From the human T2T-CHM13v2.0 reference genome, Homo sapiens, in NCBI RefSeq assembly GCF_009914755.1, contig NC_060926.1: a DNA stretch of 64,000 nucleotides; one strand, written 5' to 3'. The notes beneath the pieces are model-generated. The model ran no database searches and was not told the origin of the DNA. It saw nothing but the letters and a program-made list of their open reading frames with translations. Both the position numbers and the translations under genes were made by a program. Below are positions 1 to 64,000 of this stretch, in pieces. The stretch's first letter is position 1; every line of letters begins with the position of its first letter.

Positions 1-308
1 TATTTAATGTCATATCAGGGGTAAGTTAGCAGGAAGGAAAAACCAACAACCTCATCACCAGTTCAGTTAGATATTTTATCCACATAAACTCAGAGGAGCA
101 GTTTCATTTATTAAAATACAGGTTTATAAACAATTTCTCATTTAGATTAAAATAATAAAGCAAAATCAAAACACATTTTGGGCATTTTCTTTGCTCTATC
201 TTACTTTCCTATGGATATATGCATATTGGAAAACATTAAGTAGCAATTCACAAGCAATCACATTTAGATTTATAGACATTTTCAGCTTACTGATAAAAAG
301 ATCATTAC

Positions 309-415
309 CTGTGATGGATCATTTGCGGTCAAGTTTCTCCCCAGTACATTTCGTTTCAGTGCAAACCCACTGTTTCTCATCTCCGCTATTAGCTCCGAGG
401 GGTGCATCGATGGCC
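309..415 (-). CDS. CIR1: CIR1 coding exon 8 ([36 protein letters not shown])
   Basis: AACAG acceptor, CAG|GTAATG donor, 107 nt, phase 1 to 0, after a ~27.2-kb intron 7. Confidence 0.94.
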
Positions 416-895
416 CTGTTCACAAAAATCACAGTTTGAATGTATCATTTATATCTCTCTACCTTTTTCGGACTCCACAGTAGGAATGCAGTTGAAGCTT
501 TGTTAAGTAAAATCACAGCTAAATCAACTCAATAATCTTCTGCTGAGCAAATAATCAGATATGATTTTCTAAAACAGCAGTCTGGAGATTCAGAATAGAA
601 AATAATTGCATTTTTCTTTACGTGCAAGGGGAGTCTTCTTATGTAACTTTGTCATATTGAAAAAGATACATTTAGATGTTATCTGGTTGGCAGTTTTTAG
701 TATAAAATCAAAGCAAAATATTATAATAAAAAACTACAATTAAACTTTTAGTAGTTATTCTCTCAGTAAGAGTTCATTTAAAAGATGTATTTTTAAAGGT
801 ACATGAGGAATTTATCATCCTTATTTCCAATTCAAAATTCCTCATCCTTATTTGTCAAATAACAATACTGAATACATTGCCAAGTGGTTGCTAAT

Positions 896-934
896 CACAC
901 ACACACACACACACACATACACACACACACACAC
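896..934. repeat. (CA)n microsatellite
   Basis: About 19 units with one interruption. Confidence 0.95.
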
Positions 935-1156
935 CTATGGGTAACCACCAAGTACTTTAATTAATCTTGCTTTTATTCCCAGATTTCAAAATTTTTAATT
1001 ACTAGCTTGGGTTGCTAACAAGCAGTTTTAGGCTGGCTATTGGTATGTATGTTTTATATTTTTTTACACTACACTTCCACTTTTGCAAAATCTCAGACTG
1101 AAAAGTGAGCTTTTTGTTTCCCAAATATGAACTAACAATAAATTTTAAAAATTTTC

Positions 1157-1282
1157 AGCTGGGAGTGGTGACTCATGCGTGTAATCCCAGCATTTTGAGA
1201 GGCAGAGGCGGGAGGATCACTTGAGCCCAGGAGGCCAACTTGGCCAACATGGCAAAACCATGTCTCTAAATAAATAAATAAT
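1157..1282 (+). mobile_element. Alu left monomer (FLAM-like)
   Basis: Left-arm sequence with A-rich end. Confidence 0.8.
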
Positions 1283-2109
1283 TTTTTTTTAAAGGTTTGC
1301 CCCCTGCCCTCAAACATAAGGTTTATGTAAGGTAAGAGAGACTCTTATCTCATTTTGTATATTCCTGTTTCATTTTGTTTTCCCTGCAGATAGCAAACTA
1401 ATGACAACATTTCATGGCAGCTATTTAAAGTTGCCAGCCTAAATCACCTACACTGGCTTAAATGACGTACTCCAGCTGATGTGTCTGTCACTTAGGGAAG
1501 AATGAGACAGTTACTGCCAAAAAGGAGTTCATACGGGAGGGTAGGGGGATAGAAAAATATTCAGAAATGAGTTCTTTAGTTTGCTGGTTGAATACTTTGT
1601 CTATTTCTTTTTACTGCTTTGTTGGTCTTTTACCACTTATTTGCGCACTCACCTGCATATTATCATGGAAAGCAAAAGGCAATCAGTTCAAATTTGTTTA
1701 CCTGTCAATAGCAGATGTGGTTAAAAATTTGGTGAGAAAAACTCAGTTATAAGATAATATATTTTACTGGACTTTCCAGGCTTTACCATTCCATTCATAT
1801 TGCGAAGAACAACTGTAAGTTTGCCCTAGGTACTAGGGAGATGATGGGGAAAAACTGTCTATTATTGGAGTATGGGGGAAGTTATTAATGATGTCATAGT
1901 TTTAGGAAAAAAAGCCTTATTTAGTTAAAAACAAACAAAAACACCTGTCTTATATTAATATTTCATTTTAAACCAAGAGGGTTTTTAATTTTTTTCTTCT
2001 ATACAAAATGTTTAATTCCTATGTATTACTTTAATGGCCCTTTAATTATTCAGTCTGGTTGTTAACATTGATAATACAATCTTAAATAAAATTGAATTTT
2101 AAATATTAA

Positions 2110-2455
<346 letters not shown>

Positions 2456-3044
2456 CAATTAAGAGCTTTAAATGAATAATAGAATGTTTACTTTGGTGGC
2501 TTCTCAAATTTCACATGTAGGAACTTAATTTTATAAAGTAGAAAATGTCTCTTCTGAAGTGTCAAAACTACATTTCCTTGTCAACAATTTTATTAGATAT
2601 CGAATGAATTCAGACACCAAACTTGTTAATAATTAGAATAAAAACCACTCCAATAAAGGGTCACAAAGCTTGGCCATCATGATGAGAGGTTATACTAATT
2701 TCATCAGTTTTCATCACAAGATGGGTAATTTTAATAAGATGTTATAGAAAGCATGCCTTCTTTACAGTACTTCCAACTATGTCAAGAAAATGATGTATTT
2801 CCCCAGTGTTACAGAGATTATACAGACTATTAAACAATCATTACTCTTCTAGCATTTATATTTTTCAAAAATCCCAACTGAAAACTCTGTGTAGTATATA
2901 AATTTAGCACACTTTCACAATGTATGACTGTAAATAGAGTGCTTAGTGAAGTGCTCGACAAATAGTACTTAATAAAGAGTAACAACTATTATTTTTACCA
3001 GTACCTATTCAACTTTCTTATATAAGAAATTGTCTTTTTATAAG

Positions 3045-3458
3045 ATATATTATATATGTACATATATTACTTATATATGTACATATATATTTTATATATT
3101 ATATATAATATATATTATATGATATATATAATATATTATATAATATAATATATAAAATATATATAATATATATTATATTATATAAATTATATTATATATA
3201 TCATATAATATATTTTATATATTATATAATATATATTATATTATATATATTTTATATATTATATTATATATTATATATATCATATAATATATATTATATT
3301 ATATATTTTATATATTATATAATATATATTATATATTTTTATATATTATATAATATATATTATATATTTTATATATTATATAATACATATATTATATATA
3401 ATATAATATATATTATATAATATATATTTTACATATGTATATATATTATATATATATA
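3045..3458. repeat. TA-rich low-complexity tract (~410 bp)
   Basis: Almost only A and T; imperfect (TA)n with ATATTTTATATATTATATAAT-type units. Confidence 0.95.
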
Positions 3459-3591
3459 TTTTTTTTTTTTTGGTAGAGACAGGGTTTTGCCATGTTGCCC
3501 AGGCTGGTCTTGAATGCCTCAGCTCAAATAATACACCTGCCTAGGTCTCCCAAAGTACTGGGATTACAGTTGTAAGCCACTGCACCCGGCC
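3458..3591 (-). mobile_element. Alu left monomer (FLAM-like) abutting a TA-rich tract
   Basis: Left arm plus poly(T). Confidence 0.8.
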
Positions 3592-4665
3592 ACTATCCAA
3601 ATTCCATGACTATCTTACGGTACTTTTCATAATACAAAAAAATGCTCTTAGTAGTAATACTTTTCACAATGCAGTCTTATTCACATTTTTTTTATACTTA
3701 AACCTTCTCCTATCAACCAAAGTTCTGAGTTTAAAGTTCTAGGTTTAGGAGATGAAACAAGTCAGGTTTAATCAAGATATATTTAGCAAGTATCTTTCTA
3801 CTTTCACATTATTATGACAGAGGCTACGTAGAGTTACACTGACAGAAATGACTCCAGATCTTTTGAGAACTCAAAATTTGGTTGATAAAATAGATGATTA
3901 CAGATACGTTGATAAAATAGATTACACAAATATGTTCAAATGTAAAATAACTACTTTTATGTATGGTGCCTTAATAATTTCAATTATAGCTGGAGTTGGA
4001 TCTTAAAAATTGTTTGGCTTATTCTTAAATTTGTCATGGTAGAATAATACTAGAGAATTCAGAAAGAAGGCATTTGTTCTAAAATGCAGATTTGTGAGGG
4101 CTCCTTTCTAGATCATCTCAGCCAAGCCTTCACAGCATTGAAAACCAATGTTCCCACTTAGAAAAGCAGGTCCACTGAAGAAACTGCTTTCAACATTCAT
4201 TTATTTTACAAACTTTTCTTTGCTGTGATATGGATAAGTATCAAAATACCAATTGTGTACAGTTCCATGTTCTGATTAGACCCAGGCTCTACTAGAAAAA
4301 TACCATGAAATCGAGTCTCAGGAAAGAAAAAATTCCTAGAAGGTAAATTATGCTATACAAAATTATGTGTGTAAAGCGCTTAATCTACTCACTAAGAGTA
4401 TTCATTTTTACAGAACAAAAACAATGAAAGGTAAAAAAAGAATGTCCTGTTGTAAAATAGGTATTTTATCAAAGAATAATATATAAACTCAAAAGTTCTG
4501 GCTATGAGGAAATGGCATACAACTGACTCCACAATTATAGTATGGCAGTCCCAGGGGAATGCCACAAATGGCATAGGAGGGAGACTAAAGCTGAAGTCAA
4601 AGACACTTGTGTTTCACTGCAAACACTAGGTCCATCTGCTCCATTCGAAGTTCATCATTCTTTTC

Positions 4666-4761
4666 TTTAGCCAGGATGGTCTTGATCTCCTGACCTCGTG
4701 ATCCACCCACCTCGGCCTCCCAAAGTGCTGGGATTACAGGTGTGAGCCACCACACCTGGCC
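4666..4761 (-). mobile_element. 3'-truncated, tailless Alu (first ~96 nt)
   Basis: GGCCAGGTGTGGTGG...CCATCCTGGCTAA between perfect 13-bp direct repeats CATCATTCTTTTC (4653-4665, 4762-4774). Confidence 0.9.
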
Positions 4762-4873
4762 CATCATTCTTTTCAAACAATGCATTATCACCTACAATTT
4801 TATGGTATTAAGTAGGAGAAAAGGGGGCAGTGAGTTGTAGGTTAGGTAAGGCTGAATTAGAAATGCCTTTCCT

Positions 4874-5160
4874 GGCCAGGCGCAGTGGCTCATGCCTGTA
4901 GTCCCGGCACTTTGGGAGGCAGAGGCGGGTGGATCGCCTGAGTCCAGGAGTTCAAGACCAGCTTGGGCAACATGGTGAGACCCTGTCTCTACAAAAAATA
5001 CAAAAATTAGCTGGCCGTGGTGGCGCACATGCCTATACTCCCAGCTACTAGAGAGGGTGAGGTGGGAGGATCACTTGAACACAGGAGGTTGAGGGTGCAG
5101 TGAGCCTGTGATCTCACCACTGCACTCCGGCCTCAGCAACAGAGTGAGATCCTGTCAAAA
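4874..5160 (+). mobile_element. Alu (J-like) followed by a purine microsatellite tail
   Basis: Dimeric Alu sequence. Confidence 0.9.
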
Positions 5161-5348
5161 GACAGACAGAAAAAAAGACAGACGGGAAGGAAGAAGGGAA
5201 GGAAGAAAGAAAGAAAGAAGAAAGGAAGGAAGGAAGGAAGGAAAGGAAGAAAGAAAGGAGAAAGAAAGGAAAGAAAGAAAGAGGGAGGGAGGGAGGAAGG
5301 AAGGAAGGAAGAAGGGGAAGGGGAAGGAAAGAGGACAGACTGACTGAC
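5160..5348. repeat. (GGAA/GAAA)n polypurine tract
   Basis: Direct reading; five consecutive GGAA at 5224-5243. Confidence 0.92.
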
Positions 5349-6873
5349 TGGCCTGTCTCTCCTTCTCCCAAATTTAATATATTATGTACTTAATTTATAG
5401 GATGCCACTGTTGGCTGAAACTAAATTGCTACCCTAAAGTGAATATAGTTTTGCTTCCTATTACAGTGATGATCTATTTTTTTTCCCTTCTCATTGTGTG
5501 TGTGTTTTAATTTAACTTTATACTACGGAAAATTGCAAACCTACATCACATAGCTTCAACAATTAACAATATTTTGTCATTCTTGTCTTAGCTATTACTT
5601 CCAAATTTATTTTTTTCATAGAATATTTTAAATAAAATCTCAACCTCAATACCTTTATTATGCTTCTCAACATTGATAATTTTAAAATGTCATCGAATAG
5701 TCAACATTCAGATTTCTCAAACTGTCTCAAAAGTATCTTTTTACAGTTGGTTTGCTCAGATTAGGATACAAACAAGGTCCACATATTGTATTTGATTTAT
5801 AGATCTCTTTTAATCTAAAACATTTACCTATCTTCCCCTCCCTATTGTTATTCATTTGTTAAAGAAATTGGGTAATTTGTCCTGTAGATTTCCCACATTC
5901 TGGACAGTGATGCCATTTAACATGTTTCTCTAGCTCTTATATTTCCTATAAATTGGTAGTTAAGTCTAGAGGCTTATTATTAAATTATTTTGATATTTTA
6001 TACCACATACTTTGGGGGAATATATGGCAAGTTTTGTAAAGTTTGGATTTAGGAAAATGACACCTGAAAATACACTTCTGGTTAATTAAAACATGTTTCT
6101 AGCTAAAGAAAAAGGAGGCCAAGACTACTTGTATGTTCTTGTAATCACTTTCCCATGTATTTATTGCAGTCAAACTAACAGTAATATAACCATAAAAGTT
6201 GTTTTAAAATAAACCCCAACATTATCACAAATGAAAGAAAGTACAATCTTCTGTCCCTTTTTCTTTCCTAAAGTTAAATTGGCTATATCTAGCGAATAAG
6301 CCAGTCCCTGTCACTAAATGTAAAAAGGACAGTTAGACACTAGTTAGAGTATGTGATCAGGAGGGAGATATGTGTCTAATGGGACTTATCAAGAATTATC
6401 TTACACTTATATTTGATTACTAATATTACCATAACCTTTCTGCTTTTAAGAAAGCTTAAAGTTATCTTTTAAAAAGACTTAAAAAAGGGGCTCAGTAGGA
6501 ACATGCAGCATAACACCCAGGAAAAAAAGTGAACAAAGCTATTAATAAAGTGTGTGGGTGATTTTTATTTATATAGATGTGAATGTTTTATGTATGATTT
6601 TCTAAAGGTTATGCAAGAACCAACTGTACTGAATTGTAATAAAACTGCTCCATACTGGGAATTTTCCTGACACACTGCCAGTTCATCTTAGTGGAGGCTG
6701 GAAACATAGGGTTTCTTATTGCCCTCATCCCAAGTTCATACTGAAGACAGCTAATTGATGTCTATTGAAACACACAATGTAAAGGAAAAACTAAACATTT
6801 CGTTTTAGTCTATGTGTCTGGAAAGTACACAAAGGCAAAGAAATATGAAACTGTCCTTATTGTATGCTAGTAA

Positions 6874-7227
<354 letters not shown>

Positions 7228-7390
7228 TAGAATGAATATAAAGATATATGACTTATATGTAATTACTTATATTTTCAACTTAATTTATATGCAAATATTT
7301 TAGTGATGATATATCTGGCAATAATAGTTAATTCATAGCCCTACAAGACTACAAAAAATCATTTGTGCTGTGATGAACCTGAAGTATTAG

Positions 7391-7690
<300 letters not shown>

Positions 7691-8210
7691 TAGCATTATG
7701 TTTTAAATGAGTTATGGGAATATGAATGCTCTTGAAAAGTTAGGCATCCATGAGCCTCAAAAACTTGTTGAATCAAAGAAATGAGATACAAAAGAGTACC
7801 TACTGTATGATTTCACTTATAAGAAGCTCAAGAACAGATAAAATTCATATACTGGATTAGGAATTAGAAAAATGGTTGTGGGAGGAGAAGGCAGCCTGGA
7901 AAAGGACAGAAGGGCATTTTCTAGGGTGATGGCAATGCTCTGTATCTTGTCAGGGATGTTGGTTACCTGGGTGTATACATTTGTCAAATTCAAACTCTAC
8001 ATTTAAGACCAGTGCATTTTACTTAAAAAAAAAAAAAAAGAGAGATTTTAAATCCATAAACAGTGATTACTGAGTGACTATGGTACTGTAGCCACTCATT
8101 ATATCTATATATTATATATCTCTCTATGAGAAGACCTCTGCATAGGGAATTCAAACTTACATATCCCAAGTATATAACTTAGAAAATGGTTTAAAAAATT
8201 AGTGTGTAAT

Positions 8211-8907
8211 ACCAGTTAGAATGGCGATCATTAAAAAGTCAGGAAACAACAGGTGCTGGAGAGGATGTGGAGAAATAGGAACGCTTTTACACTGTTGGTG
8301 GGAGTGTAAACTAGTTCAACCACTGTGGAAGACAGTGTGGCAATTCCTCAAGGATGTAGAACTAGAAATACCATTTGACCCAGCGATTCCATTACTGGGT
8401 ATATACCCAAAGGATTATAAATCATGCTACTATAAAGACACATGCACACTTATGTTTACTGCAGCACTATTCACAATAGCAAAGACTTGGAACCAAAGCA
8501 AATGTCCATCAATGACAGATTGGATTAAGAAAATGTGGCACATCTACACCATGGAATACTATGCAGCCATAAAAAAGGATGAGTTCATGTCCTTTGTAGC
8601 AACATGGATGAAGCTGGAAACCATCATTCTGGGCAAACTATCGCAAGGACAGAAAACCAAACACCGCATGTTCTCACTCATAGGTAGGAATTGAACAATG
8701 AGAACACTCGGACACAGGAAAGGGGACATCACACACTGGGGCCTGTTGTGAGGTGGGGGAATGGGGGAGGGATAGCATTAGGAGAAATACCTAATGTAAA
8801 TGACGAGTTAATGGGCGCAGCAAACCAACATGGCACATGTATACATATGTAACAAACTGCACGTTGTGCACATGCACCCTAGAACTTAAAGTAAAATAAA
8901 TAATTTT
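8211..8907 (+). mobile_element. 5'-truncated L1PA (about PA5-PA7) 3' end
   Basis: ORF2 C-terminus (8221-8694) plus 3'UTR; ~19-bp TSD with two mismatches at 8193-8211 and 8908-8926, at a TT/AAAA site. Confidence 0.9.
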
Positions 8908-9740
8908 AAAAAACTGGTGTGTAATATTGAGAGTTTATTATTTTATCTCCTTAGTACTTGAGAGAGCTTGTTTTTTGCCTTCAAGTTTATAATATTTTGG
9001 GGAAAATTATTTCATAGGAAAGACTTAAATTGTAAATTTTTATTATACATTCAGAAGAGATTATAAATGGTAATGTTTAGAATAGTTAGCAAAGCCTTTC
9101 CATTCACTCACTCACTAAACCAGTAGTGGAACATGGGGGTTTGTGTTAAATTCATTAAGTATGATTTGGGTAGAAGAATTAATATTTACTGAGTGAACTA
9201 AATTTCATTCATTCTCCTTTTCTCAGGTAATCACAAGCTAATTTCTTTACTTGAAGCTGATAGACCTTGAGTAGATGAAATGATGGTAATAGGAAGAGTC
9301 ATGTAAAAGAGAGTTATGACTGTGATTGGAGAATCATAATGCCCCTTTGAGATTATGGGAGGTGTAGCTTCCACTAGTACATGCCTTTAACATCAAGCAG
9401 GGTCATTTACTGACAGAACAAGATTGTAATTAAAAATTTGTTCAAGTCAACAAAATTTCAAGGAACAGCCATGCTAACAACAAATTTAATTACAAAATTA
9501 TAATAATGTGTATAAATAATTTGAAATGACTTAACCATTGGTAATACCTAAAATAAAATAGCCAAAATTTGAAGTACTAATAAGGAACATCATTTTGACC
9601 TTTGAAGTACTATGACTGGACAAGTTTTACTAAAATACCTTGTTAATAGGCCAGTATTTCTTTTCAACTAACTAGCTTCCTCTTGCATAAAAAAATTTTA
9701 AACATCAAATCACCTACATATTATAAAGGAGAGACTTATA

Positions 9741-9790
9741 ATCAACTATAATCAAGTACAATCAACTACGATCAACTACGATCAACTATA
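9741..9790. repeat. 10-bp tandem repeat ATCAACTAYR x5
   Basis: ATCAACTATA ATCAAGTACA ATCAACTACG ATCAACTACG ATCAACTATA. Confidence 0.9.
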
Positions 9791-10679
9791 TATTATAAAA
9801 GAGTTGAAATGGTGCCTAACTTCACTTCTTTATTTTGAGGTCAGTTCTTTATTTACTAGTTTCAATATTTGCCTGTTTTAGGAGTTTAGCTTTAATAAAA
9901 TTCTGGTAACACAAATGTTTTTCTGCAGTAGAATTATGTTGGAGGATTAAAAAGAAGTCTGCCATTAGATACAGGGCTATGAGTAGCTATCCTGGTAGGA
10001 CTTCACCTCTCCAAGGAGTTGCATAAGGGAACTGCTCTGTAACAGATTCAGGTAGGATTGCCAGAAGGGCAACTGAGTTTGTCATCTTTCTTTCTACAGG
10101 AAGTTCCTCTGGTATGCTCCTAGCTGTCTTCCTAGCAAATATTATGATCAGACAATTATTTTGGTAAATTTCCCAAATGTGTTCCCAAGCAACAAAAATG
10201 CCTTCAACACGAAAGGTTTATGAAAAGATGGAGGAGAAGCATGTGCAGCGCTTCTTGCAAAAAATGTCTATCAGTACCATGGCTTAGTGCAGCATTCTTC
10301 AAGAAAAATTAAATCAAGAATTAGGAAAAATTAGGCAAGGAGAAGAACACTGACACACAAACAAATCTTTGCAGCAAGTGTAAAATAAAACTTCCTTAGT
10401 TTAAATTGTTCATTTTCATATGGTTAGAACACACTAAAAACTATAGTGTAAACAAGATTGGATAGAAACATTTGAGGCATTAAGTCCTTATCATATTTTA
10501 CCCATTTGTGGTGTGTCTAGAACTCAGACTTAGGCAATTCTTATTTTTTTTTAAAAGCAATTTTGTATATGTATAGTGTATCTGGTGACATTATTTTGAA
10601 TTTGAAATTTACTTTTATTCAAATCATGAAATTTACCATATTATCCTATCTACTCAGTCCCAAATATTTGAAAAAATTA

Positions 10680-11027
<348 letters not shown>

Positions 11028-11220
11028 TTATGGCAAAGTAACTAGAAATATATAATAAACTGAAAAATCCAAAACTCAATTAGTAAAATATGAAATAAAT
11101 GTTAACAAATTTGGAGTCAATGTTTATTCACTTTTTGTTGCTTTTATAACTTTGAGCTTGAAAGTCCTCTTATTCTCATAACAAGAAAAAAGCTGAAACA
11201 ACAGAAAATTTAAAAATCTT

Positions 11221-11375
11221 AATTAGCCAGGCGTGGTGATGGGCGCCTGTAGTCCCAGCTACTCAGGAGGCTGAGGCAGGAGAATGGCATGAACCCGGGA
11301 GGGAGGTGGAACTTGCAGTGAGCCGAGATCACGCCACTGCACTCCAGCCTGGGTGACAGAGCGAGACTCTGCCTC

Positions 11376-11404
<29 letters not shown>
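11221..11404 (+). mobile_element. 5'-truncated AluY-like right arm with long poly(A)
   Basis: Right arm plus ~29 A; TSD AAAAATCTTA. Confidence 0.88.
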
Positions 11405-11410
<6 letters not shown>

Positions 11411-12228
11411 ATTTATCAGAGAATTGAGGTCGCAGGGCAAACCGCTGCCCTGAAAACTGGAGAGATAGGTAATACAGAGTATTATAGCTTGCTGGAATGA
11501 GAAACTACTGCTGGAGCCAGCCATTGGTAGGAATACTTAGAGTAATTTGACTAATTGTTGGAGACTGAGCATGGACTAGCTTGACAGATAAAAGCTCCTA
11601 GAGGCCCAACCATAGTAGAGCCCCCTTTCATGAGTTTTATTTCCAGAGTCTCCACCAGGTTCTCATTGTGAAGACCAAAGAACAATCTCCGTGTGCTTCC
11701 CTTCCATCAGTGGGAAGGGAAAAGTAACCATTTCCAAATATACCCAGAGCATTTTGTTTTCCTTAACAAATGCTAACTCTCAAGGGCAACTATGTCACCA
11801 TAGCCAAGCCTACATGGGAAAATAAAGCTGAGAAGCACATGTGAAGGTTACAGCCCACAAGCACAGGCTCACTGAAAGACTAAGACCTAATCACAGAATA
11901 AGAGAATGCTTCCTTCTCCCCTATATCTTACTACCACATCAGGAGCATTCCTGTATAATATCAGGGGATTAAAAATGAAAGAACTGCAAGGCTCAGACCC
12001 TTAATCCTGAAAGAGGAGTCTTCTGGGAAAGCTAAAGATAAGAGCAGACAAAAACAAGGACACTAGAGGAAATTTTAGCCTCTGACATCTACAGTGACAG
12101 CAAACAGTAGACACAGTCTTAAGGCCTAGCCAGATAAACATAAAACCTCACCTTACAGGCCTGTTTACCTCAGTTCCTTTTACCTGATACACCATGTCCA
12201 GCTTTCAACAAAAAATTATAAGGTATGC

Positions 12229-14523
12229 TGTATTAGTCTGTTTTCATGCTGCTGATAAAGACATACCCTAGACTGGGAAATTTACAAAAGAAAGAGGTTT
12301 AATTGGACTTATAGTTCCACGTGGCTGGGGAAGCCTCACAATCATGGTGGAAGGCAAGGAGGAGCAAGTCATGTCTTACATGGATGGCAGCAGGCAAAGA
12401 GAGAGAGCTTGTGCAGGGGAATTCCTCTTTTTAAAACCATCGGATCTTGTGAGACTTAATCGCTGTCACAAGAACAGCATGGGAAAGACTTGATCCCATG
12501 ATTCAATTACCTCCCACTGGGTCCCTCCCATAACACATGGGAATTCAAGATGAGATCTGGGTGGGGACACGGCCAAACCATATCATCCCACCCCTGGCCC
12601 TTCCCCAATCTCACATCCTCACATTTCAAAACAAATAATGCCTTCCCAACAGTCCCCCGAAGGCCTAACTCATTTCAGCATCAACTCAAAAGTCCACAGT
12701 CCAAAGTTCCATCCAAGACAAAGCAAATCTCTTCTGCCTATGAGCCTCTAAAATCAAAAGCAGGTTAGTTACTTCCTAGATTCAGTGGGAGTACAGGTAT
12801 TGGCTAAATTCAGCCATGCCAAATGAGAGAAATTGGCCCCTTTGTTTTCACAGGGGCTACAGGCTCCATGCAAGTCCAAAATCCAGCAGGACGGTCAAAT
12901 CTTAAAGCTCCAAAATGATCTCCTTTGACTCCATGTCTCACATCCAGGTCACGCTGATACAAGAGGTGGGTTCCCATGGCCTTGGGCAGCTCAGCCCCTG
13001 TGGCTTTGCAAGGTATAGCCTCCCTCCTGGCTGCTTTCATATGCTGGCGTTGAGCACCTGCAGCTTTTCCAGGCACACTGTGCAAGCTGTCAGTGGATCT
13101 ACCATTCTGGGGTCTGCAGGACGGTGGCCCTCTTCTCACAGCTCTACTAAGCAGTGCCCCAGTACTGCTTAGTAGCCTCTGTGTGGGGGGCTCCAACCCC
13201 ACATTTCCCTTCTGCACTGCCCTAGCAGAGGTTCTCCATGAGGGCCCTGCCCCTGCAGCAAACTTCTGCCTGGACATCTGGGAGTCTCCATACATCTGAA
13301 ATCTAGGTGGAGGTTCCCAAATCTCAATTCTTGACTTCTGCACACTTACAGGCTCAACACCACATGGAAGCTGCCAAGGCTTGGGGCTTGCACCCTCTGA
13401 AGCCATGTCCCAAGATCTACATTGGCCTCTTTCAGCCACAGCTGGAGTGGCTGGGACACAGGGCACCAGGTCCCTGGGCTGCACACAGCACAGAACCCTG
13501 GGCCTGGCACACAAAACCACTTTTTCCTCCTAGGCCTCTGGGCCTGTAATGGGAGGGGCTGCCATGAAGACTTCTGACATGCTCTGGAGATATTTTCCCC
13601 ACTGTCTTGGGGATTAACATTCGGTTCCTTGTTACTCATGCAAATTTCTGTAGCCGGCTTGAATTTCTCCTCAGAAATTGGGATTTTCTTTTTTATCATA
13701 TTGTCAGGCTGCAAATTTTCCAAACTTTCATGCTCTGCTTCCCTTAAAAAACTGAATGTTTTTAATAGCACCCACGTCAACTCCTGAATGCTCTGCTGCT
13801 TAGAAATTTCTTCCGCCAGATATCCTAAATCATCTCTCTCAAGTTCAAACTTCCACAAATCTCTAGGGCAGGAGCAAAATGCTGCCAGTCTCTTTGCTAA
13901 AACACAAGAGTCACCTTTGCTCAGTTCCCAAGTTCCTCATCTCCATCTGAGATCACCTCAGCCTGGACCTTATTGTTCATATTGCTATCAATATTTTTGT
14001 CAAAGCTATTCAACAAGTCTCTAGGAAGTTCCAAACTTTCCTACATTTTCCTGTCCTCTTCTGAGCCCTCCAAACTGTTCCAACCTCTGCTGTTACCCAG
14101 TTCCAAAGTTGCTTCCACATTTTCAGTTATCTTTTCAGCAACACCTCACTCTATTGGTACCAATTTACTATATTAGTCCATTTTCACATGCTGATAAAGC
14201 TATACCCCAAACTTACAATTTACAAAAGAAAGAGGTTTAACTGGACTTACAGTTCCATGTGGCTGGGGAAGCCTCACAATCATGATGGAAGGCAAGGAGG
14301 AGCAAGTCACATCTTTCATGGATGGCAGCAGGCAAAGAGAGAAAGCTTGTGTATGGGAATTCCTCTTTTTAAAACCATCAGATCTCATGAGACGTATTCA
14401 CTGTCACAAGAACAGCATGGGAAAGACTTGTCCCCATGATTCATTTACCTCCCACTGGGTCCTTCCCACAACACGTGGGGATTTAAGATGAGATCTGGGT
14501 GGGGACACAGCCAAACCATATCA
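12229..14523 (-). mobile_element. Full-length THE1A-like MaLR LTR element (LTRs 12229-12585 and 14169-14523)
   Basis: Two ~355-bp direct LTRs (TGATATGGTTTGG...GACTAATACA on minus), ~1.6-kb internal region, 5-bp TSD TATGC at 12224-12228 and 14524-14528. Confidence 0.92.
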
Positions 14524-15852
14524 TATGCCAAAAAGCAAAAGCCACAGTCTCAAGAGAAAAGCAAGCATCAGAACCAGACTTAGATATGGCAGAGATTCTG
14601 GAAGTATCAGACTGGGAATCTAAAATACTAAGATTAATATGTTAAGGGCTCTAATGGAAAAACTGGACAACATGCAAGAACAGATGGATAATGTAAGCAA
14701 AGAGATGGAAACTCTTAGAATCAAAGGAAATGCTGAAATCAAAAACACTATCAGACTTAGATTAGTCGTAAATTCATATTTACAATGCCTTTGACGGGCT
14801 CCTCAGGAGGAAGGAACCAGTGGGCTTTAAGATATGTCAGTGGAAACTTCCCAAACTGAAAAGAGAGAAAAGAAAAAGAATATTCAAGAACTGTGGGACA
14901 ATTATGAAAGGTGTTACATGTGTATAATGGAAATAATAGAAGAATAGAGAGAAAGGAACAGAAGAAATATTTGAAATAACAATGGCTGAGGATTTCCCAA
15001 AACTAACGATATATACCAAACCACATATCCAGAGCCCAGAAAACACCAAGCAAGATAAATACCAAAAAATCTATACCTAAGCATATCACATTCACACTGT
15101 GAAAAAATCAAAGATGAAGAAATTTAGTATCTAGTGCAAGTATCCTTCAAAAGTGAAGAAGAAATAAAGACCTTCTCAGACAACAAAAATGGAGGAATTT
15201 TTTGCCAGTAGACTTGTCTTGAAGGAAATATTAAAAGAAGCTCCTTAGTGAGAAGGAAAATGATATAAGCCAGAAACTCAGATCTACATAAAGAAAGGCA
15301 GAATGTTTGAGAAAGAAATGAAGTTTGTAAAATACAATCTTTTATTTTTCATATTCTTAACTGATCTAAAAGACAGGTTTGTTCAAAACAATGAAAACTG
15401 CAAAATACTGGGTATTACAGCTTAGGTATGAATGAAATGTATGGCAGCAATGTTATAAGGGATGCGAGGGAGCTATTCAGTTGTAGAACAGGAATTGGGT
15501 TACTCTGTTATGAGATACTTGTACTAACCATGAAATTGTATAGTATTCGAAAGTGGACTTAGATTAGTTGTAAATCCATATTTACAACTGTGGCATACAT
15601 ACAAAAGTGGTTCTAGGGCAATCGCTAAAAAAATTTTTAGAGTATAATTAATATGCTAAAAGAGGAGATAAAATGGATTCCTATCAAATGCTCAATTAAC
15701 ACCAGAGAAAACAGAAACTAAGAGACAAAAAAAGGAAACAAAAAATTAGGGTAATGAATAGAAAACAATTACAAATATAGTAGATATTAATCCAACTATT
15801 TCAATCATTGCTTTTGATAAGAATGGTCTTAACACACCAATTAAAAGACAGA

Positions 15853-16455
<603 letters not shown>

Positions 16456-17447
16456 GACTATTTGAGTAGATAAAAAAAAAAAAAAGACCCAACTACCCAA
16501 CTATATGTTATTGCTGTCCACAAGAAACCTACTTTAGAAATAAAGACACAGATAAATTAAAAGGACAGAAAAAGATATACCATGCTAACACTAATTGATA
16601 AGGCTGGAGTAACTATATTAATGTCAGACAAGTAGATTTCAGAGCAAGGAAAATCATCAAGGATAAAGAGAGACATCACATAAATTATAAAGGGGTCAAT
16701 TACCCAGGAAGACACAACAATCCCATGTGTACGTGCCTAACAACAGGGCATCAAAATATATGAGGCAAAAACATATATAAATGTTTTTAGAAATAGACAA
16801 ATCCACGATAATAGCTGGAGATGTCAACACCCCTCTATCAGTAACTGACAGATTCAGCAAGCAGAAAATCAGGAGGATATAGTTCAACTGAATAGTACCA
16901 TCCATCAACTGGATGTACTAACATTAATAGAATACTTCCTCTAACAACAGCAGAATATACATTCTTCTCCCACTTGTATAGAACATTCACCAAATAGACC
17001 ACATTCTGGGCCATATGACACACCTTAACAAAGGTAAAAGAATAGAAATCATACAAAGCATGCTCTCAGACCATAATGGAATTCAACCAGAAATCAGTAA
17101 CAGAAAGATAGCTGGAAAATCCCCAAATACTTAGAGATCTAAAAACACACTTATAAATAAACACAGGAGTCAAAAAAGTAGTCTCAAGAGAAAGTTAAAA
17201 AATATATATTTTGAACTAAAGAAAATGGCTGGGCGTGGTGGCTCACATCAGTAATCCCAGCACTTTGGGAGACCAAGGCAGGAGGACTGCTTGAGCCCAG
17301 GAGTTTGAAGCTGCAGTGAGCTATGACTGTGCCATTGCATTTCAGCTCAGGCAACAGAGACCCTGTCTCTAAAAAAGAAAATGAAAATACAACTGCTGTG
17401 TAATAAGGAATTTGGCTGGTCTTTGTCCCTAGAGCTCTTGGGTCACT

Positions 17448-18750
17448 AGGTGCATTGTAAATGAGCAGTAAGATTTTAAAAGGCATCTTTTCTCCTGAGC
17501 AGCAATTCTCAACAATGGGCTTAAAATCTTCAGTAAATCATGCTGTAAACAGATGTGCTGTCATCTAGGCTTTGTTCTTCCATTTACAGAGCACATGCAA
17601 AGTAGATTTAGCATAATTCTTAAGGGCCCCAGAATTTTCAGAATGATAAATGAACATTGGCTTCAGAAATTACCAGCTGCATTAGCCTCTAACAAGAGAG
17701 TCAGCTTGTCCTTTGAAGCTCTGAAGCCAGGTACTGACTTCTCTGCTAGCTATGAAAGTCGTAGATGGCATCTTTTTCCAATAGAAGGCTGTTTCATCTA
17801 CATTGAAACTCTGTTGTTTAGTGTAACTACCTTCATCAATTATCTTAGCTATATTTTCTGGAGAACTTGCTGCAGCTTCTACATCAGCATTTGCTGCTTC
17901 ACCTTGCAGTTTTGTTAGGGTTGTGGCTTCTTCCCTTAAACCTTATGAATCAATCTCTGCTAGCTTCCAACTTTTCTTCTGCAGCTTCCTCACCTCTATT
18001 ACCCTTCACAGAGTTGAAGAGAGTCTGGGGCCTTGCTTTGGCTTAAGGGAATGTTGTGGATGGTTTGAACTTCTATCCAGATTACTAAATTTTCCTCCAT
18101 ATCAGCAGTAAGGCTGTTTCACTTTTTTCTCATTTGTGTGTTCACTGGAGTAGCACTTTTGATTTCCTTCAAGAACTTTCCCTTTGCATTCACAAGTTAG
18201 CTAATTGGTGTAGGAGGCCTACCTTTCTACCTATCTCGGCTTTCAACATGCTTTCCTTATAAAGCTTAATCATTTCTAGCTTTTGATTAAAGTGAGAGAT
18301 GTGTGATTCTTCCTTTCATTTGAACACTTAGAGGCCACTGTATGGTTATTAATTGCCTAAATTCAATATCATTGTGTCTCAGAGAACAGGGAGGCCTGAA
18401 GAAAGGGAGAGAGATAAGGGAAGAGGCAGTGGGTGGAGCATTCAGAATACACAAAATGTTTATCCATTAAGTTTGCCATCTTCTATAGGTGCAGTTTGCG
18501 GCATCTCAACACAATTACGATAGTAATGTCAAAGATCACTGAGCACAGATCACCATAATGATATAATAATACAAGTTTGAATTATTGCAATAATTACCAA
18601 AAATGTGACCCAGAGACAAAGTAAGCACATACGGTTGGAAAACTGGTGCTGATAGATTTGCTCAGCACAGGCTTACCAGAAACCTTCAATTTGTAACACA
18701 GCATCTGCAAAGGGCAAGAAAGTGAAGCATGATCAAATAAGGCATGCCTG
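17448..18750 (-). mobile_element. Tigger1 DNA transposon, 5' half, degenerate
   Basis: Terminal repeat CAGGCATGCCTTATTT at 18750; decayed transposase start (xTG GCC TCT AAG TGT TCA) near 18338; other end absent. Confidence 0.82.
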
Positions 18751-19322
18751 CATTAGAGTTTCAGGGCTGGTTCATCCACTATCACTGCTGGTGTAGAGCT
18801 GAGTTCAACGGCGGGCATAATGGGTGGTTGAGAAGCAGGCTGAAGGAGAGCTAGCACTCCCAGCAACCCCAGCTCTAGCTTTCCTATACAGTAACTGTTT
18901 ATTTATTTACAAAAAGTTTCTGTAGCAATAGGGTCTTGCTGTGTTGCCAAAGTTGGTCTCAAACGCTGGTCTTGAACTATCCTCCCCTCTCAGCCTCCCA
19001 AAGTGAGGAGATTATGGGTGTGGGCCACCACACCTGGCCCAGAGTGACTGTTTAGTGTTACCTGTTTGCTTTGTGAAGAAATAAATCTGCAATTCAAACA
19101 TGGAAAGATGTGCAAAATCTTTGTTTGCTTGGGGAAAAGAATTACTTAATAGATAGAATTTTGCTTTATATTTATTTTGACAATCTTACTAACATTAATT
19201 TGCTTTATAGGTACCTATACACAAATTCTTATCCCCTTGTGGGTTAGAAACTTTAATTATTATAAGACTATGCACTCTGCTGTGTGTATGTGTTTAAGCA
19301 TCACAGAAAAATACATTCTACG

Positions 19323-19732
<410 letters not shown>

Positions 19733-20459
19733 TCATATTATATGATTCTATTTATATAAAAAGTACAGAGTAGGCAAATCTATAGAGACAGAAAAAATTA
19801 GGTGGTTGCCTGAGGCTGGGGACTAGAGGGTGAGGGCTAACAGGTATCTTTCTTGGGTAACAAAAATATTCTAAAATTGACTGTGGTGATGGATGTATAA
19901 CTCTGTGAATATACTAAAGGCCATTGAATTGTATGCTTCAAATAGGTAAATTGTATGGTATGCAAATTATAGTTCACGAAAGTTGTTAAAAGAAAACAAA
20001 CTTGCTGTTGATATATCCCACTGTGGATTTAAAAATGTTTAATTTAAATATACATTAAAAACACAAGTAGCTGACAGATGTTAAGAGTCAATGATAAGAA
20101 TAAGGGCTATAGAATATAGATAAAAGCCAGGTGGGCTGGCCATTTAATTGTATTGTAGTATAAAAATATTTTATAAAAATTCAGTCAGCACTGAAGCTTA
20201 CAAGTTTTACATATAATTTTGATTATCTGGAGTGGATGAAAACTTATAAAGTTAAGATGATCTTATCAGTAGAAAAGATATTCTAAACCATTTTAGCCCA
20301 AAGAAGCATTTTGATTGCCTAATTTAACTTTGCAAAGGAGAAGTAAATCTTATGCTGGTCTCTGTAAACCTCACAGCTGGAACATTCTAACAGCACCTTG
20401 CAGTTTCCAGTGATCAAAGTAAGTTACTTTATATACTAAACTAAGAATTTCATAATAGA

Positions 20460-20586
20460 AATAATGCAACACCAGGGGGTGTGGTTATCATGAAATAATT
20501 ACACTCCTGAGAGATTACAGGCACAAGGCTGTACCCCAGGAGTGTGATTATCCCATGATAACCACATCCACTGAAATTGCCTTATT
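20460..20586. repeat. Long imperfect inverted repeat (hairpin-forming element)
   Basis: 31-bp arms at 20479-20509 and 20537-20567 match 27/31; outer 10-bp arms match 9/10. Confidence 0.85.
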
Positions 20587-21281
20587 GCAAAAATAATCTC
20601 TATTCACTGGTGAGACATTATTCAATAGGTGATTTTTTTTTAAATGAAAAGACTTTTTTTGTAGCTTGAATCAGCAAGTGGATTAGAAAATTGGTCAGTT
20701 TATTTTTCATTGCATTCAAATTCAGAACACAACATCATTATTTGCTTTCCTATTTCATACAGAATTTTGATTTTGATTTTGAGAAATCTTTAAGAGTTTC
20801 TATTAGCTTTAGTTAAGTACTACTGCTAAATTTTAAGTCAAACTTTAAAGGCATTAATTGAGCAATTCAATTTTAAATAATTTACTTCTATGTACAGTTT
20901 TTAATTCTTCTAAAACAATGTTAATTTAAAAAACTTATAAATGTAATGTACCTTCACTAATGGAATTACAGGTAAGCCAAAAAGATGAAATTAAAAGTCG
21001 CAAGTAATCCTACCACCCAGACACAACCACTGTTAATATTTGTCTATCTCCTTCCAATCCTTTTTCTAAAAGTATCTGTCTCTCTGTCTACATGTCTACC
21101 TAAAGATACAAAGAGAAACACAAATGTAACTACTGTTTCATAACCTGCTTTTCTTATTTGACCAAAGGTTGTAAACAATGTCCATATCATTAAGAAATCT
21201 TCATATCATTTAATGGGATAATATTCCACTGTAACAATATTCTATAATTACTCACTTAATATCATTTTATTAGATATCTAG

Positions 21282-21605
<324 letters not shown>

Positions 21606-24018
21606 TGACTGAATGTTTGAACATATCCATGATTATTTCCTTAGGGTAGATTCATGACTTTGTAATAAGTAAAACATAATTTAAAGAAACAGAAAAATGT
21701 ACTTTGCTCCCAAATCGTCAATTGTTCTTACATATAGTTTAAGCTGATGGTTCTCAACCTTGATGATGCCTAAGAAATAGATCAGTAACTTTCATCATTT
21801 TATGTGGCATCACAGATGGTGAAAGTTACTGATTTTTTAAATCATAATTTTATCATAGAGTTCAGACATTCTAAGATACAAGATTTAAGAAATTAAAATA
21901 TCCAATGTATTTACAAGTATTTGTTCTCAAACCATGTCAGTTTGAATGGAAAAACTGGAAATGGAAATTTCCCTAGCATCTTATTCTATAAGACTGAGAC
22001 AAAGAATTAATTCAGTCGGCTAGTTATTTCTCATCATGAACATAGCCTTTACAACACACCAGTAACTCTGCTTTTTTTAGCTGTTCCAATTATTCTGAAA
22101 ATAAGTTTAATACAGGAGTACAAAGGAAAACATTAGCCTTCTGAAGAATATCATGTGACAGTCAATGTTTGAAAAGCCTAAATTTTAAGTTTCTTTTTAA
22201 TCACACATTTTAATATAAAAATAAAATTACCTGTAATTTCACCTAATTAACATACTATTTTAATTTTTCTGTTTCTTTCCAGTCCTAATTTACATGCCCA
22301 TAGATTTATATTAGAATCATAGCATAGATTCAATTGTATTCCTTAGTTTACTCAAGATATCAACAGTTGACTTTGCCATTCCCCTAGGGCTGGATATTTA
22401 GACTGTTTACAATGGTGAAAAATTAGAAATGTTGAAAATGTCTTCCCTCACCTTAAAAAAAAAAAAAAAAGCTCTTTCAACACATTACCACCTTTCCTTT
22501 TCCTCAATACTATCCCCCTGTGTGTGTGTGTGTATGTTTTGCCTGTTTCTTCTCACAAGCAAAACACACACATACACACACACATACACACACACTCTTC
22601 CATGGCATTAATTTTGCTTACAATGGTTTCACCAAACTTTCAGATCGTGAACGTCATCTTGGAGAGTAAGATGCTCAGACTTCTCCCTCCTCTCAGGGCT
22701 CTTCTACAACAGCCCCTCTGCAACAGGGGCTTGGGAACCAACATTTACACAAAATACTTAAGTGAACCTTTACATTAGGTAAGTTTGAGTAAACACTGGC
22801 TACAGCATCAGTGGCCAAGCCCTTTCGGCCAGCTTTTTGAGAGCCATTTAAATCTGTTGCTATCATTTAAAGTCATCCAAGTTAAATCTTCTGTGCTTAT
22901 GTTTTTCTTTGAATCTTTCTTTTTTGGTCAACCTTTCTTTCTACCTAAGTTTTAATTCTTCAAAGCTCATTTTAGTCCCACCTCCTCTATTAGCTACATA
23001 ATTTAACACTCAGTTACTCTCTATTAAATAGAGCCTTACGTAATACTGTACTTTGTTTTCCTGACTAGGTTGTAAACTGGGATTACTCTATGTTATTTTG
23101 ATGTGTCTGATTAGATTGTAAATCAGGGGTTGTGCCTGTATCTTCTATGAGCTTGGGTTCAAAAAAATAAAACTTACTGGCTGATGTGCAAGATGTCAAA
23201 TACAGAATTGGCAAATACAATTATTTCAAAAAGTAAGCAAAAAACTTCAGTTCTAAGAATTAAGCAAATGCAGGCAGAGAGATGTTAAGCAGCTTGCCTA
23301 AAGTTACACAGACACTAAGTAGCAAAGCAGTTAGCTACGTATGGAGCTACAAAGATGCCTGGCTGTAAACCTGGCAGCTGTGTAGCTCCACAGCTCCTCA
23401 GTCTGTGTGCTTAACCGCTAAGTACATGGCTTCTCAGAACTGATGGTTTCCTCTATACGAAAGGTTATTCCTTTTGCCTAAGATGCTCAATACTCTTTTC
23501 CCATGTCTTGCATGCCAGCATCCTTCCTGTCATTTAGGTCTCAGCTTAACATTGCTTCCTTAGAGGAGCCCTTCCTGATCACTTAATCTAAAGTAATTCC
23601 CCATTTAGTTCTTATCACAGTAACCAATTAAACATTCATCACAGCACTTATAAATACCTGAGATTTTCTTATTTATTAGTTTACTGTGTGTCATTCCCAA
23701 TATAATGAAAGGTTTTGGTATTCTGTTCCTAGAGCCTAGAACAAGGCCTGGCACAGAAAAAGTGCTCCATAAATGATGATTGAATAAATATGTTTATCTT
23801 ACAAACCACTGATGAACATTTAGGGTTGTTGCCAATCTTTCACTACTATAAATCTTTGAAAATCTGCCTTATCACTTTTTTAAATAAATTACTGGAGGGC
23901 AAATTTCTAGGTAAAAAGGTATGCATGTTTTTCAGGCTTTTGATATATATCAGCAAATATATAACCTCTCCAGAAAGGTTGCTCTAATTTATCAAGAGAG
24001 GATTAAAATGTTCATTTT

Positions 24019-24325
24019 GGCTGGGCACGGTATATCACACCTGTAATCCCAGCACTGTGGGAGGCTGAGGTGGGATGATCATTTGAGCTCAGGAGTTTGA
24101 GACCAGCCTGGGCAACATGGTGAAACCCCATCTCTACAAAAAGTACAAAAATTAGCTGGGCATGGTGGCTTATGCCTGTGAGTCCCAGCTACTCAGGAGG
24201 CTGAGGTGAGGGGATTGCTTGAGCCTGGGAAGCAAAGGTTGCAGTGAGTTGAGACCCGTGTCACTGCCCTCCAGTCTGGGCAACAGGATGACACCGTCTC
24301 AAAAAAAACCAAAAAACAAAATAAA
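24019..24325 (+). mobile_element. AluJ
   Basis: Dimer; TSD AAAATGTTCATTTT. Confidence 0.9.
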
Positions 24326-24561
24326 ATGTTCATTTTACCACACTTGTGCCAATATTGGATGCATACTTTTTAAAAATCTTTACCAAGGTTCGATGGGCAA
24401 AAAGGTAACATATTTAGTTTTCATTCCTTTGGTTATTAATGTTGAAAATATTTTCATATGTTTAATGGTCATCTGAATTCCTCCTTTTGTAAACTATCTT
24501 TATGTCCTTTGCTCCTTTATGTTTGCGTGTTCATCTTTTTCTTATTGACTTGAAAGAACAT

Positions 24562-24854
<293 letters not shown>

Positions 24855-25208
24855 TGAAAGAACATTTTATATGTTAGGGGTATCCGCCTCATGCAGAGAA
24901 ACCATACTATTTCCACAAAGGTAATGTTCTCATCTTCTCCCACCCAGGTGCTCAATTCATTTAGATAGAGAAAAAGAATCACTAATATGTAGACTTCTTA
25001 AGCCTGGTTACATAAATGTTAAAACTTGATAGGAACCAAATACTTGAGCATTTTTTCTACTTCATTCACTTGATCCTGAAAAAGTTCATTTTACTAAGGA
25101 ATAGTACCACAGTAAAACCCCACCATAAGAGGGTTCCAAAAATGTCAATTGTATAAATTGAGTGACTGAGTTATTATAAGGTTAATGAATAGAAATGGAG
25201 GGCTGGAG

Positions 25209-25552
<344 letters not shown>

Positions 25553-26182
25553 TTATTATATCTGAATTCACATAATTATGGGCATGTTTTTTTGAGGTTT
25601 TAGTGTTTTCAATACTCTTAAAAACAGGTTAACTATTCAGTTAGCACAAGTTCTTTTGAATGTTAGCAGACTTTCTAATACAGACTCAAAGAAAATCAAG
25701 TCTACTGATTATTAAAAGAAAGCACTGAGTCTGGAGTCTATACTACTCAGGATCAGAGTTACACAAGGCTGAGGCATAAAGACAACCACTACTTCTGCCT
25801 GTCCCAAGTCAACCCATGAGTCATGCAGTCATAGGGGCACTATAAAGTTCGAGTGAAAGAAAAGATAAGATGCAACCCTTTCCAGAAAACAGGTTATACT
25901 TGCAGATATAACAACAAATCCCTGTGACTAAAAAAGAAGTGGTCAGAAATATTTGAGCCAACGGGTATATAACACACACCACTCCATTTTCTTTGGGGCT
26001 TTATTTCCTTTGAGGCCTTTCTCCCTTCTTCTACTAGTTAGCTGGGGGCAAGGGAGGAGGAGGCATTAGGTATGTAAGCTTTTAAGGGTACCTGTACTGG
26101 GGTATCAGTGGGATGTTCTTTTGTCAGAGATTGCCAGACCTGTTGTGTCACCTGACAATACTGAGCGAATAATTTCCTTCTA

Positions 26183-26555
<373 letters not shown>

Positions 26556-27620
26556 TCATCAAATTCCTAAACTCCTAATAGGAGAACTGGCACTTTGAAC
26601 CCTATAGCCTGAATCAGCTTGCTGGAAAGAAGCAGGATCTCTAGCTAGTGATTAGTGGCTGAAGAACGTATGTTGATTGAGGGTAAACCCTGGGCTCAGA
26701 ATGAGGCAGCAGTGAAAGCCAAAGGAAGTCTAAGGAGGTGCATCACAGGCCTTGGTGGCCTGAGAGGACAGGGCTTCATGCCCAGAGCATCTGCTTCAAT
26801 AGAGCAGCCCTGCTTTTATATGTTCTGTATACTGAGGTTTCATGTAAGATTTCTTAAAAGAAAAAAAAAAGGTTCTCTAGCTGCTTTAAAAATGCAAAAA
26901 ATCTCTGAGTTATACTATCACCCTTATTTTAAAATAAGGAGCTGAAGTTCATAAAAGTGAAAGGACTTGCTTAAGGTTACAGGATTAAACAGATTATTTC
27001 TATTATGATCTATTACAGGTTAGGGTTGGATTATTGTGCCTGTTTCAATAATATACTAACAAAGCACTAATAAATTTAAGTTAAAACTTCTCAGTTTAAT
27101 ATCTCTTTAGAAAAAGAACCAAAATAATCTAAACCAAATTAGATCAATTTTTCTGAAGTAGACAGTAATATGTAGGACAGTAAGTAACTTTAACTAAAAA
27201 ACAATTTTAACATACTCAGCTTTGTTTTTACCTCTGTACTAAAAAGAGATGGCTGCTGAGGCTTTCAGTACAGTCTATTTTTATAATTCAGGATATGAGT
27301 ATGAGAAATAAGCATTTTTTCCTTCCATTTTTAGGCTACTAGCCTGATAAACTATGTTTAATGTATTTTACTTTAAAACTTAGTTCATAGGGCCTTTGGC
27401 TGGAAAAATTAAACTTAATCCTATTACACAGCATTTTAATTCAACATATATGATCAGAGTTTCCCATTAATCATATTTTGGGAATGGTCTTAGTCAAAAA
27501 CAAACAAACAAGCCCCACACACAAACCCAAATAAAACAATACCCAGAAAGAGTAAAGAAAAATGTTGTTTTATCTTTCCTTGTTTGTCCTCTCCCGAAAC
27601 AAATCATGTCTAGTGCCTAC

Positions 27621-27738
27621 CTGAGCCATCAGTGGGAACCGAACTTGCATTGATTCCAGAAAGACCAAACAAAGGACATTCTCGATCTGTGTTGACATGA
27701 CCCCATTTGTGACATTTAATGCACCTCACATTTCGAAC
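27621..27738 (-). CDS. CIR1: CIR1 coding exon 7 ([39 protein letters not shown]), CX2CX4HX6C zinc-knuckle-like motif
   Basis: TCTCAG acceptor, CAG|GTAGGC donor, 118 nt, phase 0 to 1. Confidence 0.95.
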
Positions 27739-28092
27739 CTGAGAAATAATGAATGTGATTTTGGTTACTAAAAAAGTAAGAATCTAACCAATGTTCAAAT
27801 TCCTATTCCTTGATAGAATTTAAGCTAAATTACATTTTTAAAAGATCTCCAGGGAAAAAGACTCCAAACTATGTTTGGTAATTTAATACAAAGACTAAAA
27901 TCTTTCACTATAAATTTTGCCTAGAAACTAAGCTGAATCCCATTTCTTTTTGCCTCTCACTTGGTGGCAATATAATGTCATCCAAAAAGAAATGGTAAAA
28001 TACCAAAAAGAATTAGGGCGTTATGTGAAGAATTTAAGCTTAAATTCTCTCATTTTAATAAGTAAACCTTTAAAGTTTCAAATTTCAAAACC

Positions 28093-28300
28093 TGGAGCTG
28101 GTAAACATTTTCTGTAAAGGTCCAAATGTAGTCAATATTTTAGGCTTTTTGGGACAGATGTTGTCTATTCTAACGACTCAACTCTGCTGCTGCAGTGGGA
28201 AAGCAGCCACAGCCAATAAGTAAATGAATAGGCAAAGCGGTGTTCCAATAAAACTTTCTTTACAAGGATTTGCCCTCTGATGATAGTCTGTCCCGATTCT
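28093..28300 (+). mobile_element. MER58-like hAT MITE
   Basis: GGTAAACATTTTCTGTAAAGG...AATATTTTAGGC...GTGTTCCAATAAAACTT. Confidence 0.6.
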
Positions 28301-28342
28301 AAACCAATAATAGATTTAAATCTTTTCTTGACCTTGAGCTGA

Positions 28343-28716
<374 letters not shown>

Positions 28717-28895
28717 TGATTCCTGTCTTTTATCAGCCTACTACATTTTATGTTTTCTCCTCTATTCCTTATATTATCTGATACAAATAAAAACCATAGT
28801 GCCCCTTTTCAGCTTAAACACCTTTTAGACAACAATATAAAGATACATTTATTAAATAAAAATTATTCTTACAGAGTAAAATATGTGTCACTTGC

Positions 28896-28944
28896 CTGAA
28901 TACCAAAGGGCTGATCTCTGATGTTCATGTCATCTTTGGCATAT
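28896..28944 (-). CDS. CIR1: CIR1 coding exon 6 (YAKDDMNIRDQPFGIQ), ends at a GC donor
   Basis: AATAG acceptor, 49 nt, donor CAG|GCAAGT; frame joins exon 7 (VRNVRC). Confidence 0.92.
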
Positions 28945-29344
28945 CTATTAAATAGAGGAAATGTACAAACACAATATTAAGAATAATTTAAAAAATTAAA
29001 CAGCAGTTAATCAGAAAAATAGTTTTACAGTTCTAAGAACATTATGAAATATATTACTTCAGTAAGAATACAGAACTATAAAATCTATCTAGTATTTCCA
29101 AACACCATTTAGTTATTATGTGTCTAGTCTGATAATTTGTGATATTAAAAAAATGAAAAAGTATATAAAACAAAAGACTATGAGCAAGCAGATTAGTTGA
29201 ATAAGACAGCTAATTAAAATCATTAAAGATAACTTTTCACATCAGTTGCCTCCTCTAATGATTGAAAAAGCAACATAAGATGGGATATCAGTAAATGTAA
29301 ACTTAATGATACATATCTTGTCTTAAAAGTAAACCAGTCCTTAC

Positions 29345-29409
29345 TTTTCTCGTGGGGCTCCTTTCTGCCATTCAAATTTGTATTCGGTCTCTCCTTCTGT
29401 TTCTTCTTT
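29345..29409 (-). CDS. CIR1: CIR1 coding exon 5 (KEETEGETEYKFEWQKGAPRE-K)
   Basis: TTTTTAG acceptor, AA|GTAAGG donor, 65 nt. Confidence 0.94.
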
Positions 29410-29497
29410 CTAAAAACATTCATTGAAAATTCTTTTAATTTTTCCATATAATACAATCAACTGCAAGTAAATTCAGACATAGAAAATAGTACTTTAC

Positions 29498-29508
29498 CTC
29501 TTTGTTTT
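29498..29508 (-). CDS. CIR1: CIR1 coding exon 4, 11-nt microexon (E-N-K-E)
   Basis: caag|AAAACAAAGAG|gtaaag; bridges phase-1 exon 3 to phase-0 exon 5 and gives the expected KKENKEKEETE. Confidence 0.88.
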
Positions 29509-30066
29509 CTTGATTGCATATCAAAAATATGGAAGAAAAAAGGTATGACAAGTTAAAAACTTCAATATAAAAATCTACTGTATACACTATGATATCATGT
29601 TATTTAATTGTCACTTGTAAGAATTCATTGGTTTGACTTTTTTTCTTCTTTCACATGATAAAAATTCAGACTATTGCAGGACAAAATACAAAATTAAAAT
29701 TAATAAGTATGTTAATTCACAGTTTTTAAACTTTTCACTGTTCATTGACAGTGAATATTATGTTTTTTATTTACAAATGCATTAAATATTTAGTAAGAAG
29801 GACTAAAGATACATATGCAAATTATTAAAGAATAAGTGTACTTTGGACATGAAAGTTTCTTCCTTCTCAAAGGGCACATTATGAAATATTATCAGATTAG
29901 AAAGATATTTTTTAGTATTTATTCTGTTGTATGATTATAGTTTTTATTATCTTCACAGGATAACAGCAATTTTAAAAGATGGAGAGCAACTTTAAAAAAA
30001 TATCTGTCATAGTACTTTTCCATCTTTAGCTGCAAACACATCAAAGACTTAAAAGAAAAGGAAGGA

Positions 30067-30380
30067 GGCCAGGTGCGGTGGCTCACGCTTGTAATCCCAG
30101 CACTTTGGGAGGCCGAGGTAGGTGGATCACGAGGTCAGGAGTTCAAGACCAGCCTGGCCAACATGGTGAAACTCTGTCTCTATTAAAGATACAAAAATTA
30201 GCCAGGCGTGGTGGCGTGCTCCTGTAATCCCAACTACTCGGGAGGCTGAGGCAGGAGAATTGCTCCAACTCAGGAGGTGGATGGAGGTTGTAGTGTGCTG
30301 AGATGGCACCACTGCACTCCAGCCTGGACGACAGGGCAAGACTGTGCCTCAGAAAAAAAAAAAAGAAAGAAAAAAAGAAA
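30067..30380 (+). mobile_element. AluS next to the CIR1 exon 3 donor
   Basis: Dimer; tail ends ~17 nt from the exon. Confidence 0.9.
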
Positions 30381-30397
30381 CGGAAGAAGATAAGTAC

Positions 30398-30471
30398 CTT
30401 TTTTAGCTCCTGGTGGGGCTTCATACATGAAATTAAGGCCATTCTTTACACGTTCATCTCCCATAAGCAAT
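30398..30471 (-). CDS. CIR1: CIR1 coding exon 3 ([24 protein letters not shown])
   Basis: TTAG acceptor, AAG|GTACTT donor, 74 nt, phase 2 to 1. Confidence 0.95.
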
Positions 30472-30965
30472 CTAAGTGAAACAAGACAAAGTTAACGATT
30501 TTATGTAGGACAAAAAAAAAAATTATAGAATAATCCACTCCCCACCAAAAAGCCTAAGGGAATTAAGATAAAATATTTTTGTTAGAAACAGAGTTCTAAA
30601 ACTTTACTCCACTAACTAGATTACATCTGAATGGAAATTAAACAGTGCTGTCTCTTTAGTAACTAGTTATAAGCTCTGAGACTTTCTTACTACCTGAGAG
30701 ATCCTACCCATCCTAACAAAAAAGGGGAAAAATAACATGGTCATTTTTCTTACAGGATTTTCTTAAACCCTGAAATGCTGTGGAAATTATGACAACTTTG
30801 AAATCCCATATGCCATCACAAATTTACAATTAAGTTAAATAGTGCCAACACTTTTTCTTGATTGTAAGGGATCAAACGGTTTTGTTTTATCCCACCAAAA
30901 AAAGAAAAGGCAAAGGAATCAGTTTTGGAAAAAATAAGTCTCTCAGGGATTTCTTTAGGAAGTCA

Positions 30966-31355
<390 letters not shown>

Positions 31356-32126
31356 CTACACATGCCAAGTAGTATGATGGACTCAGTGTCTGGTGCATGA
31401 CAAAAATCACATTCTTTATAGTTCTGTTTTAACACTCAAAGTTCCCTGTTTGAGCTCTGTTTAAAAAAAGATACACTAGGCTTTTTAGAAAAAAAAAGCT
31501 CTGTAACAAATGGAATGACTGGTTCAGTCAAAGTTTTAATTCATAAGATCCAAGTAAAAATAATAAAGAAGGAGGCTAAAGAGTGAATATAATTTCTCCT
31601 TATATTTGGAAAAGACAATCACAAAGGATATATGACATGAGTATAATTCCTCTCCTTATATCCACTGGATTCTATAAAGACCTGTAAAAAAGAAGCAAAA
31701 GGCCACAGGGATCTACATCCAATATATGTAGATATAAATAGAGTGATATTCAGCAATAAAAGGGACTGAAGTACTAGTATATGCAATACCGTGGGTCAAC
31801 TTCAAAAGCATTATGCTATGTGAAAGAAGCCAGTCACAAAAGACCACATGACATATGATCTAATTTATAGGTCATGTCCAGAATAGGTAAATCTATAGAG
31901 ACAGCAAGTAAATTAGTGGCTGCTCAGTGCTGAGAGGTAGAAGGAGAAAAAGGCAGGGGAATGAGAAGTGACTGCTAATGGGTAGAAGATTTCTTTTTTG
32001 GATAATGCAAATGTTCTGAAATTAGATTACAGTGATGGCTCCAAAAGTCTAAATATACTTCAACAAACACTTTAAACAGGTGTATAAGTTACATTTTAAA
32101 TTCACATCATTAAAAATATCAAAATC

Positions 32127-32427
32127 AGCTGGGCACGGGGGCTCACATCTGTAATCCCAGCACTTTGGGAGGCTGAGGCGGGTGGATCACCTCAGGTCAG
32201 GAGTTCGAGACCAGCTTGGCCAACATGGTGAAACTCCGTCTCTACTAAAAATACAAAAATTAGCCGGGCGTGGTGGCAGGCACCTGTAGTCCCAGCTATT
32301 TGGGAGGCTGAGGCACAAAAGTCGCTTGAACCTCGCAGGCAGAGGTTGGAGTGAGCCGAGATCGCGCCACTGCACTCCAGGCTGGGTGATAGAGTGAGAC
32401 TCCGTCTCAAAAAAAAAAAAAAAAAAA
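32127..32427 (+). mobile_element. AluS
   Basis: Dimer with poly(A). Confidence 0.9.
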
Positions 32428-32444
32428 TCAAAATCAAATACACT

Positions 32445-33225
32445 GAAAGCCAAGCTCGGTATCACTAGTTATTAGGGAAATGCAAATCAAAATCACAATG
32501 AGATATCACCTTGCACCTACTGGCTAGCTATCTTCCAAAAAAAAAAAAAAAAAAAGAAAATAACAAATGTTAGAGAGGATATGGAGAAACTGAAACCCAA
32601 GTCCATTACTAGTAGGAAATGTAAAATTGTGTAGTCACTGTGACAACCAGTTTCATGGTTCCTCAAAACGCTAAATATAAACCTACCATGTGATCCAGCA
32701 ATTCCACTCCTAGGTATATACCCAAAGGAACTAAAAACAAGGACTTGACCAGGTATTTCTATGCCAATGTTTATAGCAGCATTATTCACAATAGCCAAAA
32801 GGTGGAAGTAACCCAATACTCAAACAGATGGATAAACAAAATGTGGTATGTACATACAAAAGAGAATTATTCAGCCACAAAAAGGAATACAGTGCTGATA
32901 CATATTACAACATATATGAACCTTGGACACATTATACTAAGTGAAACAAGCCAGACACAAAGGAACAAATATATGATTCAATTTATATGAGGCATTTAGA
33001 ATAGGCAAATTCATAGACACAGAAAGTAGAATGGTGGTTGCCAGGGGCTGTGGGCCAAGGGGAATAGGGAATTATTCTTTAATGGTTTAATGGTTACAAA
33101 GTTTCTGTTTGAGATAACGAAAAAGTTTTGGAAATGATGATGGTTCACCACACTGAATTTAAGGGTACACTGAATTGCACACTTAAAATGGTAAATTTTA
33201 TGCAATATATATTTTACAAAAAAAC
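32445..33225 (+). mobile_element. L1MB-like 3' fragment
   Basis: Decayed ORF2 C-terminus and 3'UTR motifs (GGGAAATGCAAATCAAAATCACAATGAGAT; GATCCAGCAATTCCACTCCTAGGTATATACCC). Confidence 0.75.
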
Positions 33226-33616
33226 CCACAGACAAACCATTTCATTTATATGTGTATTTTTTATTTATTTCTCTTTGTTTTTTGGGGTTTTTTTTAGAGA
33301 CAAAGTCTCACTATGTTGCCCATGCTGGTCTCAAACTCCTGGACTCAAGCAATCCTCCTGCCACAAAGTGTTGGGATTACAGGCATAAGCCATTGTGCCC
33401 AGCCCAATTCATTTATATTGAAAAAAAAAAATAATAAAACCCAAACTAAAAGATTGTTTTCCACTTTATGCAAAATTCAAGACATATATAAAATAAAAGG
33501 TAAAGGTATAATATTGGTATTTTTGTTTCAACCTCAACTGAAAATTTACATAGATTTTTTTGACATCCCATAAAATCTTTGTATGTATCTAGACAGAATA
33601 ATAAATGTGATTTTCA

Positions 33617-33925
33617 GCTGGGCATGGCGGCTCATGCCTGTAATCCCAGCACTTTGGGAGGCCAAGGCGGGAGGATTGCTTGAGTCCAGGAGTTCAAGAT
33701 CAGACTGATCAACACAGTGAGTGAGAGACCCTGTCTCTACAAAAAAGAAAAAATTAGCTGGGTGTGGTGGTGTGTGCCTGTAGTTCCAGCTATTCAGGAG
33801 ACCGAAGCAGGAGGATCGCTTGAACCCAGAAGTTTGAGGCTGCAGTGAGACATAATCATACCACTGCACTCCAGCCTGGGCAACAGAGTGAGACCTTCCT
33901 CTCAAAAAAAAAAAAAAAACAAAAT
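33617..33925 (+). mobile_element. AluJ
   Basis: Dimer with poly(A). Confidence 0.88.
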
Positions 33926-34861
33926 TTTTTTTTTCATCTTAGGAAAAAAGTATAAAGCGACTAAGGTGATTGATATAATAAACATTAAGAAATCTCTAGG
34001 ACAGTAAAAACAAAAGAGAAACAATAGATTACTGAAGAATGAAATTGGCTATCAAAAACAGTACTTTTGAATGAGGAAGAAATAAACACTTGGCAAATGA
34101 CCAATTACTCATAAATTTGCATTTAAATGACCAAACCTAGAAGTAATAATATCTTAGTAGCAATGAACACACTTAGTGCTCAGATCGTGGTTTCTAAATA
34201 TCATTCACCAATGAAAGGAATCTGGGTGCCTAAGAAAACTGGTTGATGCCAATGCTGCAGCAGGGAAAATAAAAGACGAGTCTGACCACCTTGTGGGACC
34301 AGAAGCAGCATTAAAAAAACAAAACAAAACAGGGTTGGTGCATGTTAAATGGATATACGAGCCAATCTAACAGAGCTCTCAATGGCCCAAACTGAAACAA
34401 CTGGAGCAAGAAAATAAGTAACAATAGTATTATATTATAATCCAAAGAATTAAATAAACAGCCATGAGTCCATATTGATAGAAAATTAATAGTAACTAGA
34501 TAAGGGAAATTCTTCCTTACAGAGGAATTCAAATTAATAAATGTAGAGGGAATGATAGAAATAGAAAATAACCATTAGAACATCACAGAAATATATAATT
34601 GATGCAAGCAAGATCTACTGATGAATACCAAAATTAGGCAAAAGTCCAAGGAGAAACAGGGTATTTGCAGGGCTTCAAATATTAATTAAAAGGGAAAATA
34701 GTAACTTTTTTTAAAGATAAAGAATAAACATGAACACTGTGATCTGTTTCAAACCTAGTTTTTCACCTCCACTCTGTTTTTATCCCTCTAACTCAACAAC
34801 TGTTTCCTGAATACCCTCTCCATTTTCCAATATGTTTTTACTATTAATAATATAAAAATAA

Positions 34862-35193
<332 letters not shown>

Positions 35194-36371
35194 CTATTGA
35201 CATTTTGAACTAGATAGTTCTTTGTTGTGTGGAGCTGTCCTGTGCATTGTAGGCTGTTTTGCGGCATCCATAGTCTCCACCCACTAGATGTTGATAGCAC
35301 CCCAGTCCGCAGTTGTGACAATCAAAACAATGTCTCCAAACATTGCCACGTTCCCTGGGCAGGGTGGCAGGGAGGGCGCAAAAAACGGCGCTCAGTTGAG
35401 AACCACCTATCTAAATCCTTATCATTCTTCAGAGTTCAGCTTAAATGTCACCTCTTCCATAAAGTCTTCTGTTAACCTAAATGGAATTATTATTTCCTAT
35501 ACTAACATGCTGTATTTTTAAAAGCAGTGTATGTTTTTAATATATCAGTTATTATATTTGGCCTTCAACTATATGTATTTGTATCTCTTACTAGGGTTTC
35601 TTAAGGATAAACTACACTTCACACACTTTTATAGGTCCCTATAATACCACTTATTGCCATGCATGGAGTACTCAATAAAAGTTACTAAGATTAAATAAAA
35701 TTAGTGAGAAAGCTACTTAACTTTTATTTCTTTAACTTTCCTCTCAATATATTATATTTTAAAGAGTAGTAATAGTTTAGTATTACTTTGCTAAATTCCA
35801 TATTTTGATTGAAAACTGAACTTCATGGGCAATTTACCAAAACACCACTATTCAGTGGCTTAAGATTAACCAAGAGAAACCAGCTTCAGTGTTAGATCTG
35901 CATATACAAACACAATAGTTAAAGGCAGGTACCATGTTAGAAGACACCAATGAAGAACTCTAGCCACGAAACAGCTTTTAACAGAACAATGACATGCGTG
36001 TCAAATAAAGTCACTTTACCTTTCCTCTTGAAAGTATGCTGGGTATCTTTTGTGTTAAAGAAATAAGTCTGTAAGAGGTCTCAGCAGTTCAAGTGTAGAC
36101 ATGATTGTTCTTCTAAGCTTTGCCTAATTTGAGACTTGCTCAAAGACTGTATATGAGTCACGTGAATCTATATTTTACGTGAATTATGGGTAAAGCTGGA
36201 AAAAGTGGTCATCTACAGGTATGAGAGTAAAAGAGATAGCCCTCACGGAAAGACACGAATCCTATAATTGGGTATTTGATTCCAAAAAACTGACTTAATA
36301 TATCATTCAGTAGGAAATTATTCCCATGAAATTGATAATTCTAGATATACTGGCATAACAGAATTTCTTAC

Positions 36372-36466
36372 CTATTATCATATGATTCTTGTTCTTTAAG
36401 ATATTGCTGCATCAATTCTTCTTGTTTCTTCTTATCATATGATATTTTCTGTTCTGCCATCCATAC
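36372..36466 (-). CDS. CIR1: CIR1 coding exon 2 ([32 protein letters not shown])
   Basis: CTAG acceptor, AG|GTAAGA donor, 95 nt, phase 0 to 2, continues the exon 1 frame. Confidence 0.95.
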
Positions 36467-36566
36467 CTAGATTAGTGAAGTAAAAATGCAAATTAAATTG
36501 TTGGATTTAAATTAAACAAACTTTGCTTTTCTTGTATAATAAAATATAAAATGCAATTGTTTAAAG

Positions 36567-36805
36567 CAGGAGTGCCCAATCTTTTGGCTTCCCTGGGCCA
36601 CAGAAAACACACTAATACACAGTGGAAGAAGAAGAATTGTCTTGGGCCACACAAAATATACTAACGATAGCCAACGAGCTAAAAAAAAGAAAAGGGCAAA
36701 AAAATCTCATAATGTTTTAAGAAAGTTTACAAATTTGTGTTGGGCCACATTCAAAGCCGTCCTGGGCCACATGTGACCCACAGGCCAAGAGCTGGATAAA
36801 CTTGG
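36567..36805 (+). mobile_element. MER30-like hAT MITE
   Basis: CAGGAGTGCCCAATCTTTTGGCTTCCCTGGGCCAC...GGATAAACTTGG. Confidence 0.7.
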
Positions 36806-36894
36806 CTGAAAGTTTACAACATAATCCAATTTGGCCGCAATTACATCATTACAAATTAACACCTGAAAAATCTGAAGTGTCTTGATACGAGTTC

Positions 36895-37187
36895 TTTTTA
36901 TTTTTGAGACGAAGTCTGGCTATCACCCAGACTGGAGTGCAATGGCATGATCTTGGCTCACTGCAACCTCTTCCTCCCAGGTTGAAGTGATTTTCCTGCC
37001 TCAGCCTCCGGAGTAGCTGGGATTACAGGACCCTGCCACCACACCAAACTAATTTTTTTGTATTTTTAGTAGAGAAGGGGTTTCGCTATGTTGGCCAGGC
37101 TGGTCTTGAACTCCTGACCTCAGGCAATCCGCCTGCCTCAGCCTCCCCAAGTGCTGGGATTACAGGCGTAAGCCACTGTGCCCAGTC
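36895..37187 (-). mobile_element. AluS
   Basis: Dimeric Alu sequence. Confidence 0.88.
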
Positions 37188-37433
37188 CACAGAATGCTTT
37201 ATAGCAAGTTTGGGTTTTTTCAAAGCTGTATTTATAGTTTAAATTATATTAACTATATTCATAGGTAGTCAATGTTATACATTTCTTATATATCCTTCCA
37301 AGATGTTCTAATATATATATATATGCAAAAGAACATATACCACATTCTTCTTATATAAATGGTAACATATTTTACGCAAACACACACACGCACACAAAAT
37401 ATATATAAAATAAAATTATATATCATGGAGATC

Positions 37434-39711
37434 TGATATGGTTTGGCTGTGTCCCCACACAAATCTCATCTTGAATCATAGTTCCCATAATCCCCATGTG
37501 TCATGGGAGGGACCCGGTGGGATGTAATTGAATCATGGGGGCGGTTACACTTCATGCTGTTCTCATGACAGTGGGTGAGTTCTCACAAGATCTGATGGTT
37601 TTATAAGGGGTTTTTCCTCTTTTGCTCAGCACTTCTCCTCACTGCTACCATGTGAGGAAGGACATGTTTGCTTCCCCTTCTGCCATGATTGTAAGTTTCC
37701 TGTCAATTAAACCTCTTGCCTTTATAAATTACTCAGTCTTGGTCATTTCTTCATAGCAGCGTGAGAATAGACTAATATAGTACATTGGTATAGGTAGAAT
37801 GGAGGGCTGCTAAAAGGATACCCGAAAATGTGGAAGTGACTTTAGAACTGGGTAACAGGTGGAGGTTGGAACAGGAAAATGTGGGAAACTCTGGAACTTC
37901 CTAGAGAATTGGAGTGCTCAGAAAACAGGAAGATGTGGGAAAGTATGGAACTTCCTAGAGACTTGTTGAATGGCTTTAACCAAAACGCTGATAGTAATAT
38001 GGACAATGAAGTCCAGGATGAGGTGGTCTCAGATGGAGATGGGAAACCTTTTGGGAAGTGGAGTAAAAGTCTCTCTTGCTAGGCAAAGAAACTGGTGGCA
38101 TTTTGCCTCTGCCCCAGAGATCTGTGGAACTTTGAACTTGAGAGAGATGACTTAAGGTATCCGGTAGAAGAAATTTCTAAGCAGTAAAGCATTCAAGAGG
38201 AAGCACAGCATAAAATTCTGGAAATTCTGCAGCCTGACAATGCAATAGAGAAGAAAACCCTATTTTCTGGGGAGAAATTCAAGCCGGCTGCAGAAATTTG
38301 CATAAATAATGAGAAGTCGAATGTTAATCACCAAGACAAGGGAAAATGTCTCCAGGGTATGTCAGAGACCTTCACAGCAGCCCCTCCCATCATAGGCCTG
38401 GAGGCCTAGGAGAAGGAAAAAAGTGGTTTCCTGGGCCGGGTCCAGCCTCTCAACTGCTGGGTACAACCTTTGGTCTTCGTGCCCTGCATTCCAGCCACTC
38501 CAGCTATGGCCACTGCTTCAGAGAATGCAAGCCCCAAACCTTGGCAGCTTCCAGGTGATGTTGGGCCTACACGTGCGCAGAAGGCAAGAACTGAGGTTTG
38601 GGAACCTCTGCCTAGATTTCAGAAGATGTATGGAAACACCTGGATGTTCAGGCAGATGTTTGCTGCAGGGGTGGAACCCTCTTGGAGAACCTCTACTAGG
38701 GCAGTGCGGAAGGGAAATGTGGGGTCGGAGCCCCCACACAGAGTCCCTACTGGGGTACTGCCTAGTGGAGCTGTGAGAAGAGGGCCTCTGTCCTCCAGAC
38801 CCCAGTATAGTAGATCCACCAACTTGTACCATGTGCCTGGAAAAGCCACAGACACTCAACACCAGCCCATGAAAGCATCCAGGAGAGGGGTTATACCCTG
38901 CAAAGCCACAGGGGCAGAGCTGCCCAAGGCTTTGGGAGCCTACCTCTTGCATCAGCACACCCTGGATATGAGACATGAAGTCAAAGGAGATCCTTTTGGC
39001 ACTTTAAGGTTTAATGACTGCCCTATTGGATTTTGGACTTGCATGGGGCCTGTAGCCCCTTTGTTTTGTCCAAATTGTCCCATTGGGGATGGGTGTATTT
39101 ACCCAATGCCTGTACTCCTGTTGTATCCAGGAAGTCATTAACTTGCTTTTGATTTTACAGGCTCATAGGTGGAAGGGACTTGCCTTGTCTTACATGAGAC
39201 TTTGGACTTAGACATTTGAGTTAATGCTGGAATGAGTTAAGACTTTGGTTGTTAAGGGCAGGATTGTGTTTTGAAATGTGAGGACATGAGATCTGGAAGG
39301 GGCTGGGGTGGAATGGTATGGTTTGGCTGTGTCCCCACCCAATCTCATCTTGAATTGTAGTTCCCATAATCCCCGCGTATCGTGGGAGGAACCCGATGGG
39401 AGGTAACTGAATAAAAGGGGCTGTTACCTCCATGGTGTTTTCGTGATAGTGAGTGAGTTCTCAGGAAATTTGATGGATAAAACCATCAGAAAAGGAGCTT
39501 TTCCTCTTTTGCTCGGCATTTCTCCTTGCTGTCACCATGTGAAGAAAGACGTGTTTGCTTCCCCTTCTGCCATGATTTTAAGTTTCCTGAGGCCTCCCCA
39601 GCCCTGCAGAACTGCAAGTCAATTAAAATTCTTTCCTTATAAATTACCCAGTCTCAGGTATTTCTTCATAGCAGCATGAGAACAGACTAATACTAATACA
39701 AGACTAATATG
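37434..39711 (+). mobile_element. Full-length THE1C/D-like MaLR LTR element (LTRs 37434-37779 and 39314 to ~39700)
   Basis: Two direct LTRs starting TGATATGGTTTGGCTGTGTCCCCAC; THE1-int-like interior; flanks AGATC/GGATC. Confidence 0.9.
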
Positions 39712-40036
39712 GATCAGTAAACAAACACTTTCTTCTTTTGGGTGGTAAAGTTGCATATTGTGGGACTATACCATAATTTATAATTTATTTATCTCATACT
39801 GTATAAATGGGCACTTAAGAAATTTCCAGTATTTTGCTATTAAAAATTTTGCTGCAAGAACTCAATACACAGGTAATTTCACACACATTTGACAGGGTTT
39901 TGAAAAGGATCAAGGCATGGCCAAGGAAAAAAACAGGGCAAGATATAACTGGCAGAGAGAATGACTCAGGCAAAGGCCCAGAGATATAAAATAGAACGTA
40001 AGTAGTTCAATATTACTAACATATAAAATCTTAGGT

Positions 40037-40298
40037 TGGGCTGAGGTGGGCAGATCACCTTAAGTCAGGAGTCTGAGACCAGCCTGGCCAACATGGTGAA
40101 ACTCCATCTCTACTAAAAATACAAAAATTAGCCAGGCGTGGTGGTGTGTATCTGTAATCCCAGCTACTCGGAAAGCTGAGGCAGGAGAATCACCTAAGCC
40201 TGGGAGGTAGAGGCTTCAGTGAGCTGAGACTGCATCACTGCACTCTAGCCTGGGCAACAGAGTGAGCCTCCATCTCAAAAAATAAATAAATAAATAAA
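40037..40298 (+). mobile_element. AluS, slightly 5'-truncated
   Basis: Dimer with (TAAA)n tail. Confidence 0.88.
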
Positions 40299-40675
40299 TC
40301 TGAGGTGGGAGAATAGTAGGAGGGGAGAAGGAGAAAAACGATGGAGTGAGATTACTTGGACTCAATCCTGTAATATTTTAATAACAGGCTGAAAGAGATC
40401 AGATTTGTGCTTAAAAAAAGACAATTCTATCGAAATAACTTACATTCATACAATGGAATATTATTTAGCAATAAAAAGGAAAAAGTACCAATACATGCCA
40501 TACCATGGATAAACTTCAAAAACATTATGGTGAGAGTAGCCAGTCAAAAAAGACCACAGATTGCATGATTCCATTTAAATGAATTTCCAGAATAGGCAAA
40601 TCCACTAACAGAAAGTAGATTAGTGCTTGCCTAGGGCTGGAGAGAGGGAGAAGAGTTAAGGAAAAATGGGAGTGA

Positions 40676-41014
<339 letters not shown>

Positions 41015-41129
41015 TAAAATTGTTTGTGGTAATGATTACTTAACTCCATGAATACATTTTAAAAACCACTAAATTGTACATTTTACATGGGTGTTTGTAT
41101 GATATGTAAATTTATCTCAGCAGAGCTGT

Positions 41130-41850
41130 TAAAATGAAAAATGACTATTCTGATGGCTGTGTAGTGAATGGATTTGAGAGGACTCAAGATTGGAGGCAGT
41201 AGAACCACTTAGGAAATGCAACAATATAGGTGAAAGATGATGAGGGTCTGAATTAAGACACAAGCAGCAGTGACAGAAAGGAAAGATGGATTCAAGAGAT
41301 ATTTGGAAGGTAAGACCAATAGCATTCAGTGATTGACTAGATAAAGGAGTGATGGGAAAAGGGATGAATCCTGAGCTTCTGGTTTGGGCAACAGGATGAG
41401 GGACTGTTTTACTATCTATATTTCTACCCATATGAGATAGCAAGTATAAAAAGGGCTGATTTGGGGTAAAAAACTTTTATATCAGATATGTTGAGTTTGA
41501 GGTGCCTATAGGACATCAAGATGCAAATGTCTAGTAGATAGCTGTCTTGAGCCACATCAAAGTTAAGAAGAGAAAACTGGGACTGCAGATTTGAGTCATG
41601 AGTAAACAGGCTAGTTAAAACAGGCTAGTTGGATGTGATTGCTTGGGGCAAGCATACTAAGTAAGCAAGAAGTGGGCCAAGGATGAAACTCTGGGGAACA
41701 CTTATATTTTAGGAGCAGGCTAAGAATAAAGATCCAGTGAAGTTGATGGGAAAAGAACAGTCTAATAAGAGAGCTGGAAAACTAGAAGAGAGTAGTTATT
41801 ACAGCTAAGGGAACAGAGAGTTTCACAAAAAAAGGGAGTTTACAGTGATG
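41130..41850. mobile_element. L2-like fragment
   Basis: Purine-rich L2-type motifs (GAGATATTTGGAAGGTAAGACCAATAG; TGTTGAGTTTGAGGTGCCTATAGGACATC). Confidence 0.55.
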
Positions 41851-44238
41851 CAATTGTCAATAGCCAGTTTATGAACTGTTTGCCAGTCCACAACAAGACT
41901 AAAGAGCTTGGACCACAATGTAAATTAACTGCTTCCTTCATTAACAAAATCAAGAAAAAAAAAGAACAGCTGAACAAAACAGTGTATCCTGTGACATAAA
42001 TGATTGAGGCAGCGCATAACAATACACAACAGAGTGACCAGCAGATATACAGCATTCACTCTTATTTTTGGTGAACAAATGAGACCTTAAAACCTACTGG
42101 ACTTTTTATAAGCTTGGGAAACTGAAAACAAACAAGGAAAAAAAGAACCTACTGGACTTTAATAAACCCAACATGCCTAATTTTACAATTAGAATTTTCT
42201 TTCTTTCTTTTTAAATATAGATGGGGTCTCACTTTGTTGCCTATGCTGGTCTTGAATTCCTGGCCTCTCAAAGTGCTGGAATTATAGGTATGAGCCACCA
42301 TACCTGGCCCTTAAAATTTTCATGGTGGAACTCTTTTGCACTCTTTGATCAAACTCCTTTGTTTCTTCCACTTCTATTAAAAAAAAAAAAAAACTTTACT
42401 GGAGTATGACATATAAAAAGCTGTACATATTTAATGTATACAACCTGAGTTTGGTGACAAGTATATCCCTGTGAAACCATCATCACAATCTACACTATAA
42501 ACATATCCATCACCTCCAAAAGTTTCCTCCTACCCTAATAAATTTTTCTATTTATCTTCATTTAATATAGTTCCTTTATCCTTAGTTAATAAAGAATGCT
42601 AGAGGTCACCCCCTCTCCCCATAAAGTGTTAACTATCTAGAAAGGTCTGCTAATCAAAAACATTTCATTCTTCTCCTCTATCCTGGGAAAAGTATAAAAC
42701 AGATCAAAGAGGCCAACAATATTTGGTACATTTTACATAACACTTTACACAGATGAGAAGAATGTAGGTTCTAAGCCTATAACTGCTTTACTGAATTTCT
42801 CATAGCGGACTTGCAAAAGTTATTCTCTGTGGATTTCTTTTTTCTTGTAAGAAAGCTGATACATTGAAATTTATAAAGCGAAATGTCAAAAGTTCCAGTA
42901 AAAAATTATGATTTCTCAGGTATATTTGTCTCTAAATATAAACAGCAAATAAGCAAGCACCTGAATTCCATCTAATCTCTTCATTCTTGTAAAAATAGTA
43001 ACAGCTGACCCCCTAAGTATGCAGAGAAAGGAAATGTCTGTGTTTGGTGTCAAAAGTTATTGAGCCAACCAAATACAAGAAACCTCTCCCTCCCACAGTT
43101 GCAACCACACAAACACAAACTGGTGCAGTGGAAAAAAAATCACTGGGTTAATCAGGTGTTCCAGATCCTAGTTCTGGTACAACATTTAACTAGCTGTGTA
43201 ACTCTTGGCAAATTTGTTTCCTCATTTATAAAATGAGGAGATGGGGCTGGATGATTACCAAAGAGCTTTCAAGGTGTATCTGTGTTATTAAAATTTCATG
43301 GGGGAGTTATTAAGAAAAAATGTTTAATAAGACTCCTTAGGAAGGTAACAGTGAAAAAAAAGTTGAGAATCACTGGTCTAGAAGTGAGAGTATATAGCAG
43401 TATCTCATCACCTCAACTCGTTCTAAAAACAAATAAAAGCTTAGTTATTTTCACAAGTTTCTATGTAGGGGCAATCAACATTTTATTGAGCACCTCCTCT
43501 CTGTAGTGGACACAGTGATAGATGCCTACGTTGTTTCAAATCCTTTATCTTCACTATTTCACTTAATCCTCACAATTAAGTCAATCATCCTTAATTTACA
43601 GATTAGAAGACTGAGGGTCAGATATTACAAATATTTTGTGCAAGGTCTTAAGGCTAAAAGTGACTGCTCGAATAACTAGAATCCAGGTTTGACTCCAAAG
43701 CTGATTCTTTCTACTTCACTCTTTTGCTTTTCATTACTATGATATTCACCAAAGTATTACAACTGGTAGACCTGTAATTATGTAAAACACTAAACTTCAA
43801 CGAGTTTAGTCATCAAAAAGACACTAGATTATTAGGTAATTTTTTTAAAGATCTATCTTAAGTAAACGGGGAGGCTTCTTTGTACAGAAAAGTAGAGTTC
43901 AGAAGCCGTGATCCCTGGGATCCGAAAAGACAAAAAACCAGAATCAGCTGAAGGAAGTACTGAGGAATTTTGACATTAGTCTTCGCATATTATGGATTTG
44001 CATTCTGGCCGACAAAGATTCTCTAGGCCACCGGTCTCCTCGCTGTTGCAGAATAAACGCTGAGGACCCGCTGCGTCAGCGAGCTGCTCAGCAGAGAAAG
44101 GCGAGACCACCAGGGCTTTAGGCCTAGAGAAGCGGAGGCTGTCCTAGGGATCTCAGAGACACCATCACTTTCACTTCCAGCAGCCTCTGGGAAGGCGGTC
44201 CCTGTGGGCCTAATCCCTCCCCGGGTCTGTTTACTCAC

Positions 44239-44310
44239 TTTTTTGATATTGGATTTGGAGGCAGGATGAAAGTCTTTCTTGCACATGAAGTTGGCGAAGG
44301 ATTTCCCCAT
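44239..44310 (-). CDS. CIR1: CIR1 coding exon 1 ([24 protein letters not shown]), start of the Cir_N domain
   Basis: ATG at 44310; 72 nt = 24 codons; donor AAA|GTGAGT at 44238; peptide recognised as the CIR1 N-terminus. Confidence 0.96.
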
Positions 44311-44399
44311 CTTGGAACTGGAACTAGGGAAAGCAGGGGCTAGATCTGTTAGCAACGTAAACAAACTCAGCCGCCTAACCGGAACTGCGTTTCCAGCAG

Positions 44400-44505
44400 C
44401 AAGGGGGAACTTCCGAGATCAAAGGTGACAGCTTCCGGCAACTGATGCCTCCACTGGCCACTCCTCCCTCCGTCCACCTGTCACTTCGGGTAGCTGGGAG
44501 GCCAG
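44400..44505 (+). other. SCRN3: SCRN3 non-coding exon 1 (5' boundary approximate)
   Basis: Strong donor CAG|GTGAGG at 44506; exon 2 has an acceptor 9 nt before its ATG, so a non-coding first exon is required. Confidence 0.65.
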
Positions 44506-45090
44506 GTGAGGGGCGCGCACGGGGGAGGGGCGTGCATAGTTGAGACAGAAACCCGGAAGACCCAACTGTGGCGCGGCACTGCTTGACCGAGGGGCTCCGG
44601 AGCCCAGCTGCACCGGCTGCGGTTTGAGCGCCCAGGGCCGGGGTGCGGGGTGGACCGCGGCGGCCCTTCGACCAAAGGTGCTTGAAGCTCGAGCCCATTA
44701 CTTTCTGTGGACTCTGACTCGAGCTGCAAAAGCTTTTCTGCACTGTTTTTCTCATCTATGTTATGAAGATAATAATTCCGGCCCTAACCGTAGTATGCTT
44801 GCGAGAATCCAACAATATGATGTTTCTGAAAGCGCCGGCTGAACTAAGAGCGCGTGAAATAGAATGACAGACAGCTCTGCAAGAACGGAGGCCCTGTCTA
44901 TTTTGTACCCAGCTGTACGGTACTGGCGCCGAAAGACGTTCAATAAATACTTATTGAATGACGAATACGCGTTAGGAGTTGGTAAAATCTCTCAAGGCTT
45001 CACCTCCTCAGTGGGCTAGGTGCAATTCTAACCAGGGGGCAAGTTTCCTTAGCTTTCCCTACGACCCCAGTTAGGCAGCTCAGGTTACTA

Positions 45091-45504
<414 letters not shown>

Positions 45505-46946
45505 GAATAAGCCTTTATGAGAAATTTTCTCTCCTACCAAATAATAACAATAACAGCTTTCATGTGAGTATCTACTATGTTCTATGCACTGTGCAAAACA
45601 CTTTACGTGTTGCCTTATTAAGTTCTCATAACAGCCCATCAAATAGTGTCTTATTTTTCTGATGAGGCAGAAGGCATAGGTAAGAGAGAGATTAAATAGT
45701 CTGCCAAAGTTATATAGTGATAGAACTAACTATAAAACACAAATAGAAGGAGATCCAGGACATAAGAGTTGAAATACAGAAAGAAAATAACAGAAGCCAT
45801 CAAGACATCAGACTTCTCGTCACTGAGGAGAAGAGGAAAACCCTTAAGAGTTTCAGTCTGAAGTTTTTATTTAGTCATTTTCTTTTCTTTTTAAGGAAAC
45901 ATTTATTATATTTAAATTTTGTTTTTAAGTTGCTAGCATCTGCCTGTGTAAAGCCATTTTAAGGTTTTGCCATTATTAAAGGAAAGAAGGAAACTCTGTA
46001 AAACAATGTGTCTGTTCTGGCAGCAAAATAAGGACCTTTAGGTGTTCTATTATAAGTGAAGATCTAAGATTTTCCAAGTTACAACTGAAGAGGTAATCTA
46101 GATATTAAAGTATATAATTGCGATTTATAAATTAAATATGTGAACTTTCTCCTAGAAATATCAGCAATTTGGAATTATATTGACATATTTTTGTCTGAAT
46201 CAATGAGTCTGTTTCAAAATTTCAGTCTCATCAGAATTATAATGTGTATTATTTCCCAGCTCAAATAAGACCCCTTCTTCCTTCCTTTGAGGAAGTACTG
46301 GGCACGTAAGATTTTTTTCCATAAGACAAGTTCCAGCAAAGAGAATATAAAGATTAGTAAGACATACTCCCAGCCCTCAAGGATCTCATTGTCCAGTAAA
46401 GGGATTTATATATACACGAATGTAATGGAATCTAGCCTTTACAACAATAGAGCTAGGTACACGGATTCCCAAATATGGAAATGGTGAAACGAAATTCAGG
46501 GAAGACTTTAGGAGAGAAAGGTCTTAGAGAATAAATGTGAACTATACAGTAGAAGAAGGTAGTTCTCATTGCCATTTTCTTACTGAGTTGTAGTACCAGA
46601 TTGAGTCCCAAGTCATATTCTTACTGATTTTTAGGCTGTAGTATACAAAATTTAAAACTTTAATGAACAGCCAAGCACGGTCACTCATGCCTGTAATCCC
46701 AGGGCTTTGGGAGGCAGAAGGGGGAGGATCTCCTGAGCCCAGGAGTTCCAGGCTGCAGTAAGCCTGGGTGAAAGAGCTAGACCTTGTCTCCAAAAAATAA
46801 AAATAAAAAAATCAAAGCTTTAATGAACATCCTTAATTAGATATGGCAATAATATCCTTTGGTCATTGAGTAAAACTCTTTATTTTTATATACTTAAAAG
46901 TGTTCTTTTTATTTTAAAACATCTGTATAATTTTTAGTTAAAAAAA

Positions 46947-47105
46947 ATGGAACCTTTTTCCTGTGACACTTTCGTGGCATTACCTCCAGCAACAGTCGAT
47001 AACAGGATTATTTTTGGAAAAAATTCAGATAGACTCTATGATGAAGTACAAGAGGTGGTTTATTTTCCTGCTGTAGTTCATGATAACCTGGGAGAACGTC
47101 TTAAG
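46947..47105 (+). CDS. SCRN3: SCRN3 (secernin-3) exon 2 coding part ([14 protein letters not shown]...GERLK)
   Basis: Acceptor TTTTTAG ending 46937, ATG 46947, 53 codons, donor AAG|GTAGGT; [10 protein letters not shown] and FGKNSDR secernin/peptidase C69 motifs. Confidence 0.96.
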
Positions 47106-48561
47106 GTAGGTGAAATAAATGTTTTGTTAGCAATATGCCTTTTAAAAATATCATAAAGTTATTTCTATACATAGCAATTTGGAAGAAACTGTAGAAGTTA
47201 AAATTGAGGAGTTTACATTTGAAAAATAAATGAGTCAGAAATAAACTGTGATCTTTTATTTCAGTGATTCGGAGGACGTTGAAATAACAATAATAAAATT
47301 ATCCATTGTTTGAATAAATATTTGAATGCTTTCCATATGCAAGCATGTTAGATAGGGCAAGAGATTTAAAGTCAGCTGTCAAGACTCTGTTCCAGGAGCT
47401 TAGAGTCTAGTATAGGAATAAGATGTGTATGCATTATACCCCATTATAAAATAGGATGGTTTAAATGCTAAATTTAAGTAACAGTAGCATGCTGTGGCAG
47501 CGGAAGAGAATGAACATTTAATTCAGCTTGGAGTTAGCTGGAATTTGATGGACAAAAAGGATTCTGATTCTGAATTGGCTTAGGTTCTACTTGATGTAGA
47601 ATAGGAAAGTCATCCCAGACTTTAGGAATGACAGTTTTATGACACATCAAAAAAGGTTTATTAGGCCCTATGTTAACACTATCAATATACATTTTATGCA
47701 GTCACTTGGTAGTATACACATTAATTAAAGGATCCTTTAAAAACTTATTTTAAAAACCCATTTAATGTGGAACTTAAAATGAGAGCTTCAAATTATGCTA
47801 TTGTTGCTAATTCATACTTTTTAGATTTTATTTTATTGATATTCTAATATTAAAACATATTAAATATTAGACTTTTTTCTGTATCCTATGCCATATTTTT
47901 TTCTTTTGCTAAGACCACTTATTCATCTGTGATACCACTTCCACTTTATTTCTTCATATTTAAATATAGCCTGTCCTGTAAACCAGTGGTTCTCATTCTT
48001 TTCATTGCTGTGGGCATACCTAATGGTTGACTTCAAAATGTGATGTGAGATTCCTATGACAAAACTCTTGTATTCGAAGGCTACCATGTGAGTAATTATA
48101 TCACTAATCAAGAAACACTGGATATTGAGGTTGAGAACTACTTCCTTAAGCTTCAACTCACACATCTACAAAAATGTTTCAAGATATTACAGCTAGAGAC
48201 CATCTTTCTCCTGAGCTCCAATAGCACCTTGTCTTCACTTCATGACCCTAATACTTTATACTTTATTTTATCTTAATGTAGAAGTTTTAGTTTCTCAAAA
48301 GTGAGATCTTTATCTGATTCATCTTTGTAACTAACATATCTCTTGGCAGAATGTTTTATAATAGGAAATGCTCAGCAAATATTTGAATGAATAAATATTT
48401 TAGGGTTATTCTGAATATGTTTTAAGGGTAATGCCTTTATTATTGAAAATTTCAATTTACTTATATTTCCTTTACCTCTTTCATAACAGTTTTGTCTTCT
48501 GACTGATTTTTTTAAATTCTGGATTTTGATAACTTTTCTGGTTTTGTGGTTCTTGCTATGA

Positions 48562-48804
<243 letters not shown>

Positions 48805-48944
48805 TAAATTTATAATTTTTGTGTAACTCTTACTTGTTTTATTTTCCTATTTTTGAGGGGGCTTTGATACTTTGCAGTTTGTGTCAAAATGGTTTAAAGT
48901 ACCGGCATGCAATTTCATGACTCTCAGTTTTGTTTGGTTTTTTA

Positions 48945-49260
48945 AAATTAATTAATTTTTATTTTTTTGAGATGAGATCTCACTGTGTCATGCAGGCTGG
49001 AGTATAATGGTGTGATCATGGCTCACTGTGCCCTTGAATTCCTGAGCTCAAGCAATCATCCCACCTAAGTCACCCAAGTAGCTTGGATCAAAGGCACGTG
49101 CCACCACACCTGGCTAATTTTTAATTAAAAAAAATTTTTTTTTCAGAGACTAGGGTCTTGCTATGTTGCTTATACTTGTCTTGAACTCCTGGCCTCTAGC
49201 CATTCTCCTGCCTCAGCTCCTGAGTAACTGGGATTACCAGCACAGGCACCATGCCCAGCT
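48945..49260 (-). mobile_element. AluJ
   Basis: Diverged dimer. Confidence 0.85.
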
Positions 49261-49591
49261 TTCAGATATTATTATTTGGGAGAAGGGAAGAAGTAGGAAA
49301 TTATAATTCATTGGAAGTACCTAACATACTTTAATCACACCTTAACTAATTCTCACAATAACCTCATGGGCTATCGTGCTCATTTTACAAATGAGATATC
49401 TGAGGTTCAGAGATAAAGTAACTTGACAGTGAATTACCAACTTCGAATTTGATAGGTTTGTTTGACTCCAGAAACTTTATTTCCATGATTCCAAACTGAC
49501 TTCAGAAGGAAAAGTTTTAAAGTTAGATGTCATTTCATCTGTTAACTTGGAAGAAATTTTACTTTGAATCTAAAAAATCTCATGAGCATGA

Positions 49592-49870
<279 letters not shown>

Positions 49871-51069
49871 TGATTTAACTTGTTTTTGCAATTAATAAAA
49901 TACACCCTTACCTATAGATATTGCATTTAATTGCTTCCAAGATTAATAATCTAGTGTAATGAAGGGTTGAACTGCAAGGGAAATTTAAAAATTTGAAAGA
50001 ACAGTGAAAAAGTGCCATAAAGAGCTTTCTTGAAAAAGATAAAAAGGTAGCATTACCTCTGGGAATATGAATTTCATATAACCTGTATATACTTTCTTTG
50101 CTGCAGCTCTTGGCCATTTCATAGTACTTTTTCACTTTAATAATCCCTTACAATTTCTTCCCCTTTAAACTTTGGGCTGCACTCCAAAATCTTATGTGTA
50201 AGTGTGGAGGTGAGGAAATGGGAGTAGGGTTAGAGACAGGTGTTTGTGAGTTGGTGGTTGAAAAAGCTGTGTTGATACAATAGTAAAACACAAAAGTTTG
50301 ATATCTTTGAATAAAACAACATTATTTGATTGTTTTAGAATGCTTTGATTTTTCATTCTCATTTTCTTTGTGATCATATATTCCTCTAATTTTTCAAGTG
50401 AGGAAAGCCAGAGATGTAAAGTGATTTAAGGTGGTAAATGAAAGACCTAGAATTTAAATCTTTTCATCTTGAATCTCATCACTAGAACATAGCCTTATGT
50501 TTAAGCATAATCATGTCCTTCTCGGGTATTTAACTTCTGGACTCCTAGTTTACTAGAGAGATAAGATACACATGTGAAAATGTTAAATGGTGCACGAATG
50601 ATACAGACACATAGATGATTTGAACATTTAGAGAACAGAAAGGTTATTATCGTGAGCTAGAGGAGTTCAGAAAGGCTTCATGAAGGTAGCCTTGAACTTT
50701 GGAGGATTTGGGTGTTATTTTTCAAAACAGGTCATTACCAGTTGTTTTGACGGACATTTTGTTTTATGTTTTGCATATATGTTTATTAATATATAACATT
50801 GTAGTTAGACTTTTTCTTTTTGTGATAATTGGCTTGATAATACCATTGAGCACTTTTATTTTATTAAATGTACTACGTGCAAGAGAGAACTGAATAAATA
50901 CATTTTGTTGAAAAAGTGCCACCTGGCCATCTAAAATGAACACCTTCATTGGGTCTCATTGTCTAGCTGTAGATTAATTTTGCCAATTGTTTTCTCTTTC
51001 TATTACTAACTAAGCCCAAGAACTAAATTGTTAAATGATAGGGAATTATTTATTAGATGGAAAATTATT

Positions 51070-51395
51070 GGCTGGGCATGGTGGCTCATGCCTATAATCC
51101 CAGCACTTTGAGAGGCTGAGGCAGGAGGATCACTTCAGCCCAGGAGTGTGAGACCAGCTTGGGCAACACAGTGAGACCTCAATTCTACAAAAAATACGAA
51201 AATTAGCTGAGTGTGGTGGTGTGTACCTATAGTTCCAGCTACTCAAGAGGCTGAGGTGGGGAGGATAGCTTGAACCCAGGAGGTCGAGGCTGCAGTGAGC
51301 TATTATTATGCCACTGTACTCTAGCCTGGGCGAGAGAGTGAGACCCTGTTGAAAGAAAAGAAAAGAGGGAAGGAGAAGGGGAAAGAAAGAAAAGA
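51070..51395 (+). mobile_element. AluJ
   Basis: Dimer with purine tail. Confidence 0.88.
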
Positions 51396-51689
51396 AAATT
51401 CTTCCATCTGATTCTTTCATGACTTGGATCTGGTTTTTGTAATGAGGGTATCCCAAGTATGACCTCATTAGAGTAATTTCATTGATTTTTACTTGACAGA
51501 CTGTCATTTCAGCTGTTTTTAAAACATTATCGATTTTTGTTTATCGTGATCTGTTTCATTTAGTATAATCTCTAAGACAGGCTTTTATTTTTTCTATTTT
51601 GTATTTTAGTTGAAAACTTTGTTTATAGCTTCATGCCATAATATTTTTGGAAGTCATATATTTTGGTTCTAGACTTATTTATAATTTAA

Positions 51690-52600
51690 AAAAATTTATA
51701 GAAAGGACTACTATCTGGAATATATAAAGAGCAGTCAAAACTCAGTAGTAAAAAAAAAAAAATCCAGTTAGAAAATAGGCAAAAGATATGAAGAGTCATT
51801 TCACCCAAAGGGATATACAGATTTGAAATAAGCATGAAATGATGTTCAACATTATTAGCCATTAGGGAAATGCAAAACCCCAAAGAGATTTTACTACACC
51901 TCTATCACAGTGACTGAAATAAAGGTAAGAATGTACAGCTAGCCACTCTAGAAAATAGTTTGTCAGTTAAAAAAAAAAAACTAAACATGCAACTACCATA
52001 CAACTTAGCAACTGTACTCCTGTGCATTTATCCCAGAGAAATAAAAACTTACATACATTTACACAAGAACCTGTACGCAAGTATAGCAGCTTTTTCCATG
52101 ATGACCAAAAACTAGGAACAATTCAGATATCCTTTACCTTGTGAATAAGTAAGCAAGTTATCATACATTCATACCATGGAATATTACTCACCAATAAAAA
52201 TAATAAACTATTGATATATACAATAACATAGATGAATCTTTAGCGAATTGTGCTCAGTAAAACCAAAAGCTTACATATTATTCCATTTATATAACATTCT
52301 TGAAATTACAGTTATAGAAATGGAGAACAGAATAGCTGTTACCTGAGGTTAATGAAGGATTTGGGGTGGGAGATAAGTAGGTGTGGCTATAAAAGGGCAA
52401 CATGAGGGATCCTTGTGGTGATGGAAGTATTCTTTATCTTGACTATAGCAATACCAATATTCTGGTTGTGATATTATACTACAGTTTGGCAAGATGTTAC
52501 CATTGGGGGAAACTGGGTAAAGGGTACACAGTATCTCTCAGTATTATTTTTTTATAACTGCATGTGAATCTATAATTATCTTAAAATCAGTTTAATTTTA
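51690..52600 (+). mobile_element. L1MC/ME-like 3' fragment
   Basis: Decayed L1 ORF2 end and 3'UTR motifs; boundaries approximate. Confidence 0.65.
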
Positions 52601-52766
52601 AAAGTAATTCATTTATCTTTTTGAATATGTAATAGATGCCCATGGCACAAAATTTAGAAGTCTATATTTATGTTTACATAGTGATTAGGAATCATGATAT
52701 ACAGATACATGCTTTATGTTAAATATGACTTTTCTTCTCCTTTCTCCTCTTCTTCTTTGAAAATAG

Positions 52767-52979
52767 AGGGAGTTCGTAATATTTCTAATCAACTTTCCAT
52801 AACAACCAAGATTGCCCGGGAACACCCAGACATGAGAAACTATGCTAAGCGGAAAGGTTGGTGGGATGGTAAAAAGGAGTTTGATTTTGCTGCAGCATAT
52901 TCCTATCTTGACACAGCCAAGATGATGACTTCATCAGGCAGATACTGTGAGGGCTACAAGCTTCTAAATAAGCACAAAG
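52767..52979 (+). CDS. SCRN3: SCRN3 exon 5 ([11 protein letters not shown]...LLNKHK-G)
   Basis: Pyrimidine tract plus AATAG acceptor, 213 nt, donor AAG|GTAATT, phase 1 to 1. Confidence 0.95.
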
Positions 52980-53337
52980 GTAATTTTATCATATAAATAA
53001 TATTAGGATGACAAACTACATTTTGTGTAGATGTAATATGGGAATGATAACATCTGTTTTGGGGAATTATAATTAGTAAAAATATTGTTCTATTAAAATG
53101 AAAAATATTTATTATAAACCTATTTTTTTTTTATTATACTTTAAGTTTTAGGGTACATGTGCACATTGTGCAGGTTAGTTACATATGTATACATGTGCCA
53201 TGCTGGTGCACTGCACCCACTAACTCGTCATCTAGCATTAGGTATATCTCCCAATGCTATCCCTCCCCCCTCCCCCCACCCCACCACAGTCCCCAGAGTG
53301 TGATATTCCCCTTCCTGTGTCCATGTGATCTCATTGT

Positions 53338-57163
<3,826 letters not shown>

Positions 57164-57226
57164 TATGATGATAGCTGGTGATTTTGCTCGTTAGTTGATG
57201 CAGTTTCTTCCTAGTCTCGGTGGTCT

Positions 57227-58243
57227 TTACATTTTGGCATGATTTTGCAGCGGCTGGTACCGGTTGTTCCTTTCCATGTTTAGCGCTTCCTTCAGGAGCT
57301 CTTTTAGGGCAGGCCTGGTGGTGACAAAATCGGTCAGCATTTGCTTGTCTGTAAAGTATTTTATTTCTCCTTCACTTATGAAGCTTAGTTTGGCTGGATA
57401 TGAAATTCTGGGTTGAAAATTCTTTTGTTTAAGAATGTTGAATATTGGCCCCCACTCTCTTCTGGCTTGTAGGGTTTCTGCTGAGAGATCTGCTGTTAGT
57501 CTGATGGGCTTCCCTTTGAGGGTAACCCGACCTTTCTCTCTGGCTGCCCTTAACATTTTTTCCTTCATTTCAACTTTGGTGAATCTGACAATTATGTGTC
57601 TTGGAGTTGCTCTTCTCGAGGAGTATCTTTGTGGCGTTCTCTGTATTTCCTGAATCTGAACGTTGGCCTGCCTTGCTAGATTGGGGAAGTTCTCCTGGAT
57701 AATATCCTGCAGAGTGTTTTCCAACTTGGTTCCATTCTCCCCATCACTTTCAGGTACACCAATCAGATGTAGATTTGGTCTTTTCACATAGTCCCATATT
57801 TCTTGGAGGCTTTGCTCATTTCTTTTTATTCTTTTTTCTCTAAACTTCCCTTCTCGCTTCATTTCATTCATTTCATCTTCCATTGCTGATACCCTTTCTT
57901 CCAGTTGATCGCGTCGGCTCCTGAGGCTTCTGCATTCTTCACGTAGTTCTCGAGCCTTGGTTTTCAGCTCCATCAGCTCCTTTAAGCACTTCTCTGTATT
58001 GGTTATTCTAGTTATACATTCTTCTAAATTTTTTTCAAAGTTTTTAACTTCTTTGCCTTTGGTTTGAATGTCCTCCCGTAGCTCAGAGTAATTTGATCGT
58101 CTGAAGCCTTCTTCTCTCAGCTCGTCAAAGTCATTCTCCATCCAGCTTTGTTCTGTTGCTGGTGAGGAACTGCGTTCCTTTGGAGGAGGAGAGACGCTCT
58201 GCGTTTTAGAGTTTCCAGTTTTTCTGTTCTGTTTTTTCCCCAT
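57227..58243 (-). CDS. L1 ORF1p, intact 338 aa
   Basis: MGKKQNRKTGNSK...NHAKM, full length, with REKG, ARR and YPAKLS motifs retained. Confidence 0.93.
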   Translation of the reverse strand: MGKKQNRKTGNSKTQSVSPPPKERSSSPATEQSWMENDFDELREEGFRRSNYSELREDIQTKGKEVKNFEKNLEECITRITNTEKCLKELMELKTKARELREECRSLRSRRDQLEERVSAMEDEMNEMKREGKFREKRIKRNEQSLQEIWDYVKRPNLHLIGVPESDGENGTKLENTLQDIIQENFPNLARQANVQIQEIQRTPQRYSSRRATPRHIIVRFTKVEMKEKMLRAAREKGRVTLKGKPIRLTADLSAETLQARREWGPIFNILKQKNFQPRISYPAKLSFISEGEIKYFTDKQMLTDFVTTRPALKELLKEALNMERNNRYQPLQNHAKM

Positions 58244-58539
58244 CTTTGTGGTTTTATCTACTTTTGGTCTTTGATGATGGTGATGTACAGATGGGTTTTC
58301 GGTGTGGATGTCCTTTCTGTTTGTTAGTTTTCCTTCTAACAGACAGGACCCTCAGCTGCAGGTCTGTTGGAATACCCTGCCGTGTGAGGTGTCAGTGTGC
58401 CCCTGCTGGGAGGTGCCTCCCAGTTAGGCTGCTCGGGGGTCAGGGGTCAGGGACCCACTTGAGCAGGCAGTCTGCCGGTTCTCAGATCTCCAGCTGCGTG
58501 CTGGGAGAACCACTGCTCTCTTCAAAGCTGTCAGACAGG

Positions 58540-58750
58540 GACATTTAAGTCTGTAGAGGTTACTGCTGTCTTTTTGTTTGTCTGTGCCCTGCCCCCAGAG
58601 GTGGAGCCTACAGAGGCAGGCAGGCCTCCTTGAGCTGTGGTGGGCTCCACCCAGTTCGAGCTTCCCGGCTGCTTTGTTTACCTAAGCAAGCCTGGGCAAT
58701 GGCGGGTGCCCCTCCCCCAGCCTCGCTGCCGCCTTGCAGTTTGATCTCAG
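58540..58750 (+). promoter_or_regulatory. L1 antisense promoter region (about nt 400-600 of the 5'UTR), co-oriented with SCRN3
   Basis: Positional inference from known L1 5'UTR architecture; activity at this copy is not shown. Confidence 0.6.
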
Positions 58751-58914
58751 ACCGCTGTGCTAGCAATCAGCGAGATTCCGTGGGCGTAGGACCCTCCGAG
58801 CCAGGTGTGGGATATAGTCTCGTGGTGCGCCGTTTTTTAAGCCGGTCTGAAAAGCGCAATATTCGGGTGGGAGTGACCCGATTTTCCAGGTGCGTCCGTC
58901 ACCCCTTTCTTTGA
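58699..58914 (+). CDS. L1 ORF0, intact 71 aa (MAGAPPPASL...RCVRHPFL)
   Basis: ATG at 58699 in GCAATGG context, 72 codons including stop, antisense in the L1 5'UTR; donor-like sites after nt 106 and 191. Confidence 0.85.
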   Translation: MAGAPPPASLPPCSLISDRCASNQRDSVGVGPSEPGVGYSLVVRRFLSRSEKRNIRVGVTRFSRCVRHPFL

Positions 58915-60299
58915 CTCGGAAAGGGAACTCCCTGACCCCTTGCGCTTCCCAGGTGAGGCAATGCCTCGCCCTGCTTCGGCTCGCGCACGGTGCGCGCACC
59001 CACTGGCCTGCGCCCACTGTCTGGCACTCCCTAGTGAGATGAACCCGGTACCTCAGATGGAAATGCAGAAATCACCCCTCTTCTGCGTCGCTCACGCTGG
59101 GAGCTGTAGACCAGAGCTGTTCCTATTCGGCCATCTTGGCTCCTCCAGAATAAACCTATTTTTTGAGGTAAGTATTATACAATTGTGAGAGGGTCATGAT
59201 TCTTTTGAAGGTCAAGTTCAGATTTTCAATGCTCAGATGCATTTTTTCAGTTCTTATTAATATTCTTAAAACAAAATTGAGATTACTTTTCTTCTGAGAA
59301 TTCATTGCAACCTGGAGACAGGCTTCTTTGACTATTGCTGCTGCTGCTGTTATTTATTTTTGGGTAGTACTCTTATCAGTTATTTTCTTGTATATAGAAC
59401 TTCTGGCCAGAAGACAAACTGAGCAGATATAGGAATTCCCTCTTTCCACTCCAAAACTTGAGAAATGTTGAATAAAATATTTAAACATTCAAGACATATA
59501 TAGCTAAGTTCAAATACAAGAAGAGAAAATCACCAGGTACCAAAAATGAAGAGAGGGCCCACACAATCCTCCTCATCTCTGTGTCAGTTGGGGGATTCTG
59601 GACCAGATATACACTTTAGAGGCTAGAGTGTTAACATCCATGAGAATGTAGGTGTACAGGTGAAAAAGATCCATTTGGGGAGCAGGAACTGGACTCCTTA
59701 TTACGGCTATGAGTCTGAAAAATGCTACTCCACTCCCTACCCAGAGTTTAGGATGGAACTGAGCTGCCTGCTGCTCCAGGATGTGGATCAATACAGTTTC
59801 TTGTGAGAGATTGAACTCTCAGCCACATTTATTTTGTGGGCTCACCTGGAGCTACCTGGTGAGGAACAAACACTGGTTTGTAACCAGTAAACCAGACAAG
59901 ATCCCAGCATACCTGTATTTCTATACCCACTATATGAATATTTGGTATGACAGATATTTATATTTTACTCAAATTTCCCATCCAAATGGGAAATCTGCTA
60001 TAATGAATCTACATGTATTTGCCACTGAAAATATTTGTTACATGGGGGTTCAGTTGAAGATGTAGTTTCTACGACTATTATGATAGTTTCTACTGTAATG
60101 TCCTCAAGTTCACTTCTCTTTTCTTCTGCATGATTTAATCTGCTGTTAATCTCATCTAGTAATATTTTGATTTGTTATTATAATTTTAATCTCTACAAGT
60201 TCCATTGGTTCGTTCTGTATAACTCCCATTTCTCTATTCTTTACTTTCAAGTTTTTAAAAAATCGTTAAGCACGTTTAGCATCTTTATAATAATAATTA

Positions 60300-60610
<311 letters not shown>

Positions 60611-61524
60611 AAATAATTAGAGTATAGTTCATTAACATTTAATGGAAGCTGGTTCTCGTTGCGGGTAAGATGGAATAAGTAAACTCTACTCTGTCTCTCT
60701 CTCTCTGAATATAACTAAAAATCTGGAAAGAATGCATGGAACAGCTTTCGGAGGAGTCTTAAAAGTAAAACGGAGCAGTTAGCAGGGCAAAAAAAAAACC
60801 AGAAGTCAAAGTAGGAATGATCCAGGAGTGAGTTTCATGGTTGTTGTTGTTCTTGTTTTTCTCATTTCATCCAGCCTTGTGTTAAACAGCATGAATCCCA
60901 GAACCGTGTACTGGGTGTCAACAGAAAGAGCTCCAAGAGAAACCTTCTTTTTCTTGTCTGAGGAGAGGGAAGGTGGGCACCAACAAGACATAGCATGGGA
61001 GAAATCTCCTGGGAATTTTTTTTTTTTTTCTGCTTTCTTTCTGTCTTGTCCCAGCTCCCAGGCAAACTCCAGTCCTGAATCTGCAATCTTGTGATGGTTA
61101 TGTGATGAGGGTAGCAGCTGCTGGGAGGCATCTAAAACTCTGAAGGAAGGGAATTCTCTCCCATCTAGAGGAATTGTGGTCCAAATACCACAGGAGAAAT
61201 TCTGTTGCTTTTTGCCCTCTCTCTGTTTTCCTGCCTCTTGGCTTCAGAGGCAGACCCAGATGTGGGAAGCAGTTGGGCAAAGAAGGGAGACCACCAAGGC
61301 TCTGTTGTTCTAGCTAGAGGACCTGGAAGGGGGATCCCTGGAAGCCAGAATGTCAGGGAGAATTGAGGAGCAGAAGTAGCTCAGGAAAGAAATCCCATGA
61401 AGTTGTGTAAGAATGCTTGGGCCTACCCTAAGCTGCACATAGGTGTATCTGACCCTAAACAGCATACCAAAGCCTTTGAGAACTAACCTATAGAGTAGAC
61501 AACTGCTCAGTTTCCATATAGTGC

Positions 61525-61834
<310 letters not shown>

Positions 61835-62175
61835 GATAGTGCTCTTTTAGGACAGCAAAAGAGCACTGCAAAAAGGTTTTGTAAACAACTGACATGGGAA
61901 TCTAGTCCACAAAAGATGGCTCAAAACCATGATTTCTGAGGAAATGAACCAGTTCCTTGAAAGCTACAAATCACCAAAATTCACCTAAGAACAAATAGAT
62001 AATTCTTGTTTTAGCAGCTACTTTAGTTGGTTGTACTCAGCCTGCAAATTCTGTCTCTTGGTTGGCAACTCAAATTTCAGTTTAGCTCTTTTATCCTTAG
62101 CTGAGCTGCTTGCAGTCTGCCCCACACATGCTTAATCAGCAATCAGATGGAGATTTGGGCAGTTCTTTTACATAG

Positions 62176-62634
<459 letters not shown>

Positions 62635-63136
62635 TAGAATGACACAGCATTGACCATGGGCTTCCCTCAAGCTAAAGCCATAACAAAAATAAACTTACCC
62701 TATGCTTCATTCTGTCTCCCAACTTTCACCTTTCCTCCAGAATGTTACTTCATTTGTTAATTGTAAAGAGCCTTCAGGTAGTTGTTTTTCTGTATTTTGT
62801 CCCAAGTTGATAGTTATCTGCGGGAGGATTGGCCTGATAGGAGCTCACTTAGCCACATTGAAAGTAGAACTCCTTCCCATGCCATTTAATATTCTATGAT
62901 ATTATTTTACTTATAAAAATTAATATATTCACATGATTCAAAATTCTAAAGTACACAAGATTATACAATGAAGTCTCTCTTTCCTACCCTGTCCTGAGAT
63001 ACTTAGTTTTTTTTCCCATATGCAGTTCCTTATGTGTTCTTCCAGAGATGATATATGCTTAATGAAACAAATATGTAATTTTTCTTTTTTTACAGAAATG
63101 ATAGCATGCTATTTACACTTTTCTCCACATAACTTT

Positions 63137-63184
63137 AGTTAGCAATATACGATGTAGATCAGTTAGCAATATATGATGTAGATC
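63137..63184. repeat. 24-bp tandem duplication
   Basis: AGTTAGCAATATA(C/T)GATGTAGATC x2. Confidence 0.9.
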
Positions 63185-63374
63185 ATTCTGTTTCAATATA
63201 TACAGAACATTCTCATTTTTTAAAACAGATATGTAGTATCCTATTATTTTGTTATTCCCTTATGGTAGTATTTTAATCATTGTATAATAAAGATTGATTG
63301 TATGAATCATACTTTAGCTATCAAATCCCTGTTATTTGGGTTATTTTTAGTTTTTCATTATTGAAATTATATAA

Positions 63375-63746
<372 letters not shown>

Positions 63747-64000
63747 CCATGACTATTTTCTAAAAATGAGTTTGTAGTAGAATGTCAGGTCAAAGCTTAT
63801 GTACATTTGAAGGTTTTTGAAACACATTGTTAAATGACCACCAGAAAAGTTACATAAATTTAAATTACTGCCAATAATATTTGAGTACCCATTTTCTAAC
63901 ATGCTTATCAATAGAGGATTTTTTTTCAACCTTTATAAATTTTGTAGGCAAAATGGCATGTAAATATATACACCTACTATGTACCCACAAAGAGAAATAA

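What the first reader, a model, noticed from the sequence alone, without database searches (positions are those of the whole stretch)
58699..58810. Intact L1 ORF0 with a splice donor in phase with SCRN3: predicted ORF0-SCRN3 fusion protein
Seen: the L1 is antisense to SCRN3, so its antisense promoter points down the gene. ORF0 is intact (71 aa). Its first donor CCAG|GTGTGG follows nt 58804, ORF0 nt 106 (35 codons + 1, phase 1). SCRN3 exon 5 also ends in phase 1 (AAA G|GTAATT), so the next exon must accept phase 1. Established: primate L1 ORF0 can splice to neighbouring exons to give fusion proteins. Inference: splicing to exon 6 gives MAGAPPPASLPPCSLISDRCASNQRDSVGVGPSEP-G joined in frame to SCRN3 from residue 252. 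This product would lack Cys6 and would be expected where L1 is demethylated (ES cells, germline, tumours). The second donor (after 58889) is phase 2 and out of frame. A one-in-three phase match can be chance, and exon 6 is outside the window.
Basis: partly seen in the sequence, partly recalled or inferred. Interest (0 to 1): 0.8.

Follow-up and report, generated by a model that had tools for sequence, protein, structure and literature searches.

The report
Known L1 antisense promoter inside SCRN3
A young L1 retrotransposon lying backwards in an intron of the human SCRN3 gene acts as an extra promoter for the last three SCRN3 exons, which is already on record, and the proposed L1-ORF0/SCRN3 fusion protein is possible in frame but unproven and at best a minor product.

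Summary
ORF0 is intact (71 aa, 58699-58914). Its three CAG|GT donors lie after 58804, 58889 and 58952. SCRN3 exon 5 ends in phase 1. Exon 6, fetched from outside the window, accepts phase 1, so 58804->exon 6 gives an open 210-aa frame.

The setting is ordinary and already catalogued:
- An intact ORF0 is commonplace: 150 of 150 scored genomic copies are full length without stops.
- L1PA2-to-SCRN3 antisense-promoter transcripts are listed as 18 spliced ESTs from NT2, H1/H9 ES cells, placenta and carcinomas.
- The same L1 carries three GENCODE v25 start sites for SCRN3.

After mapping the ESTs to the window:
- Only 4 of 18 contain the ORF0 ATG.
- 11 of 18 start downstream of both ORF0 donors. They must use a later donor, almost certainly the consensus GAG|GTAAGT after 59167, which lies 18 nt outside the L1.
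- Those transcripts cannot encode a fusion.

Which donor the four ATG-containing ESTs use could not be seen.

Verdict: this is a known alternative promoter, and the in-frame fusion is a plausible but undemonstrated minor isoform. Interest is low.

The parts
53129..59149 (-). Full-length L1 (labelled L1PA2 in two published tables), antisense in SCRN3 intron 5
   Evidence: Pfam L1 ORF1, endonuclease and RT domains. RepeatMasker name L1PA2. NCBI repeat mask 53087-59149 (hub annotation).
53114..53128 (.). Target-site duplication, left copy
   Evidence: 15/15 identical to 59150-59164 (family D11)
59150..59164 (.). Target-site duplication, right copy, directly followed by the flanking donor
57227..58243 (-). 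L1 ORF1, intact, 338 aa
   Evidence: trimerisation, RBD-like and dsRBD-like domains, each full length
53338..56871 (-). L1 ORF2 remnants, broken into ORFs of 344, 128 and 572 aa
   Evidence: Endonuclease and RT matches are split over the pieces.
58650..59149 (.). CpG-rich part of the L1 5'UTR (GC 0.60, 34 CpG, observed/expected 0.76), the likely methylation-sensitive promoter region
   Evidence: Overlaps the RefSeq 'enhancer' 58273-58874 of the hub annotation.
58653..58768 (+). Start cluster A: 7 of 18 ESTs and 2 of 3 GENCODE v25 start sites (about 58701 and 58746). 4 ESTs start at or before 58698 and so include the ORF0 ATG.
   Evidence: Positions are good to about +/-3 nt.
58699..58914 (+). 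L1 ORF0, 71 aa plus stop
58802..58810 (+). Donor 1, CAG|GTGTGG; last exon base 58804; phase 1. The only donor in frame with SCRN3 exon 6. Exon 6 lies outside the window at window-scale 71548-71710 (= L002 7548-7710), with acceptor ttctctag|GA.
   Evidence: rough score 4.46
58887..58895 (+). Donor 2, CAG|GTGCGT; last exon base 58889; phase 2. Gives a 68-aa product.
   Evidence: 5.39
58950..58958 (+). Donor 3, CAG|GTGAGG; last exon base 58952; past the ORF0 stop
   Evidence: 7.44
58914..59120 (+). Start cluster B: 11 of 18 ESTs and the third GENCODE start site (about 59008). All lie downstream of donors 1 and 2.
59165..59173 (+). Consensus donor GAG|GTAAGT in unique flanking DNA; last exon base 59167. 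Inferred donor of the cluster B transcripts.
   Evidence: score 7.62, the best of 3210 + strand GT in the window. It is the only GT scoring >=3 between the last EST start and 59658.
52767..52979 (+). SCRN3 exon 5, ends in phase 1
   Evidence: hub annotation

Best explanation
A young, full-length L1PA2 inserted antisense into intron 5 of SCRN3. Its ORF1 is intact and its ORF2 is broken. The CpG-rich 5'UTR serves as a methylation-sensitive alternative promoter, the L1 antisense promoter. It makes 5'-truncated SCRN3 transcripts: an L1-derived first exon joined to exons 6-8.

Shown:
- The anatomy.
- The existence of such transcripts in public EST and GENCODE records.
- Two clusters of start sites.
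- The reading frames.

Inferred:
- Most recorded transcripts (cluster B, and any cluster A transcript that reads through) leave the L1 and splice from the consensus donor after 59167.
- In those transcripts ORF0 is either absent or ends at its own stop.
- They can give only free ORF0 peptide, short upstream ORFs, or an N-terminally truncated SCRN3 from Met259 (168 aa). That product lacks Cys6 and the first half of the peptidase C69 domain.

The in-frame ORF0(1-35)-SCRN3(252-426) protein of 210 aa has two requirements. The transcript must start upstream of 58699, and it must use the weakest donor (58804). It is therefore a possible minor isoform, most likely in embryonal carcinoma and ES cells, and not the main output.
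For: -: 18 spliced ESTs from L1PA2(-) into SCRN3(+), from NT2, H1/H9 ES cells, placenta, bladder, cervix and lung carcinoma, brain and marrow. [quoted passage not shown]
- GENCODE v25 has three SCRN3 start sites inside this L1PA2.
- after the hg19-to-hg38 shift, all three GENCODE start sites coincide with EST starts (3 of 3), which validates the mapping.
- 4 of 18 ESTs contain the ATG; 11 of 18 start after donors 1 and 2; 10 of 18 start after donor 3; 0 of 18 start after 59167.
- 59167 is the strongest donor, and the only GT scoring >=3 from the last EST start up to 59658.
- frames of all products.
- CpG observed/expected 0.76.
- (Pinson 2022, passages): most L1 chimeric transcripts run unspliced from the antisense promoter into the flank. 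Only 2.9% are spliced at their 5' end despite the two internal donors.
- (Criscione, section 7): the primary antisense start is near L1 nt 400. That is downstream of the ORF0 ATG at about L1 nt 450.
Against: - I could not see the exon blocks of any EST or GENCODE model, so no donor is directly shown.
- Criscione put SCRN3 in Table S7. That is the class where another EST suggests exonization of the L1, so assignment to the promoter is formally ambiguous.
- Cluster B ESTs come from libraries that, as I recall, were not cap-selected. Their starts may be truncations rather than a second start site.
- Length arithmetic favours internal donors for cluster A. With the 59167 donor, the three NT2 ESTs would be 841-931 nt, longer than I recall such single-pass reads to be. 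With donor 1 they would be 478-568 nt. In NT2 cells the fusion mRNA could therefore be a sizeable share of ATG-containing transcripts.
- The donor matrix is recalled and approximate.
Confidence: 0.7

Rival explanations
1. Transcripts from the antisense promoter that include the ORF0 ATG mainly splice from 58804 to exon 6. The 210-aa ORF0-SCRN3 fusion protein is translated and accumulates in L1-demethylated cells.
For: - The frame is open through to the SCRN3 stop in the last exon, so nonsense-mediated decay is not expected.
- ORF0 has the first ATG, in a strong context.
- 4 of 18 ESTs contain it. Two NT2 ESTs share one start about 46 nt upstream.
- Implied cDNA lengths fit donor 1 best for the NT2 and neuroepithelial ESTs: 347-568 nt (typical read lengths recalled).
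- ORF0-exon fusions are an accepted class (passages).
Against: - No junction was seen.
- Donor 1 scores lowest of the four donors.
- 14 of 18 ESTs lack the ATG.
- The fusion would keep only the C-terminal 175 residues of a single-domain Ntn-type hydrolase, without its nucleophile. Its stability is doubtful (inference). Pfam C69 matched only exon 4, at profile positions 122-176 of 402.
- Fusions are called rare relative to free ORF0: 57 of about 3200 loci.
Confidence: 0.2
2. Exonization rather than promotion. The antisense L1 5' end plus flank is a cassette exon spliced into ordinary SCRN3 transcripts, and the ESTs are 5'-truncated copies of those.
For: - Criscione listed SCRN3 in the table of loci where an independent EST supports exonization.
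- Cluster B ESTs are, as I recall, not cap-selected.
Against: - GENCODE annotates three start sites in the L1.
- Two NT2 ESTs share one start and a third lies 35 nt away. That EST series is, as I recall, from oligo-capped libraries.
- No AG acceptor precedes the tight cluster of starts at 59008-59019.
- The region is CpG-rich and overlaps a RefSeq regulatory feature (hub annotation).
Confidence: 0.07
3. Nothing functional. The transcripts are low-level by-products of a derepressed L1 promoter with no protein product of consequence.
For: - The phase match has a one-in-three prior.
- An intact ORF0 is generic.
- No open paper discusses SCRN3 together with L1.
Against: This is compatible with the best explanation rather than opposed to it. 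18 ESTs from at least 8 sources is a high count in a catalogue where 609 of 988 loci had a single EST (passage).
Confidence: 0.5

Closest known systems
L1 antisense-promoter chimeric transcripts (LCTs), e.g. L1-MET, L1-BCAS3, and the L1PA2-SCRN3 entry itself in Criscione et al. 2016 Table S7 and Jonsson et al. 2019 Supplementary Data 2
   Same: - Starts lie in the antisense 5'UTR of a young L1.
- The L1 sits in an intron, antisense to the gene.
- Transcripts are spliced to downstream exons in the sense of the gene.
- Sources are ES, embryonal carcinoma, placenta and tumour cells.
   Different: Nothing essential: this locus is one of the listed cases. One local peculiarity is a consensus donor 18 nt outside the L1, abutting the target-site duplication. 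It probably explains why this locus yields many spliced ESTs (inference).
L1 ORF0 and ORF0-exon fusion proteins (Denli et al. 2015, Cell 163:583; not held, known to me only through passages of citing papers and recall)
   Same: - A 71-aa antisense ORF with a strong start context.
- Two internal donors.
- Downstream gene exons in the same orientation.
- One donor is in frame.
   Different: No junction or translation evidence for SCRN3 was seen here. I could not check whether SCRN3 is among the 57 reported fusions.
N-terminally truncated isoforms from intronic alternative promoters
   Same: Transcripts that start after the ORF0 ATG, or that splice after its stop, leave Met259 as the first in-frame SCRN3 start. 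That gives 168 aa.
   Different: The truncation removes Cys6 and about 60% of the protein. A working enzyme is not expected (inference).

Membership tests
L1 ORF0 | Lies on the antisense strand of the 5'UTR of a primate L1PA1-8 element | tested here: met
   ORF0 is on the + strand inside a minus-strand L1 whose ORF1/ORF2 domains Pfam recognises. The element is named L1PA2.
L1 ORF0 | Open frame of about 70 aa starting at an ATG in a strong context | tested here: met
   71 aa; G at -3 and G at +4; no upstream ATG within 200 nt
L1 ORF0 | Two splice donors inside the ORF | tested here: met
   CAG|GT after 58804 and 58889. They score at the 98.8th and 99.5th percentile of all + strand GT in the window on a rough matrix.
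L1 ORF0 | Sequence shared with the ORF0 of other genomic L1 copies | tested here: met
   150 of 150 scored places are full length and 97-100% identical; 8585 first-look candidates
L1 antisense-promoter chimeric transcript | Transcription start inside the L1 5'UTR, antisense to the L1 | tested here: met
   From published tables, not my own data: 18 EST starts and 3 GENCODE v25 start sites map to 58653-59120
L1 antisense-promoter chimeric transcript | Spliced to annotated exons of the neighbouring gene | tested here: met
   EST ends map into exons 6, 7 and 8. The catalogue admitted only spliced ESTs that overlap a RefSeq exon.
L1 antisense-promoter chimeric transcript | Not explained by exonization of the L1 within a normal transcript | tested here: inconclusive
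   SCRN3 is listed in the table of loci where another EST suggests exonization. That EST was not seen.
ORF0-exon fusion protein | The transcript contains the ORF0 start codon | tested here: met
   4 of 18 ESTs start at or upstream of 58698. 14 of 18 do not.
ORF0-exon fusion protein | A junction from an ORF0 donor to the acceptor of a gene exon | not testable with these tools
   No EST sequences, block structures or junction databases were at hand. Implied lengths only hint at internal donors for cluster A.
ORF0-exon fusion protein | Reading frame continuous across the junction | tested here: met
   58804->71548 gives one 210-aa frame ending at the SCRN3 stop. 58889->71548 stops after 68 aa.
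ORF0-exon fusion protein | Evidence of translation (ribosome footprints, peptide) | not testable with these tools
   No such data were available.

The most novel reading that the evidence does not exclude
In human ES and embryonal carcinoma cells the ATG-containing transcripts from this L1PA2 splice from 58804 to exon 6 and are translated. That would give a hominid-restricted 210-aa protein: 35 residues of ORF0 joined to the C-terminal 175 residues of secernin 3. It would have no catalytic N-terminus. Its junction peptide would appear only where the L1 is demethylated, so it could serve as a tumour-restricted antigen or act on full-length secernin.
Probability: 0.15. Interest if true: 0.45.

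Novelty: already known. Interest (0 to 1): 0.22.

Why it matters
If the fusion were real it would add one case to the list of L1 ORF0 fusion proteins. It would also offer a junction peptide limited to L1-demethylated cells, the kind of product now screened as a tumour antigen.

As it stands the locus is a catalogued example of an L1 antisense promoter feeding a host gene. Its practical use is as a well-supported test locus: 18 ESTs and three annotated start sites. It could be used to ask how often ORF0 donors are chosen over a strong flanking donor.

Tried and rejected
- **Denli et al. 2015**, the source of the ORF0 fusion list, is not held. Macia 2011, Matlik 2006 and Speek 2001 are not held either. 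I could not learn which earlier source made Criscione flag SCRN3 as 'previously identified'.
The tables of Garza 2023, Pinson 2022 and Lanciano 2024 were therefore not searched for SCRN3. Criscione's peptide table was searched earlier for SCRN3 and for six EST accessions, and contains none.
- **Full-text searches** pairing SCRN3 with LINE-1, L1PA2, 'antisense promoter' or 'chimeric' gave 0 papers. With 'retrotransposon' there was 1 paper. I saw only its listing, and its title is about positive selection and enhancer evolution in great apes. One search was too loose to be informative.
- **Pfam on single exons** placed only exon 4 in Peptidase_C69. Exons 5-8 and ORF0 gave nothing at E<=1.
- **PDB sequence searches** with exon 4 and exon 6 pieces found nothing. 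How much of the fold the C-terminal 175 residues retain is therefore inferred, not shown.
- **Acceptor before cluster B**: I considered an acceptor just upstream of cluster B as an explanation for its starts. I rejected it because no AG precedes 59008-59019.

Full report
**What is in the sequence**

- The + strand carries a 71-aa ORF from ATG 58699 to the stop at 58912-58914.
- The start context has G at -3 and G at +4. There is no other ATG in the 200 nt upstream.
- Three CAG|GT donors follow: after 58804 (ORF nt 106, phase 1), after 58889 (nt 191, phase 2), and after 58952 (past the stop).
- The ORF lies in the 5'UTR of a minus-strand L1.
- Pfam recognises an intact 338-aa ORF1 with its three domains. 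It also finds endonuclease and reverse-transcriptase matches spread over three broken ORF2 pieces of 344, 128 and 572 aa.
- A perfect 15-nt target-site duplication brackets the element at 53114-53128 and 59150-59164.
- The last 500 nt of the 5'UTR keep 34 CpG (observed/expected 0.76, GC 0.60). The L1 body has 0.23 and the flank 0.06.

**The host gene**

- SCRN3 exon 5 ends AAAG|GTAATT at 52979. The coding length to that point is 754 nt, which is phase 1.
- Exon 6 lies outside the window. The genome is held, so I fetched 16 kb downstream and found exons 6-8 by their open frames and splice sites.

| Exon | Window coordinates |
|---|---|
| 6 | 71548-71710 |
| 7 | 73135-73309 |
| 8 (coding part) | 76373-76561 |

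- Joined in a script, the seven coding exons give 426 aa without internal stops.
- Exon 6 begins GA, so G+GA restores Gly252.

**Products by donor**

| Route | Product |
|---|---|
| 58804->71548 | one 210-aa frame: ORF0 residues 1-35, then SCRN3 252-426, ending at the normal stop in the last exon |
| 58889 donor | stops after 68 aa |
| 58952 or later donors | ORF0 ends at its own stop |

- The first SCRN3-frame ATG downstream is Met259, which would give 168 aa.
- Cys6 is in exon 2. It is the residue reported to become the N-terminal glyoxylyl group (passages of bioRxiv 10.1101/2023.02.02.526866).

**Is it special?**

- No. A search of the genome with the ORF0 protein met 8585 first-look candidates. 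All 150 that were scored are full length, 97-100% identical and free of stops.

**Is it new?**

- No, not as a transcript.
- Criscione et al. 2016 (PMC4908685) Table S7 lists 18 spliced ESTs running from 'L1PA2 (-)' into 'SCRN3 (+)'. I read parts 1 and 17 of that file.
- Their sources are NT2 embryonal carcinoma (3), ES cells including H1 and H9 (3), placenta, bladder carcinoma (5), cervical carcinoma, lung tumours (2), neuroepithelial cells, marrow, and one with no source given.
- Table S7 is the class where another EST also suggests exonization of the L1. The authors therefore report these loci apart from their main set.
- Jonsson et al. 2019 (PMC6639357) Supplementary Data 2 gives hg38 chr2:174404458-174410482 'L1PA2_610 (-)' with three SCRN3 start sites inside it. 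I saw passages only.
- The main text defines that table as GENCODE v25 start sites of protein-coding genes that overlap primate L1s.
- No open main text pairs SCRN3 with LINE-1, L1PA2, 'antisense promoter' or 'chimeric' (0 papers each). 'Retrotransposon' gave one paper, of which I saw only the listing; its title concerns great-ape lifespan and body mass.
- Denli et al. 2015, which holds the list of 57 ORF0 fusions cited, is not held. I cannot say whether SCRN3 is on it.

**Where the transcripts start**

- The L1 is 6024 nt in hg38. The same length fits window 53123-59146, which fixes the offset to within 3 nt.
- I added a recalled hg19-to-hg38 shift of 864,728. After that, the three GENCODE start sites coincide exactly with three EST starts (3 of 3). 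One EST also ends within 1 nt of the exon 6 boundary. The mapping is therefore sound.

| Cluster | EST starts (window) | Annotated start sites |
|---|---|---|
| A (7 ESTs) | 58653 (two NT2 clones), 58688, 58695, 58701, 58746, 58765 | about 58701, 58746 |
| B (11 ESTs) | 58914, ten at 59008-59060, 59117 | about 59008 |

- 4 of 18 ESTs contain the ORF0 ATG.
- 11 of 18 start downstream of donors 1 and 2.
- 10 of 18 start downstream of donor 3.
- None starts beyond 59167.

- Directly after the right target-site duplication the flank reads GAG|GTAAGT, with 59167 as the last exon base.

| Donor | Rough score |
|---|---|
| flanking, after 59167 | 7.62 (highest of 3210 + strand GT in the window) |
| donor 3, after 58952 | 7.44 |
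| donor 2, after 58889 | 5.39 |
| donor 1, after 58804 | 4.46 |

- The flanking donor is the only GT scoring 3 or more between the last EST start and 59658.
- The 11 cluster B ESTs are spliced to exons 7 or 8, so they need a donor there. I infer they use it.
- Such transcripts have a 45-aa upstream ORF from 59039 that ends two codons into exon 6. Met259 is the next in-frame start. They cannot make a fusion.
- This fits Pinson et al. 2022 (PMC9396940, passages). Most L1 chimeric transcripts run unspliced out of the L1 despite the two internal donors, and only 2.9% are spliced at the 5' end.
- It also fits Criscione's statement that the primary antisense start is near L1 nt 400, downstream of the ORF0 ATG.

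**What favours the fusion**

- I could not see exon blocks, so the donor used by cluster A is open.
- Implied cDNA lengths:

| ESTs | With donor 1 | With the 59167 donor |
|---|---|---|
| three NT2 ESTs | 478-568 nt | 841-931 nt |
| AA226814 | 347 nt | 710 nt |

- From memory, single-pass reads of those series are about 300-600 nt. That argues for an internal donor, but it does not separate donor 1 from donors 2 and 3.
- The placental EST fits the flanking donor better (566 nt against 203 nt).
- The fusion mRNA would have the first ATG in a strong context and its stop in the last exon, so translation would be expected if the junction exists.
- The product would keep only the C-terminal 175 residues of a protein in which Pfam's Peptidase_C69 model (402 positions) already aligns exon 4 to positions 122-176. 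It would lack the processed N-terminus. I expect no enzyme activity and doubtful stability (inference).
- PDB sequence searches with exon pieces found nothing to test this.

**Verdict**

- Most recorded transcripts cannot encode ORF0-SCRN3.
- I put about 50-60% on some 58804->exon 6 mRNA existing. I put about 15-20% on a detectable fusion protein, and a few per cent on any function.
- The kind (ORF0 fusion, L1 chimeric transcript) is known, and so is the locus. Interest is low.

Noticed in passing
window 58961-59188 (+): A 75-aa ORF crosses the L1/flank boundary and the 59167 donor in phase 0. Its ATGs at 59039, 59057 and 59063 would act as an upstream ORF in transcripts of the downstream start cluster. 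After splicing, that ORF ends two codons into exon 6.
   Followed up: partly
window 57227-58243 (-) and 53338-56871 (-): The L1 keeps an intact 338-aa ORF1 with all three Pfam domains. ORF2 is split into at least three open pieces of 344, 128 and 572 aa. The element could give ORF1 protein but, with ORF2 broken, should not be able to move on its own.
   Followed up: partly
window 44239-44505: The first exons of CIRSR (-) and SCRN3 (+) lie head to head, 18 nt apart (44400 against 44418, hub annotation). They sit in a CpG-rich stretch (observed/expected 0.60), which looks like a shared bidirectional promoter.
   Followed up: no
L003 2530-2595 (window-scale 76530-76595, outside the window): Around the SCRN3 stop codon, two adjacent stretches of about 28 nt look alike (each begins TTAGTTCTTAGTGATCA and ends GGTCAG). 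The frame I assembled is 426 aa, where I recalled 424. This may be a short tandem duplication at the end of the coding region.
   Followed up: no
window 58273-58874: RefSeq marks an 'enhancer' functional element over the L1 5'UTR, including the antisense-promoter region and the first half of ORF0. I could not see on what assay this rests.
   Followed up: no
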